Assembly: GCA_944393125.1 (NCBI GenBank)
Contig: CALXZB010000003.1
Location: forward strand, 4,693-68,692
Length of the DNA: 64,000 bases
DNA from: an uncultured Clostridia bacterium
GTDB taxonomy: Bacteria > Bacillota > Clostridia > TANB77 > CAG-508
Reading direction: 5' to 3'
Shown here: positions 1 through 64,000 of the stretch, in pieces
Layout of the letters: each line of letters starts with the position of its first letter
Numbering within the stretch: the first letter of the stretch is position 1
Position numbers and translations under genes: made by a program
Notes under the pieces: model-generated
What the model saw: the letters and a program-made list of their open reading frames with translations, nothing else
The model's database searches: none
Told to the model about the DNA's origin: nothing

Positions 1-1017
1 GTATTTAAAATAATAGAAGAAGTCGTACCATACACATTTAAGAAATTTACAAATTCGAAAGTTGATGAAGGACCATTTATAAGAATTCCATATAAAGAGG
101 CAATGGAGAAATATGGAATAGATAAACCTGATTTACGTAATCCATTAATAATTCAAGATGTAACAAATATATTTAAAGATACTGACTTTAATGCATTCAA
201 AAATAAAACTGTAAAAGCAATAGTTGTACCAAACGGAGCAGAACAAGGAAGAAAATTCTTTGACAAAATGACAGAATTTGCAACATCAGATGAAGTTGGA
301 GCAAAAGGATTAGCTTGGACAAAATTCGAAAAAGAAGGAAATGTTCAAGGTGGAATTGCTAAATTCATAACAGAAGAAGTTAAATATAAATTAGAAAACC
401 AAATTGGAATAAAAAATGGAGATAGCATATTCTTTATAGCAGATGAACTATCAAAAGCGCAAAAAATTGCAGGACTTGTAAGAATAGAATTAGGAGAAAA
501 ATTAGATTTAATAGAAAAGAATGTATACAAATTCTGTTTTATAGTAGATTTTCCAATGTATGAATTATCAGATGAAGGAAAAATAGATTTTTGCCATAAT
601 CCATTTTCTATGCCACAAGGTGGATTAAATTCATTAAATACAATGAATCCATTAGATATATTAGCATATCAATATGATTTAGTATGTAATGGATATGAAA
701 TGGCATCAGGAGCAGTAAGAAATCATGATCCAGAGATAATGGTAAAAGCATTTGAAATAGCTGGATATACAGAAGAAGATGTAAAAAATAGATTTGGAGC
801 ATTATATAATGCTTTCCAGTATGGTACACCTCCACATGCTGGAGCTGCACCAGGAATTGATAGAATGATAATGTTAATAGCTAATTCAACAAATATAAGA
901 GAAGTAATAGCATTTCCAAAAAATAAAAAAGCAAGAGACTTATTAATGAGAGCACCATCTTTTGTAACAAAACAACAATTAGATGATGTACATATTCAAA
1001 TAAAAGACCTTCAGTAA
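1..1017 (+). CDS. aspS: aspartyl-tRNA synthetase, C-terminal part (5' end lies outside the window)
   Basis: Frame 1 is open from base 1. The class II aaRS motif-3 region GTPPHAGAAPGIDRMIMLI and FPKNKKARDLLMRAP are typical of the AspRS C-terminus. Confidence 0.9.
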   Translation, partial: VFKIIEEVVPYTFKKFTNSKVDEGPFIRIPYKEAMEKYGIDKPDLRNPLIIQDVTNIFKDTDFNAFKNKTVKAIVVPNGAEQGRKFFDKMTEFATSDEVGAKGLAWTKFEKEGNVQGGIAKFITEEVKYKLENQIGIKNGDSIFFIADELSKAQKIAGLVRIELGEKLDLIEKNVYKFCFIVDFPMYELSDEGKIDFCHNPFSMPQGGLNSLNTMNPLDILAYQYDLVCNGYEMASGAVRNHDPEIMVKAFEIAGYTEEDVKNRFGALYNAFQYGTPPHAGAAPGIDRMIMLIANSTNIREVIAFPKNKKARDLLMRAPSFVTKQQLDDVHIQIKDLQ

Positions 1018-1033
1018 AACTGAAGGCTTTTTC
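1006..1033. terminator. hairpin plus T-run after aspS, shared with the convergent DUF378 gene
   Basis: Stem CCTTCAG/CTGAAGG overlaps the aspS stop codon and is followed by CTTTTT. Confidence 0.6.
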
Positions 1034-1051
1034 ATTAATTAAATTTTATGA

Positions 1052-1246
1052 TTAATAATCAAGTTTAGTATATAATCCTATAGACAATATACCAGATATA
1101 CCAACTAAAACATATACAATTCTGCTTAAAACACTCATATTACCAAATAAAGTAGCGACTAAATCAAAATTTAAAAGACCAATAAGTAACCAGTTAAGAG
1201 CACCAATGATAACAAGTGTTAAAGCAATATAATATAAAACTTTCAT
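1052..1246 (-). CDS. small DUF378-type membrane protein (64 aa)
   Basis: Two TM helices with a GALNWLLIGLLNFDLV motif characteristic of DUF378. Start placed at the internal ATG (MKVLYY) behind GAAAGGA rather than the ORF-track start at 1312. Confidence 0.7.
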   Translation of the reverse strand: MKVLYYIALTLVIIGALNWLLIGLLNFDLVATLFGNMSVLSRIVYVLVGISGILSIGLYTKLDY

Positions 1247-1379
1247 AAATAAATTCAGTCCTTTCTTTTTTCTTTTATTAATAGTATATAAAACTTGTAT
1301 AAAAATATGCAAAAATTTTGAATATTACCAAAAAAGATGTTATAATAAAAATGATTTTTTTTTCGTTTAAGGAGGTTTT

Positions 1380-2837
1380 ATGAAAAAATATAGGTTAGAA
1401 ATAATAGTATTCTTTGCTGGTGCAATAGGTATGGGACTAGAATTAATTGCAGCAAGAATTCTTTCACCATATGTAGGAAGTTCAAATGTAGTTTGGACAA
1501 GTATAATTGGAATAATATTAGCAAGTATGAGTTTAGGATATTGGATAGGAGGAAAAAGAGCAGATAAAAATGCAACTATAGACCAAATTTCAGATATATT
1601 ATTAATATCAGCAATTTTTACAAGTATTATACCAATATTAGAAACTTTGGTTGTAAAGCAACTTGCTGAAATGATAGAAAATTTAACAATATCAGCAATC
1701 TTATGTGCAATAATTGTATTTTCAATACCAAGTTTCATATTAGCAATGATATCTCCATATGCAGTAAAAATAAAAAGTAAAGAAGAAAGTGAAATTGGAT
1801 CATTATCAGGAAGAATATCATCTTTATCAACAATAGGAAGTATAATAGGAACATTTTCAATGGGATTTTTATTAATACCTAATATTGGAGTAACTAATAT
1901 TAATATTATAATAACATTATTGTTAATAGTATTATCTATATTTAGTAAAGAAAAGAAAAATAAAAAGTATTTATATGTAATAATTTTAAATATAAGTATA
2001 GTATTAATTTTAATTATATTAGGAAAATGGATTTTTAAATTAAATAATCCAGATATATTATTAGATACTGATTCACAATATAGTAGAATTTGGGTAAAAC
2101 AAATAGCAACAGAAAAAAACACATATAAAACATTACAAGTAGATACAGGATTAGAATCTTATATTGACATAGACACAGGAGAAATGGGAGCAAAATATTT
2201 GAGATTTTATGATTTTTTTGAATATTTTAATAAAAATGCTAAAGATACACTTCTAATAGGAGGAGCAGCATATACATATCCTATTCATTATCTTGACAAA
2301 TTCGAAAATAAAACAATAGATGTTGTAGAAATTGATGAAAAAATGACAGAAATTGCCCAAAATGAATTTGGACTAGATACAAGTAATCCTAGACTAAATA
2401 TTTATAATCAAGATGGAAGAAGTTATTTAAATTATAGTGAAAAGAAATATGATACTATCTTAATAGATGCATTTAAAGGTATGAATGCACCTTTTGAACT
2501 TACAACATATCAAGCCCTTTCTAATGCTAAAAATTTGTTAAATGAAAACGGAATAGTATTAACAAATATTATTTCCTCAATTGAAGGAGAAAATTCAAAA
2601 TTTATTCAATATGAATATGCAACTTATAAAGCTGTTTTTGACGATGTAAAAATATTTATGGTAAATAGTAATGATAGAGAAGTAGAACAAAATCTAATCC
2701 TTATGGGAATAAAAGGAAATCCAGAAATAGATGATAGCAAATTTGAAAAATATAATAATTATTTAAAAATGGAAGTTACTAATTTTGAAACAAATAAAAA
2801 GATTGTAACTGATGATTTTGCACCAATAGGAAATTAG
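1380..2837 (+). CDS. polytopic membrane protein fused to a spermidine-synthase-like methyltransferase-fold domain
   Basis: RBS AAGGAGG. N-terminal about 200 aa are multi-TM. The C-terminal part has LLIGGAAYTYP, VVEIDEKM and YDTILIDAF motifs typical of spermidine synthase-like proteins. Confidence 0.75.
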   Translation: MKKYRLEIIVFFAGAIGMGLELIAARILSPYVGSSNVVWTSIIGIILASMSLGYWIGGKRADKNATIDQISDILLISAIFTSIIPILETLVVKQLAEMIENLTISAILCAIIVFSIPSFILAMISPYAVKIKSKEESEIGSLSGRISSLSTIGSIIGTFSMGFLLIPNIGVTNINIIITLLLIVLSIFSKEKKNKKYLYVIILNISIVLILIILGKWIFKLNNPDILLDTDSQYSRIWVKQIATEKNTYKTLQVDTGLESYIDIDTGEMGAKYLRFYDFFEYFNKNAKDTLLIGGAAYTYPIHYLDKFENKTIDVVEIDEKMTEIAQNEFGLDTSNPRLNIYNQDGRSYLNYSEKKYDTILIDAFKGMNAPFELTTYQALSNAKNLLNENGIVLTNIISSIEGENSKFIQYEYATYKAVFDDVKIFMVNSNDREVEQNLILMGIKGNPEIDDSKFEKYNNYLKMEVTNFETNKKIVTDDFAPIGN

Positions 2838-2847
2838 AATAAAAATC

Positions 2848-2876
2848 TTTACAAACTATAAAAACCATGTTATAAT
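2848..2876 (+). promoter_or_regulatory. sigma-A-type promoter of the pheST leader
   Basis: TTTACA, 17-nt spacer, TATAAT with extended TG (TGTTATAAT). Confidence 0.5.
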
Positions 2877-2894
2877 AACAAATATAAAATAATA

Positions 2895-3152
2895 AGAGCC
2901 TATGAAAAAGCAAAGTAAATATATTAATTTATATTACAGAGAGAGTAGCATAGCTGAGAGCTATTTATATAAAATATATTGAAATTTCACTTTTGAGGTC
3001 TTGCTTTGAAAGTTAAGTAGAAGTGAGCGTTTGTAACGTTAAAACTAAAATAAGGTTAATAATATAATAAATATAGAAATTATTAATAAAATTAGGTGGT
3101 ACCACGAAAAGAATCATTCGTCCTAGTAAAATTAGGAGAATGATTCTTTTTA
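2895..3152 (+). promoter_or_regulatory. T-box riboswitch leader, probable Phe specifier (UUC)
   Basis: Stem I elements AGAGAGAGTAGC...GCTGAGAGC. Candidate specifier TTC followed by A at about 2986-2989. Conserved T-box AAATTAGGTGGTACCACG at 3089-3106. Terminator GAATCATTC/GAATGATTC plus TTTTT at 3111-3152. It lies upstream of pheST. Confidence 0.8.
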
Positions 3153-3174
3153 TAGTATTAAAAGGAGAGATGAT

Positions 3175-3489
3175 ATGGAAGAAAAAACAAATAAAAAGAA
3201 AAAAGGAATAAAAGGAATTTTAATATTTTTAATAATAATATTAATAATAGTAGGATTATATTTTACAACTGTAGTTGTAAAAAAAATTAATATAAGCAAA
3301 TTAATTAATGAATATTGTCCATACAATGGAGAACATCCTGTAGAAACAGGTGCAAAAGGAGAAATACATTCAACATGTAAAGGATGTAGTAAACTAATGA
3401 AATTTGAATATAAAATTGCAGATGAACTGTGTGAAGAATGTGCACAAGAATTACATAGGTGTAAACGCTGTGGAAAATTATTAAAATAG
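3175..3489 (+). CDS. small membrane-anchored Cys-rich (zinc-ribbon-like) protein, 104 aa
   Basis: RBS AAAGGAGAG. K-rich N-terminus followed by one TM ([16 protein letters not shown]). The C-terminal part carries CPY..H, CKGC, CEEC and CKRC pairs. It lies between the T-box terminator and pheS (13-nt gap). Confidence 0.6.
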
Positions 3490-3502
3490 AGAGGAGAAAA
3501 AC

Positions 3503-4552
3503 ATGAAAGAACAAATTAACAAAATTAAAGAACAAGCTTTAAAAGATATTTCAGCTGTAGAAGAAATAAAAACATTAAATGATGTAAAAGTAAAATACCT
3601 AGGAAAAAAAGGAGAATTAACAAGTGTATTAAGAGGAATGGGAAGTTTGTTGCCAGAAGAAAGACCTATTATAGGAAGTCTTGTAAATGAAGTCAGAGAG
3701 GAAATTGAACAAGCAATAAAAGCAAAAGAAGAAAAATTTCAAGAAATGGAACTACAAGAAAAATTAGAAAAAGAAACAATAGATATTACATTACCTGGTA
3801 CAAAAATAAAAAGAGGTAGTAAACATCCAGTTAACAGAGTAATAGAAGAAATAGAAGACTTATTTGTATCTATGGGATATGATGTTGTATCAGGACCAGA
3901 ACTAGAAACAGACGAATTTTGCTTTGAAAGATTAAACTTACCAAAAGGGCATCCTGCAAGAGATATGCAAGACAGTTTTTATATAACAAAAGAATATTTA
4001 TTAAGAACTCAAACATCAGCAGTTCAAGCAAGAACAATGTTAGCAAATACAGAAAAAACACCTATAAGAATGATATGTGCAGGAAAAACATACCGTAGAG
4101 AAGACGATGCAACACATTCACATCAATTTGGTCAAGTAGAAGGATTAGTAATAGATAAAAAAGAAAGAAACGTATCTCTTGCAGACTTAAAAGGAACATT
4201 AGAAATATTTGTAAAGAAATTAATAGGAAAAAATTGTGAATTACGTTTTAGACCAAGTTATTTTCCATTTACAGAGCCATCATACGAAGTAGATGTAAGT
4301 TGTTTTAAATGCGGTGGAAAAGGATGCAGTCTATGTAAGCAAACAGGATGGATAGAAGTATTAGGGGCTGGAATTGTTCATCCACATGTATTAGAAATGA
4401 ATGGATATAATCCAGAACTATATGGAGGATTTGCATTTGGAACAGGATTAGATAGATTAGCAATGTTTAAATATGCAATACCAGATATGAGATATTTATA
4501 TACAAATGATATAAGATTTTTATCACAATTTGATAGAAAAGATGAAGAATAA
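3503..4552 (+). CDS. pheS: phenylalanyl-tRNA synthetase alpha subunit
   Basis: Class II motifs ([36 protein letters not shown]). RBS GAGGAG. Confidence 0.97.
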
Positions 4553-4578
4553 ACTACTAAGATTTAAGGAGGAAAGAA

Positions 4579-6942
4579 ATGAAATTAAGTACAAATTTTG
4601 TTAAAGACTATATAGATATAGATGTAGATGTAAAACAATTAGCAGAAGATATGACAAGAGTTGGTAATGAATATGACTCTGCTGGTAAATTAATAAATGC
4701 AACTAAACTAATAATAGGAAAAATAATAGAATGTGTAGATCATCCTGATTCAGACCATTTACACCTTTGTAAAGTAGATATCGGAAAAGAAGTTCTAAAT
4801 ATAGTATGTGGAGCTCCTAATGCAAGAAAAGGATTAAAAGTTATTGTTGCACAAAATGGAGCAGAACTTCCAGAAAAAACTATAAAAAAAGGAATGATAA
4901 GGGGACAAGAATCAAATGGAATGCTTTGCTCAATTGCTGAACTTGGATTAGAGCATAAATTCTTAAAACCTGAAGACAAAGATGGAATTGCTGAACTTGG
5001 AGAAGATGCAGTTATTGGAGAAGATCCAATTAAATATCTTGGATTAAATGATGATGTTATAGATTTTGAACTAACAGCTAATAGAGGAGATTTATTAAGT
5101 GTACTAGGAATGGCATATGAAATAGGAGCAATATATGATAAAACTGTAAAAACAGTAGATTTAAGTCATAAAGAATATGGAAAAGATTTAAATGAAAGTT
5201 TTAAAACAGAAGTAAAAACAGATAATTGCAAATTACTTTTAGTAAAAAAAGTAGAAAATGTTGAAATAAAAGAAAGTCCAAGTTTTATAAAAAATAGATT
5301 AATAGCATCAGGTATAAGACCAATTAATAATGTAGTAGATATAAGTAATTATGTAATGCTAGAATTAGGGCAACCATTACATTTTTATGATGCAGATAGA
5401 CTAGGAAAAAAATTAGTAGTAAGAATGGCAGAAAAAGGTGAAAAACTTACCACTCTAGATAATATAGAAAGAACTTTAGACGATTCAGATATAGTAATTG
5501 CAGATAGTACTCATGGAGTTGGACTTGCAGGAGTAATGGGAGGTTTAGAAACAGAAGTTGAAAATGATACTAAAAATATAATAATAGAATCAGCCATTTT
5601 TGACTCTGTAAAAATAAGATTAACATCAAAAAAGATTTTAAGAAGTGAGGCAAGCAATAGATTTGAAAAAGGATTAGATCCTAATAGAACATATATGGCA
5701 ATAGAAAGAGCATGTACATTATTAGAAAAATATGCAAATGGAAAAGTTGTTACTGGAATTGTTAAATATGATAAAACAGATAATAAAGAAAAAGAAATTA
5801 ATTTAGAGTTCAAAAATGTTAATGATGTATTAGGAACAACAATTTCACAAAAAGAAATTCTTGATGTATTTAGAAAATTAGGATTTTCTTATTCTGTAAA
5901 AGGAGATATTGTAACAGTCAAAGTTCCTACAAGAAGACTAGATATATCTATAAAAGAAGACTTAATTGAAGAAGTTAGCCGTATATATGGAGTTGACAAT
6001 ATACAGGGAAAACTACCAGTAGTGCCTATGAAAAAAGGAACATTTGATAAAACTCAAAGAGAAATAAGAAACAAGATGATAGCACTTGGATTAAATGAAA
6101 CATTAACATATGTTTTAATTAATGACAAAGAAGTACATAAATTCACTTTAGATGAATTTGAGGAATTGAAATTATTAGATCCAATTACAGAAGACAGAAA
6201 TACATTAAGATATACAATAATACCATCATTATTAAAAATATATGAATATAATAATGCAAGAGGACAAAAAGATATATCAATATTTGAAATAGGAAAAGGT
6301 TTTTACAAAAAAGGAGAAATATACGGAGAAGACACAAAACTATGCTGTTTAATGACAGGAAAATATTCAATAGGATTAAATCATACTAATAATGTTGACT
6401 TCTATACAATTAAAGGTGTTGTAGAAGAGATTCTAAATTATTTAGGATATGAAGGAAGATATAGCTTTATAAAACAAGAAATGCCAAAAGAAATACATCC
6501 AGGTCAAAGTGCATATATAAATGTAAATGGAACTGATGTAGGAATTATTGGAAAACTACATCCAAATGTAAGTAAAGAAGATATTTATGTATTTGAAATT
6601 AATTTAGATGAATTATTTAAGAAAAAAGTTGGAAAAATGAAATATAAAGAAATTTCAAAATTTCCAAGTGTAAAAAAAGATGTTGCATTTTTAATCAATA
6701 AAAAAGTAGTATCAAAAGACATTGAAAAAGTTATTAAAAATTCAGGGGGAAGTATACTTTCAGATATAGAAGTATTTGATGTTTACACAGGAAAAAATAT
6801 AGATGAAAATAAAAAATCTATTGCATATTCATTAAATTTTATAGATAATAAGAAAACCCTAACAGATGAAGAAGTTAATAATTTATTAGAAAAAATTATT
6901 AAAAATGTTTGTGATAAATTTGGAGCAGAACTTAGAAAATAA
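4579..6942 (+). CDS. pheT: phenylalanyl-tRNA synthetase beta subunit
   Basis: 787 aa with tRNA-binding, B3/4, B5 and FDX-ACB regions recognisable (NRGDLLSVLGMAYE, RFEKGLDP). RBS AAGGAGG. Confidence 0.97.
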   Translation: MKLSTNFVKDYIDIDVDVKQLAEDMTRVGNEYDSAGKLINATKLIIGKIIECVDHPDSDHLHLCKVDIGKEVLNIVCGAPNARKGLKVIVAQNGAELPEKTIKKGMIRGQESNGMLCSIAELGLEHKFLKPEDKDGIAELGEDAVIGEDPIKYLGLNDDVIDFELTANRGDLLSVLGMAYEIGAIYDKTVKTVDLSHKEYGKDLNESFKTEVKTDNCKLLLVKKVENVEIKESPSFIKNRLIASGIRPINNVVDISNYVMLELGQPLHFYDADRLGKKLVVRMAEKGEKLTTLDNIERTLDDSDIVIADSTHGVGLAGVMGGLETEVENDTKNIIIESAIFDSVKIRLTSKKILRSEASNRFEKGLDPNRTYMAIERACTLLEKYANGKVVTGIVKYDKTDNKEKEINLEFKNVNDVLGTTISQKEILDVFRKLGFSYSVKGDIVTVKVPTRRLDISIKEDLIEEVSRIYGVDNIQGKLPVVPMKKGTFDKTQREIRNKMIALGLNETLTYVLINDKEVHKFTLDEFEELKLLDPITEDRNTLRYTIIPSLLKIYEYNNARGQKDISIFEIGKGFYKKGEIYGEDTKLCCLMTGKYSIGLNHTNNVDFYTIKGVVEEILNYLGYEGRYSFIKQEMPKEIHPGQSAYINVNGTDVGIIGKLHPNVSKEDIYVFEINLDELFKKKVGKMKYKEISKFPSVKKDVAFLINKKVVSKDIEKVIKNSGGSILSDIEVFDVYTGKNIDENKKSIAYSLNFIDNKKTLTDEEVNNLLEKIIKNVCDKFGAELRK

Positions 6943-6947
6943 GAAAT

Positions 6948-6973
6948 CCCCCACCGTAATGAAACGGTGGGGG
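6948..6973. terminator. GC-rich bidirectional terminator between pheT and the convergent foreign ORF
   Basis: 9-bp stem CCCCCACCG/CGGTGGGGG flanked by T-rich runs on both strands. Confidence 0.75.
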
Positions 6974-7020
6974 CAAATTTTTACCTAAATCTAAGTCAAA
7001 AACTCAGAAAAGGTGGAGGA

Positions 7021-7593
7021 TCATGCCGGATAGATGTCAGACAACAGGCCGATATCTTTGCCGGAATCATCACATACCAAATAACTGTGGTAGTCCTTGT
7101 CAAAAGTGGACAAGATGGTAGCTTTGGGATTACCATTTTTGTCCATTCCATGACTCAGGATAAAGTCAATGCCGATACGCCCACTGGAGGGTTTACCATT
7201 GATATTAATGGTAGCTGTTCCATCACCATTGTAGGTGAGGTTACAATGCTTGACCCACAAGGGCTTTGCCTCATCTTCGCTGGGAATAAGCATTGCGTGA
7301 AGAATGCGAGGCTTTGTGTAGAAGAGCCCATCTACTTTGGTCAGATTAACTCCGACCTGTCCAATGGACCAGCAGTTGAATCCGCTGGTAGTCTTATCAG
7401 ACTTTTCAAAACAGATAACAGATCCGAGAGGAGCTGCTACCGGCCCAGAAACATTGTCCAAAATCAGCTGATGGTGTTCCACACTGATTGCATCCCGAAG
7501 AAATTCAGGAATTGTGCTCAGAGTGGAAATCTCCACAGAATTTTCTTGCTGAGCTACAGCAGGGGCATGGATCTTAATGACGTTGTACAACAT
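7021..7593 (-). CDS. hypothetical protein, 190 aa, in a GC-rich (about 45%) segment, probably horizontally acquired
   Basis: ATG at 7593 is preceded by GGAGG (7601-7605 on the + strand reads CCTCC). The ORF-track start at 7608 is a TTG inside that RBS. No motif I recognise. The predicted fold looks beta-rich. Confidence 0.6.
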   Translation of the reverse strand: MLYNVIKIHAPAVAQQENSVEISTLSTIPEFLRDAISVEHHQLILDNVSGPVAAPLGSVICFEKSDKTTSGFNCWSIGQVGVNLTKVDGLFYTKPRILHAMLIPSEDEAKPLWVKHCNLTYNGDGTATININGKPSSGRIGIDFILSHGMDKNGNPKATILSTFDKDYHSYLVCDDSGKDIGLLSDIYPA

Positions 7594-7737
7594 TTTGTTA
7601 ACCTCCAAAAATTTTTTGTTAATAAAATTAACACTATTATTATACCAAATTTTAATAAAAAAGTCAATTTATGTAAATTATAAATTAATTCTAAAAAGGT
7701 ATTATTTATAAAAAATTAGAATTTTTGTTCGCAAGTA

Positions 7738-7766
7738 TTGCTATTTTTAATGTAACATGCTATTAT
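7738..7766 (+). promoter_or_regulatory. candidate promoter of the 33-aa hydrophobic peptide gene
   Basis: TTGCTA, 17-nt spacer, TATTAT. Confidence 0.4.
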
Positions 7767-7851
7767 TATTTAACATAGGAAATGAGAATAAGCAGATGTG
7801 TGTTTCCACTTTACTACATAGTTTATACTATGGGAAAGTGAGGTGGTGTTT

Positions 7852-7953
7852 ATGGAATTTATATTATCATTAATATATGCATTGGGATTTTCCCTTACTG
7901 TAAACGTAGCCTTATTAGCAATTATATATATAATGTGGACAAATAAGGAATAA
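7852..7953 (+). CDS. 33-aa hydrophobic peptide, type I toxin-like
   Basis: MEFILSLIYALGFSLTVNVALLAIIYIMWTNKE. Strong SD GAGGTGG lies 4-5 nt upstream. It has a single TM helix plus a short polar tail. It is below the ORF-track length cutoff. Confidence 0.45.
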   Translation: MEFILSLIYALGFSLTVNVALLAIIYIMWTNKE

Positions 7954-8037
7954 TAAAAACAACACATCTTTGCTTGACCGGCAGATGTGTTGTTACGACT
8001 AATATGTGGTAACCACTATTTGTGGTTTTCATTTCCT
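7953..8037 (-). ncRNA. putative convergent antisense sRNA (antitoxin-like), about 85 nt
   Basis: Near-consensus minus-strand promoter. On the minus strand, the hairpin AACAACACATCT/AGATGTGTTGTT (7958-7994) is followed by TTTTTATT, so it works as an intrinsic terminator in that direction only. The transcript would overlap the 3' end and 3' UTR of the peptide gene. Confidence 0.4.
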
Positions 8038-8043
8038 ATATTT

Positions 8044-8072
8044 ATTATACTAATTTTCTATATAAAAGTCAA
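8044..8072 (-). promoter_or_regulatory. near-consensus sigma-A promoter on the minus strand driving the putative antisense sRNA
   Basis: The minus strand reads TTGACT, a 17-nt spacer, then TATAAT. Confidence 0.5.
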
Positions 8073-8109
8073 TGATTTTTTGTCTATATTAAAAAACTTT
8101 ACATAAATG

Positions 8110-8138
8110 TTGCACAGAAATATTAAATATGATATAAT
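8110..8138 (+). promoter_or_regulatory. promoter of the deaminase-fusion gene
   Basis: TTGCAC, 17-nt spacer, TATAAT. Confidence 0.45.
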
Positions 8139-8169
8139 AGAATACAATATTTAAAAAAGGAGATTAGAA

Positions 8170-10671
8170 ATGATAAATAAATTTTACTTAGATAAAGAAA
8201 AAGATATAATAGTAAATTTATACAAAACAGGAGAAGATGAAATTACATATATACTAGAAACTCCAAATCATAATACAGGAAATCTAATTACAAATTTAGC
8301 GCAAATTTGTGGTCTTGAAACAACCAAAAATGAACAAGGACTAAAAGTAATTATAGGAACAATACCAGCGAGCATAAATGGTGACAATGAGGAAGTATAT
8401 ATATTTAGATTAGGTGGAATAAAAATTGCTAACATATATGAAGGTAGAGTTGAAATAAAGGCAAAAATACCAGCAATAACCAAAACATTAATGTCACAAA
8501 CTAAAAACTATAAATTACCTATAAATAAAACAATAGTAAAAACATACATAATCAAAAAACTAAAATTTAGAACAGATTTACACACACATATGAATGCAAA
8601 TTTATCTCCAGACTGCTTAATAGCTTTAGGAATAGTTCATCAAGTAAAATACCCATTATATTATATTAAAAAGTTAAATTTAAAACTAAGTAAAAAACAA
8701 GAAGAAAAAATATACAAACAAAGAGAAGAAGTAGAAAAAAGATTTGAAAACAGCGAATTACAAGGAAAATATTTAACCAGAAAAATAGATGACAATACAT
8801 TTATAAATTTTGCGGATTTTATATTAAACAATTTAGAAAATGCACAATATAATATAGAAAAAATAAGAACTAGTTTAGCAATATTAAAAGATGGACAAGC
8901 AGTATTTACTAACCTAGAAAAATGTTATATTTATAGATATGTATTTGCCAAAGGAAGCACTTCAACTGAAAAAATTAAATTTACAGAAGAAGAAGTAAAA
9001 ACAATACCAGAAAAAGATATAGTAGAAATTGTATTAAAAATGCTAGAAGACAAAAAAGAAAATAGTCCATATAAAAATAATACATTAAGACAAGATAAAC
9101 TTTTATGGATTGCTAGAGAATATAAAAAACAAGGAATTAAATATGTTGAAATAGCAGACACAGAATTAGCTAAAATTGGAGAACCAGCAGTTAAAATGTT
9201 ACAAGAAGTTCATGATATTTTTCCAACAATTGAAAAAGAAACAGGAGTAAAAATAAGATTTTTATTAGCAATTAGAAGAATTGCATTAACAATAATAAAA
9301 GACCAGAAAACCAGTGATACATATTTAAAAGATACAATGAATGTATTAAAAGCAGTTGCCAAAAGTCCATATGTTGTTGGAAGTGACATAATAGGAGAAG
9401 AAATAAATGACATATCTGACTTACAACCATTAATAGAACAGATTGTTAAATATGTTAAAGAAGAAGATCCAAAATTTACTATAAGAATACATGCTGGAGA
9501 AAATGATAGTTTGAAAGACAATGTAAGAAAATCAATTCTATGTGTAAAGGAAGCACTAAAAGAGGGACAAACAATGCCTAAATGTAGAATTGGACATGGA
9601 CTATATTCAGAAGATTTAAACAGTCAAGAAGGAAAAGAACTAATACAGCTAATGAAAAAAGCAGGAATTATAGTAGAATTTCAATTAACTTCTAATGTTA
9701 GACTAAACAATATAAGTGATTTAAGTAATCACCCAATCAAAAAGTTTTTACAAAATGGTATAAAATGTGTTCAAGGTACAGACGGATGTGGATTTTATGG
9801 TTCAGACACATTTGATGAACAACTTGCTTTGCAAAATTTATTAGGATTAACAGATGAAGACTTTGAAAAAATGAGAAAAGTAGAAGAAGAAATAATAGAA
9901 AATAGTGAAAATTATTTTAAAGAAAAAAGTGAAAAATTTGAACAATTTTTAGCAGGAAGAACAATAAGAGAAGCGGTTCTTGAATTAGAAGAAAAAAATA
10001 TGAAAGAAACAGAACACCAAGGCGAGTTAAGAATTACAAACAGTTTATACACAGAAACAGAATTGAAAGAAAAAATAAAACAACTACCAACAGATAAAGT
10101 GCCTGTAATAATTGCAGGAGGAAGTTTTAATACAAAAGGAAGAGAAACAATACCAACACAAGAGGGAATAAAAGTATTAAGAGATTTTATAGAACATGTA
10201 GACAATAATAATGTATATTTTATTATAGGACATAAAATGCAAGGCTATGAAAAAGCCATAGTAGATATTTCGAAAGAACTAAATAAAAAATTTGAAATAA
10301 ATGCAATTGTTCCAAAAGTTGTTACACCCAAAGTAAAAGATAGATTACTAGATGAAAACATAAATGGAATTTGCGTTTCAACAGAAACAGAGGAACTTGG
10401 AATTTACAAAAGTTTTAATTATGAAATTTTTGAAAGAAGAAAATCTATTGTTATTGCTTTTGATGGAAATTCACCAGTATTAAATTTAGTGCAAGAAGCT
10501 AAAAATGGAAAAGGCAAATCAAAAATATATGTTAACAAAGAAAATCAATTATTAAAAGAAAAAGCTGATACATTAGATGGATATGTAGTTCCATTTGAAA
10601 TGAAAGATAAAATAGTTAATAAAATATTTGAAGATAATCCAGAAATATTACAACCTAAAATATTAAAATAA
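8170..10671 (+). CDS. adenosine-deaminase-fold (amidohydrolase) protein with an unknown N-terminal domain and a C-terminal SLOG/LOG-like Rossmann domain, 833 aa
   Basis: RBS AAGGAG. ADA motifs occur in order: DLHTHMN, IRIHAGEN, CRIGHGLY, QLTSNV, QGTDGCGF. C-terminal PVIIAGGSFNTKG...YFIIGHKMQGYE...VIAFDGNSPVLNLVQEA resembles LOG/SLOG glycine-rich motifs. Confidence 0.8.
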   Translation: MINKFYLDKEKDIIVNLYKTGEDEITYILETPNHNTGNLITNLAQICGLETTKNEQGLKVIIGTIPASINGDNEEVYIFRLGGIKIANIYEGRVEIKAKIPAITKTLMSQTKNYKLPINKTIVKTYIIKKLKFRTDLHTHMNANLSPDCLIALGIVHQVKYPLYYIKKLNLKLSKKQEEKIYKQREEVEKRFENSELQGKYLTRKIDDNTFINFADFILNNLENAQYNIEKIRTSLAILKDGQAVFTNLEKCYIYRYVFAKGSTSTEKIKFTEEEVKTIPEKDIVEIVLKMLEDKKENSPYKNNTLRQDKLLWIAREYKKQGIKYVEIADTELAKIGEPAVKMLQEVHDIFPTIEKETGVKIRFLLAIRRIALTIIKDQKTSDTYLKDTMNVLKAVAKSPYVVGSDIIGEEINDISDLQPLIEQIVKYVKEEDPKFTIRIHAGENDSLKDNVRKSILCVKEALKEGQTMPKCRIGHGLYSEDLNSQEGKELIQLMKKAGIIVEFQLTSNVRLNNISDLSNHPIKKFLQNGIKCVQGTDGCGFYGSDTFDEQLALQNLLGLTDEDFEKMRKVEEEIIENSENYFKEKSEKFEQFLAGRTIREAVLELEEKNMKETEHQGELRITNSLYTETELKEKIKQLPTDKVPVIIAGGSFNTKGRETIPTQEGIKVLRDFIEHVDNNNVYFIIGHKMQGYEKAIVDISKELNKKFEINAIVPKVVTPKVKDRLLDENINGICVSTETEELGIYKSFNYEIFERRKSIVIAFDGNSPVLNLVQEAKNGKGKSKIYVNKENQLLKEKADTLDGYVVPFEMKDKIVNKIFEDNPEILQPKILK

Positions 10672-10733
10672 ATATTTGAAATATAAAAAAAATATGTTAT
10701 AATGTAAAAAAATGATAATAAAGAGGTATACAT

Positions 10734-11633
10734 ATGAGAATAGATCAAAGAATGGAAGAAATACAAGGTAAATTAATGAAAATAATGGCAGAAGCAAATA
10801 ATAGAGAAGAAGGAATTAAATTACTAGAAGAATATGGACTAGATAAAGAAACAGCAACAAAATTATTAAAAGCATTTGAATATACTGAATCAGCAAAACA
10901 AACAGCAAAAAATGTTTGGGAATCAGCATATGAAAGCAAAGTTGGAAGTGAATATTCAGACGAAATGGCAAAAAGCCAAGAAACAGCAACAGATGCTAGA
11001 ATGTATTTTGATTTATTTAATGGACAATGCGCATTGCTAATTATTGCAAGAACTCTACCACCAAACCAAATAAGTCCTGAAGTATTAGGTAAATTATATG
11101 AGAGTAAAATAAGAGAAGAACAAATAAACAATTCAGCATTAAGAGTTTCATACCATTATTATTGTGAAAGTCAGCAGAAAAGTATAGACAAAGAAAAATT
11201 AAAAGAGTTTATGGAAAAGGTAAGAAAAAATTCAATAAGTCAAAAAAGAGAAATAGAGAAAGCAGAAGAAAAATATAATGCATTAAAGAGAGATTATATA
11301 AATCTTCAACATGAATATTCAGAAATAGTTGAAGAACATGAAACATACTACCAAACTGCACTTTCATTGATTAAGGAATTACAAGCAAAAGTAAATCAAC
11401 TACAAAGGAGAGGGATTTTTCAAGTAATAGGTGATAAAATATCAGGAAAAAACGTAATCCAAAGAAGAAGATTACCAGGAAATAACCCTGAACTTCCAGA
11501 ATCTTTATATAAAAATAATACTGAAAGAATGGGGTTATATGTAAGAAATGAAGGAGAAGGAAAACAAAATGATAGAAGCAAAACATCTTCTGAACTAGCA
11601 AAAAAAGTAGAAAATGATGAATTACAACAATAA
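10734..11633 (+). CDS. hypothetical helical/coiled-coil protein, 299 aa
   Basis: RBS AAGAGGT. Heptad-rich central region with a basic disordered tail. No terminator separates it from the upstream deaminase-fusion gene. Confidence 0.65.
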   Translation: MRIDQRMEEIQGKLMKIMAEANNREEGIKLLEEYGLDKETATKLLKAFEYTESAKQTAKNVWESAYESKVGSEYSDEMAKSQETATDARMYFDLFNGQCALLIIARTLPPNQISPEVLGKLYESKIREEQINNSALRVSYHYYCESQQKSIDKEKLKEFMEKVRKNSISQKREIEKAEEKYNALKRDYINLQHEYSEIVEEHETYYQTALSLIKELQAKVNQLQRRGIFQVIGDKISGKNVIQRRRLPGNNPELPESLYKNNTERMGLYVRNEGEGKQNDRSKTSSELAKKVENDELQQ

Positions 11634-11674
11634 AAACGATAAAATTATAAAAAAGACTTGACAAATGAACAAAA

Positions 11675-11709
11675 AAGGTGTAAAGTATATTAGCATTACA
11701 CCTTTTTAT
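11675..11709 (+). terminator. intrinsic terminator closing the deaminase-fusion/299-aa gene pair
   Basis: Stem AAGGTGTAA/TTACACCTT followed by TTTATT. Confidence 0.6.
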
Positions 11710-11757
11710 TATGTTAAAAAGAGTAAAAATGCGAAAACAAAAGAGGTGATAGTAGAA

Positions 11758-12105
11758 ATGGATAAAAAAGTTACAATAAGTATGTTGTGGCAAATATATG
11801 GAAATCTATTAACAGAAAAGCAAAATGAATATATAAACTACTATTACAACCAAGATTTATCTTTATCAGAAATAGCAGAAAATGACAATATAACTAGGCA
11901 AGCTGTAAGAGATATAATTAAAAAGGGGGAAAGAAAACTTTTCGAATACGAAGAAAAGCTATTGTTTATGAAAAAGACAATTAATCAGGAACAAAAAATT
12001 TCACAAATTTTATTTAATCTAACAAAAATACAAAAAGACTCATCAGATAAACAAATAAGTAGTATTTTAGAAGAAATAAAAAAAGAATTAAATTGTTTAA
12101 TATAA
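11758..12105 (+). CDS. ylxM: YlxM-type (UPF0122) helix-turn-helix protein
   Basis: LTEKQNEYINYYYNQDLSLSEIAENDNITRQAVRDIIKKG is typical of YlxM. It sits directly upstream of ffh. Start moved to the ATG at 11758 behind AAGAGGTG. Confidence 0.85.
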   Translation: MDKKVTISMLWQIYGNLLTEKQNEYINYYYNQDLSLSEIAENDNITRQAVRDIIKKGERKLFEYEEKLLFMKKTINQEQKISQILFNLTKIQKDSSDKQISSILEEIKKELNCLI

Positions 12106-12125
12106 ACAAAAGATAGGAGGAAAGA

Positions 12126-13478
12126 ATGGCTTTTGAAGGACTATCATCACGTTTGCAAGAAATAACAAGAAAAATTAGAGGGAAAGCAAGAATAACAGAA
12201 TCTGATTTAAAAGAAATGCTAAGAGAAGTAAAACTAGCATTACTTGAAGCAGATGTAAATTATAAAATAGTTAAAGAATTCATTTCAACTATACAAGAAA
12301 AAGCTTTAGGGCAAGATGTAATGAAATCATTAACACCAGGGCAACAAGTTATAAAGATTGTAAAAGATGAAATGGTGCAATTATTAGGAGGAACGGAAAG
12401 TAAAATAAACTTTACACCAAATCCACCAACAATTATAATGTTAGTAGGATTACAAGGTTCAGGAAAAACAACAACAGCTGGAAAACTTGCTAACATATTA
12501 CGCAAACAAGGAAAAAAACCTTTACTAGTAGCTTGTGATATATATAGACCAGCAGCAATTAAACAATTACAAGTAGTTGGAGCACAATTAAATATTCCTG
12601 TATATGCAAATGAAACATCAAAAGATGTTGTTCAAATTAGCAGGCAAGCAATGAATGTGGCAATATCAAAATTAAATGATGTAGTTATATTAGACACTGC
12701 AGGTAGGTTACATATTGATGATGAACTAATGCAAGAATTAAAAAATATAAAATCTAATATAAAACCACATGAAATTTTATTAGTTGTAGATTCAATGACA
12801 GGTCAAGATGCAATAAATGTAGCTCAAACATTTAATGAAACTGTTGGAATAGATGGAGTTATATTAACAAAATTAGATGGTGATACAAGAGGTGGAGCAG
12901 CCCTTTCTGTAAAAAAAATTACAGGTAAACCAATAAAATTTGCAGCAACAGGTGAAAAATTAAGTGATATAGAAACATTTAACCCAGAAAGAATGACATC
13001 AAGAATACTTGGCATGGGAGATGTGTTATCAATAATTGAAAAAGCAGAAGAAGCTATGACCGAAGAAGATGCAATAAAACTAGAAAAACAACTTCGAAAA
13101 GAAGAATTTGATTTAGATGATTATTTAACACAAATCAGACAAGTTAAAAAAATGGGTTCATTTTCTTCTATATTAAAATTAATTCCAGGTGCAAATAAAA
13201 TAAAAGACTTAAACATAGATGATAAAGAATTTAATAAAATAGAAGCAATTATTTGCTCAATGACAAAACAAGAAAAAAGAAATACAAAATTATTAAATGG
13301 GAGTAGAAGATTACGTATAGCAAAAGGTAGTGGAACAACAGTACAAGATGTAAATAAATTTATGAAATCATTTGAAATGACACAGAAAATGATGAAACAA
13401 TTAAAATCAAATAAAGGTGGCATGAGAAAAATGATGAAAAATATGAATATGGATGATTTAAAAAATCTTAAAATATAG
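12126..13478 (+). CDS. ffh: signal recognition particle protein Ffh
   Basis: GLQGSGKTTT, DTAGR and TKLDGD GTPase motifs. Met-rich M domain. Confidence 0.97.
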   Translation: MAFEGLSSRLQEITRKIRGKARITESDLKEMLREVKLALLEADVNYKIVKEFISTIQEKALGQDVMKSLTPGQQVIKIVKDEMVQLLGGTESKINFTPNPPTIIMLVGLQGSGKTTTAGKLANILRKQGKKPLLVACDIYRPAAIKQLQVVGAQLNIPVYANETSKDVVQISRQAMNVAISKLNDVVILDTAGRLHIDDELMQELKNIKSNIKPHEILLVVDSMTGQDAINVAQTFNETVGIDGVILTKLDGDTRGGAALSVKKITGKPIKFAATGEKLSDIETFNPERMTSRILGMGDVLSIIEKAEEAMTEEDAIKLEKQLRKEEFDLDDYLTQIRQVKKMGSFSSILKLIPGANKIKDLNIDDKEFNKIEAIICSMTKQEKRNTKLLNGSRRLRIAKGSGTTVQDVNKFMKSFEMTQKMMKQLKSNKGGMRKMMKNMNMDDLKNLKI

Positions 13479-13525
13479 TTAATAAATTTTAAATATATTA
13501 AACATTATTTAGGAGGTGAATTATA

Positions 13526-13756
13526 ATGGTAAAAATAAGATTACAAAGAGAAGGAAAGAAAAAAGCTCCTTTCTATCATATAGTAGTAGCTGATTCTAAA
13601 TCTCCAAGAGATGGAAAAATAATTGAACAAATAGGAACATATGACCCAATGACAGAACCATCAACAGTAGTTCTAAATAAAGAAAAATTAGAACAATGGA
13701 TAAAAAATGGTGCACAACCAACAGATACAGTTAAAGCACTTATAAAAAATGCTTAA
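13526..13756 (+). CDS. rpsP: 30S ribosomal protein S16
   Basis: [30 protein letters not shown]. Confidence 0.97.
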
Positions 13757-13768
13757 TTGGAGGCAATA

Positions 13769-13999
13769 ATGAAAGAAATTTTAGAAACAATAATCAAAAA
13801 CTTAGTAAATAGACAAGATGCTATTGAAATAAAAGAAATAGAAGATGAAAAAAGCATAGTCTTTGAAGTAAAAGTTGCTGAAGAAGACATGGGAAAAATC
13901 ATCGGTAAACAAGGAAAAATTGCACAATCAATAAGAACAATAGTAAGAGCTGTATCTAATAAAAAAGATAAAAAAGTTACAGTTGAATTTATTGGATAA
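13769..13999 (+). CDS. KH-domain RNA-binding protein (YlqC-like)
   Basis: GKIIGKQGKIAQSIRT KH motif. Conserved position between rpsP and rimM. ATG at 13769 lies behind GGAGG. Confidence 0.85.
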   Translation: MKEILETIIKNLVNRQDAIEIKEIEDEKSIVFEVKVAEEDMGKIIGKQGKIAQSIRTIVRAVSNKKDKKVTVEFIG

Positions 14000-14011
14000 T
14001 TGGAGAATTGT

Positions 14012-14515
14012 ATGCAAAAAAGATTAGAAATAGGTCAAATCATAAATGTATTTGGAATAAAAGGTGAATTAAAAGTAATACCTTTTACGGATAATATAAG
14101 TAGATTTGATGATTTAAAAAAAGTATATATTAAATCTAACAAACAAGAAAAAATATATAAGGTAGAAAATGTGAGATATCACAAAAATATGGTATTATTA
14201 AAATTAGAAGGTGTAGAAAATCCAGAACAAGCAGAACTATTAAAAAATTGTTTTTTAGAAATAGACAGAGAAGATGCTGTACCTCTTGAAAAAGGACAAT
14301 ATTTTATAGTAGACTTAATCGGTCTAAAAGTCTATACTGAAGAAGGAACAATGCTAGGAGTAGTTGATGATATTTATAACACAGGAGCAAATGATATATA
14401 TGTTATAAAACAAGACTCTGGAAAACAAATTTTATTACCAGGAATCAAAGATGTAATAAAAGAAGTTATACTTGATGATAAAATAATAGTTCATATTATA
14501 CCAGGACTGATTTAA
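14012..14515 (+). CDS. rimM: 16S rRNA processing protein RimM
   Basis: GQIINVFGIKGELKV and PRC-barrel C-terminus. Operon position matches. Confidence 0.9.
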   Translation: MQKRLEIGQIINVFGIKGELKVIPFTDNISRFDDLKKVYIKSNKQEKIYKVENVRYHKNMVLLKLEGVENPEQAELLKNCFLEIDREDAVPLEKGQYFIVDLIGLKVYTEEGTMLGVVDDIYNTGANDIYVIKQDSGKQILLPGIKDVIKEVILDDKIIVHIIPGLI

Positions 14516-14526
14516 TGGAGGTAAAA

Positions 14527-15255
14527 ATGCGATTTGATGTGTTAACACTATTTCCTGAAATGTTTCAGCCTATAAAGCAGAGCATAATAGGAAAAGCTGA
14601 AGAGAAAAAACTAATAGATATAAATTTAATAAATATTAGAGATTTTTCAAAAGATAAACACAGAAAAGTAGATGATACACCATATGGTGGAGGAGCTGGC
14701 ATGATAATGCAAGCTAATGTGGTATATGATGCATATAAATCAATAACTAATAAAGAAAATGCAAAAGTAATATATCTTTCACCACAAGGGAAATTATTAA
14801 ATCAGAAAAAAGTAGAAGAATTAAGCAAAGAAAAGCATATTATTTTACTTTGTGGACATTATGAAGGAATAGACCAAAGAGTAATTGACAAAATTGTAGA
14901 TGAGGAAATATCTATTGGAGATTATGTATTAACAGGTGGAGAAATCCCAGCAATGGTTTTAATAGACTCAGTAAGTAGATATGTAGATGGAGTTTTAAGT
15001 GAAGATTCAACTTCAGAAGAATCATTTTCACAAGGAATACTTGAATATCCTCAATATACAAGGCCAGAAATTTTTGAAAATGAGAAAATTCCTGAAATAT
15101 TACTATCAGGTCATCATTCTAATATACGCAAATGGAGAAGATATCAATCTTTGAAAAATACATATTTAAAAAGACCAGAACTTTTAAAAAATGTAGAACT
15201 GTCTGATGAAGACAAAGAAAATTTAGAAAAAATAAAAAATGATACAATGTGCTGA
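14527..15255 (+). CDS. trmD: tRNA (guanine37-N1)-methyltransferase
   Basis: MRFDVLTLFPEMF, LLCGHYEGIDQRV, VLTGGE. ATG at 14527 lies behind GGAGG. Confidence 0.95.
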   Translation: MRFDVLTLFPEMFQPIKQSIIGKAEEKKLIDINLINIRDFSKDKHRKVDDTPYGGGAGMIMQANVVYDAYKSITNKENAKVIYLSPQGKLLNQKKVEELSKEKHIILLCGHYEGIDQRVIDKIVDEEISIGDYVLTGGEIPAMVLIDSVSRYVDGVLSEDSTSEESFSQGILEYPQYTRPEIFENEKIPEILLSGHHSNIRKWRRYQSLKNTYLKRPELLKNVELSDEDKENLEKIKNDTMC

Positions 15256-15306
15256 ACTATACAATTCAAGGCACCGCTTGTATAAAGAAAGAAGGAGGTA
15301 AATACG

Positions 15307-15738
15307 ATGGATATCATAAAATCAATAGAACATGAACAACTAAAAAACTCTATTCCAGAAATTAAAGTTGGAAATACAGTAAGAGTACATGTTAAAATAA
15401 AAGAAGGAAACAAAGAAAGAATCCAAGTATTTGAAGGAATTGTAATTAAAAAACAAGGTGGAGGAGTTAATGCAACATTTACAGTAAGAAAAATATCTTA
15501 CGGAGTTGGTGTTGAAAAAACATTTTTAATTCATTCACCATTAGTAGAAAAGGTAGAATTAGTTAGAGTTGGTAAAGCAAGACGTGCTAAACTTTACTAC
15601 CTAAGAGAAAGAACAGGTAAAGCTTCTAAAACTAAAGAAATGGTTGGAGCAAGAATTGAAAATAAAGAAATTGTTCTTAAAGAAGCTGAAATACCTGCTA
15701 CTGAAACAGTTGCTGAAAATACAGAAAATGCTGAATAA
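15307..15738 (+). CDS. rplS: 50S ribosomal protein L19 with an acidic C-terminal extension of about 28 aa
   Basis: [27 protein letters not shown] core. Total length 143 aa. Confidence 0.95.
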
Positions 15739-15747
15739 AAATAACAA

Positions 15748-15772
15748 GAGCATCTCAAAAGAGGTGCTTTTA
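15748..15772 (+). terminator. terminator of the ffh-rplS operon
   Basis: Stem GCATCTC/GAGGTGC followed by TTTT. Confidence 0.65.
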
Positions 15773-15884
15773 ATTTGGCAAAAATTTCAATAAAAAAATT
15801 GTCGAAATAACTTTACAAAAAAACATAACTAATATAAAATAAAAAAGACAAAGTAGGACAAAATATAAAAATACGGAGGAAAAA

Positions 15885-18272
15885 ATGAAAGAGAAAAATG
15901 AATTAAGTTATAGAGACTTAAAAATGATATGCAATAAAGATATGTTTCATTTTGAAACAACAGAAGAACTAGAACCAATTAATGATGGAATAGGCCAGGA
16001 AAGAGGAATAAAGGCATTACAATTTGGCATAAATGTGGATGTAAAAGGTTATAACTTGTATATAGAAGGACCAAGTGGGGTTGGAAAAACAATGTATGCT
16101 AAAAACTATTTAGAAAGTATATCTAACAAAAAGAAAATTCCATGTGATTGGTGTTATATATATAATTTCCAAAATCCAAATGAGCCAGTAGCAGTATCAT
16201 TGCCAGCAGGACAAGGTAAAGAATTTAAAGAAAGCATGGATGGATTTATAAAAGAAGTAAAAAAAGACATAAAGAAAACATTTAATGCAGATGACTTTGA
16301 AAAAGAAAAAGCATTAATAAAAAAAGAATTTGAAAACAAAAGAGAAATAGTAATGACAAAACTTAATGAAGAATCTCAAAAACATGGTTTTCAAGTAAAA
16401 TCTGCACAAAATGGAATCTATATGATGCCAATAATGGATGGAAAAGTTGTTCCAGAAGAAGAATTTGATAAATTAGATGAAATTATTAAACAAGAATATG
16501 AATCTAAGTCATTAATAGTTCAAGAACAAATAATGCAAGCAATAAGCACAATAAAACAAATAGAAAGACAAGCTGACAAAAAAGTATCTGAATGGCAATC
16601 AAATGTAGCTCTTTTAACTGTCAATGCACATATAAACTATATAAAATCTAAATATAAAAGAAACAAAAAAATAAATCAATTCCTTAATGATGTAAAACAA
16701 GATGTATTAAATAATGTTGCATATTTCTTAGAAGAAGACAAGCAAAACAATAATACACAAGTTCAACAAAATATATTACAAAGAAAACCTGATCCTTGCT
16801 TAAATTATAGAGTAAATTTACTTGTTGATAATAGCAACAGAGAAGGTTGCCCTATTATAATGGATTCAAACTATACTTTTCAAAATTTATTTGGAAAACT
16901 TGAATATGAAAATTATTATGGAACACTAAAAACAGACTATACAATGTTAAAACCAGGATTACTACACAAAGCAAATGGTGGATATATAATTTTCCAAGCA
17001 AAAGACTTGTTGCTAAATCCTATTTGCTATGAAGAATTAAAAAGAGTTTTAAGGGTAAAAGAACTAGGAATAGATAATGTAAATGAACAAAGAACATCAA
17101 TGGCTATGATTTCTTTAAAACCAGAACCAATTCCACTAGATTTAAAAGTAATACTTATTGGTGATTCTAATTTATATCATACATTATTGGCAATGGACAG
17201 TGATTTTAGAAAATTATTTAAAATTAAAGTTGAATTTGAAGAAACAGCACCTATAAATGAAGATAATGTAAATAAATTAGCTAGATTTGTGCATACATTT
17301 TGTAACCAGGAAGAATTACCACCATTAGATAAAACAGCAATGGCAAGAATTGTAGAATATGCATCTAGATTAGCAGGAGATAAAGATAAAATATCAAACA
17401 AATTTACAGATTTAGCAGAAATAATAGGTGAAGCAGGAACATGGGCAAAACTTTCAAAAGCTAAAATTGTAACAGAAGATTTTGTAAATAAAGCACTTGA
17501 AGAAAGAATAGATAGAATAAAAAAATATGATTCAAAATATACAGAAATGATAAAAGAAAATACACTATTAATAAATACAAAAGGCTCATTAGTAGGAGAA
17601 TTAAATGGATTAACTATAATGACAATAGGAGATTACTCATTTGGAAAACCGACCAAAATTACTGTAAACACATATACTGGAAAAGGTGGAGTCATAAATA
17701 TTGAAAGAGAAGTAGAACTTTCAGGCTCAACACATTCAAAAGGAGTATATATTTTATCAGGATATTTAGGAGAAATGTTTGCACAAGATATACCATTATG
17801 TTTAACAGCAAGTATCTGTTTCGAACAATTATACAATGGAGTTGATGGAGATAGTGCATCAAGTACAGAACTATATGGATTATTATCAAGTCTTTCCGGA
17901 ATCCCAATAAAACAATCAATTGCAGTAACAGGTTCAGTAAATCAAAAAGGACAAATACAACCAATTGGTGGTGTTAATGAAAAAATTGAAGGATTTTTCC
18001 AAATCTGTAAAATGCGTGGACTAGATGGAACTCATGGAGTTATGATCCCAGTTCAGAACATCAATAATTTGCAACTTTCAGATGAAGTTGTAGATAGTGT
18101 AAAAAATAAAAAATTCCATATATATGCAGTTTCTACAATAGAAGAAGGAATTGAAGTATTAACTGGTGTTCCAGCAGGTAAAAAAGATAAAGAAGGAAAA
18201 TTCCCAGCAGGTACAATAAATCATTTAGTTTATGAAAAATTAAAAAAATATGCTAAAGCTTGTGGAAAATAG
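15885..18272 (+). CDS. Lon-like protease (AAA_32-type ATPase-like domain plus Lon S16 proteolytic domain)
   Basis: Walker A GPSGVGKT, ANGGYIIF segment, and C-terminal GDSASSTE...VNEKIEGF Ser-Lys dyad region. Confidence 0.85.
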   Translation: MKEKNELSYRDLKMICNKDMFHFETTEELEPINDGIGQERGIKALQFGINVDVKGYNLYIEGPSGVGKTMYAKNYLESISNKKKIPCDWCYIYNFQNPNEPVAVSLPAGQGKEFKESMDGFIKEVKKDIKKTFNADDFEKEKALIKKEFENKREIVMTKLNEESQKHGFQVKSAQNGIYMMPIMDGKVVPEEEFDKLDEIIKQEYESKSLIVQEQIMQAISTIKQIERQADKKVSEWQSNVALLTVNAHINYIKSKYKRNKKINQFLNDVKQDVLNNVAYFLEEDKQNNNTQVQQNILQRKPDPCLNYRVNLLVDNSNREGCPIIMDSNYTFQNLFGKLEYENYYGTLKTDYTMLKPGLLHKANGGYIIFQAKDLLLNPICYEELKRVLRVKELGIDNVNEQRTSMAMISLKPEPIPLDLKVILIGDSNLYHTLLAMDSDFRKLFKIKVEFEETAPINEDNVNKLARFVHTFCNQEELPPLDKTAMARIVEYASRLAGDKDKISNKFTDLAEIIGEAGTWAKLSKAKIVTEDFVNKALEERIDRIKKYDSKYTEMIKENTLLINTKGSLVGELNGLTIMTIGDYSFGKPTKITVNTYTGKGGVINIEREVELSGSTHSKGVYILSGYLGEMFAQDIPLCLTASICFEQLYNGVDGDSASSTELYGLLSSLSGIPIKQSIAVTGSVNQKGQIQPIGGVNEKIEGFFQICKMRGLDGTHGVMIPVQNINNLQLSDEVVDSVKNKKFHIYAVSTIEEGIEVLTGVPAGKKDKEGKFPAGTINHLVYEKLKKYAKACGK

Positions 18273-18281
18273 AGAGGAAAA

Positions 18282-19148
18282 ATGGAAGAACAAGAATATA
18301 AAATAGAAAATATAAAATCATTTGAATTACAAGACATATTTGACTGTGGACAATGTTTTAGATGGAATAAAGAAGAAGATGGAAGCTATACAGGTGTATT
18401 CAAAGAAAATGTAATGAATGTAAAGAAAAATGGAAATACAGTAATCTTTAAAGGAATATGTAAAGGAGATATTAAAGAAATAGTAGAAGACTATTTTGAT
18501 TTAAATCGTAATTATGAAGAAATAAAGAAGCAATTATCTCAGATTGATGAACACATAAAAACAAGTATAGAATATGGACAAGGAATAAGAATATTAAACC
18601 AAGATTTATGGGAAATGATAATCTCATTTATAATATCAGCTAATAACAATATTCCAAGAATAAAGGGAATAATAGATAAAATTGCAAAAGGCTATGGAAA
18701 AGAAATTGAATGGCAAGGAAAAAAATATTATACTTTTCCAACTGCAGAAGAATTAAAAAATGTAGGAATAGAAGAATATAGAAAACTAGGAGCAGGTTTT
18801 AGAGATGTACGCATATATGAAACTGTTCAAATGGTATTAAATAAAAAAGTTGACCTAGAAAAGATGCAAAATAATCCAAATACACTAGAAGTAAGAGAAC
18901 AATTATTAACATTATCAGGAGTTGGCCCTAAAGTTGCAGATTGTATTCTATTATTTTCAACATTAAAACGTTTTGAGGTTTTCCCAATAGATGTTTGGGT
19001 AAGACGTGTTATGAATGATTTATATATAAAAAAACAAGATGAAACAAAAGTAAATAAAAAAGAATTAGAAAAACTTGCACACGAAAAATTTGGGAATCTT
19101 GCAGGAATTGCTCAACAGTATTTATTTTATTGGAAAAGAGAAGCCTAA
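18282..19148 (+). CDS. ogg: 8-oxoguanine DNA glycosylase / HhH-GPD family glycosylase
   Basis: HhH-GPD motif LSGVGPKVADCILLFS and the catalytic Asp region FPIDVWVRR. Confidence 0.8.
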   Translation: MEEQEYKIENIKSFELQDIFDCGQCFRWNKEEDGSYTGVFKENVMNVKKNGNTVIFKGICKGDIKEIVEDYFDLNRNYEEIKKQLSQIDEHIKTSIEYGQGIRILNQDLWEMIISFIISANNNIPRIKGIIDKIAKGYGKEIEWQGKKYYTFPTAEELKNVGIEEYRKLGAGFRDVRIYETVQMVLNKKVDLEKMQNNPNTLEVREQLLTLSGVGPKVADCILLFSTLKRFEVFPIDVWVRRVMNDLYIKKQDETKVNKKELEKLAHEKFGNLAGIAQQYLFYWKREA

Positions 19149-19151
19149 TAT

Positions 19152-19214
19152 AGGGTGTCCTGAAATAGGAGCCCAAGAAACAAAAAATCCAGCTCGATAA
19201 GAGTTGGATTTTTT
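19152..19214. repeat. left terminal inverted repeat of the IS
   Basis: AGGGTGTCCTGAAATAGGAGCCCAAGAAACAAAAAATCCAGCTCGATAAGAGTTGGATTTTTT is the exact reverse complement of 20928-20990. Confidence 0.9.
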
Positions 19215-19300
19215 GATATAAAAAGTAAGAAAAATACTGACAAATCAATACTTTAATGATATAATTCAATTGTAAAAAGTATTGATTTTGGAGGTATAAA

Positions 19301-21004
19301 ATGGGATTTAAATATTATGAACAAAACCAATTAATGATACCAATGGAATGGAAAACATTAATAGATAAAAATGATGTAGTATTCGTATTAAATGATTTAA
19401 TAGATAATATGAATATAGATAAATTGTTAGAAACATATTCTCCATTAGGAAATAGCTCATACTCTCCAAAAATGATGTTAAAAATATTAATGTATGGATA
19501 TATAAGAAAAAGATATTCATCAAGACAAATAGCAGAAGCAGTACAATGCGATATAAAATTCATATGGTTAGCAGGAGGAAATAAACCAACAAGAAATGTA
19601 ATCAATTCATTTAGAAAAGACAAAATGAAGATCATAATGGAAGATGTATTTGTAGAATTGCTTGAAGTACTTGAAAGAAAAGGATATATCAATACAGAAG
19701 AGTATTTTGTAGATGGAACAAAAATAGAAGCAAACGCAAATAAATATACATTTGTATGGAAAAAAGCAGTAGAGAAATATAGAGCAAAATTGCAAGAACA
19801 AGTACACGAATTAATGAAAGATATAGATGAATTAAATGAAGAAGAAGATAAATTGTATCCAGGTAAAGAAATAGAGCCAGAAGAGATCACACCAGAAGAA
19901 TTAGAAGAATTCTCAAAGAGATTATCAGATAAATTAAATGAAGGATTAGAGAAACAAAAAACGAAAGAAGAAAAAAAGAAAGAACAGAAGATAAAGAAAA
20001 TAATAAAAAAAATTGATAATGATTTTAAGCCCAGGCTAGAAAAATACAATAAAGATTTAGAAATTATTGGAGAGAATAGAAATAGTTATTCAAAAACAGA
20101 TACAGATGCTACCTTTATGCATATGAAAGAAGACCATATGAGAAACGGTCAATTAAAACCAGGATATAATATACAAGTAGGAAGTTGTAATGGATTTGTA
20201 GTAAATTGGAGTACACATCAAAATAGAAATGATAATGGAACATTGATACCACATCTTGAAAGATATGAAAGATTTTTTAATAAATTACCAGAAAGTATAG
20301 GAGCAGATAGTGGATATGGAAATCAAGAAAATTATGAATATTTAAAGGAAAAACATATAAAAAATTACATTAAATATCCACTTTTTCATAAAGAGCAAAC
20401 AAAGAAATTCAAATCAATGAAATACAATTGGCAAAATATGGAATATGATGAAATAAATGATAAATTTACTTGTCCAGAAGGAAAAAAATTAGAATATGTA
20501 AAAACAAGATATGATAAAACAGAAACAGGATTTATACAAGAAAATAGAGTTTATGAATGTTCAGACTGTAGTAATTGCACACATAAAAGCGAATGTACGA
20601 AAGCACAAGGAAATCGCCAAATACGATTTAATAAAAAACTATGGCAATTAAAGAATGTAGCAAGAAGAAATTTAATGTCTGAAAAAGGACTAGAGATGCG
20701 AGGAAAAAGAGCAGAATACTCAGAAGGAATTTTTGGACAAATCAAATGGAATATGGGCTTCAAGCGATTTTTGCTTAGAGGTTTAGACAAAGTCGACCTT
20801 GAATGGGGACTTTTATGCTTTGCATTAAATATAAAAAGAATGAATAAAAAAGATATAGAAAAATTAAAAGAAATAGCAATGGCGAAAGCTATTTCTCTAT
20901 CAAAAAATATAACAGAGTTTTTAAAACAAAAAATCCAACTCTTATCGAGCTGGATTTTTTGTTTCTTGGGCTCCTATTTCAGGACACCCTCTTCTAACTT
21001 TTAA
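19301..21004 (+). CDS. IS1182-family (IS5-related) DDE transposase
   Basis: The N-terminal DUF772-like region (YSPKMMLKILMYGYIRKRYSSRQIAEA) and a C-terminal Cys-rich plus DDE region are typical of IS1182 transposases. The ORF runs through the right IR, and its stop codon lies 12-14 nt outside it. Confidence 0.9.
   Translation: MGFKYYEQNQLMIPMEWKTLIDKNDVVFVLNDLIDNMNIDKLLETYSPLGNSSYSPKMMLKILMYGYIRKRYSSRQIAEAVQCDIKFIWLAGGNKPTRNVINSFRKDKMKIIMEDVFVELLEVLERKGYINTEEYFVDGTKIEANANKYTFVWKKAVEKYRAKLQEQVHELMKDIDELNEEEDKLYPGKEIEPEEITPEELEEFSKRLSDKLNEGLEKQKTKEEKKKEQKIKKIIKKIDNDFKPRLEKYNKDLEIIGENRNSYSKTDTDATFMHMKEDHMRNGQLKPGYNIQVGSCNGFVVNWSTHQNRNDNGTLIPHLERYERFFNKLPESIGADSGYGNQENYEYLKEKHIKNYIKYPLFHKEQTKKFKSMKYNWQNMEYDEINDKFTCPEGKKLEYVKTRYDKTETGFIQENRVYECSDCSNCTHKSECTKAQGNRQIRFNKKLWQLKNVARRNLMSEKGLEMRGKRAEYSEGIFGQIKWNMGFKRFLLRGLDKVDLEWGLLCFALNIKRMNKKDIEKLKEIAMAKAISLSKNITEFLKQKIQLLSSWIFCFLGSYFRTPSSNF
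20928..20990. repeat. right terminal inverted repeat of the IS
   Basis: Exact reverse complement of 19152-19214. Confidence 0.9.
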
Positions 21005-21020
21005 CTAACAAGAATATCTC

Positions 21021-21110
21021 TTATTTATTATTTTGTTCATTGTTAGAATTATTTTTATTTTCATTTTTTCTATTATTATTTTTATTTTGTTTATTATTTT
21101 TTTCTCCCAT
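21021..21110 (-). CDS. possible 29-aa Asn/Lys-rich micro-protein
   Basis: MGEKNNKQNKNNNRKNENKNNSNNEQNNK. Preceded by a strong SD GGAGGTG with 6-nt spacing. Could be an artefact of an AT-rich spacer. Confidence 0.3.
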   Translation of the reverse strand: MGEKNNKQNKNNNRKNENKNNSNNEQNNK

Positions 21111-21239
21111 CGAAAACACCTCCGTTTCAATTTACAAAAATATTTTAACCAGTACACTAAAGAAATATACAAAATTATTGTAATTCATTTTGAAAAGATA
21201 TATAATTATTGAAAATACTTATATTGAAAAGGAGCAAAA

Positions 21240-21920
21240 ATGGAAAATATAGTAATAGGAATAGAAGGAACTGTTGGAGCAGGAAAAACATCAATATGTA
21301 GAGAATTATTAAAAAAAATAGAAAATTCAATAATTATTCATGGTGGTGAAATATATAGAGCAATAGTATATGGAATGATTAAATCAAATATTAAAAATAC
21401 AGAAAATCTAGATGCATATCAAATAATGAAAAAATTAGGTATAGAGATAAAATTAGAAAACAATGAAACTAAAATATATATGAATGGAAAAAAAATAAAA
21501 GAAAAAGAATTACAATCAAAACAAGCATCAATAGCAGTATCAGAAATAAGTAATATAGCCAATAATGAAAATCTATATAAATTTGGAAAAAAATTAATTG
21601 AAGAATATAGAAAAAAATATAATATAATATTATCTTCAAGAGATATTATAAAAATGTATCCAGATGTAACATATCATTTTTTTATAGATGCATCAATTGA
21701 AGAAAGAATAAATAGAAAATATATGCAATATAATAAAGAAATACCAAAAGAACAAATAAAAGAAATGATAGAAAAAAGAGATAAATTACAAGAAAAATCA
21801 GGGTATTATAAGATATATCCACAAACAAAAATAATAGATGTAACAAATTGTAATAATGTAGAAGAATCTACTAAATTGGTATTAGAAAATATGAAGGAGA
21901 CAGTTGTAAATGGAATATAA
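21240..21920 (+). CDS. P-loop nucleotide/nucleoside-monophosphate kinase-like protein (cytidylate-kinase-like)
   Basis: N-terminal IGIEGTVGAGKTS P-loop in 226 aa. Its end overlaps the murD start by 11 nt. Confidence 0.55.
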   Translation: MENIVIGIEGTVGAGKTSICRELLKKIENSIIIHGGEIYRAIVYGMIKSNIKNTENLDAYQIMKKLGIEIKLENNETKIYMNGKKIKEKELQSKQASIAVSEISNIANNENLYKFGKKLIEEYRKKYNIILSSRDIIKMYPDVTYHFFIDASIEERINRKYMQYNKEIPKEQIKEMIEKRDKLQEKSGYYKIYPQTKIIDVTNCNNVEESTKLVLENMKETVVNGI

Positions 21921-23313
21921 AAATGAAAAATTAGAAGATTTTGAAAAAAAATTAAAAAATCAAAAAGTTGCTATTATAGGGCTTGGAGTAAGCAATATCC
22001 CTTTGATAGATTATTTTAGTGAGAAAAAAATAGAAATAGTAGTATTTGATGATAGAGAAGAAAAAAATATAAATCCAGATATTTTAACAAAAATAAAACA
22101 GTATAAAATTAAATACTTTTTTGGAAAAGAATGTTTAAAAAATTTAAAAGGATTTGATTTAATATTTAGATCACCAAGCTGTTTACCAACTAAAGCAGAA
22201 TTGATTGCAGAAAGAGAAAGAGGAGCTATAGTTACAACAGAGATAGAACAACTTATGAAAATGGCACCATGTAAAATTATAGGAATAACAGGAAGTGATG
22301 GTAAAACAACAACAACAACACTAACATATGAGGTGCTAAAAAATGCAGGATATAAAGTATATCTAGGAGGAAATATAGGAATTCCATTATTCACAAAACT
22401 AAGAGAGATTAAGCCAAATGATTTTATTGTTTTAGAATTAAGCAGTTTTCAATTGATGGGAATGGAGATAAGCCCAGAAATAGCAGCAATAACCAATATA
22501 ACACCAAATCATTTAAACATACACAAAAATTATCAAGAATATATAGATTCAAAAAAGAATATTTTTAAATATCAAAATGAAAATGGTATACTTGTAATAA
22601 ATGCTGACAATGAATTAACTTCAAATTGTAAAAATGAAGCAAACGGAAAAGTAATCATGTTCAGTAGTGAGAAAAAGTTAGAAAATGGTTATATAGTAGA
22701 AAATGGAATAATAAAAAAATGTGAAGATGGAATTAGAAGACATATAATAGATACTTCAAATTTAAAATTAAAAGGAACACATAATTTTCAAAATATATGT
22801 ACAGTATTAGCTCTTACTGAAAATATAGTAGACATAGATGATGCTGTAAAAACAATAAAAAATTTTGGAGGAGTACAACATAGGTTAGAATTAGTACGAG
22901 AAATTAATGGGGTTGAATGGTATAATGATTCAGCAAGCACAAGTCCTACAAGAGGAATTTCAGCTTTAAATGCTTTTAATGATAAAGAAATTGTTTTAAT
23001 TGCAGGTGGAGCTGATAAAAATTTAGACTATACTCCAATAGGAAAGCCAATTGTAGATAAAGTTAAGTCTTTAATATTAATAGGAGAAACAGCAAATAAA
23101 ATATATGATGCAGTAAAAAATGAATTAGAAAAGGAAAATAAAAAATTAGATATACATATGTGTGAAACATTTAAAGAAAGTATAGAATTAGCAAAAAGAA
23201 TAGCTAAGCCGGGTCAAATAGTCTTGTTTTCACCAGCAAGTACAAGTTTTGATATGTTTAAAGATATGTATGACAGAGGAAATAAATTTAAAGAAGAAGT
23301 TTATAGTATTTAA
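21910..23313 (+). CDS. murD: UDP-N-acetylmuramoylalanine--D-glutamate ligase
   Basis: GITGSDGKTTTT, NITPNHLN, GGADK Mur ligase motifs. Confidence 0.93.
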   Translation: MEYKNEKLEDFEKKLKNQKVAIIGLGVSNIPLIDYFSEKKIEIVVFDDREEKNINPDILTKIKQYKIKYFFGKECLKNLKGFDLIFRSPSCLPTKAELIAERERGAIVTTEIEQLMKMAPCKIIGITGSDGKTTTTTLTYEVLKNAGYKVYLGGNIGIPLFTKLREIKPNDFIVLELSSFQLMGMEISPEIAAITNITPNHLNIHKNYQEYIDSKKNIFKYQNENGILVINADNELTSNCKNEANGKVIMFSSEKKLENGYIVENGIIKKCEDGIRRHIIDTSNLKLKGTHNFQNICTVLALTENIVDIDDAVKTIKNFGGVQHRLELVREINGVEWYNDSASTSPTRGISALNAFNDKEIVLIAGGADKNLDYTPIGKPIVDKVKSLILIGETANKIYDAVKNELEKENKKLDIHMCETFKESIELAKRIAKPGQIVLFSPASTSFDMFKDMYDRGNKFKEEVYSI

Positions 23314-23377
23314 TTTTAAAATAATTAAATATTGACAAAAATTGATTGATAATATATAAATAAGCTAGGAGGAAAAT

Positions 23378-23902
23378 ATGATATTATATCCAAACGAATA
23401 TTTCAATAATGTAAGAGAAATAAACATTGATTTCTTGAAAAAAAATGAAATAAAAGCACTTATCTTAGATGTAGATAATACATTAATAGATTATGACAAA
23501 AATTTAGATAAAGCAACTATTGAATGGGCAGAAAATTTAAAAAAAGAAGGAATAAAATTATATATATTATCAAATTCAAATAAAAAAGAAAAAGTAAAAA
23601 CAGTAGCAGAAAAATTAAAAATAGAATATGAATATTTTGGAAAAAAACCATTAAAAATAGGATTTAAGAAAGTACAAGAAAAATTACAGGAAAAACCTGA
23701 AAACATAGGTGTAGTAGGAGATCAAATTTTTACTGATGTAATTGGAGGAAATAGATGCAAAATGTTTACAATATTAGTAGATCCAATTGCAGAAAAAGAT
23801 ATTTGGATAACTTTAATAAAAAGACCTATAGAAAATATGATAAAAGAGAAATATAAAAAAACAAAGGAAGGGGAATATGGTAAAAAAACCATATATAAAT
23901 AA
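23378..23902 (+). CDS. YqeG-family HAD-IIIA phosphatase
   Basis: LDVDNTL, LSNS and VGDQIFTDVIGGN motifs. Confidence 0.8.
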   Translation: MILYPNEYFNNVREINIDFLKKNEIKALILDVDNTLIDYDKNLDKATIEWAENLKKEGIKLYILSNSNKKEKVKTVAEKLKIEYEYFGKKPLKIGFKKVQEKLQEKPENIGVVGDQIFTDVIGGNRCKMFTILVDPIAEKDIWITLIKRPIENMIKEKYKKTKEGEYGKKTIYK

Positions 23903-23904
23903 AA

Positions 23905-24657
23905 ATGTATATTAATGACACTAACATAATATTTTACATATTAGCATCAATAATTGGACTAGTAATAGGCCAATTTATAGAATGGATGAACGAAAGAATA
24001 ATTGAAAACAAAAAAGTTTTCTCAAAAGATATATTAAGAAAATATAAAATTGATTTTAAACCTAATTATATATTAATGATAATTACATCTATAATATATA
24101 CAAGTTTAGTATATAAATTTGGAGTACACGATAATTTTATAGAGAATTTAACCTTAATAAAATACATAATTTTAACACCAATGCTTTTATCAATTTTAGT
24201 TATAGACTATAAAAAGCAAATAATTCCGAATAGAATCAATTTGACGATGTTTGAAACAGGAATTATAATAGCATTTTTATATGGATTATCAAATGTTGCA
24301 ATCACAATAGATATGATATTAGGGATGATTGCAGGAATAGGTTGTTTTTTAGTAATTGCATTAATAGGGTATTTAATATATGGTAAAGATGCAATGGGGA
24401 TTGGAGACATAAAATTTATAGGAGCATTAGGACTATATTTTGGATTTTCTAATATACTTTCAATTACAATCATGTCATTTTTAATAGGAACAATTTTAGC
24501 AATAATATTAATAATTAGCAAACAAAAGAAAATAAATGAATATATTCCGTTTGGACCATTTATAGTAATTGCAGCATTTATAAATATATTTGTTCCATTT
24601 GAAATAATTATAACAGCATTAAAAATGATATTAACATTAGGAAGTTACAAAAAATAA
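23905..24657 (+). CDS. A24-family prepilin peptidase-like membrane protein
   Basis: Polytopic, with GIGDIKF and IPFGPF aspartyl-peptidase motifs. Confidence 0.75.
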   Translation: MYINDTNIIFYILASIIGLVIGQFIEWMNERIIENKKVFSKDILRKYKIDFKPNYILMIITSIIYTSLVYKFGVHDNFIENLTLIKYIILTPMLLSILVIDYKKQIIPNRINLTMFETGIIIAFLYGLSNVAITIDMILGMIAGIGCFLVIALIGYLIYGKDAMGIGDIKFIGALGLYFGFSNILSITIMSFLIGTILAIILIISKQKKINEYIPFGPFIVIAAFINIFVPFEIIITALKMILTLGSYKK

Positions 24658-24672
24658 AAGGGGGATAAAGAA

Positions 24673-25734
24673 ATGAACCAAAAAATGCAATGGCTTAGAA
24701 ATCAATTATTAAGTATGAATTTACAAGGTATGATAGTAACTAATCCCGTAAATATAAAATATTTAACAAATATTAGAGCAGAAGGAACATTATTAGTAAC
24801 AAGAAAAGAAAATGTTTTTATAACAGATGGAAGATATATAGAAGATGTACATAATACACTTACATTATTTGATGAAATAGTAGTATATGATGCAAGAAGT
24901 TTAACAAAAGAAGACTTTGAAAATTTTTTCTTATTTTGTGAAAATGTAGGATTTGAAGAAGGTCATGTGACATATGCTAAATATAAAGAATATATGCATA
25001 AGTATAAAATAAATAACTTAGTAGAAACAGAGCATATGATAGAAAAACAGAGAATGATAAAAGATGTAGAAGAAATAGAAAATATAAAAAAAGCATGTGA
25101 AATTACAGATAAATGTTTTGAATATATAGTAAATTATATAAAACCAGGAATGACAGAAAAACAAATTGCTAGAGAAATTGATGATTACTATTACAAAAAT
25201 TCAGAAGGAAAATCATTTGATACAATTGTAGCATCAGGTGAAAATTCTTCAAAACCACATGCTATACCAACAGATAGGAAAATCCAAGAAGTTGATATAA
25301 TAACAATAGATATGGGATGCAAAATTAATGGTTATTGTTCAGATATGACAAGAACAATTTTTGTAGGAGAAGTTCCACAATATGTAAAACCTGTTTATGA
25401 ATTGGTACTAAAAAATCAAGAACAAGTATTAAATGACATGAAAGAAAATTCAAATACAAAATTAATTACTAAAATGGTAGACAATGACTTTAGACTAAAT
25501 AATTATGATTTAATTCATGCATTAGGACATGGGGTTGGATTAGATATACATGAGGCTCCATTATTAACAATAAACGCAGAAACAGTACTTAAGGAAAATA
25601 TGGTTGTTACAAATGAACCAGGAATTTATATTGCTGGACGTTTTGGTATAAGAATTGAGGATACAGTTCTTATTCATAAGGGAACATGTGAGGCTCTAAC
25701 TAAGTCACCTAAAAAATATGTTATTATAAGGTAG
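24673..25734 (+). CDS. M24-family Xaa-Pro aminopeptidase
   Basis: DMGCKINGYCSDMTRT, HGVGLDIHE, NEPGIY, IRIEDT metal-ligand motifs. Confidence 0.88.
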   Translation: MNQKMQWLRNQLLSMNLQGMIVTNPVNIKYLTNIRAEGTLLVTRKENVFITDGRYIEDVHNTLTLFDEIVVYDARSLTKEDFENFFLFCENVGFEEGHVTYAKYKEYMHKYKINNLVETEHMIEKQRMIKDVEEIENIKKACEITDKCFEYIVNYIKPGMTEKQIAREIDDYYYKNSEGKSFDTIVASGENSSKPHAIPTDRKIQEVDIITIDMGCKINGYCSDMTRTIFVGEVPQYVKPVYELVLKNQEQVLNDMKENSNTKLITKMVDNDFRLNNYDLIHALGHGVGLDIHEAPLLTINAETVLKENMVVTNEPGIYIAGRFGIRIEDTVLIHKGTCEALTKSPKKYVIIR

Positions 25735-25855
25735 TGCAAAAATAAAAAATTTCATATAAGAAAAAAGAGCTAAAGTACTTGATTTTTAGACATATTTGGT
25801 GTAAAATAAATAAAGTGTAAAAATTATGTAAAGAAAATTGAAAGGAGAAATTAAC

Positions 25856-26422
25856 ATGGCAGGAGTATACATGGCAGGAGATTTTAGAAACGGAACAACA
25901 TTCGAAATGGATGGAGGAGTATTTAGAGTAGTAGAATTTCAACACGTAAAACCAGGAAAAGGAGCTGCATTTGTTAGAACAAAATTAAAAAATGTAATAA
26001 CAGGAGCTGTTTTAGAAAAAACATTTAACCCATCTGATAAATATCCAGGAGCAGAGATAGAGAAAAAAGCAATGCAATATTTATACAATGATGGAGATCT
26101 ATATTACTTTATGGATAATGAAACATATGATCAAATGCCATTAAATAAAGATGATATAGGAGATTGTTTAAAATACTTAAAAGAAAATATGGAAGTAACT
26201 ATACTTTCATTCAAAGGAAAAGTATTTGCAGTAGAACCACCAATATTTGTTGAATTAGAAGTAACATATACTGAACCAGGATTTGCTGGAAATACAACAA
26301 CAACATCAGGAAAACCAGCAACATTAGAAACAGGTTTAGAGTTACAAGTTCCTATGTTTGTTAATATTGGAGATATATTAAGAATAGATACACGTACATG
26401 TGAATACATGGAAAGAGTATAA
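25856..26422 (+). CDS. efp: elongation factor P
   Basis: [42 protein letters not shown] at 25856 lies behind AAAGGAGA. Confidence 0.95.
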
Positions 26423-26426
26423 TTTG

Positions 26427-26456
26427 GTGCCGGTACATAAAAAGAACCGGCTTTTA
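26427..26456 (+). terminator. efp terminator
   Basis: Stem GCCGGT/ACCGGC followed by TTTT. Confidence 0.6.
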
Positions 26457-26478
26457 AATTAAAAGGAGATGATAAAAA

Positions 26479-26643
26479 ATGTCAGAAAAAGAATTATTAG
26501 AGAAAATAGAAAGATTAGAAAAAAGAATTTCAAAGCTTGAAAAAGAAGTAGGATATATAAAAGAAGATATATATGAATTTGTTGAAGATGATGAACAATG
26601 TACAGGAAATTGTTCTCATTGCAGTGGATGTGAAGAAGAATAA
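26479..26643 (+). CDS. 54-aa coiled-coil protein with a C-terminal CX3CX2CX2C cluster
   Basis: MSEKELLEKIERLEKRISKLEKEVGYIKEDIYEFVEDDEQCTGNCSHCSGCEEE. RBS AAAAGGAGA. Followed by a hairpin at about 26679-26706. Below the ORF-track cutoff. Confidence 0.5.
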   Translation: MSEKELLEKIERLEKRISKLEKEVGYIKEDIYEFVEDDEQCTGNCSHCSGCEEE

Positions 26644-26820
26644 AAGATGAATGATTTTACATACTTATACTGATGAAATAGGAGGGATATACCCTTCTAT
26701 TTTTGTATTATAAAAAGAATTTAATTCGTTTAATAATTAAGAAAAACTTGAGAATATTTAAAATATATAATATAATAACATTACTAAAGATTAAATCTTG
26801 TAAAGGATGAAAGATTAAGA

Positions 26821-27459
26821 ATGAATATATTAAAACCACAAAAAATAGTATATGAAGAACTAAAAATTATAGAAAATTTCCAAGAAGAAATAAAAGAAAA
26901 AGATGAATTTGAAAATATTATTATTCAAAATTACAAAGAGCAAAATATAAGACTAAATGATATTACTATTAAAAAATCAATAATAAATAATGTTGAATTT
27001 ATAAATAGTAAATTAGAAAAAAATACATTTATAGATATACAATTTAATAATTGCAATTTTTCAAATACATTTTTTGATAATTGTACTTTTATAAGATGTG
27101 AATTTAATAATTGTAAATTAACAGGATGCAGTTTATATGAAAATGAATTAAGTGATATATGTTTTATTGATAGTAATTTGAATTATATAAATATATCTAT
27201 GACCAATATTAAAAATTCGTTATTTAATAAAGTTTCATTAAGAACTAGTAATTTTCAAGAAAATAAAATTAAAAATATGTTACTTAAAGAAGTGGACTTA
27301 ACACAAACTCAATTTTTTAAGACATCTTTAAATGGAATTGATTTATCTCAAAGTATAATTGAAGGAATTGCAGTATCACTTGAAGATATAAGAGGTGCAA
27401 TAATTGATTCATTTCAAGCAATAAACTTATTATACTTATTAGGTGTAAAGATAAAGTAG
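26821..27459 (+). CDS. pentapeptide-repeat protein
   Basis: Long run of A(D/N)LxX-type pentads (NNCNFSNTFFDNCTFIRCEFNNCKLTGCSLYENELSD...). Confidence 0.85.
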   Translation: MNILKPQKIVYEELKIIENFQEEIKEKDEFENIIIQNYKEQNIRLNDITIKKSIINNVEFINSKLEKNTFIDIQFNNCNFSNTFFDNCTFIRCEFNNCKLTGCSLYENELSDICFIDSNLNYINISMTNIKNSLFNKVSLRTSNFQENKIKNMLLKEVDLTQTQFFKTSLNGIDLSQSIIEGIAVSLEDIRGAIIDSFQAINLLYLLGVKIK

Positions 27460-27469
27460 GAGGTATAAA

Positions 27470-27721
27470 ATGATTAGAATAGAATTCGATAAAGAAAATA
27501 ATAGAACATTAGCTTATGATAATGAAAAAAAGATTGGAGAATGCGTATTTGTAGAAGATGATAAATTTTGGAATATAGTGCATACAGAAGTAAATAATTC
27601 ATACCAAGGACAAGGTATTGCTAAAAAGTTAGTAGAAAATGTTATTAAAGAAGCTAGTAGATATAATAAAAATGTAATAGCAGAATGTTCTTATGCAAAA
27701 AGAGTTATAGAAAAAATATAA
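27470..27721 (+). CDS. small GNAT-like (YjdJ-type) acetyltransferase-fold protein
   Basis: 83 aa with [20 protein letters not shown]...[17 protein letters not shown]. Confidence 0.65.
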
Positions 27722-27747
27722 CAAAAAATAAATATGAGGAGAAAAAT

Positions 27748-29710
27748 ATGTTTAAATTACACTCAGATTATAAACCAACAGGAGATCAGCCTAAAGCAAT
27801 AGAATATTTATCAAAAGGAATACAAGAAGGTAAGAAATTTCAAACACTTTTAGGAGTTACTGGATCTCGGAAAAACTTTTACAATGGCAAATATAATAGA
27901 AAAAGTACAGAAACCAACACTTGTTTTAGCACATAATAAAACTTTAGCAGGGCAGTTATATTCAGAGTTTAAAGAATTCTTCCCAGAGAACAATGTTGAG
28001 TATTTTGTGTCATATTATGATTATTATCAGCCAGAAAGCTATATTGCACAATCAGATACATATATAGAAAAAGATGCATCAATAAATGATGAAATAGATA
28101 AATTAAGACATTCAGCAACAGCATCATTATTTGAAACAAAAGATGTAATAATAGTAGCATCAGTATCTTGTATATATGGATTAGGAGATCCTATAGATTA
28201 TGAAAATATGATAGTGTCATTAAGACCAGGAATGCAAGTTTCAAGAGATAAAATATTAAAAAAATTAGTAAATATGCAGTATTCAAGAAATGAATTAGAC
28301 TTTAAAAGAGGAACTTTTAGAGCTAAAGGGGATATTGCAGAAATTTATCCATCAGACACAAGTGAATCTGCAATAAGAGTTGAATTTTGGGGAGATGAAA
28401 TAGAAAAAATAGTAGAAATAAATCCATTAACAGGCAAAGCAATAGGAACAAGGCAACATGTAATGATATTTCCAAATTCACATTATGTTACATCAAAAGA
28501 AAAGATGGAAAGAGCAATAAAAACAATAGAACAAGAAATGGAAGAAAGGGTGGAATACTTTAAAAGTCAAAACAAATTGATTGAAGCACAACGTATTCAA
28601 GAAAGAACAAATTTTGATATAGAGATGATGAAAGAAACTGGATTCTGCCAAGGAATAGAGAACTATTCTAGGCATATAAGCGGTAGAGAACCAGGAAGCC
28701 CACCATTTACACTATTTGATTATTTTCCAGATGATTTCTTATTACTTATTGATGAATCACATGCAACTATTCCACAAGTAAGAGCAATGTACAATGGAGA
28801 TAGAGCTCGTAAAGATTCGCTTGTAAAATATGGTTTTAGACTTCCATCAGCATATGATAACAGGCCTCTTACATTTAATGAATTTGAAGAAAGAATAAAT
28901 CAAGTAGTGTTTGTAAGTGCAACACCGGCAGATTATGAAAAAGAACATTCAGGAGATAATGTTGTAGAACAAATTATTAGACCTACTGGATTATTAGACC
29001 CAATAGTAGAAGTTAAACCAGTAACAAATCAAATTGATGATTTATTAGAACAAATTAGAAAAAGAGTTGAAAAACAAGAAAGAGTTTTAGTAACTACTTT
29101 AACCAAAAAAATGGCAGAAGACTTAACAGAGTATTTGAAAGAATTAGATATTAAAGTAAATTATATACATTCAGATACCAAAGCATTAGAAAGGTTAGAA
29201 ATAATACGTAAACTTCGTTTAGGAGAATTTGATGTATTAGTAGGAATAAATTTGCTAAGAGAAGGTCTTGATATTCCGGAAGTTTCTTTAGTTGCAATAT
29301 TAGATGCAGACAAAGAAGGATTTTTGCGTTCAGAACGTTCTCTAATTCAAACAATAGGACGTGCTGCTAGAAATACAGAAGGAACAGTAATTATGTATGC
29401 AGATGAACTTACAGATTCTATGGAAAAAGCGATTAGGGAAACTAATAGAAGACGCGCAATTCAAGAAAATTATAATAAAGAACATAATATAACACCAAAA
29501 ACTATTAAAAAATCTGTACGAGATTCAATAAAAGTTACTCAAACAGAAAATATTGGTGTTGAATTTAAAATGGAAAATGAAGAGGATATTAAGGAAACTA
29601 TAAATAAATTAACTGATGAAATGCTTGAATTTGCAAGTAAAATGGAATTTGAACAAGCTGCAGAAGTAAGGGATAAAATCAAAGAATTAGAAAAACTTTT
29701 AAATAATTAA
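27748..29710 (+). pseudogene. uvrB: excinuclease ABC subunit B, disrupted by a +1 insertion inside the Walker A motif
   Basis: ORFs 27748-27936 and 27884-29710 are both UvrB. Removing C27868 restores [32 protein letters not shown]. Confidence 0.85.
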
Positions 29711-29727
29711 AAAAATTTAAAAAAGTA

Positions 29728-29756
29728 TTGACAAAGAAATGCTTAAAGTGTATAAT
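29728..29756 (+). promoter_or_regulatory. consensus sigma-A promoter of tRNA-Tyr
   Basis: TTGACA, 17-nt spacer with TG, TATAAT. Confidence 0.65.
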
Positions 29757-29775
29757 AAATAAGCGTTAAGCATTT

Positions 29776-29861
29776 GGACAGGTGGCCGAGTGGCTAAAGG
29801 CGGCAGACTGTAAATCTGTTCTCATTTGAGTACGATGGTTCGAATCCATCCCTGTCCACCA
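29776..29861 (+). tRNA. tRNA-Tyr (anticodon GUA) with long variable arm and encoded CCA
   Basis: Acceptor GGACAGG/CCTGTCC, anticodon loop CTGTAAA, T-arm GATGG-TTCGAAT-CCATC, and a class II variable arm. Confidence 0.93.
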
Positions 29862-29895
29862 AAAGATTAAATCGTCGCACTCGACGAAAACCAAG

Positions 29896-29924
29896 AAATC
29901 AACTGTAAAAGGTTGATTTTTTAT
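29896..29924 (+). terminator. terminator after tRNA-Tyr
   Basis: Stem AAATCAAC/GTTGATTT followed by TTTATT. Confidence 0.6.
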
Positions 29925-30197
29925 TGCCTTTTATAAAAAAGAATGGATGGTGTGATATGACAAGTATCATATGTAACAAACTGATAGAAATAAAATGGCT
30001 TTATATTTATTTAATAATGTATTAAGAACATGCTATATTTGTAATTTCTATTAATTTATGGTATAATATAAAGTGATATAAGTAAAACTTGTGTCATTTA
30101 CCTCTTTTTCACTAATTAGTGAGAGGGATTATCCTCTAACTTTTTAGCTAAACATATATATATAAAGCAACAATAAAAGAAATTTAGGAGGATTATT

Positions 30198-30470
30198 ATG
30201 GTAGTATTTTTTGACGGTTATATGCTTTTGGAGATTATTAATTTAATCATTTGCGTTGTCTTTTTTCCTCTTATCTTCTTTCGTAGAAGTGAAAATTGGA
30301 ACAAAACACTGCGGTTATGCTTGATAAGTGCATTAGTAATCATCAACTTGTTCAGGATTGCTATGAATGCTCAGCTTGATAAATCAAATGATTTAAATAT
30401 TTTTGCGGTAATTCTTTGTTTTATCGATGCTTTGCTAATATCATTTAAACTGGGCAGAGATAGCCATTAA
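30198..30470 (+). CDS. small three-TM membrane protein, 90 aa, orphan
   Basis: Strong RBS TAGGAGG and hydrophobic helices. No recognisable motif. Confidence 0.55.
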   Translation: MVVFFDGYMLLEIINLIICVVFFPLIFFRRSENWNKTLRLCLISALVIINLFRIAMNAQLDKSNDLNIFAVILCFIDALLISFKLGRDSH

Positions 30471-30889
30471 ACTACCAAAAAAAGAAATTATTTCTTTTCC
30501 TCGCAAGAGGTTTCTTTTTTGTGTTTTATTAAAAGTGTGACATTGAAATTTTATATTGCATTTTATAAATGTGATATCCTTTAATAAATTGATTGATATT
30601 TGTATCAATCGTCAAGAGAGCTAAAAAGTTGTAGATACTATTTCAAAGGCACAATTTTTTTACCGTAGAAATCTTGAAAAAACAATGATTTTACGGTTTT
30701 AAATTTGCAATTTTAATGCAACTAATTGAAAACATTCATACAAAATGAATAAGTAAAACAATTGATTTTTTAGGGAAAAGTGTGTTATACTTATTCTTAA
30801 TCTCTAAAGAGAAATTGTATTTAAAAGGAGGCATAATTATGCTTTAGTGTTAGTACTTCACACCAATTATTTGGAAAAGGAGCTTGACA

Positions 30890-31420
30890 ATGTATAAAAA
30901 AAGGATTGAAATGACTTATGAGCAGGCTGCAAAAATTGCATCAGATATGCTTGATGTACTTGAAGTAGTATATGAGATTTACCCACTTAGTTTATGCACA
31001 TCCATAGAAAATGGAGAAACTACAGTAAAAACTTTTGAATTTTCTCGTGAAAGTGTTACTCTTAAAACATCCTTTACTCCAAGAGTAAATAGGGAGTACT
31101 GTGGTAGTAATCTTTACAAGATTGTCCGTAATAATCGTCGTTTTGAGATAACACTTTTTGGCGAACCTGACGAATTGGGTTACATATCAATGCTTCCGTT
31201 CTCAGAATATGACCCTGAAACATATGTCGTTTTTGACATTGTTGAAAAAAGATCTAATGGCAATGTAAAATATGAAATGGTCTTTGGAGTTGATATCGAA
31301 AAACGCATATTTTTAGAACTTTTTGAACTCGTTCACTATAATGTAAATGATATTCTTAGAGAATATCCTAATTTGAATTCTAGGTTGGAAACTGAATTAA
31401 AAAATACTGTTGTCATTTAG
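30890..31420 (+). CDS. hypothetical protein, 176 aa, orphan
   Basis: ATG at 30890 lies behind AAAGGAG (the ORF-track start at 30884 is TTG). Followed by terminator 31430-31466. Confidence 0.55.
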   Translation: MYKKRIEMTYEQAAKIASDMLDVLEVVYEIYPLSLCTSIENGETTVKTFEFSRESVTLKTSFTPRVNREYCGSNLYKIVRNNRRFEITLFGEPDELGYISMLPFSEYDPETYVVFDIVEKRSNGNVKYEMVFGVDIEKRIFLELFELVHYNVNDILREYPNLNSRLETELKNTVVI

Positions 31421-31589
31421 CTAACACAAAAGCTGTATTTGTATTAATAACAAGTACAGCTTTTTCTATGTATTCAAAATCACATATATCTTTTAAATCA
31501 AAGAATGCATAGTTATACCAAAGTACAAAAAAACAACTTTGCAAAAAAAAGTAGAAAAATAGAAGTTTTTGCAATCACGTTGCAAAAAC

Positions 31590-31618
31590 TTGACAAAATT
31601 ATTAAATGAGATTATAAT
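31590..31618 (+). promoter_or_regulatory. consensus promoter of the AAA ATPase gene, abutted by a palindromic operator-like site
   Basis: TTGACA, 17-nt spacer, TATAAT. The palindrome TTTTTGCAA-N5-TTGCAAAAA at 31566-31588 lies immediately upstream. Confidence 0.55.
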
Positions 31619-31637
31619 TAGACTAGGTGATGTAAAA

Positions 31638-32828
31638 ATGATAAATAGAGATGATTATTTAAACAAATTGATAAGATTTAGAGATAAAGAACTAATCAAA
31701 GTTATAACAGGAATAAGAAGATGTGGTAAATCAACATTATTTGATTTATACATAAATTATTTACTACAAAATGGTGTTAAAGAAGAACAAATAATAAGAT
31801 TAAATTTAGAAGATCCAGTTTATTATGAACTAGATAATTATTTAAAATTATACAATTATATCAAAGAAAAAATGAAATCAGATAAGATGAACTATATATT
31901 TATTGATGAAGTTCAAAATGTTCAAGAATTTCAAAAAGCAGTTGATGGATTATACATTCAAAAGAATACAGACATTTATATAACGGGTTCAAATGCATAT
32001 TTATTATCTGGAGAACTTGCAACTTTATTATCTGGAAGATATGTAGAAATAAAAATGTTGCCACTATCATTTAAAGAATACAGATTAGCTCTTCCAAATG
32101 AAAATATAGATATACTTTATCAAAAATATATATCAATAGGTTCTTTTCCATATGCATTAAAATTAGAAAATGTGGATGATATAGATATGTATATCAAAGG
32201 AATATATGATTCAATAATATTAAAAGATATTATGGCAAGAAAGAATTTTCAAGATATGCAAATGTTACAAAGTATAATTAATTTTATGCTAGATAATATA
32301 GGTAATTTATATTCAAGAAATAAAATAGCAGATACAATGACATCAAATGGAAGAAAAATTAGTGTGCATACTGTAGAAAGTTATTTGACAGCATTAACTG
32401 AAAGCTTTATATTATATAAAGCAAATAGATATGATGTAAAAGGAAAACAATACTTAAAAACAGGAGATAAATATTATGTCGCAGATTTAGGATTAAGATA
32501 TTTTTTATTAGGTAGAAAAGAGCAAGGAAAAGGTCATATACTTGAAAATGTTGTATATTTAGAACTTTTGAGAAGAGGATATGATGTTTATATAGGTAAA
32601 GTAGATGATTGTGAAGTTGATTTTGTGGCTATAAATAGTAAAGGTATTGAATATTATCAAGTATCAGAAACAGTAATAGATGAAAATACTTTAAAAAGAG
32701 AATTGAGACCGTTAGAGATGATTAAAGATCATTATCCAAAGTATTTATTAACAAAAGATTTTGTTCCAGAAACTACATATAATGGAATAAGAAAAATTAA
32801 TGTTTTAGACTGGTTATTAGAAAAATAA
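31638..32828 (+). CDS. AAA+ ATPase of the AAA_14/DUF4143 (COG1373) type
   Basis: Walker A GIRRCGKST, Walker B IFIDEVQ, and a C-terminal restriction-endonuclease-like region (CEVDFVA). Start at ATG 31638. Confidence 0.8.
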   Translation: MINRDDYLNKLIRFRDKELIKVITGIRRCGKSTLFDLYINYLLQNGVKEEQIIRLNLEDPVYYELDNYLKLYNYIKEKMKSDKMNYIFIDEVQNVQEFQKAVDGLYIQKNTDIYITGSNAYLLSGELATLLSGRYVEIKMLPLSFKEYRLALPNENIDILYQKYISIGSFPYALKLENVDDIDMYIKGIYDSIILKDIMARKNFQDMQMLQSIINFMLDNIGNLYSRNKIADTMTSNGRKISVHTVESYLTALTESFILYKANRYDVKGKQYLKTGDKYYVADLGLRYFLLGRKEQGKGHILENVVYLELLRRGYDVYIGKVDDCEVDFVAINSKGIEYYQVSETVIDENTLKRELRPLEMIKDHYPKYLLTKDFVPETTYNGIRKINVLDWLLEK

Positions 32829-32999
32829 ATACTAAAAATTGTGTGCAAAATTATGTAAAATTATAACAAAGTAAAACAGATGATGTTGAAAAAAAACACA
32901 TAAAAATGTTATAATTAATACAATAATAGTTGTATTTTGTGTGTATTTCATGCAAAAAACTATTAAATAATGAATAATTTTTTGAAAGGAACATGTGTT

Positions 33000-33512
33000 A
33001 TGCGGAAGAAAGTCATTTTAGTAGCTGTATTAATCGTGGCCATTGTTGCTATTGCCGGAGGGATTTATTTCTTTGGCGAAGGTGGAACAGAAAATGTTCT
33101 TACACCAGAGGAATTGCCCGTGGTGGGGAATGTAAATGTGAGTTTGCCGGAAGAACCGGCAGTGTTCAACAAAGAAGAAAACAGTAGCGAAGACATCATT
33201 AAATTTGTTTTTAAAGATTTTGCGGGAGCTTGTGTATACTCGCTGAATCAGAGAAATTTTGTGATGACAGAAAACTCAGATGAAGAAAAAGTTGCTTGTT
33301 ATTTGGAATGTGTAACTAAAGAAAATTGTATTCCTATAGCAATAACAACAACGGGAAATTATATGATTTTCCAAACTGAACAAGGCGAAAAAATTGCAGT
33401 ACAAACGGAAAAAGCCCAAACGGAAATATTAATCGAAGAAAAAGACCCCATAGCATTTGATGACTTACCGGAACAAGAAAAAAATTCATTATTTGAACTG
33501 ATTGAAGAATAA
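33000..33512 (+). CDS. signal-anchored acidic hypothetical protein, 170 aa, GC-elevated
   Basis: MRKKVILVAVLIVAIVAIAGG anchor. About 40-43% GC on sampled lines. Hairpin at 33523-33555. Confidence 0.55.
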   Translation: MRKKVILVAVLIVAIVAIAGGIYFFGEGGTENVLTPEELPVVGNVNVSLPEEPAVFNKEENSSEDIIKFVFKDFAGACVYSLNQRNFVMTENSDEEKVACYLECVTKENCIPIAITTTGNYMIFQTEQGEKIAVQTEKAQTEILIEEKDPIAFDDLPEQEKNSLFELIEE

Positions 33513-33642
33513 TTCAGTCAATAATAGGCCTACTCTTACAGAGTGGGTCTATTACATATTATAAATTTTTAAATAAAGATATTTATTTTGCTGAAAAAAT
33601 GTGATAAAATAGCACATAATAAAAAATAGAAAGGTAACAAAA

Positions 33643-35055
33643 ATGGAAACAACACAAGAAATAGAAAAACAAAAACAATACATAGAAAAAGTAAAAAACA
33701 TAAATAAAAATAAGAACTTAAAATATTACATACTAACAATGGGATGTCAATTAAATGAGAATGATTCTGAAAAACTATGTGGAATGATAGAACAAATGAA
33801 TTATAAACAAACAGAAAATTATCAAGAAGCGGATTTAGTTGTATTTAACACATGTTGTGTAAGAGAAAACGCAGAAGATAAGCTGTTTGGAAAATTAGGA
33901 GAATTAAAAAGAATAAAAGAGCAAAAAGAAACAATTATAGCAATAGGTGGATGTATGATGCAAGAAAAGCACATAACAGACAAAATACATGAAAGTTATC
34001 CATATACAGATATAATATTTGGAACACATACATTACACAAATTTCCAGAAGATTTATATAAAATATTAGAAACAAAAAAGAAAATGCAAGATGTAATAGA
34101 TATTGAAGGAGAAGTGTATGAAGGACTTCCAATAAAAAGAACAAGTAATATAAAAGCATCAGTAACAATAATGTATGGTTGTAACAATTTTTGCACATAT
34201 TGTATAGTTCCATATGTAAGAGGAAGAGAAAGAAGTAGACAGCCAAAAGACATAATAGAAGAAATAGAACAACTTGCAAAAGAAGGATACAAGGAAATTA
34301 CATTATTAGGTCAAAATGTTAATTCATATTTAAGAGCAGAAAAATGGAAAGAAAATAACATAAACTATAATGGAATCAACTCTTTTGCAACATTATTAAG
34401 AGCAATAAATAAAATAGAAGGAATAGAAAGAATACGTTTTGTATCTCCACATCCAAAAGACTTCACAGATGATGTAATAGATGCAATAGCAGAATCTGAA
34501 AAAATATGTAAATTAATACATCTACCACTTCAATCTGGAAGCAGTAATATATTAAAAACAATGAATAGAAAATATACAAAAGAACAATATTTAAAATTAG
34601 TTGAAAAAATGAAAAATAAGATTCAAAACTTAACTCTCTCAACAGACATAATTGTTGGTTTCCCAGGAGAAACAGAAGAAGATTTTGAAGATACATTAGA
34701 TGTAGTAAGAAAAGTATGTTTTGAACAAGTATATATGTTTATTTATTCAAGAAGAGTGGGAACGCCAGGTGATAAGATGGAAAATCAAATTCCAGAAGAA
34801 ATAAAGCACAAAAGATTTAATAGACTAAAAGAATTAGTAGAAAGTCAAATTGCAGAAAATAATCAAAAATATATAGGAACAATGCAAAAAGTTTTAGTAG
34901 AAGGACCTAGTAAAAACAATCCAGAACTCTTAACAGGAAGAACAGATAGTAACAAAGTAGTTATTTTTGAGGGAACACCTGAGTTAAAAGACAATATAGT
35001 TGACTTAAAAATTATTTCAGAACATATGTGGTATTTAAAAGGAGAAATAATATAA
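33643..35055 (+). CDS. miaB: tRNA-i6A37 methylthiotransferase
   Basis: Radical-SAM CNNFCTYC plus UPF0004 and TRAM regions. Confidence 0.93.
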   Translation: METTQEIEKQKQYIEKVKNINKNKNLKYYILTMGCQLNENDSEKLCGMIEQMNYKQTENYQEADLVVFNTCCVRENAEDKLFGKLGELKRIKEQKETIIAIGGCMMQEKHITDKIHESYPYTDIIFGTHTLHKFPEDLYKILETKKKMQDVIDIEGEVYEGLPIKRTSNIKASVTIMYGCNNFCTYCIVPYVRGRERSRQPKDIIEEIEQLAKEGYKEITLLGQNVNSYLRAEKWKENNINYNGINSFATLLRAINKIEGIERIRFVSPHPKDFTDDVIDAIAESEKICKLIHLPLQSGSSNILKTMNRKYTKEQYLKLVEKMKNKIQNLTLSTDIIVGFPGETEEDFEDTLDVVRKVCFEQVYMFIYSRRVGTPGDKMENQIPEEIKHKRFNRLKELVESQIAENNQKYIGTMQKVLVEGPSKNNPELLTGRTDSNKVVIFEGTPELKDNIVDLKIISEHMWYLKGEII

Positions 35056-35675
35056 TGCAAAAAAGAAAAATAGAAGATAGTGCAATTTTTCAATCATATA
35101 GTAGAATAATGTCAGGAGAAAGTCTAACTGCAGTAGCAAAAGAAATGAAATTAGACAGAGGAACATTAAGAAATTATATTAAGACAGTAGTAGAACCTGA
35201 ATTAGATGAAACACAAAGAGAAAAGTTTTATAAAATGATTAATCGAAATTATAGAGGTAATTCTACTGAAAATAAAAGAAAAAACAGAAATGGTAAAAAG
35301 AAAATAAACGATAGTGAGTTAATAGAAAAATTAGCAAGCTATGGAGTAACTCCTCAAGAAACAGAGGATTTATATGAAATATTAAGAAAAAATAAAAGAA
35401 CACAATATGTTAGAGATACATATATTTATAAATGCTTAGAACATTTAGAAACTTTAACTGAATTAGGATTTTCAACAAAAGAAATATTTAGTATTTTTAT
35501 GCAACGCCCTAAATTATTTTCGGGAAATGCAAGCAAAATGGTAGAAATATATAATATATATCTTAGAAAATTCCAAAATCAAGCATTAGCAAGACAAAAA
35601 ATGATTGAAGACCCATGGGAAGACTTAGAAACAGATAAAACTTCAAAAAAAGTTGAAGATGGAGGTGAAAGATAA
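35055..35675 (+). CDS. hypothetical helix-turn-helix protein, 206 aa, translationally coupled between miaB and mutS
   Basis: TAATG overlap with the miaB stop and ATAATG overlap with the mutS start. HTH-like SLTAVAKEMKLDRGTLRNYIK. Confidence 0.65.
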   Translation: MQKRKIEDSAIFQSYSRIMSGESLTAVAKEMKLDRGTLRNYIKTVVEPELDETQREKFYKMINRNYRGNSTENKRKNRNGKKKINDSELIEKLASYGVTPQETEDLYEILRKNKRTQYVRDTYIYKCLEHLETLTELGFSTKEIFSIFMQRPKLFSGNASKMVEIYNIYLRKFQNQALARQKMIEDPWEDLETDKTSKKVEDGGER

Positions 35676-38314
35676 TGCCACAAACAATAGCAGAAATAAC
35701 AGATAAATCAACAATATCTCCAATGATGCAAAGATATATAGAAACAAAAGAAAAATACAATGACTGTATTTTATTTTACAGACTAGGAGATTTCTACGAA
35801 ATGTTTTTTGAAGATGCATTAATAGCATCAAGAGAACTAGAAATTACCTTAACAGGAAAAGACTGTGGCTTATCAGAAAGAGCACCAATGGCAGGTGTGC
35901 CACACCATGCAGCAGAAGTTTATGCAGCGAAATTAATAGAAAAAGGATATAAAGTTGCAATATGTGAACAACTAGAAGATCCTAAAACAGCTAAAGGAAT
36001 AGTAGAAAGAGGAGTTATAAGAATACTAACACCTGGAACTATTGTAGAAAGTAATTTACTAGAAGAAAAGAAAAACAATTACATAATGAGCATTTGCAAA
36101 AGTGGATTATATTTTGGAATAAGTGTATGTGATATTTCAACAGGAGAATTTTATTCATGTGAAATAAAAGGAGAAAATAATTTTGAATTATTACTTGATG
36201 AAATAGCGAGATTTAATCCTTCAGAAATAATTACAAACTCTATGATGTTTGAATGCCAGGAAGAAATAAATAAAATAAGAGAAAGATTTCAAATGTACAT
36301 GAGCAGATTCAATGACAAATTCTTTTCAGAAGATGAAGGAAATTTAGCATTGGATTATAATATTATAGAAAACAAAAAAGAAATAACATCATTAAAAGAC
36401 AAAACAATAGCAGTAAAATCAATAAATGCATTATTAGAATATCTAAATGAAACCCAAATGACAAGTTTGGAACACATAAATACAATAAAAATTTATAATT
36501 TATCTAAATATATGTCATTAGATATTAATGCAAGAAGAAATTTAGAAATAACAGAAAAAATGCGTGACAAAACTAAAAAAGGAACATTACTATGGGTACT
36601 AGATAGAACATCTACTTCAATGGGAGGTCGTTTGCTTAGAAGATGGCTAAATGATCCTTTGCTAGATGTTAATGAAATTAATGAACGTTTAAATTCTGTA
36701 AAAGAACTAAAAGATAATATGATGTTAAGAGGAGACATTACAGAAAACTTAAAGAAAGTGTATGATATTGAACGTCTTGCTGGAAAAATGGCTTATGGAA
36801 ATGCGAATGCAAGAGATATGATTACATTAAAAAATTCTTTAGAGAAAATACCTTATGTAAAACAAACTCTAAAAAATTGTGAATCAAAAAAATTAAAAGA
36901 ATTATATGAAAATTTGGATGAATTAAGAGATATACATGAACTTATAGACCATTCAATTGTAGAAGATCCTCCAATGACAATAAAAGATGGTGGAATAATA
37001 AAATTAGGATATAATGAAGAAATTGATATATTAAAAACTGCTTCAACAGAAGGCAAAAACTGGCTTGCAAAATTAGAGGCAGAAGAAAAAGAAAAAACAG
37101 GAATAAAAACTTTAAAAGTAGGGTATAACAAAGTTTTTGGATATTATATAGAAGTTTCAAAATCATTTGTATCACAAGTTCCAGATAGATTTATAAGAAA
37201 GCAAACATTAACAACAGGTGAAAGATATATAACAGAAGAACTAAAAACAATTGAAAACAAAATTTTAGGAGCAGAAGAAAAAGTAATAAATCTTGAATAT
37301 AATGCTTTTATAGAAATAAGAAATAAAATTGCTCAAAATATAAAAAGATTACAAAAAACAGCAAATGCTATATCAACGCTAGATGTTTTAGTTTCGTTTG
37401 CACAAGTTGCAGAAGATATGAATTACTGTATGCCAGCAGTAAATGATGATGGTATAATTAACATAAAAGAAGGAAGGCATCCTGTAATTGAAAAAATGAT
37501 AGGAATAGGAAATTTTGTGCCAAATGATACATATTTAAATAAGGACGAATCACGATTATCAATTATTACTGGACCTAACATGGCAGGAAAATCTACTTAT
37601 ATGAGACAAGTAGCATTAATTACATTAATGGCACAAGTTGGAAGCTTTGTACCAGCAACAGAAGCCCAAATAGGAGTAGTTGATAAAATTTTTACAAGAG
37701 TTGGAGCATCAGATGATTTAAGTATGGGGCAAAGTACATTTATGGTTGAAATGATGGAAGTTGCAACAATTTTAAAAGAAGCAACTGAAAATAGTCTAGT
37801 TATATTAGATGAAATAGGAAGAGGAACATCAACATATGATGGGCTTTCAATAGCTTGGGCAGTTGCTGAATATATTGCAGATAAACAAAAATGTGGAGCT
37901 AAAACTTTATTTGCAACACATTATCATGAATTAATAGAACTTGCAGATAAACAAGAAGGAATAAAAAATTATTCAGTTGCTGTTAAAGAAAAGGGTGAAG
38001 ATATAGTTTTTTTAAGAAAAATTATTGAAGGAGGAACAGACGAAAGCTATGGAATTCATGTCGCTCGTCTTGCTGGAGTACCTAAAATTGTAACCAAAAG
38101 AGCTGATGAAATTTTGAAATCACTAGAAAGAAAAAGCATGCTTAGTGGTAAGAAACAAGAAAAAGAAAATAAAAAAATTGTAGAAGGACAATTTGATATG
38201 TTCAACTATAAGCTTGCAGAAATTGCTCATGAAATAGATAAAATTAATTTAAATGAACTAACACCGATTGATGCATTAAATACTTTAGTAAAAATAAAAG
38301 AAAAGATGAAATAA
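35675..38314 (+). CDS. mutS: DNA mismatch repair protein MutS
   Basis: TPMMQRY, GPNMAGKST, DEIGRGTSTYDG. Confidence 0.96.
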   Translation: MPQTIAEITDKSTISPMMQRYIETKEKYNDCILFYRLGDFYEMFFEDALIASRELEITLTGKDCGLSERAPMAGVPHHAAEVYAAKLIEKGYKVAICEQLEDPKTAKGIVERGVIRILTPGTIVESNLLEEKKNNYIMSICKSGLYFGISVCDISTGEFYSCEIKGENNFELLLDEIARFNPSEIITNSMMFECQEEINKIRERFQMYMSRFNDKFFSEDEGNLALDYNIIENKKEITSLKDKTIAVKSINALLEYLNETQMTSLEHINTIKIYNLSKYMSLDINARRNLEITEKMRDKTKKGTLLWVLDRTSTSMGGRLLRRWLNDPLLDVNEINERLNSVKELKDNMMLRGDITENLKKVYDIERLAGKMAYGNANARDMITLKNSLEKIPYVKQTLKNCESKKLKELYENLDELRDIHELIDHSIVEDPPMTIKDGGIIKLGYNEEIDILKTASTEGKNWLAKLEAEEKEKTGIKTLKVGYNKVFGYYIEVSKSFVSQVPDRFIRKQTLTTGERYITEELKTIENKILGAEEKVINLEYNAFIEIRNKIAQNIKRLQKTANAISTLDVLVSFAQVAEDMNYCMPAVNDDGIINIKEGRHPVIEKMIGIGNFVPNDTYLNKDESRLSIITGPNMAGKSTYMRQVALITLMAQVGSFVPATEAQIGVVDKIFTRVGASDDLSMGQSTFMVEMMEVATILKEATENSLVILDEIGRGTSTYDGLSIAWAVAEYIADKQKCGAKTLFATHYHELIELADKQEGIKNYSVAVKEKGEDIVFLRKIIEGGTDESYGIHVARLAGVPKIVTKRADEILKSLERKSMLSGKKQEKENKKIVEGQFDMFNYKLAEIAHEIDKINLNELTPIDALNTLVKIKEKMK

Positions 38315-38330
38315 AAATTTCCAAAAACAC

Positions 38331-38359
38331 TTGATTTTATGCCAAAAATTGGGTATAAT
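38331..38359 (+). promoter_or_regulatory. promoter of the rimP-nusA-infB operon
   Basis: TTGATT, 17-nt spacer, TATAAT. Confidence 0.55.
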
Positions 38360-38382
38360 ATAAAAGAACATAAAAGAGCACA

Positions 38383-38409
38383 GAAGAGTAGGAGCAAATC
38401 CTACTCTTC
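38383..38409 (+). promoter_or_regulatory. stable 11-bp leader hairpin in the rimP-nusA 5' UTR
   Basis: GAAGAGTAGGA-GCAAA-TCCTACTCTTC with no U-tract after it. Confidence 0.45.
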
Positions 38410-38447
38410 AATCGTGAAAAGAGAAAATTTAAATAAAAGGAGGGCTT

Positions 38448-38900
38448 ATGGCAAACATAGAAGAAAAAGTTGAAGAACTAATAAAAGACAAAATCGAAAA
38501 TATAGGATATAGCCTATATGACGTAGAATATGCCAAAGAAGGACCAAATTACTATTTAAGAATATTTATAGACAGTGAAAAAGGAATTGATCTAGATGAC
38601 TGTGAGAAAGTAAGTAATGAGATAAATGATAAACTAGATGAAGCAGATTATATAAAAGAACAATACTATTTAGAAGTATCATCACCTGGTATAGAAAGAA
38701 TACTAAAAAAAGATAAACATTTAAAACAAAGTATAGGAAAACTAGTTGAAGCAAAATTATTTAAAAAAGATGAAAATGGAAATAAAAGCTATACAGGTAT
38801 ATTGAATGATTTTGATGAAAATACAATAACAATAGATAAAATAAAAATAGAAAAAAAGAATATAGCACAATTAAAAACTGTATATGAATGGGGGAATTAA
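38448..38900 (+). CDS. rimP: ribosome maturation factor RimP
   Basis: LEVSSPGIERILK motif. Position upstream of nusA. Confidence 0.92.
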   Translation: MANIEEKVEELIKDKIENIGYSLYDVEYAKEGPNYYLRIFIDSEKGIDLDDCEKVSNEINDKLDEADYIKEQYYLEVSSPGIERILKKDKHLKQSIGKLVEAKLFKKDENGNKSYTGILNDFDENTITIDKIKIEKKNIAQLKTVYEWGN

Positions 38901-38904
38901 AAAA

Positions 38905-39990
38905 ATGAAAGCAATAGATAATAAAGAATTAATATTAGCTTTAGAAGAATTAGAAAAGGAAAAAGGAATTAAAAAGAATGAATTATTAGAATCAATAAGA
39001 ACTGCTTTGATAACTGCATATAAAAGAAATTTTGATGCTCTAGAAAATGTAGATGTAAAAATGGATGAACAAACAGGAGCTACATATGTATATGCAATAA
39101 AAGAAGTAATGGAAAAAGCAAATGATGATGCTCTAGAAATTAGCTTAGAAGAAGCAAGAAAAATAAATAAAGATTTACAAATTGGAGATAGTGTAGAAGT
39201 AGAAATAGTACCTAGAGATTTTGGAAGAATAGCAGCTCAAACAGCCAAACAAGTTATAATTCAAAAATTAAGAGAAACAGAAAGAAATATGATATTTAAT
39301 GAATATAGTGAAAGAAAAGGCGAAATTGTATCAGGAATAATACAAAAAGCAGATAAACATATAGTAGTTATGGATTTGGGAAAACTAGAAGGAATAATGT
39401 TACCTAAAGACCAAATTCCAACAGAAAAATATAAAGTAAATGATAAGATAAAAGGATATGTAGTTGATGTAGAAAGAGGAGAAAAAGGAGTTCCTCAAGC
39501 TATTGTATCAAGAACTCATCCAGATTTTGTAAGAAAATTACTAGAATTTGAAATACCAGAAATATATGAAGGATTAATTGAAATAAAGAGTGTATCAAGA
39601 GATCCAGGACTAAGAAGCAAAGTAGCAGTGTATTCACCAAATGAAAACATAGACCCAGTAGGTTCATGTGTAGGGCAAAAAGGAATAAGAATTCAAAATG
39701 TTATAAATGAATTACATGGAGAAAAAATAGATGTAATTGAGTGGAATCAAGATCCAAGTATATTTATAGCATCAGCATTATTACCTGCACAAATTATGGC
39801 AGTAGATATTAAGGAAGAAGAAAAATTTGCACAAGTTATAGTACCAGATGATCAATTATCATTAGCAATTGGTAAATCAGGACAAAATGCAAGATTAGCT
39901 GCAAAATTAACTAATTGGAAAATTGATATAAAATCTGAATCTCAATTTAGAGAAATATTAGCTAAAAAAGCAGAAGAAATAAATGAATAA
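38905..39990 (+). CDS. nusA: transcription termination/antitermination factor NusA
   Basis: S1 and two KH regions (GQKGIRIQNV, IGKSGQNARLAAKLT). ATG at 38905 lies behind GGGGGAA. Confidence 0.96.
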   Translation: MKAIDNKELILALEELEKEKGIKKNELLESIRTALITAYKRNFDALENVDVKMDEQTGATYVYAIKEVMEKANDDALEISLEEARKINKDLQIGDSVEVEIVPRDFGRIAAQTAKQVIIQKLRETERNMIFNEYSERKGEIVSGIIQKADKHIVVMDLGKLEGIMLPKDQIPTEKYKVNDKIKGYVVDVERGEKGVPQAIVSRTHPDFVRKLLEFEIPEIYEGLIEIKSVSRDPGLRSKVAVYSPNENIDPVGSCVGQKGIRIQNVINELHGEKIDVIEWNQDPSIFIASALLPAQIMAVDIKEEEKFAQVIVPDDQLSLAIGKSGQNARLAAKLTNWKIDIKSESQFREILAKKAEEINE

Positions 39991-40005
39991 AACTAGGAGG
40001 AAATA

Positions 40006-40287
40006 GTGAAAAGTATTCCACAGAGAACATGTTGTGTTTGCAGAACACAAAAAAACAAAAATGAATTGTTAAGAATTGTGAAAAACAAAAATAATAATAT
40101 TAATATTGATGAAACAGGAAAACTACCAGGAAGAGGAGCATATATTTGTTATAGTATGAATTGCGTTGAAAAAGCACAAAAAAGTAAAAAAATTGAAAAA
40201 GTTCTAGAAATAAAAGTTGAAAATGAGATATATGAACAAATGAGAAATATAGTAGAGAAAAAATTAGGGGGTGATGTTATTGGGTAA
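40006..40287 (+). CDS. ylxR: YlxR/DUF448 RNA-binding protein
   Basis: [19 protein letters not shown] and GRGAYIC motifs. GTG start behind AGGAGG. Confidence 0.85.
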
Positions 40288-43192
40288 GATAAAATTATAT
40301 GACATAGCAAAAGAATTAAACTTAACCAGTAAAGAAGTATTAGAAATAGCTAAAAATTTAGGAATAGAAGCTAAAAGCCATTTAAGTTCTGTAGAAGATG
40401 ATGAAGCAGATAAAATAAGAAATAATGTAAAAGGAAATAAAGTCAAAAAAGAAAATAAAAAGATTGAGAAATCAAAAACAGAAAAAAATGAAACACCTGT
40501 AATTATAAGAAGAGAAGTTATAATAAATGATGAAACTAATACTCCAAAGGAGCATACAAGAAAAGAAGAAAAGAAAAATAATCATGTAGGTTTTGTAGAA
40601 AGAAAACAAAACAAAGATTATAATATAGTATATAGAAATAAAACAACAAAACCAATGACAGTTGATGAACTATTTGGAATAAAGAAAGAAAATAAAAATG
40701 AAAAGCCAGAAGAAGTAAAGGCTGAAGAAAAGGTAGAGCAAAAAGAAAAAAATATGGATGTTGAAAAGAAAATAAATGTTACTGAAAGTAAAGTAGAAGA
40801 AAAATCAGTAGAAAAAACAGTAGTAGTAGATAATAAATTTAATCAAAACAAAAAAAATAATAACAACAATTATAATAATAGGGATTTTAGACAAAATAAT
40901 AATAGAGGAAATAATCCAAATAATAATTTCTCAAATAAAAAGCCATACAATAGTAATCGCAACTTTGATAGAAATGGTCAAAATAATGGAAATAACTCTA
41001 GATTTGATAAAAATAGGACAAATGGATTTAATAATAATAGATTTGACAAAAATAGACCAAACAACAATTCAAAATTTGGCGGAAATAGACCACTTGATGA
41101 AAAAGGAATTGAAAGAAATATTAAAGATATAATGGCTGTTGAAACAATTGAAAAAGAACCTGCTAGAGAATATAACAAAGCAATAGATAAACAAAAACAA
41201 AATAATAAATTTGAAGAAAATAGAACAAAAAAGACAAATAAATCAAGAAAAAATGGACAAAGTGGAGAAATAAATGAACATAAATTAAAAGGATTAAAAA
41301 GAACAGATAGTTTATCTAATATGTTTGATGACCAAGATGGAGGAATGTTAGATTATTATGATTTAACAACACAAAGAGGCAAAAAAGGTAAAAAGAAAGT
41401 TGTAAAAGATGATGAAAATAGGACAAAACAAAAAATATTCAAATTAGAAGAAATAACAATACCAGAAACAATAACAGTAAAAGATTTTGCAACAGAATTA
41501 AAGAAAACAACAGCTGAAATTATAAAGAAATTACTTGACTATGGTGTAATGGCAACAATAAATAACGAAATTGACTTTGATACAGCTTCATTAATAGCAG
41601 ATGAATTTGGAGTAAAAGTAAATAAAAAAGAAACTATAACAGAAGAAGATATTTTATTTGATGAATCTGAAGATAAAGAAGAAGATTTAGTGGTAAGACC
41701 ACCAGTAGTTGTTGTAATGGGGCATGTTGACCATGGAAAAACATCTTTATTAGATGCAATAAAACAAACACATGTAATTGACAAAGAAGCAGGAGGAATT
41801 ACACAACATATAGGTGCTTATAAAGTTAAAATAAATGACAGAGAAATTACATTCTTAGATACACCAGGACATGAAGCATTTACAGCAATGAGAGCAAGAG
41901 GGGCGCAAATCACAGATATAGCAATATTAGTAGTAGCAGCTAATGATGGAGTAATGCCACAAACAGTAGAAGCAATAAATCATGCAAAATCAGCAGGAAT
42001 ACCAATAATAGTAGCTATAAACAAAATAGATTTACCAGATGCCAATATAGAAAAAGTAAAACAAGAATTAATGGCATATGAATTAGTTCCAGAAGAATGG
42101 GGAGGAGATACAATATTTGTTCCAATTTCTGCTAAAAAACATGAAAATATTGATCAATTATTAGAAATGGTATTATTAGAAGCAGATGTTTTAGAACTAA
42201 AAGCAAATCCAAATAAACAAGCAAAAGGAGTAGTAATAGAAGCAAGACTTGATAAAAATAAAGGTGCTATAGCATCAATGCTTGTACAAAGAGGAACTCT
42301 TGATGTTGGAGATACAATAGTTGTAGGTTCATCAATAGGAAGAATAAGAAGTATGACAGATGAAAAAGGTAAAAAAGTAAAAAAAGCTGGACCATCAACA
42401 CCGGTAGAAATAATGGGATTAACAGAAGTACCACAAGCAGGAGATATATTCTATGAAGTTAAAGATGAAAAAACAGCAAAACATTTGATAGAGAAGAGAA
42501 AACGTCAAGAAAGAGAAAAAGCAATAAATGCAATGAGCAAAGTTACATTAGATAATTTATTTAGCCAAATGGAAGCAGGAGAACTAAAAGTGCTTAATTT
42601 AATAGTAAAAGCAGATGTTCAAGGTTCTGTTGAAGCATTAAAACAATCAATGGAAAAATTATCAAATGAAGAAGTAAGAGTAAAAGTTATTCATGCAGCT
42701 GCAGGAGCAGTTACTGAATCAGATGTAACACTTGCAAAAGTTTCAAATGCAATTATTATTGCATTCAATGTACGTCCAATGCCAACAGCAAAAGATATGG
42801 CAGAAAAAGAAGAAGTAGAAATAAAGCAATATTCTGTTATATATCAAGCAATTGAAGACGTAGAGTCTGCTATGAAAGGAATGCTTGCTCCAAAATATGA
42901 AGAACATGTAATAGGAAATGCTGAAGTTAGACAAACATTTAAAATTTCAAATGTAGGAACTATCGCAGGAGCTTATGTAACAGATGGAAAACTTGAAAGA
43001 AATGCAGGGGTTAGAGTTCTTAGAGACAATGTTGTTATTCATGATGGAAAACTTTCATCATTAAAGAGATTTAAAGATGATGCTAAAGAAGTAACTAAAG
43101 GTTATGAATGTGGTATTCAAATAGAAAAATACAATGACATTAAAGAAGGAGACATAATAGAAGCTTATATTTTAGTAGAAATCAAAAGATAA
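40280..43192 (+). CDS. infB: translation initiation factor IF-2
   Basis: [25 protein letters not shown] prefer the TTG at 40280 (8 nt after AGGGGG) over ATG 40274 or GTG 40271, but the start is uncertain by up to 9 nt. Confidence 0.93.
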
Positions 43193-43225
43193 TTTAGTAT
43201 ATTACTTAAATTAGAGGAGGACAAT

Positions 43226-43594
43226 ATGCCAAAAAATAATAATCGACAAGGAAGAATTGACGAAGAATTCAGAAAAGAATTGAGTCAAATAATAAGTTTT
43301 GAATTAAAAGAACCAAGTGTTACAGGAATGGTTAGTGTAACCAGAGTAAAAGTAACACCAGACTTAAAATATGCCAAAGTATCTGTAAGTATTTTAAATT
43401 CTAAAAATACAAAAGAAACTTTATTAGGATTAAAAAAATCAGCAGGATATTTGCGTTCAGAACTAGCAAGAAGAATTAATTTAAGGAATACTCCAGAACT
43501 AGTATTTGAACTAGATGAGTCATTAGAATATGGAGCTAGAATTGATAATATTTTAAATGAAATTAAAAACAAGGAGAAGAAAAGTAACATATGA
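43226..43594 (+). CDS. rbfA: ribosome-binding factor A
   Basis: Typical RbfA KH-like core (VTRVKVTPDLKYAKVSVS). Confidence 0.93.
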   Translation: MPKNNNRQGRIDEEFRKELSQIISFELKEPSVTGMVSVTRVKVTPDLKYAKVSVSILNSKNTKETLLGLKKSAGYLRSELARRINLRNTPELVFELDESLEYGARIDNILNEIKNKEKKSNI

Positions 43595-44550
43595 CTTTAG
43601 ATAATATATTAGAAGAAATAAAAAAAGCACAAAATATAGTTGTTTTAACACATGAATCACCTGATGGAGATGCTGTATCAAGCTCTTTATCAGTGATGCA
43701 TGCGGTAAAACAATTAGGAAAAAAGGTAGATGTAATAATACCTGAATATTCAAAAGATTTTAACTTTTTGCCAGGAGCAGAATTAATATTAAAAGAAGGA
43801 ACAATAAAAAATTATGATTTAGCAATATCAGTAGATTGTACTGATTTAAAAAGACTTGTTGGATCAAAAGAATACTTTGAAACAGCAAAAACAACAATTG
43901 AGGTTGATCATCATTCAGTAAATGCAATGTTTGCAGACTATTCATATGTAGATCCTGCTGCACCATCATGCTGTCAAGTACTAATTGCAATGTTTGAATA
44001 TTATGGAGTAGAAATAACAAAGGACTTAGCTACTTGTATATTGACGGGAATTATAACTGATACAGGAGGATTTCAATGGGGAGGAGTAACACCAGAAACA
44101 TTTGAATTTGCAGCAGAATTAATAAGAAAAGGAGCAAAAATAAAAGAAATTTGTAGAATTGCTTTAAGAAAGAAAAGTAAAGCACATTGTGAATTAGAAA
44201 AATTAGTATATAATAGACTAGAATACATAGAAGATGGAAAAATAGCATTAGCATATTTAACATTAGAAGACTATAAAAACTTAAATACTGAAATGGGTGA
44301 TGATGAAGGCTTAGTAGAAATGCTAAGAGATATTGAGGGAGTAGAAGTTGCAGTTCTATTAAAGGAAAAAGAAGGAACAAACGGATTCAAAATTTCCTTA
44401 CGTTCACATGAAACTGTAAATGTATCAGATATAGCATTATTATTAGGCGGTGGAGGTCATCGAGGAGCAGCTGGATGTTTTATTGCTGGAACAGTAGAAC
44501 AAGCTAAAACAAAAATTGTAAATGCAATTAAACATGAATTAGAAAAATAA
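43591..44550 (+). CDS. nrnA: DHH/DHHA1 phosphoesterase (NrnA-like oligoribonuclease/pAp phosphatase)
   Basis: HESPDGDA, DHH (VDHH) and GGGGH motifs. Confidence 0.85.
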   Translation: MTLDNILEEIKKAQNIVVLTHESPDGDAVSSSLSVMHAVKQLGKKVDVIIPEYSKDFNFLPGAELILKEGTIKNYDLAISVDCTDLKRLVGSKEYFETAKTTIEVDHHSVNAMFADYSYVDPAAPSCCQVLIAMFEYYGVEITKDLATCILTGIITDTGGFQWGGVTPETFEFAAELIRKGAKIKEICRIALRKKSKAHCELEKLVYNRLEYIEDGKIALAYLTLEDYKNLNTEMGDDEGLVEMLRDIEGVEVAVLLKEKEGTNGFKISLRSHETVNVSDIALLLGGGGHRGAAGCFIAGTVEQAKTKIVNAIKHELEK

Positions 44551-44561
44551 AAGGAATAAAT

Positions 44562-46981
<2,420 letters not shown>

Positions 46982-46999
46982 TTCATAAAAGGTGGAAAA

Positions 47000-47878
47000 A
47001 TGGATTTAATATCTATAAAAAGAAAATATAGAAATATAAGAAATATAATAATAGTAGTTTTTATAGCAATAATGCTTATACTTATAGGTATTATTATAAG
47101 AGAAAAACATTTAGATGTAAAATATGAAAAAATTTATTTATCATATAAAAAATTAATTGAGCAATCAGAAAATTATGAAAAACAAAAAGAAGAAGAAGAA
47201 AGATTAGCAAAATTACCTCAATTAACTGAAGAAGGAAAAAACAACATAGCTAATATATATAAGTCAGAAAATAAAAGAGTTTTCTTGACTTTTGATGATG
47301 GGCCTTCTAAAGGTGTTACAACTACTATTTTAGATACATTAAAAAGTGAAAATATAAAAGCGACATTTTTTGTATTAGGAAGTAGAGTAGACTTGTATCC
47401 TGATATAGTAAAAAGAGAATATGAGGAAGGTCATTATATAGCAAGTCATGGCTATTCGCATGTGTATTCACAGTTATATTATTCACCACAAGCAACATTA
47501 GATGAATATAATAAAAGTATAGAATCAATTAGAAATGCTATAGGAATAAATGAATATAATCCACATTTATTTAGGTTTCCGGGCGGATATAGTGGAGGAA
47601 AGTATGCTAAAATAAAAAGTCAAGCAGCACAATTATTAGCAGAAAATGAAATTGTCTATGTGGATTGGAATGCCTTAACAGCTGATTCTGCTGGTGCGAA
47701 AACAACAGAAGATTTTATTGCTGAGCTTGAAAAAACAGTTCCTAAGCATAATAGTGTGGTTGTTTTAATGCATGATGCAGGAAACAAAAATGTAACAGCT
47801 GAAGCATTACCTACAATTATTCAATATTTTAGAGAACGTGGATATGAGTTTGAAAATTTTTATAGTATAATTAAATAA
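47000..47878 (+). CDS. membrane-anchored polysaccharide deacetylase (NodB domain)
   Basis: FLTFDDGP, HGYSH and FRFPGG motifs with an N-terminal TM. Confidence 0.85.
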   Translation: MDLISIKRKYRNIRNIIIVVFIAIMLILIGIIIREKHLDVKYEKIYLSYKKLIEQSENYEKQKEEEERLAKLPQLTEEGKNNIANIYKSENKRVFLTFDDGPSKGVTTTILDTLKSENIKATFFVLGSRVDLYPDIVKREYEEGHYIASHGYSHVYSQLYYSPQATLDEYNKSIESIRNAIGINEYNPHLFRFPGGYSGGKYAKIKSQAAQLLAENEIVYVDWNALTADSAGAKTTEDFIAELEKTVPKHNSVVVLMHDAGNKNVTAEALPTIIQYFRERGYEFENFYSIIK

Positions 47879-47995
47879 AAAATAATAAATAGAGAAGAAA
47901 TTGATATAACAACATTTTTCCTTAAAACTATTGCAAAATGGAAAAAATATGATATAATATAAAAGCTATAAGAAAGACAAGAAAGGAAGATTATA

Positions 47996-49324
47996 ATGAA
48001 TTGTAAAGTAGAAAAAACAGAAAAGGCAAATGAGGTAAAATTAGAAATTACAATAGAAGCAGAAAAATTTGAAAATGCAATGAAAAAAGTATATTTCAAA
48101 AATGCAAAATATTTTAATATACCTGGTTTTAGAAAAGGAAAAGCACCAATGAATATAGTTGAAAAATATTATGGAGCTCAAATTTTCTATGAAGATGCAT
48201 TTAATGAAGTTGCAACAGAAGCATATGATGAAGCATTAACTGAAAATAAAATAGAAGCAGTAAGCAAACCAGAAGTAGATATTATCCAAATGGAAAAAGG
48301 AAAAGATGTAATTTTTACAGCAATAGTTCAAACAAAACCAGAAGTAGAATTAGGAAAATACAAAGGTATTGAAATATCAAAAGTTGAATATCCTGTAAAA
48401 GATAGTGATGTTGAGCATGAACTTGAACATATGCAAGAACATAATGCAAGATTAATAACAATAGAAGATAGAGCATTAGAAAAAGGAGATATTTCAACAA
48501 TAGACTTTGAAGGATTTGTAGATGGAGTAGCTTTTGAAGGTGGAAAAGCTGAAGGTCATGAACTAGAAATAGGAAGCGGATCTTTTATACCAGGATTTGA
48601 AGATCAATTAATTGGAATGAAAATTGATGAAGAAAAAGAAATTAAAGTAACATTCCCAAAAGAATATTTTTCAAAAGACTTAGCTGGTAAAGAAGCAACA
48701 TTTAAAGTAAAATTACATCAAATAAAGAAAAAAGAATTACCAAAATTAGATGATGAATTTGCTAAAGATGTAAGTGAGTTTGATACACTTGCAGAATTAA
48801 AAGCAAGTATTAAAGAAAAAATTGAAAAAAGTAATGAACAAAGAGCAAAATATGAAACAGAAGAAGCTGCAATAAAAGCAGTTTGTGAAAATGCGAAATT
48901 AGAAATTCCATCAGGAATGGTAGAATTAGAAATAGACAATATGTTAAAAGATTTTGAACAAAGATTATCATATCAAGGATTAAACCTAGAACAGTATTTG
49001 AAAATGATAGGCAGAACAGAAGAAGAAATGAGAAAAGATTATGAAGAACAAGCAAAAGAAGCAATAAAATCAAGACTTGTACTAGAAGCTATCATAAATG
49101 CTGAAAAAATCGAAGCAAAAGAAGAAGAAATAGATGCAAAAATGCAAGAAATGGCAAAGAACTATGGAAAAAAAGTTGAAGAATTAAATAAAAATGAAAA
49201 CTTAAAGAAATATTTAAGTGAAGGAATAAAATCAGAAAAAGCTTTAGAATTCATAGTAAAAAATGCAAAATTTGCAGAATCTAAAAAAGAAACAAAGAAA
49301 CAAACAAAGAAAAGCGAAAAATAG
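47996..49324 (+). CDS. tig: trigger factor
   Basis: Ribosome-binding GFRKGKAP motif and an FKBP-type PPIase region. Confidence 0.95.
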   Translation: MNCKVEKTEKANEVKLEITIEAEKFENAMKKVYFKNAKYFNIPGFRKGKAPMNIVEKYYGAQIFYEDAFNEVATEAYDEALTENKIEAVSKPEVDIIQMEKGKDVIFTAIVQTKPEVELGKYKGIEISKVEYPVKDSDVEHELEHMQEHNARLITIEDRALEKGDISTIDFEGFVDGVAFEGGKAEGHELEIGSGSFIPGFEDQLIGMKIDEEKEIKVTFPKEYFSKDLAGKEATFKVKLHQIKKKELPKLDDEFAKDVSEFDTLAELKASIKEKIEKSNEQRAKYETEEAAIKAVCENAKLEIPSGMVELEIDNMLKDFEQRLSYQGLNLEQYLKMIGRTEEEMRKDYEEQAKEAIKSRLVLEAIINAEKIEAKEEEIDAKMQEMAKNYGKKVEELNKNENLKKYLSEGIKSEKALEFIVKNAKFAESKKETKKQTKKSEK

Positions 49325-49401
49325 TTGAAAAAAGTTAGGGAAGTTTTGGTTTAATCTTTACCTAACTTTTTGCGTTTAAATAAATATTAAGGAGGAAAAA
49401 T

Positions 49402-50013
49402 ATGTTAGAAAAAAACAGTTTAGTACCATATGTAATTGAACAAACAAGTAGAGGAGAAAGATCATATGATATATTCTCAAGATTATTAAAAGATAGAATA
49501 ATATATTTAGGAGAAGATGTAAATCCAACAACATCAAGCTTGATAGTAGCACAAATGTTATTCCTAGAATCAGAAGACCCAGATAAAGAAATATTCTTCT
49601 ATATAAACTCACCTGGAGGATCAATTACAGATGGAATGGCAATAGTAGATACAATGAATTATATAAAATGTCCTGTTTGTACTGTATGTGTTGGTTTAGC
49701 TGCAAGTATGGGAGCTGTATTATTAGCATCTGGAGAAAAAGGAAAAAGATATGCAATGCCAAATTCAGAAATATTAATACATCAACCATTAATTGGAGGT
49801 CAAGGAGGAGGAATTTCTGGTCAAGCAACAGAAATTAAAATCCATGCAGATCATATGATAAGAACAAGGGAAAAACTTAATAAATTATTAAGTGAAAGAA
49901 CAGGTCAATCTATAGAAACAATAGAAAAAGATACAGAAAGAGACAATTATATGACTGCTGAAGAAGCTTTAAAATATGGGCTTATTGATGAAATTATGAG
50001 TAAAAGAAATTAA
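49402..50013 (+). CDS. clpP: ATP-dependent Clp protease proteolytic subunit
   Basis: [11 protein letters not shown] catalytic Ser region and IHQP. Confidence 0.97.
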
Positions 50014-50029
50014 AAAAAGGAGAATATAA

Positions 50030-51355
50030 ATGGCTAAAAATGATACACCAGGTGGTGTTAAATGTTCATTTTGTGGAAAGACACAAGAAAGTGTAAAAAG
50101 AATAGTAGCAGGTCCAGGGGTATATATATGTAGTGAATGTATAGCATTGTGTAACGAAATAATTGAAAGTGAATATTATGCTGAAGACGAAGACACATAT
50201 ACATTAGCAGGTTTAGAAAAAATACCTAGCCCTAAAGAAATAAAAGAAATTCTTGATCAATATGTAATAGGTCAAGATGAGGCAAAAAAAACATTATCAG
50301 TAGCTGTATATAATCACTATAAAAGAATTGCAAATGAAGAAGAAATACTTTCTAGACATGGAGAAAAAGATGATGATGTTGAAATTCAAAAAAGTAATGT
50401 ATTATTATTAGGACCTACTGGATGTGGAAAAACTTTATTAGCTAGCACATTAGCAAAAATATTGAATGTACCATTTGCTATAGCTGATGCAACAACTCTT
50501 ACAGAAGCAGGATATGTTGGAGAAGATGTTGAAAACATACTTCTAAAATTAATTCAAGCTGCTGATGGAGACATAGAAAAAGCTGAAAAAGGAATAATCT
50601 ATATAGATGAAATTGATAAAATAACACGAAAGTCTGAAAATCCATCAATAACGAGAGATGTAAGTGGAGAAGGAGTTCAACAAGCACTATTAAAAATAGT
50701 TGAAGGAACAATTGCATCAGTTCCGCCACAAGGAGGAAGAAAACATCCTCAACAAGAATTATTACAAATTGATACAACAAATATTTTATTTATATGTGGA
50801 GGAGCCTTTGAAGGACTAGAAAATATCATTAAAGATAGAATTGGTAAAAAAACAATGGGATTTGGAGCTGAAATTTCAAGCAAAAAAGATGTTGATAAAT
50901 ATAAAGTATTTGAACAAATTTTACCACAAGATTTATTAAAATTTGGAATTATACCAGAATTTATAGGTAGATTACCAATTATAGCTACATTAAAAGAATT
51001 GGATAAAGAAGCTTTAATAAAAATAACTACAGAGCCAAAAAATGCTTTAGTAAAACAATATAAAAAATTATTACAAATGGATGATGTAGAATTAGAATTT
51101 GAACATGAAGCACTAGAAGCAATTGTTGATAAAGCGATTGAAAGAAAAACAGGAGCAAGAGGACTTCGTTCAATTATAGAAGATATTATGAGAGACATTA
51201 TGTTTGATATTCCTTCAAATGAAAAAATAGAAAAATGTATTATTACAAGGGAGACAGTTATGAATAATGCTCCACCTAGGATTATAGAAAATCCTAATAA
51301 AACTAAAAAGGCTAGAAATGAAAGAATTGCTGTAGAACAAAAAGAAACAGCATAA
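50030..51355 (+). CDS. clpX: ATP-dependent Clp protease ATP-binding subunit ClpX
   Basis: Zinc finger CSFCGK...[21 protein letters not shown]. Confidence 0.97.
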
Positions 51356-51375
51356 GTATTTGTAAAATATTTATT

Positions 51376-51412
51376 AAAAAAGGAACAGAAATTTATATAT
51401 CTGTTCCTTTTT
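51376..51412 (+). terminator. clpX terminator
   Basis: Stem AAAAAAGGAACAG/CTGTTCCTTTTT. Confidence 0.75.
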
Positions 51413-51426
51413 GGTATAAGAAAAAA

Positions 51427-51703
51427 GTTACTGATTAATGGTTTTATCGGTTTATACTACTACAAATGCAAATATTATATGTTTTAGTTACTAATAAAAA
51501 ATATTTTTTTATAAGTAAAAACGAAAGAATTTTGTATATCTAAACTTAACTGTATAAATTCTTGTCTAATAAAATGAGGAAAGTTTAGCTTATTCAAAAT
51601 TTTGAAGTGAGTTACTTATATAAAAATATTTTTATATAAGTATAAAATCTATTAACATCTGCATTTGTGGTAGTATACATCGATAAAACCGTTAAACAGC
51701 AAC
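51427..51703. repeat. MITE-like element or structured RNA: 44-nt imperfect inverted repeats enclosing about 190 nt with two internal palindromes
   Basis: 51427-51470 matches the reverse complement of 51660-51703 at 38 of 44 positions. Internal palindromes lie at about 51487-51517 and 51611-51640. Confidence 0.5.
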
Positions 51704-51792
51704 AGAAAAAAAGAATTAAAAGAAAAATGCATAGACTTTTTTATTCAATTATGATAAAATTCAATAAAATAAACAAAAATAAGGAGAAAAAG

Positions 51793-52533
51793 ATGTTATT
51801 TGCATATCCAGGAGAATATGAACCATGTGGAATATTTACAATTGACCATTTTAAATTAATAGTTGTAACATTATTTGGAATAATTATAGCACTAAAAAAG
51901 ACTATCCATAGTACAAAAGAAGAAGTAAAAAAAATAATTAAGAAATGTACAATTTTAGTATGGATTTTTGAAATTATTATTATTTCATTTAAATTATGTA
52001 CAGGAGATATAAAAAATGTCGGAAATTACGTACCATTATATTATTGTAGTTTATTACTATATGCAGGAGCTTTAGCTTCTTTTGCGAAAGGAAAACTACA
52101 AAGAATAGGAGAAGTATTTCTGGCAACAGGAGGAATAATTGGAGGATTTACATTTATAATTTTTCCAACAACATCATTACCAACATATCCAATGTGGCAT
52201 ATAGTGAGTTTACATAGTTTTTTGTATCATGGAATAATGGTCTATTTAGGGATATTAATAAATATAACAAATTATATAACACTTCAATTAAATGATATAA
52301 AATATTATGCGTTTTTAGTTTTTATTGTGTGTATATTAGCTTATACTATAAACAATATATTTGATAGTAATTTAATGTTTATTTCAAAAGATTTTCCTGG
52401 TACGCCAATAGAAATTTTATATAGGGCAACAGGTCCATTTTATACAATAATAGCAATTATTGCACAAATGACCTTACCATTTTATGTTATTTATGGGATT
52501 AAAAATATTTGGAGGAAAAAATGGATAAATTAA
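51793..52533 (+). CDS. polytopic membrane protein (YwaF/TIGR02206-like)
   Basis: ATG at 51793 lies behind AAGGAG. Multiple TM helices. The N-terminal ...YEPCGIFTIDHF... segment is reminiscent of the YwaF family. The upstream 42 codons in the ORF track lie in the repeat element. Confidence 0.6.
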   Translation: MLFAYPGEYEPCGIFTIDHFKLIVVTLFGIIIALKKTIHSTKEEVKKIIKKCTILVWIFEIIIISFKLCTGDIKNVGNYVPLYYCSLLLYAGALASFAKGKLQRIGEVFLATGGIIGGFTFIIFPTTSLPTYPMWHIVSLHSFLYHGIMVYLGILINITNYITLQLNDIKYYAFLVFIVCILAYTINNIFDSNLMFISKDFPGTPIEILYRATGPFYTIIAIIAQMTLPFYVIYGIKNIWRKKWIN

Positions 52534-55223
52534 TTTTAATAGATGGAAATAGTATAATGAATAGAGCTTTTTATGGAATAATGGGAAGCAAAATGCTAAC
52601 AACAAAAGATGGCAAATATACCAACGCAATATATGGCTTTTTAGCAATATTATTTAAGATTTTAGAAGATATACAGCCACAATATATTGCAGTAGCATTT
52701 GATTTAAAAGGTCCAACTGAAAGACACAAAATGTATGAAGGATATAAGGCTAATAGACATGGAATGCCAGAAGAACTAGCTCAGCAAATGCCTGTAATTA
52801 AAGATGTATTAAGAGCTATGAATATAGATATAATTGAAAAACAAGGCTATGAAGGTGATGATATATTAGGAACACTTGCACAATTCGGAGAAAAGCAAGG
52901 ACTGGATGTAACAATACTTTCAGGAGATAGAGATACATTTCAACTTGCAAGTGACCATATTACAATAAGAATTCCTAGAACAAAATCTGGAAAAACAGAA
53001 ACAGAGGATTATGATAGAAATAAAATCTTAGAAGAATATGGATTAGAACCAAAACAACTAATAGAAGTAAAAGCATTACAAGGAGATACATCTGATAATA
53101 TTCCTGGTGTTCCTGGAATTGGACCTAAAACAGCTATTTCTCTAATACAAAAGTATGGTACTGTTGAAAATTTGTATGAAAAAATTGAAACAGGAGAAGA
53201 TGATTTAAAAGGAAAACAAAGAGAAAATATAGTAAACAATAAAGAAATGGCACAATTATCAAAAAAACTTGGAAAAATTAATATAGAAGTTCCTATAGAT
53301 TTATCATTAGATGAAATAAAAATTGAAGAATGGGATAAAATTAAGGTATTAGAATTATTTGAAGAATTACGTTTTAATAGATATATAGAAAGATTCAAAC
53401 TAAAAGAAATTGAAAATAGAAATGATGAAAAAAACAATATTGATATAGAAAAAGATTCAGATATAATAGAAACAAAAGAAATTCCTGATTTAAAAAATAA
53501 TAAATTATACTATTATTTAGAATGTAAAGAGAATCAAAAAAACGAAGATATAATAAAAAAAGATATAGTAGCAATAAGCATATATACTGAAAATAAGTTA
53601 TATTATATAAGAGCAGATGAAGAATTTAAAGAAAAACTAAAAAATATATTTGAGAATGAAAAAATTGAAAAATATGGCTATAATTTAGCAGAAGACTATA
53701 TTTTACTAAAACAAATTGGTATTACTATGAAAAATATAGTATATGATGTAAAAGTTGCGGCATATATATTAAATCCAACAAGTAAATATACAATGGATGT
53801 AATTGCAAGAGATTACTTAGAAATAGATAATAGCGAATTTTTACAAACAAAGAATGAAAGCGAAGGAAAGCAAACATCACTGTTTGATAATGAGCAACAA
53901 AACCTTCAACAAGAAAATAGTAAAAAAATGGAGAACTGTTTATATGCCAAAGAAGTATATGAATTAGCAAAAGTAACTAATGAAAAACTTGAAGAAATAA
54001 ATGCTATGAATTTATTTAAAAATATTGATATGCCAACAGTTGAAGTATTAGCAGAAATGCAATGGAATGGAATGTATGTTGATATAAATGAACTTGAAGA
54101 ATATGGAAAAGAGTTAAAAGATAAAATAGATATATTAATAAAAGAGATATATGAATTAAGTGGAGAAGAATTTAACATAAATTCTACAAAACAGTTAGGT
54201 GAAATTTTATTTGAAAAATTAAAATTACCAGTCGTAAAGAAAAACAAAAGTGGATATTCTACAGATGTCGATGTACTAGAAAAGTTAAAATATGAGCATC
54301 CAGTAATAGAAAAATTATTAGAATATAGACAATTAACTAAATTAAATTCAACATATGTAGAAGGAATGAAACCATATATAAACCCAAAAACTAAAAGAAT
54401 ACATTCATTTTTCCATCAAACAATAACAGCTACAGGAAGAATAAGCTCAACAGAACCAAATTTACAAAATATACCAACAAGATTCGAAATTGGTAAACGT
54501 TTAAGAAAAGTGTTTAAACCAGCTGAAGGATGTATATATATAGATGCAGATTATTCTCAAATTGAATTAAGAGTATTAGCACATATTTCAAATGATGAAC
54601 ATATGGTACAAGCATTTATAAATGGTGAAGATATTCACAAGCAAGCAGCTTCAAAAGTTTTTAATATTCCTATTGAAGAAGTAACAAAAGAACAAAGAAG
54701 TAATGCAAAAGCTGTAAATTTTGGAATTGTATATGGTATAAGTGATTTTGGTTTAGGTGAACAATTGCATATATCAAGAAAAAAGGCAAAACAATATATT
54801 GATCAGTATTTAGAAGAATATTCAGGAATAAAAGAATTTATGACAAAAATTATAGAAAAAGCAAAAGACACAGGATATGTAGAAACACAATTCAATAGAA
54901 GAAGATATATACCTGAATTGAAATCAAACAATTATATGGTACGTCAATTTGGACAAAGAGTTGCAATGAATACTCCAATACAAGGAACAGCTGCAGATAT
55001 TATGAAAATTGCAATGAAAAATGTTTTGAAAGAATTAAAGACTAAAAATATGAAAACTAAAATTGTACTTCAAGTACATGATGAAATGATGCTTGAAGCA
55101 CCTTTAGAAGAAGTAGAAATAGTTAAAGAAATGTTAAAGAAATGCATGGAAAATGCATGTAAATTAAATGTACCATTAATAGCTGAAGTTTCAGAAGCAA
55201 CCAATTGGTATGATTGTAAATAA
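52521..55223 (+). CDS. polA: DNA polymerase I
   Basis: 5' nuclease (LILIDGNS, GDRD), DYSQIELRVLAH, QVHDE. Confidence 0.95.
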   Translation: MDKLILIDGNSIMNRAFYGIMGSKMLTTKDGKYTNAIYGFLAILFKILEDIQPQYIAVAFDLKGPTERHKMYEGYKANRHGMPEELAQQMPVIKDVLRAMNIDIIEKQGYEGDDILGTLAQFGEKQGLDVTILSGDRDTFQLASDHITIRIPRTKSGKTETEDYDRNKILEEYGLEPKQLIEVKALQGDTSDNIPGVPGIGPKTAISLIQKYGTVENLYEKIETGEDDLKGKQRENIVNNKEMAQLSKKLGKINIEVPIDLSLDEIKIEEWDKIKVLELFEELRFNRYIERFKLKEIENRNDEKNNIDIEKDSDIIETKEIPDLKNNKLYYYLECKENQKNEDIIKKDIVAISIYTENKLYYIRADEEFKEKLKNIFENEKIEKYGYNLAEDYILLKQIGITMKNIVYDVKVAAYILNPTSKYTMDVIARDYLEIDNSEFLQTKNESEGKQTSLFDNEQQNLQQENSKKMENCLYAKEVYELAKVTNEKLEEINAMNLFKNIDMPTVEVLAEMQWNGMYVDINELEEYGKELKDKIDILIKEIYELSGEEFNINSTKQLGEILFEKLKLPVVKKNKSGYSTDVDVLEKLKYEHPVIEKLLEYRQLTKLNSTYVEGMKPYINPKTKRIHSFFHQTITATGRISSTEPNLQNIPTRFEIGKRLRKVFKPAEGCIYIDADYSQIELRVLAHISNDEHMVQAFINGEDIHKQAASKVFNIPIEEVTKEQRSNAKAVNFGIVYGISDFGLGEQLHISRKKAKQYIDQYLEEYSGIKEFMTKIIEKAKDTGYVETQFNRRRYIPELKSNNYMVRQFGQRVAMNTPIQGTAADIMKIAMKNVLKELKTKNMKTKIVLQVHDEMMLEAPLEEVEIVKEMLKKCMENACKLNVPLIAEVSEATNWYDCK

Positions 55224-55264
55224 AAGTTTAGATGGTAAAATTTTAATGTAGAGGAGAGAAAAAT

Positions 55265-55825
55265 TTGGCAACAACAAGAAAAAATGCAAAAAAACTACTA
55301 ATATTTTTAATGACAATAATTTTGATAATAATATTGGTAGTAATATGTGTTAATAAACTAATGATAAAAATATTATACAAAAAAGAATATTCTGAATTTG
55401 TAAATAAATATGCACAAATGTATAATGTTGATGAAAACTTAATATATTCCATTATAAAGGTTGAAAGTAACTTTGAAGCTAATGCTGTATCAAGCCAAAA
55501 TGCACAAGGATTAATGCAATTAATGTATGCAACAGCAGAAGAAGTTGCCAGAAAAAATAATATAGAACTTACAGAAGAAAATATATTAGAACCAGATATA
55601 AATATAAAATTAGGAACAATATATTTATCGACTTTATTAGAAAAATATGAATGCATAGAAGTTGCTCTTGCAGCATATAATGCTGGAAGTGGTAATGTAG
55701 ATAAATGGATAGAAAATGGTATAATAAAAGAAGATGGTTCAGATATTGAAAATATTCCTTTTAAAGAAACAAATAATTATGTTAGAAAAATAATAAGAGA
55801 TTATGAAATTTATAAAAAAATTTGA
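55265..55825 (+). CDS. membrane-anchored lytic transglycosylase (SLT domain)
   Basis: VESNFEANAVSSQNAQGLMQL and AAYNAG. TTG start behind GAGGAGAG. Confidence 0.8.
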   Translation: MATTRKNAKKLLIFLMTIILIIILVVICVNKLMIKILYKKEYSEFVNKYAQMYNVDENLIYSIIKVESNFEANAVSSQNAQGLMQLMYATAEEVARKNNIELTEENILEPDINIKLGTIYLSTLLEKYECIEVALAAYNAGSGNVDKWIENGIIKEDGSDIENIPFKETNNYVRKIIRDYEIYKKI

Positions 55826-55837
55826 AAATAATAAAAT

Positions 55838-55865
55838 AGGTCATAGTTTATTAAGACTATGACCT
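55838..55865. terminator. bidirectional terminator between the SLT gene and guaA
   Basis: Stem AGGTCATAG/CTATGACCT. Confidence 0.65.
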
Positions 55866-55870
55866 AAAAT

Positions 55871-57409
55871 TTATTCCCACTCAATTGTTGCTGGTGGTTT
55901 AGATGTAATATCATAAACAACTCTATTTACATGTTTAACTTCATTAACAATTCGGCTAGAAACTCTTTCTAAAACTTCATATGGAATTTTACTCCAAACA
56001 CCTGTCATAAAATCTGTAGTTTCAACAGCACGAAGTGCAACTGTGTAATCATATGTACGTTCATCTCCCATAACACCAACTGATTTTAAATTTGTTAAAA
56101 CAGCAAAATATTGATTGATATTTCTATGTAATCCAGCTTTTGCAATTTCTTCTCTAAAGATAGAATCTGCATCTTTTAAAATAGTTAGTTTATCATCTGT
56201 TATATCTCCGATAACTCTAATTGCTAAACCAGGGCCAGGGAATGGTTGTCTATAAACAAGATTTTCAGGAATTCCAAGTTCTAATCCTGTTTTACGAACT
56301 TCGTCTTTAAATAAATTTCTTAAAGGTTCTACGATTTCTTTAAAATCAACATAATCTGGTAGACCACCAACATTATGATGGCTCTTAATAACTGCACTTT
56401 TTCCAAGTCCACTTTCTATGACATCAGGATATATTGTTCCTTGAACTAAGAAGTCAACAGTACCAATCTTTTTGGCTTCTGCTTCAAATACTCTAATAAA
56501 TTCTTCACCAATAATTTTTCTTTTTCTTTCTGGATCTGTAACTCCAGCAAGTTTTTCTAAAAATCTATCTTTAGCATTAACTCTAATAAAATTTAAATCA
56601 TAATTTTTTGTAAAAATTTCTTCAACTTCGTCACCTTCATTTTTTCTAAGTAAGCCATGATCAACAAAAATACATGTTAAATTTTTCCCTATAGCTTTAC
56701 TTAATAAGACTGCTGCTACAGAAGAATCAACTCCTCCAGAAAGAGCACATAAAGCTTTTTTATCTCCGATTTTTTCTTTTAAAGATTTAATAGATTCTTC
56801 TACAAAAGATGACATAACCCAATCACCAGAACATTCACAAATATTGTATAAGAAGTTTTTAATAACTTGTGTTCCATTTACAGAATTATTTACTTCTGGA
56901 TGAAATTGAATTCCATATAATTTTTTTTCTTTATTTTCCATTGCTGCATTTGGACATACTGATGTAAATCCTATTTTTTTAAACCCATTAGGAACTTCTT
57001 CTACATAGTCTGTATGGCTCATTAAAAAAATGTTTGTGCTTTCAAAATTATTGAATAAAAGAGAAGAAATGTCTATATTTACTGACGTTTCTCCATATTC
57101 TCTAGTATTTGCACTTGCAACTTTTCCACCTAATGAATAAGCCATTAATTGCATTCCATAGCAAATTCCTAGAATAGGAATACCTAATTCAAATATTTCA
57201 CTAGCACATTTTGGAGGGTTTTCTCCATATACACTTGCAGGACCTCCTGTGAAAATAATTCCTTTTGGATTTTTTTCCTTAATTTTTTCTAATGATATAT
57301 CATAAGGTACAACTTCTGAATATACATTACATTCTCTTACTCTACGAGCAATTAATTGATTATATTGTCCACCAAAATCTAGTATTAATATTAGTTCTTT
57401 TGATTTCAT
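55871..57409 (-). CDS. guaA: GMP synthase (glutamine-hydrolysing)
   Basis: GATase ICYGMQ, ATP-PPase SGGVDSSV, C-terminal PPATIEWE. Confidence 0.97.
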
Positions 57410-57555
57410 AATTCCTCCTATAAAAATAATTTATGATATTTTATCATATTTGGTCATAAATGTAAATAAAAAAGGCTGAAATGCACGATTCATATTGTAA
57501 CATAAAAATTAAAAATGAATATAATGTAATAATTTTATGAAAGGAATGTGATACA

Positions 57556-58014
57556 ATGGATTATGAAGAATATATGAGAAATGTATTAGGTTATCAACCT
57601 ATAAAATATGATAATACATATAATATGAATTATAATATGATTAATAACGATAGTAAGCCAATATTTAACAATTATCAAGTACAGGAATTAGAAAATTGTT
57701 ATCCTGATATTTATAGAATAATATATCCTATGATACAAAAAGTATGTAGCCAAAACATAGGAAACATAACTAAAGAAGTAATAGATAGAATGACTGATGA
57801 AGTTTATTTTGCTGTTGAAGATAGAGAAATGCTAGAAAATAGAGAAGAAAAACAAGATACAACTGTAGAAAACAGAAAAATAAGTAGAAACCATGGCCTA
57901 AATGATTTGATTCGTATTTTAATATTGAGAGAATTATTAAATAGACATCATAGAAATGTAATAAAAGGAAATAAACAGTATTATATACCTACTAGTCAAT
58001 ATGTGCAATACTGA
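57556..58014 (+). CDS. hypothetical Asn/Tyr-rich protein, 152 aa
   Basis: ORF with a weak RBS AAAGGA. No recognised domain. Confidence 0.45.
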   Translation: MDYEEYMRNVLGYQPIKYDNTYNMNYNMINNDSKPIFNNYQVQELENCYPDIYRIIYPMIQKVCSQNIGNITKEVIDRMTDEVYFAVEDREMLENREEKQDTTVENRKISRNHGLNDLIRILILRELLNRHHRNVIKGNKQYYIPTSQYVQY

Positions 58015-58155
58015 CATAGATATAACAATTGAAGATAAAAATGTAAAAAAGGCTTTATTTTGGCAAGAAAATCAACAAAATTAGGATATTTTGATGACAA
58101 AATAGTACTTTTAGTGATATAATATTTATAATTATATAAAAGGAGAGATTTTAAA

Positions 58156-58485
58156 ATGGATGAATTTAAAATTATCACTATTATGAATGAAGCAATGCTA
58201 AAGCTATTAAAAGATAAAAATAATAATTATGATAAAAACTTAAAGATAAAAAAATTTTTAGAAGATGAAGCCTTTTTTTTCAAGATTAATAAATCAAGTG
58301 CATATGAAATTCTACAGACTATAGGAGTAAAAGAAGACCAATTAGAAGAAGTTTATAAGAAACTAGTATCTCAAAATGTGTATTATGATTTGCTAAATAA
58401 GGGGAAAATTGATGAAAATGATGAATATTTAGTTATAAAATATGATAGTTATAATTATAAAGACTTGTTTAAGAAAAGAAAATAG
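58156..58485 (+). CDS. hypothetical protein, 109 aa
   Basis: RBS AAAGGAGAG. No recognised domain. Confidence 0.5.
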   Translation: MDEFKIITIMNEAMLKLLKDKNNNYDKNLKIKKFLEDEAFFFKINKSSAYEILQTIGVKEDQLEEVYKKLVSQNVYYDLLNKGKIDENDEYLVIKYDSYNYKDLFKKRK

Positions 58486-58502
58486 TAATGGAGGGAACTT
58501 AA

Positions 58503-59516
58503 ATGAAAGATGAATATGTAAAAAAATTTTATAATGAAGTATGCCAAGCATTGGATGGAGATTATAAAATAATATTAGAACCTAATAGAAAATTAACAGA
58601 AGAATGGATTGAATATGATCAGGTAAAATGGGAAATAGAAGAGCCGATTCAAAGCTTAGTAAAAAAGTTACAAAATGATATTACTTTAAGTTTTGAAGAA
58701 AAAATCTTAAAAGTTTATGAACAGATATGTTTAAACTATATATATGATGATAATGTACTATATTTTTTTAAAAGAGATGTAAGTGATATAAATAATATAA
58801 AATATATTGCTGTAGATTGGTATGGAAGAATAGTAGGAGATACATGGATAAAAAATAGAAAGAAACATAATAGAAGAATATGTTATGAGTTCGCTAGATT
58901 TTATGCAAAAGCAATAAATCAATTAGCAGAATCAAAAGAAAATGTTGAAGCTTTTATGCTAGGAGATAAAGAAAATTTACATTATGTTGTAGGATTAATA
59001 ACAGACGAGTATAGTGTTATTTTAGACTTAGATGATTTTAATAATATCAAAGACTTAACAAGAATAAAATTAGGTTTAACGATTGAGGGAATAAGAATAT
59101 TAAGAGATGATTCTGGAAAGTTTAAAAAGACTTTAGATAAATTTAATGATAACAGACCATGTGAATTGGCAGAAATTGAAGAAGCAAAACAAAGTTTAAG
59201 AGGAAAAAATACTATAGAATATTTTAATAAAATTGTAGATATATTAAAAAGTTATAATATAGATTCACAGGGATTTTGTGAATACACAAGAGCTATAATA
59301 GAAAGAGAACAAATAGAAATTGAAAAAATATGGAAAGAAGTTAAAGGAGAACACGAGAAACGCTATGCAAGATGTTTGATTTTTGAATTTGATTCAAAAA
59401 CATACTTATTAGATAGTGTTGATAAAATACTTAAAGTAATAGATAAAGAAAAAATGGACAAATCAATTTTTGTATTTAACCCAGAAGAAAATGAATATCC
59501 TTATTATGGAGGATAA
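58503..59516 (+). CDS. hypothetical protein with a transglutaminase/papain-like Cys-His-Asp signature, paralogue A (337 aa)
   Basis: RBS GGAGGG. NRRICYEFARFYAKA ... LHYVVGL ... ILDLDDF ordering and spacing resemble transglutaminase-like cysteine peptidase cores. Confidence 0.55.
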   Translation: MKDEYVKKFYNEVCQALDGDYKIILEPNRKLTEEWIEYDQVKWEIEEPIQSLVKKLQNDITLSFEEKILKVYEQICLNYIYDDNVLYFFKRDVSDINNIKYIAVDWYGRIVGDTWIKNRKKHNRRICYEFARFYAKAINQLAESKENVEAFMLGDKENLHYVVGLITDEYSVILDLDDFNNIKDLTRIKLGLTIEGIRILRDDSGKFKKTLDKFNDNRPCELAEIEEAKQSLRGKNTIEYFNKIVDILKSYNIDSQGFCEYTRAIIEREQIEIEKIWKEVKGEHEKRYARCLIFEFDSKTYLLDSVDKILKVIDKEKMDKSIFVFNPEENEYPYYGG

Positions 59517-59573
59517 ATTATATAAAATGAAAGTAATATATATAAACTATCAATAATTTAGGGAGAAAATAAA

Positions 59574-60704
59574 ATGAAAAAAGATATATCAAAATTTATT
59601 AAATTAAAAGATTTGGTAAGTTTGTCTTTTAGAAGAAAACATATAATAGTGCTAGAACCAGAAGAAAATGAACCAAAAGATGTTAGCAGAAATATAATCT
59701 ATGACAAAGCAGAGTGGAAAATTCCAGATAAAATTGTTGCATTAGTTGATGAATTATCTGGAAATACGCAATTAAGCAATGAAGAAAAAATATTAATAAT
59801 TTATGAGGAATTATGCAAAGTGTATGTATATGATGACAATATAATATCATATATACAAAAAGTAGATGATGACACATATTCATTGCCAGACTGGTACGGA
59901 AGAGATGTTGGACAAGAATGGGAAAAAAATAGAGAACAACATAACAGAAGAGTATGTTATGAAGTATCTAGATACCTTGCAAAAGCCCTAAAAGAATTAT
60001 TTAAAAACCAAAAAGATTTTTATGTTACTATTCTTTGGGACAAAGCACTTACACATTATTTTGTAGGACTAACTTGTAATGAATATAGTATAACTTTAGA
60101 CTTAGATGATTTTAATAATATAAAAGACCTTACAAGATTAAAAACAGGACTTACTGCTGAAGGTATAATTATTTTTGAAGATAAAGAAAATAAATTTAAA
60201 AGAGCCATTGACCAATTTAATCAAGATAGAACAAAAAATGCAATAACAAAGATTGAAAGTGAAGTTGATAATAACAACGATGTGGGAGAAGATACAAGTT
60301 TAGCTTCAGAAGCTCAAAAATTGGAGATTCATATAGAGTCAGATGAAATTGCTTTTTTGAGAAATGTAATAGAAATATTAAGAGAAAAATATAAACTAGA
60401 TTCACAAGGGCTATATGAATATATAAAAGAGATTGTGGATATAAAACTAGGTCCTAAATCAAGAAAAAAAGTGTGGAAAGAAATAAAAGGCAAAGATAAT
60501 GAAGAAACAAGATATATAAGATGTTTGGTATTAGATATAGAAGGAGAAAAATATATAATTGATGTTGATAGTATGACATTAAGAAGATTTGATGAAGATG
60601 AATTGAAGAGAGTTGATAGAGAATTTTTTCCATATAAAGAATTATTAGGTGAAGAAATTATTAATTATAGAACTCTTAGAGAAGACCGTTACAATGGAAG
60701 ATAA
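59574..60704 (+). CDS. paralogue B of the preceding gene (376 aa)
   Basis: NRRVCYEVSRYLAKA ... THYFVGL ... TLDLDDF. Shares LDLDDFNNIKDLTR with paralogue A. Confidence 0.55.
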   Translation: MKKDISKFIKLKDLVSLSFRRKHIIVLEPEENEPKDVSRNIIYDKAEWKIPDKIVALVDELSGNTQLSNEEKILIIYEELCKVYVYDDNIISYIQKVDDDTYSLPDWYGRDVGQEWEKNREQHNRRVCYEVSRYLAKALKELFKNQKDFYVTILWDKALTHYFVGLTCNEYSITLDLDDFNNIKDLTRLKTGLTAEGIIIFEDKENKFKRAIDQFNQDRTKNAITKIESEVDNNNDVGEDTSLASEAQKLEIHIESDEIAFLRNVIEILREKYKLDSQGLYEYIKEIVDIKLGPKSRKKVWKEIKGKDNEETRYIRCLVLDIEGEKYIIDVDSMTLRRFDEDELKRVDREFFPYKELLGEEIINYRTLREDRYNGR

Positions 60705-60794
60705 TTAAGCAATATATTGAAAAATGAGTAAAAAAGTGATATAATAAAAGTGTAGTCAAAATTTGATTTTGTAGAAAGTGGAGGTACTGTTAAT

Positions 60795-61313
60795 ATGAAT
60801 AAACCAATTACAATTGCAATTGGAACAACATCGACAGACAAGATTTCCGGAATAATTGAAGCATTTAGCCGGATTTTTGGAGACCAAAAGGAATATGACT
60901 TCTGCTATATGAAAGTATCATCAGGAGTTCATGAACAGCCCATAGGAGATGAAACTTATATAGGTGCAAAAAATAGGGTAAATGCCCTGAAAGAAAAAGT
61001 ACCTAATATGCAGTTTTATATTGCCTGTGAGGCAGGATTACTAACTCAGTATGGTCAGTGTATGAATGTACATGTTGTATGTATTTTTGATGCTGAATCT
61101 GAGATGTATTTCTACGGTATGAGCGCTGGAGTAACACTTCCTTTTGAAGACATCGAGATGATTCGAGAAAAAAATCTGGATACATATCTTAAGGAAAAAG
61201 GAATCCGGTGCCTTCAAGATTTAGTTGGTAAAACTAGAAAAGACGAAGTAAAAACGGCTACAGAAAGAGCATTATGTGCAATGAACTTTAAGAAACAACA
61301 AATGAGACAGTAA
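60795..61313 (+). CDS. YjjX/DUF84-type non-canonical purine NTP phosphatase (ITPase/XTPase)
   Basis: IAIGTTSTDKI, VSSGVHEQPIGDETYIGAKNRV and IACEAG match YjjX-family motifs. GC-elevated. Confidence 0.75.
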   Translation: MNKPITIAIGTTSTDKISGIIEAFSRIFGDQKEYDFCYMKVSSGVHEQPIGDETYIGAKNRVNALKEKVPNMQFYIACEAGLLTQYGQCMNVHVVCIFDAESEMYFYGMSAGVTLPFEDIEMIREKNLDTYLKEKGIRCLQDLVGKTRKDEVKTATERALCAMNFKKQQMRQ

Positions 61314-61334
61314 AAGTCTCATTTGTTGTTTTTC
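61294..61334 (+). terminator. 15-bp perfect-stem terminator overlapping the stop of the ITPase gene
   Basis: AACAACAAATGAGAC-AGTAAAA-GTCTCATTTGTTGTT followed by TTTC. Confidence 0.7.
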
Positions 61335-61417
61335 AAAACAATTGACTAACTTATGTAAATATGGTAAAATATATAAGCAAGGCCAAAAAGCCTAAGTAAC
61401 TTTTAGGAGGCTCCAAC

Positions 61418-61840
61418 ATGGAACACAATTATGGAATTAACCAAGACATTGCCGAAAAGACTCCAATTACTGGGCAACCAATTCGGCTGGAAAAACCTTA
61501 CAAAAAGGTAATTCTGGTCAATGTTGCAGACTGTAAGAACAAAATTACAGTTGCACATGTAACAAAACGTTTGCAAGGAACAAGCTGGTATGAATGGGAA
61601 GAACTGCTTGCTCAATGGCTTGTAAGAGCTATTGTTGAAGCAATTCAAAACGGACAAACTGAAGCAGACATTACCAAAATGTTTTCTTGTGATCTGCAAG
61701 GAGAAGACCATCTTGGACCGTTTTTCAAAAAGCAGGAAATGATTATTCCATTTTTAATGGGGCGCCTGTTTGAATGTGTCACAGAAGATGACAAAATGAT
61801 GCGTGTACGCATCATTAAGAAGTCAATCTGTGAAGACTAA
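61418..61840 (+). CDS. hypothetical protein, 140 aa, GC-elevated orphan
   Basis: RBS AGGAGG. Followed by terminator TCACCTTT/AAAGGTGA plus a T-run at 61849-61892. Confidence 0.55.
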   Translation: MEHNYGINQDIAEKTPITGQPIRLEKPYKKVILVNVADCKNKITVAHVTKRLQGTSWYEWEELLAQWLVRAIVEAIQNGQTEADITKMFSCDLQGEDHLGPFFKKQEMIIPFLMGRLFECVTEDDKMMRVRIIKKSICED

Positions 61841-62004
61841 AACTCAAAATCACCTTTTCATGTACTTATGTATATGGAAAGGTGATTTTTTTGAAAAATT
61901 TTCAAAAAAACAGTAAAAAAATAAAGAATATTTTTTGTTGTTTTGATTAAAATATATATGAGTAAATAAAAATTTATTTATTCAGTTAAAAGGAGGAAAA
62001 TCTA

Positions 62005-62451
62005 ATGAAAGTTAAAGATTGTATGTGTGGCCAAGTTTACTGTGTAAAACCTAACACAAAAGTATGTGAAGTTGCAAAAATAATGAATCAAAATCATGTT
62101 GGATGTGTTCCAGTTTGTGATACACAGAATAATTTAGTTGGAATTATTACAGACAGAGATATAATACTTCGTACTATTGCATGTGACAAAGATGTAAAAA
62201 CAACAAATGCTAGTGACATTATGACATCCAAAGTTTGTACTTGTACTCAATATGATGATATTGCTGATGTGGAACGTAAAATGTCAACAAATCAAATTAG
62301 AAGGATTCCGGTTGTAGATAATAATACAGTTATAGGAATATTAACATTAGGCGATTTATCTCATTATAGTGAACAAATTGGAGAAGATAATTTTTGTAAT
62401 ACTATTGAAAATATTTGCGAGTGTAGAGGACAAGCAAAAAATAATTACTAG
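62005..62451 (+). CDS. CBS-domain pair protein
   Basis: Two CBS repeats (VGIITDRDI, RIPVVDNNTVIGILTLGDL). Confidence 0.85.
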   Translation: MKVKDCMCGQVYCVKPNTKVCEVAKIMNQNHVGCVPVCDTQNNLVGIITDRDIILRTIACDKDVKTTNASDIMTSKVCTCTQYDDIADVERKMSTNQIRRIPVVDNNTVIGILTLGDLSHYSEQIGEDNFCNTIENICECRGQAKNNY

Positions 62452-62552
62452 ATATAAGCACTTTTAACTATCAACTTAGACAGAACAAATTTAAGAAAAT
62501 TTTAAATTTTTCTTATTTGTTCTTCTAAGTATTAAGAGGAGTATATAAATAT

Positions 62553-63644
62553 ATGTCTGAAGATTTAAATTATATATATAAAGTTATTAGAAGAACATTA
62601 AACATAATATTGATTATTTTTGGAACTTACATAGGTATAAAGATGGCTATATTTTACATGCCTTTTTTAATAGCGTTTATAATATCCTTAATAATAGAAC
62701 CAGCAATTAGATATTTAATGAAAAAAACTAATTTAACAAGAAGGATGAGTTCAATAATAATATTTATAATTGTATTTTCAATAATTATAGGAGCTACAAC
62801 ATGGGGAATAATTTCTTTAATATCAGAGTCAACTAATTTACTACAAACACTAAACATATATATAGATAAAGCATATACACAAATACAAGAAGCTATAGGA
62901 AAAATGAGCATTACAAAAATAAGAGTATCTAACAACATATTTAATTTTGTACAAGAAACTTCAGCAGAAATTTTATTAAAAATATCAAACTGGTTAACTA
63001 GAATTTTGACAAAACTAATAAATGTTATAACTTCAATTCCTACAATTACTATATATACAGTAATAACAATACTTTCTTTATATTTTATATGTATAGATAG
63101 AATATATATTTTAGATTTTATGGAACATCATATGCCATCTAAGTGGGTACAAAAATTAGCAATACATATAAAAGAAATTTCTAAAAATTTAGGTGGTTAT
63201 TTAAAAGCAGAAGTAATTTTAATTTTAGTTTCTTTTATTATTTCTGTTATAGGACTATATATTTTTAAATTCTGTGGTATGAATGTAAAATATCCATTAT
63301 TAGTAGCATTAGCTATTGGGTTTGTTGATGCACTTCCTATTTTAGGCTCTGGAACAGTAATGGTTCCATGGGCTATTATATCTGCATTAAATGGAGATTT
63401 AAAACTAGGAATTGCTATAATAATTTTATGGATTATAATGTCTGTAGTAAGACAAGTTTTAGAACCTAAGATTGTTAGTGGAAAAATAGGAATTCACCCA
63501 ATTTTTACTCTTATTGCTATGTACACAGGCTTTAAAATTATTGGTGTTATAGGAATGCTTGTTGGACCAATTGTACTTATTGTGATAAAAAGCATATTTT
63601 CAAATATTCTTGAACAGGGAATAACCAAAAGTTTTGGAAAATAA
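62553..63644 (+). CDS. ytvI: AI-2E/PerM-family membrane protein, YtvI-like (sporulation integral membrane protein)
   Basis: Eight-TM profile with LEPKIVSGKIGIHPIFTLIAMYTGFK...GPI near the C-terminus. Confidence 0.75.
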   Translation: MSEDLNYIYKVIRRTLNIILIIFGTYIGIKMAIFYMPFLIAFIISLIIEPAIRYLMKKTNLTRRMSSIIIFIIVFSIIIGATTWGIISLISESTNLLQTLNIYIDKAYTQIQEAIGKMSITKIRVSNNIFNFVQETSAEILLKISNWLTRILTKLINVITSIPTITIYTVITILSLYFICIDRIYILDFMEHHMPSKWVQKLAIHIKEISKNLGGYLKAEVILILVSFIISVIGLYIFKFCGMNVKYPLLVALAIGFVDALPILGSGTVMVPWAIISALNGDLKLGIAIIILWIIMSVVRQVLEPKIVSGKIGIHPIFTLIAMYTGFKIIGVIGMLVGPIVLIVIKSIFSNILEQGITKSFGK

Positions 63645-63715
63645 TATTATAAAAAGTATTTGTGTAATAAATACTAAAGAACCTCATATACTTAAATAAG
63701 TAATGGAGGTTTTTT

Positions 63716-64000
63716 ATGTTTATATATAATTTAAAAATAAATGGAGGAATTGCACTAAAGACTATAATAATATTATTATCTTTATTCATGCTGATAGTAT
63801 TTGGTATCAGCATTTACAGAATCTTTTTTACAGAAAAAAGATTTTTGGTAAAAGATGATATTGTAAAAAATGAAATAACTGAAATACAAGCTGAAAATTA
63901 CACTAATATATTACAATCTGTACATGATAATATCGATTCATATGAAGGATTAAAAATAAAATTTTCAGGATATGTATATAGATTAATAGACTTTGAGGAA
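63716..64000 (+). CDS. membrane-anchored hypothetical protein, 5' part (runs off the window)
   Basis: ATG behind GGAGG. One TM (ALKTIIILLSLFMLIVFGISIY). The frame is open to base 64000. Absent from the ORF track because there is no stop codon. Confidence 0.5.
   Translation, partial: MFIYNLKINGGIALKTIIILLSLFMLIVFGISIYRIFFTEKRFLVKDDIVKNEITEIQAENYTNILQSVHDNIDSYEGLKIKFSGYVYRLIDFEE

Follow-up and report, generated by a model that had tools for sequence, protein, structure and literature searches.

How is one to read a protein in which a deaminase of the adenosine deaminase (ADA) family is joined to a SLOG domain? Cad1 and RdrB, which are sensor-fused or complex-forming ADA enzymes, have recently been shown to poison the ATP pool as a form of immunity, and in Thoeris ThsA and TRPM2 the SLOG domain is well established as a receptor for signals of the ADP-ribose type. 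The gene considered here lies at 8170..10671 on the plus strand of the window, the 64,000-nucleotide stretch of Clostridia DNA that was analysed. According to the list of open reading frames, it codes for 833 aa plus a stop codon from an ATG start, and its product has three domains. The fusion, found across thousands of proteins, offers a direct test of whether nucleotide deamination is under the control of SLOG-type sensing, and of what the ligand is. An immune role would make it a new sensor-effector pairing and would add partner families of unknown nature (PGDYG, Zn-PLC-like); a metabolic one would make it a regulated deaminase of purine nucleotides, part of the core of a widespread, uncultured lineage of gut Clostridia. 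The 833-residue protein is real and is predicted to be an enzyme, with an intact ADA barrel joined to a SLOG domain, and it is best read as a ligand-regulated deaminase acting on an adenine nucleotide or nucleoside.

A Shine-Dalgarno sequence, AGGAG (8158..8162, plus strand), is read 7 nt ahead of the ATG at 8170. Farther upstream, a consensus scan and the sequence give a promoter-like site (8110..8138, plus strand) made up of TTGCAC (8110-8115), a spacer of 17 nt and an extended -10 element, TGaTATAAT (8130-8138). Judged by these letters, a promoter for the gene at this place is plausible. A preliminary description of the locus had credited the gene with its own promoter; the match to the consensus is good, but the AT-rich region has no excess of promoter-like sites, 31 being found versus 32 expected from shuffles.

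The same description had proposed that the catalytic set of the ADA fold is complete and interrupted by long helical inserts, that a SLOG module stands at the C-terminus and that the N-terminal domain is an orphan; each part of this architecture is supported. All of the motifs on which it relied are in place: DLHTHMN (136-142), IRIHAGEN (438-445), CRIGHGLY (472-479), QLTSNV (505-510) and QGTDGCGF (535-542) in the deaminase, and PVIIAGGSFNTKG (645-657), YFIIGHKMQGYE (683-694) and VIAFDGNSPVLNLVQEA (761-777) near the C-terminus. The full-length AF2 model has a pLDDT of 92.2 and a pTM of 0.92, and the chain is predicted to be a single confident assembly.

The deaminase occupies aa 133-600 (8566..9969, plus strand), as placed by Pfam PF00962, Foldseek and matches to PDB sequences and profiles. 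The match to PF00962 (A_deaminase) has an E-value of 3.5e-21 and 76.1 bits against a cut-off of 27, and the same model is matched by all 50 of the family members that were compared. The AF2 model and Foldseek place the domain among the (beta/alpha)8 barrels. With the full model as query, Foldseek returned ADA1, ADAL, AMP deaminase and Cad1 at E-values of 1e-11 to 1e-8, as well as ADA2, with a probability of 1.0. The target-normalised TM score is about 0.55-0.75 against single-domain ADA1, ADAL, bacterial Add, AMPD and ADA2, and about 0.35-0.5 against the two-domain Cad1 chains. In PDB sequence and profile searches the barrel matched Add/ADA, and the profile search ranks bacterial Add and Plasmodium ADA closest (1e-19), followed by ADAL/MAPDA (about 1e-11) and Cad1 (4e-5). 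Among solved structures, Add and the Plasmodium enzyme are thus nearest to the barrel in sequence profile, and all of the metal and catalytic residues are common to them. Unlike the window protein, however, Add is a single domain of about 330 aa; it has no counterpart to the 132-aa N-terminal domain, the insert of about 150 aa, the linker or the SLOG domain. The NCBIfam Add equivalogs (PRK09358 / TIGR01430) have cut-offs of 216-549 bits, and the best score of the window protein against them is 55 (vs 459) bits, well short of membership.

The catalytic set consists of H138, H140, H441, E444, H476 and D538, and each of them is either invariant or conserved to at least 90% both in the 50-member family and in the 82-member clade of the window gene. 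By analogy with the adenosine/AMP-deaminase family, the barrel would be a metal-dependent hydrolytic deaminase in which the metal is bound by H138, H140, H441 and D538, with E444 as the proton shuttle and H476 placing the attacking hydroxide, so that the 6-amino group of an adenine ring would be exchanged for a 6-oxo group. In ADA, the second Asp of the TDD/SDD motif contacts N7 of the purine. Plasmodium ADA has SDD at this place; the window protein has Gly539 after the invariant D538, and Gly stands there in at least 90% of the 50 members. Since the Asp that contacts N7 is an invariant Gly, and since the segment following HxH also differs from that of the adenosine-specific enzymes, the substrate is probably something other than plain adenosine, such as a phosphorylated or otherwise derivatised adenine nucleotide. 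This exchange predicts an unusual substrate whether the role of the enzyme is immune or metabolic.

Between the first strand and the remainder of the barrel lies a K/E-rich helical insert (aa ~161-310; 8650..9099, plus strand), which is placed by the model and by the position of the Pfam match, the latter beginning only at residue 315. Helices are modelled across 163-321 at a pLDDT above 90, and 33% of the columns of the insert are invariant in the clade. Ahead of the barrel is a beta-rich domain (aa 1-132; 8170..8565, plus strand) that ends in a conserved helix at 102-112 (PAITKTLMSQTKNY). The first 130 residues had been said to resemble nothing recognisable, and residues 1-132 indeed have no match in Pfam, NCBIfam, PADLOC or PHROG; yet the domain is confidently modelled, has a mean column conservation of 0.83 within the clade and can be aligned across the 50-member family, the sister groups carrying the motif LTxFExRxL. 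Behind the barrel, a long helical linker (aa ~562-617; 9853..10020, plus strand; modelled helices 562-594 and 599-614) leads to the SLOG domain. Within the clade, conservation of this linker (mean 0.66) is lower than that of any other segment but the C-terminal tail.

The C-terminal domain (aa 618-826; 10021..10647, plus strand) is a Rossmannoid SLOG domain, probably of the LSDAT clade, as judged from an AF2 model of the domain, Foldseek and the Pfam matches of relatives. Earlier, this assignment was a matter of motif resemblance only, and it has now been borne out. Residues 618-826 are modelled with a pLDDT of 91.4, and the top 50 Foldseek matches in the PDB belong to the SLOG superfamily alone (LOG, TRPM2/3/4/8, MoCo carrier protein, DprA), with E-values down to 1.5e-4, TM scores of 0.5-0.6 and 12 matches at E<=1e-3. 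The sequence of the window domain itself falls below detection by the Pfam LSDAT models (PF18171/PF18139), and its relatives match LSDAT_prok, LSDAT_euk, LDcluster4 and YAcAr. LSDAT_prok is matched in 16 of 33 relatives (best E 3.6e-7) and LSDAT_euk in 5, making LSDAT SLOG the best family-level match. The N-terminal MHR1/2 domain of TRPM channels is an LSDAT SLOG domain and binds ADP-ribose in TRPM2, and the family motif YFVTGGTNxGVEK aligns with TRPM2 WIITGGTNTGVMK. The SLOG domain of the window protein differs from these in that its fusion partner is an enzyme, not a channel or transmembrane module, and in that its glycine loops are altered.

What the SLOG domain does can be approached through the residues that the clade keeps. 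AGGSFN (649-654), G687, G692, E694, G744, YKSFNYEIFER (746-756), DG (765-766), V770, N772, L773 and QEAKNGK (775-781) are all invariant in the clade, and because of this block of invariant residues the domain appears to be functional rather than vestigial. Glycine loops are retained at AGGS (649-652) and GxxxxGxE (687-694). The GGGxVVxD of the sister groups has become DGNSPVLN and the GxxGAS loop has been lost, and these replacements are themselves invariant in the clade. With two glycine-rich loops lost and no LSDAT match of its own, the domain could have an unusual ligand or none. The position that aligns by eye with the catalytic Glu of LOG is Asp in the sister groups and an invariant Asn772 in the window clade, which favours binding over catalysis in this clade. 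By analogy with ThsA, TRPM2 and Cad1, the glycine-rich crevice would most likely bind a nucleotide or an ADP-ribose-like ligand, and the bound ligand would regulate the deaminase by allostery or by way of oligomerisation, the linker of about 55 residues tying barrel and SLOG domain together.

The structural neighbours of the two halves raise the question of whether the protein belongs to ordinary purine metabolism. One such reading makes it a bifunctional enzyme of purine salvage or catabolism, in which the SLOG domain frees adenine from AMP as a LOG/PpnN-like N-glycosidase and hypoxanthine or inosine is then made from adenine or adenosine in the barrel. Of the solved structures, LOG phosphoribohydrolases come closest to the C-terminal domain, in some cases with AMP bound (7w2i, 1ydh, 5its and 5zbl with AMP; E 1.5e-4 to 1e-3, TM 0.5-0.6), and adenine deaminases of the ADA family (3rys, 3ou8) are among the fold matches of the barrel. 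However, identity to the LOG proteins is 10-13%, the LOG signature PGGxGTxxE, with its catalytic Glu and Arg, is absent from the window protein, and the domain appears to group with the LSDAT/TRPM clade, the characterised members of which are known as ligand binders rather than enzymes. The invariant loss of the N7-contacting Asp also argues against a standard adenine/adenosine site. The preliminary description held that a LOG-type glycosidase joined to an adenine deaminase fits equally well; this is now weakened, since in the by-eye alignment Asn772 stands at the position of the LOG catalytic Glu, and no purine-salvage operon was found around the homologues: no locus among the 82 of the clade and 47 others shows an operon that includes purine phosphoribosyltransferases, nucleoside phosphorylases or transporters. 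We regard this reading as improbable.

Another metabolic role would be the sanitising of N6-modified adenine nucleotides, such as N6-methyl-AMP and N6-isopentenyl-AMP, from RNA or tRNA turnover. Here, the SLOG domain would recognise the modified AMP as LOG does cytokinin nucleotides, and the barrel would remove the N6 substituent to give IMP, like ADAL/MAPDA. Human ADAL (8qch) stands at ranks 6-7 among the barrel matches and 6iv5, 6ijm and 6j4t of the ADAL/Arabidopsis MAPDA group farther down, so that ADAL and MAPDA stand near the top for the barrel, by fold as well as by profile, and LOG enzymes head the fold matches of the C-terminal domain. Gly539 fits a non-standard adenine substrate, and conservation across the clade at about the rate of PheT fits housekeeping. 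Against this, the barrel is no closer to ADAL/MAPDA than to ordinary Add, and context provides no link to genes of RNA turnover or tRNA modification. The idea is built on the ADAL/MAPDA and LOG analogies and nothing else, and its likelihood is slight, lower than that of the salvage reading.

The remaining comparisons are with immune systems. Cad1, an ADA with a fused sensor, produces ITP and brings growth to a halt (PMC11645235). Like Cad1/CAAD, the window protein joins an ADA-family barrel and a Rossmann-like nucleotide-sensing domain in one polypeptide, and the barrels match in Foldseek at about 2e-8, with only a weak profile match; by profile, the window barrel is closer to housekeeping Add. 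The sensor of Cad1 is an N-terminal CARF domain, whereas that of the window protein is a C-terminal SLOG domain; no CARF domain is matched in the window protein by Pfam or PADLOC, residues 1-132 being the beta-rich domain, and this domain and the helical insert are additions relative to Cad1. Cad1 also differs in that type III CRISPR-Cas genes are not adjacent to the window gene, and none occur in the annotated neighbour clusters of the 82 clade loci.

RdrB, like Cad1, converts ATP/dATP to ITP/dITP and thereby arrests growth. RdrB of RADAR is similar to the window protein in being a large ADA-family protein (about 800 aa) with long insertions in the barrel, but RdrB structures are absent from the sequence and profile matches, no RdrA ATPase gene is adjacent, and the window protein has no PADLOC match at E<=1, the PADLOC models being taken to include RdrB. 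RdrB is not known to have a SLOG domain. Thoeris ThsA has the same logic of an effector with a C-terminal SLOG domain, a fold now confirmed for the window protein. The effector of ThsA is SIR2 or TM rather than an ADA barrel, and its SLOG domain senses cyclic ADP-ribose isomers. ThsA is absent from the top 50 fold matches of the window SLOG domain, and the relatives match LSDAT rather than ThsA-type models. No ThsB/TIR gene is near the window gene, and neither TIR nor SIR2 was found in the window protein or its two flanking ORFs.

The distribution of the gene bears more directly on its role. There are more than 5,600 homologues, the best 120 of which are all about 827-842 aa long except for one of 811, and they are annotated as "hypothetical" or "adenosine deaminase" and nothing more. 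Relatives occur in at least 578 GTDB species genomes, and full-length copies of 64-85% identity in at least 80 species of gut Clostridia, a figure that counts carriers rather than the frequency of the gene across the genomes of the clade. In 81 of 82 related loci the gene is intact and full-length, the remaining one being cut by the end of a contig, and there are no pseudogenes. All three domains are under purifying selection in the 82 orthologues. Where PheT is 80-86% identical, the ADA-SLOG protein is 77-85% identical, and it diverges at about the rate of PheT, which is what vertical inheritance would lead one to expect. The architecture has no copies in IMG/VR, INPHARED or PLSDB, some of these searches returning only ordinary add genes that cover about 20% of the query. 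Such conservation favours housekeeping over defence.

The surroundings of the gene are less uniform. In the window it has pheT, a 195-aa ORF, a 299-aa ORF and ylxM as neighbours; it sits at an operon boundary, flanked by strain-specific ORFs. In three relatives (L006, L009, L022) the order is pheT-gene-ylxM and nothing more, and others have different extra ORFs, which agrees with the earlier view of a variable gap between pheST and ylxM-ffh. No partner gene is conserved across the 82 clade loci, the neighbours being varied housekeeping genes, and TIR, CD-NTase, cyclase, CARF and RdrA were not found near the gene in the window clade, in keeping with a caveat made from the start. A CDA-fold deaminase that resembles TadA and guanine deaminase lies upstream on the same strand in 15 of the 82 loci (immediately adjacent in 12), even though its other side is rearranged. 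This is the sole metabolic hint from context; it speaks for purine salvage, as does the recurrence near clade loci of a dCMP-deaminase-like gene and a small (p)ppGpp synthetase. No operon of purine metabolism that would support a housekeeping role was found.

The divergent upstream neighbour (7021..7608, minus strand; 190-195 aa, likely start ATG 7593), recognised from homologues in related genomes and possibly associated with the gene, had been called a foreign GC-rich ORF. It is not foreign: homologues of 45-48% identity hold the same position in L001, L002 and L004. No Pfam domain is matched in this family, which is relatively rich in G+C and fast-evolving. One homologue lies divergently beside a sister-subfamily ADA-SLOG operon (L130), and others are found apart from any ADA-SLOG gene.

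Taken as it stands, the window gene gives the impression of standing alone in the chromosome, outside any recognisable anti-phage system. We give about an even chance to a stand-alone, vertically inherited, three-domain deaminase that is ligand-regulated and serves the adenine-nucleotide pool; this is preferred over a mobile anti-phage system because the gene is conserved, vertically inherited and without partners in a Clostridia clade. Its role would be to control that pool in homeostasis, stress or growth arrest. The site at an operon boundary, the strain-specific flanking ORFs, the fast-evolving neighbour and the PGDYG context of the sister subfamily, with Cas9 and a recombinase in one lineage, would be more at home in a conflict system. 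As an anti-phage effector, the protein would sense through its SLOG domain a nucleotide produced or altered by infection, whether host-made by an unlinked enzyme or phage-derived, and would turn ATP/dATP into ITP/dITP until growth arrests, acting in the clade as a fixed, single-gene chromosomal defence. The effector-plus-sensor architecture, the precedent of Cad1 (PMC11645235), the variable gap and the fast-evolving gene next door are in favour of this. The lack of a conserved partner, of a PADLOC match and of copies in phage and plasmid collections speaks against it, as do the spread over at least 80 species, the PheT-like rate and the absence of pseudogenes. N-terminal signal peptides seen by eye in 3 of 50 distant members are also a misfit for an ATP-depleting cytoplasmic effector. 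We consider it unlikely on balance, though not to be dismissed.

Material for an immune role also comes from a sister subfamily of about 30% identity. Its genes belong to a conserved cassette that encodes PGDYG, Zn-PLC-like and small proteins as well, and fusions of some of these to ADA-SLOG occur. PGDYG, a phage-associated family, is the neighbour in 13 sister loci; L089-L091 and the giant L111 protein carry it as a fusion, and the Zn-PLC-like protein is fused in L102. The PGDYG copy of L085 barely reaches the Pfam cut-off (27.8 vs 27 bits, E 3.3e-6) and matches two PHROG families of unknown function at about 1e-6. Sister members match the PADLOC CARF_ADA model through the ADA half only, which counts against an anti-phage role. 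It is possible, if doubtful, that ADA-SLOG proteins are the effector core of undescribed nucleotide-sensing conflict systems, in which a nucleotide of infection sensed by the SLOG domain leads to deamination of ATP/dATP (or NAD/ADP-ribose) and a halt in growth. PGDYG, Zn-PLC-like/RyR-like and small proteins would be partners in the sister subfamily, and the gut Clostridia would have a fixed single gene, possibly with its divergent 190-aa neighbour. Cas9 and a serine recombinase are neighbours in four sister loci (L092-L094 and L104), but these loci are near-identical copies of one lineage. Others lie beside recombinases (L086/L087) or a DNA methyltransferase (L088), and a Nudt16-like NUDIX gene is directly downstream in L085; going by the reference list of PMC11645235, the NUDT16 family clears IDP/ITP.

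The ORF at 8170-10671 (+) is a real gene, as the preliminary description had it: it encodes 833 amino acids from an ATG start with AGGAG 7 nt before it, and all eight motifs quoted in that description lie at or near the residues assigned to them. The Pfam A_deaminase model covers residues 315-570 (E=3.5e-21, 76 bits vs a cut-off of 27); the NCBIfam Add equivalogs are matched only far under their cut-offs, and the sequence matches in the PDB are ordinary adenosine deaminases (ADAs) at ~1e-9. In an alignment of 50 full-length relatives (20-68% identity), G404, D406, E411, H441, G443, E444, N451, R473, G475, H476, E503, S508, N509, D538, and Y543 are invariant, and T135, D136, H138, and H140 are conserved in at least 90%, so the full HxH / HAGE / GHG / Asp set is present. 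Where ADAs have the second Asp of their “TDD/SDD” motif, a defining contact, this protein has Gly539 and at least 90% of the 50 members have Gly, which predicts a non-standard purine pocket. An enzyme that sanitises N6-modified nucleotides is one reading of the protein, though a very unlikely one.

An AF2 model of the full-length protein, built on the same alignment (pLDDT 92.2, pTM 0.92), finds its best PDB fold matches in ADA1, ADAL, bacterial Add, AMP deaminase, ADA2, and Cad1. Ranked by the family profile, bacterial Add and Plasmodium ADA come top (1e-19), the defence deaminase Cad1 stands behind them at 4e-5, and RdrB goes undetected; by this measure the barrel is not particularly close to the known defence deaminases. 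Weak Pfam matches to Radical_SAM, KH, and Cas9-WED in a few members were taken as noise.

No Pfam model matched the C-terminal domain of the window sequence alone. Among the relatives, LSDAT_prok matches 7 of the 50 full-length proteins and 16 of 33 domains scanned in isolation (best 3.6e-7); the excised domains also match LSDAT_euk, LDcluster4, YAcAr, and DprA, all of which are SLOG families, and the domain profile picks the TRPM2 motif WIITGGTNTGVMK, weakly (E 0.32). For the window protein itself, residues 618-826 were modelled with AF2 (pLDDT 91.4), and the top 50 fold matches are confined to the SLOG superfamily (LOG enzymes, TRPM2/3/4/8, MoCo carrier protein, and DprA), the best in the PDB having an E of 1.5e-4 and TM values being 0.5-0.6. 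Since the matches are restricted to this superfamily, the SLOG module proposed earlier for the C-terminus stands.

Compared to sister groups, the clade formed by the 82 closest loci keeps AGGS and GxxxxGxE, whereas GGGxVVxD has become DGNSPVLN and the GxxGAS loop is missing. The changed residues are invariant in the 82 orthologues, as is a clade-specific block consisting of G744 and YKSFNYEIFER (746-756). This invariance argues for a SLOG domain that, on sequence grounds, would be functional with a remodelled pocket. In a by-eye alignment, the position of the catalytic Glu of LOG enzymes is occupied by Asp in sister groups and by Asn772 in the window protein, a difference that argues against LOG-type catalysis here. 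A bifunctional salvage enzyme, another possible reading of the two domains, is unlikely.

The architecture joins an ADA-family deaminase, catalytically intact, to a SLOG nucleotide-binding domain, and the most economical mechanism would be ligand-controlled deamination of an adenine nucleotide or nucleoside. Residues 1-132, the N-terminal domain, have no Pfam, NCBIfam, or PHROG match, are conserved through the whole family, and are modelled as beta-rich, closing with a conserved helix. PADLOC gave no match to the protein. No description of an ADA and SLOG fusion was found in the literature searched, as judged by title and abstract and with the original SLOG/LSDAT paper (2015) outside that search; nor was any mention found of LSDAT together with a deaminase. 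These sensor-fused ADAs are numerous and uncharacterised, and they lend themselves to direct tests.

The protein has over 5,600 homologues, of which the top 120 share 82-100% identity with it and have lengths of about 830-840 aa. An exhaustive search gave 918 matches among 50%-identity representatives, many of them proteins of 750-1,000 aa with 22-37% identity in which both ADA and SLOG are kept. A scan of GTDB (one genome per species) with a 12-member alignment found relatives in at least 578 genomes. The 80 best are all metagenome-assembled genomes (MAGs) of uncultured gut Clostridia, whose hosts are human, goat, rabbit, chicken, mouse, and buffalo; their copies are full-length and 64-85% identical. 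Together with two metagenome contigs they make up the 82 loci of the clade. The ORF is intact at 800-900 aa in 81 of the 82; in the last, a contig end truncates it. In relatives whose PheT shares 80-86% identity with that of the window, the ADA-SLOG protein shares 77-85%, so the two diverge alike, consistent with vertical descent of the deaminase gene. An origin in phages or plasmids was considered and rejected: IMG/VR held no relatives with either of two different alignments, and INPHARED and PLSDB yielded ordinary add genes only. BFVD held no fold relative at E<=1e-3. Separately, 3 of the 50 distant members (P0225, from locus L084, P0242, and P0265) have starts that resemble Sec signal peptides by eye, suggesting that some ADA-SLOG proteins may act outside the cytoplasm.

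The deaminase gene has no universal neighbour among the 82 loci. The pheST side of its slot is kept only in the closest relatives (at least 77% identity), only some of which have ylxM-ffh after the gene, and in the remaining loci it sits amid many differing housekeeping genes. Among the commonest neighbours, 15 of the 82 loci have a same-strand gene upstream for a CDA-fold deaminase, TadA-like in a sub-threshold NCBIfam match and also guanine-deaminase-like; 10 have a dCMP-deaminase-like gene nearby and 7 a small (p)ppGpp synthetase. M23-peptidase-like and HtrA-like protease genes, read from sequence, also recur. By sequence reading, the genes directly downstream look unrelated to each other and mostly housekeeping, and include ribulose-phosphate-epimerase-like, NUDIX-like, flavodoxin-like, and sigma-factor-like ones. 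On this ground, the idea that they form one fast-evolving partner family, resembling the 299-aa K/E-rich ORF of the window, was rejected. No signal-generating partner was found in any of the 82 loci. Conservation through the clade, PheT-like divergence, and the lack of partners and of mobile-element links together point towards control of the nucleotide pool as a fixed chromosomal function, one that the window gene may well have. The same facts weigh against the antiviral effector proposed in the preliminary description, which is possible but doubtful for this gene; the sole place with real support for it is a sister subfamily.

Members of this sister subfamily, about 30% identical to the window protein, occur in Christensenellaceae, Bacilli, Ignavibacteriales, and gut alphaproteobacterial MAGs. 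A cassette recurs around their ADA-SLOG genes in loci L085, L086/L087, L089-L098, L100, L102-L104, L117, and L130 and draws on families without known function: PGDYG (PF14083), a Zn-PLC-like protein of ~170 aa, a ~150-aa protein, and RyR-like regions. PGDYG adjoins ADA-SLOG in 13 loci, is fused C-terminally in forms of ~970 aa (L089-L091), and also occurs within a giant protein of L111. In L085 its score barely passes the Pfam cut-off, with 27.8 vs 27 bits (E 3.3e-6), and two PHROG families of unknown function match it at about 1e-6; no mention of PGDYG was found in the literature searched. The Zn-PLC-like protein adjoins the gene in L088, L096, L098, and L130 and is an N-terminal fusion in L102, while in L096, L097, L098, and L130 the gene is followed immediately by that for the ~150-aa protein, which in L085 and L088 lies within some 1-2 kb. 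A RyR-like region, read by eye, is apparently fused to the Zn-PLC-like module in L088 (gene calls differ), and the L085 cassette has a Pfam RyR protein. In a single lineage (L092-L094, L104), PGDYG and ADA-SLOG stand immediately upstream of a gene of ~1,070 aa that is Cas9-like by eye; in L092/L093, ADA-SLOG spans 6001-8157 and the Cas9-like gene 8261-11476. A serine recombinase is close by in this lineage, as is a small P-loop protein. None of the cassette genes is present in the 64-kb window.

Directly downstream of the ADA-SLOG gene in L085, a single case, is a Nudt16-like NUDIX gene (11213-11737, +). NUDT16-type enzymes clear IDP/ITP, so this neighbour would fit an inosine-nucleotide product. 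Distant, apparently proteobacterial members are without cassette partners; in one lineage (L115, L118-L121), the gene is divergent from two genes read by eye as pncB (nicotinate phosphoribosyltransferase) and nadE (NAD synthetase), which hints at a possible link to NAD/ADP-ribose metabolism.

Upstream of the deaminase gene, a divergent ORF of ~190 aa (7021-7608, -) belongs to a small family of 170 proteins without a Pfam domain. Its G+C content is 35-37% vs ~26% in the surroundings. Across three related contigs, the closest relatives (for example, L001 9331-9855 (-) and L004 9193-9777 (-)) have it at the same position with 45-48% identity by tblastn (47-53% globally), compared to 85% for the deaminase, and about eight further contigs, paired by matching length, suggest the same pattern (44-76% vs 85-90%). 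It also lies in divergent orientation beside the sister-subfamily operon of L130 (7001-7558); the family thus adjoins ADA-SLOG genes of two subfamilies, and it occurs without any ADA-SLOG gene as well. A remote relationship to PGDYG, which would have tied the window to the sister cassette, was rejected (hhalign probability 0.1, both with shallow alignments and with deep ones of 119 and 12 sequences). Antisense to this conserved minus-strand ORF, a 238-aa ORF (6967-7683, +) lacks homologues and domains alike; the G+C-rich stretch probably produced it as a shadow ORF.

The deaminase gene looks monocistronic. The promoter of its own that had been claimed for it is plausible, a TTGCAC-17-TGaTATAAT site being present upstream, but this class of site is unenriched in the AT-rich stretch (31 found vs 32 expected). 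The long intergenic region upstream of the gene (7770-8072, -) has no counterpart in close relatives, where the gap measures 146-230 bp. Within it is what had been called a type I TA-like module: a near-consensus promoter at 8072-8044 (-), a structured stretch whose RNA fold z is -5.1, including a hairpin and then a U-run near 7950-7990, and a hydrophobic 65-aa ORF (7770-7967, -). Rfam and tRNA scans of the intergenic region gave no match above threshold. Downstream, a K/E-rich ORF of 299 aa (10734-11633, +), with a promoter-like near-consensus extended -10 site at 10676-10703, matches no family and is without a homologue in any of the 82 loci, which marks it as a strain-specific insertion that separates the deaminase gene from ylxM.

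Directly after pheT, at 6948-6973, is a perfect 10-bp G+C-rich hairpin (CCCCCACCGT...ACGGTGGGGG) that is terminator-like on both strands; weak sub-threshold Rfam matches there (anti-hemB, PyrG leader) most likely come from the hairpin alone. Upstream of pheS, a T-box leader (2893-3128, +; Rfam RF00230, 106 bits) is present, as expected for the regulation of pheST in Firmicutes.
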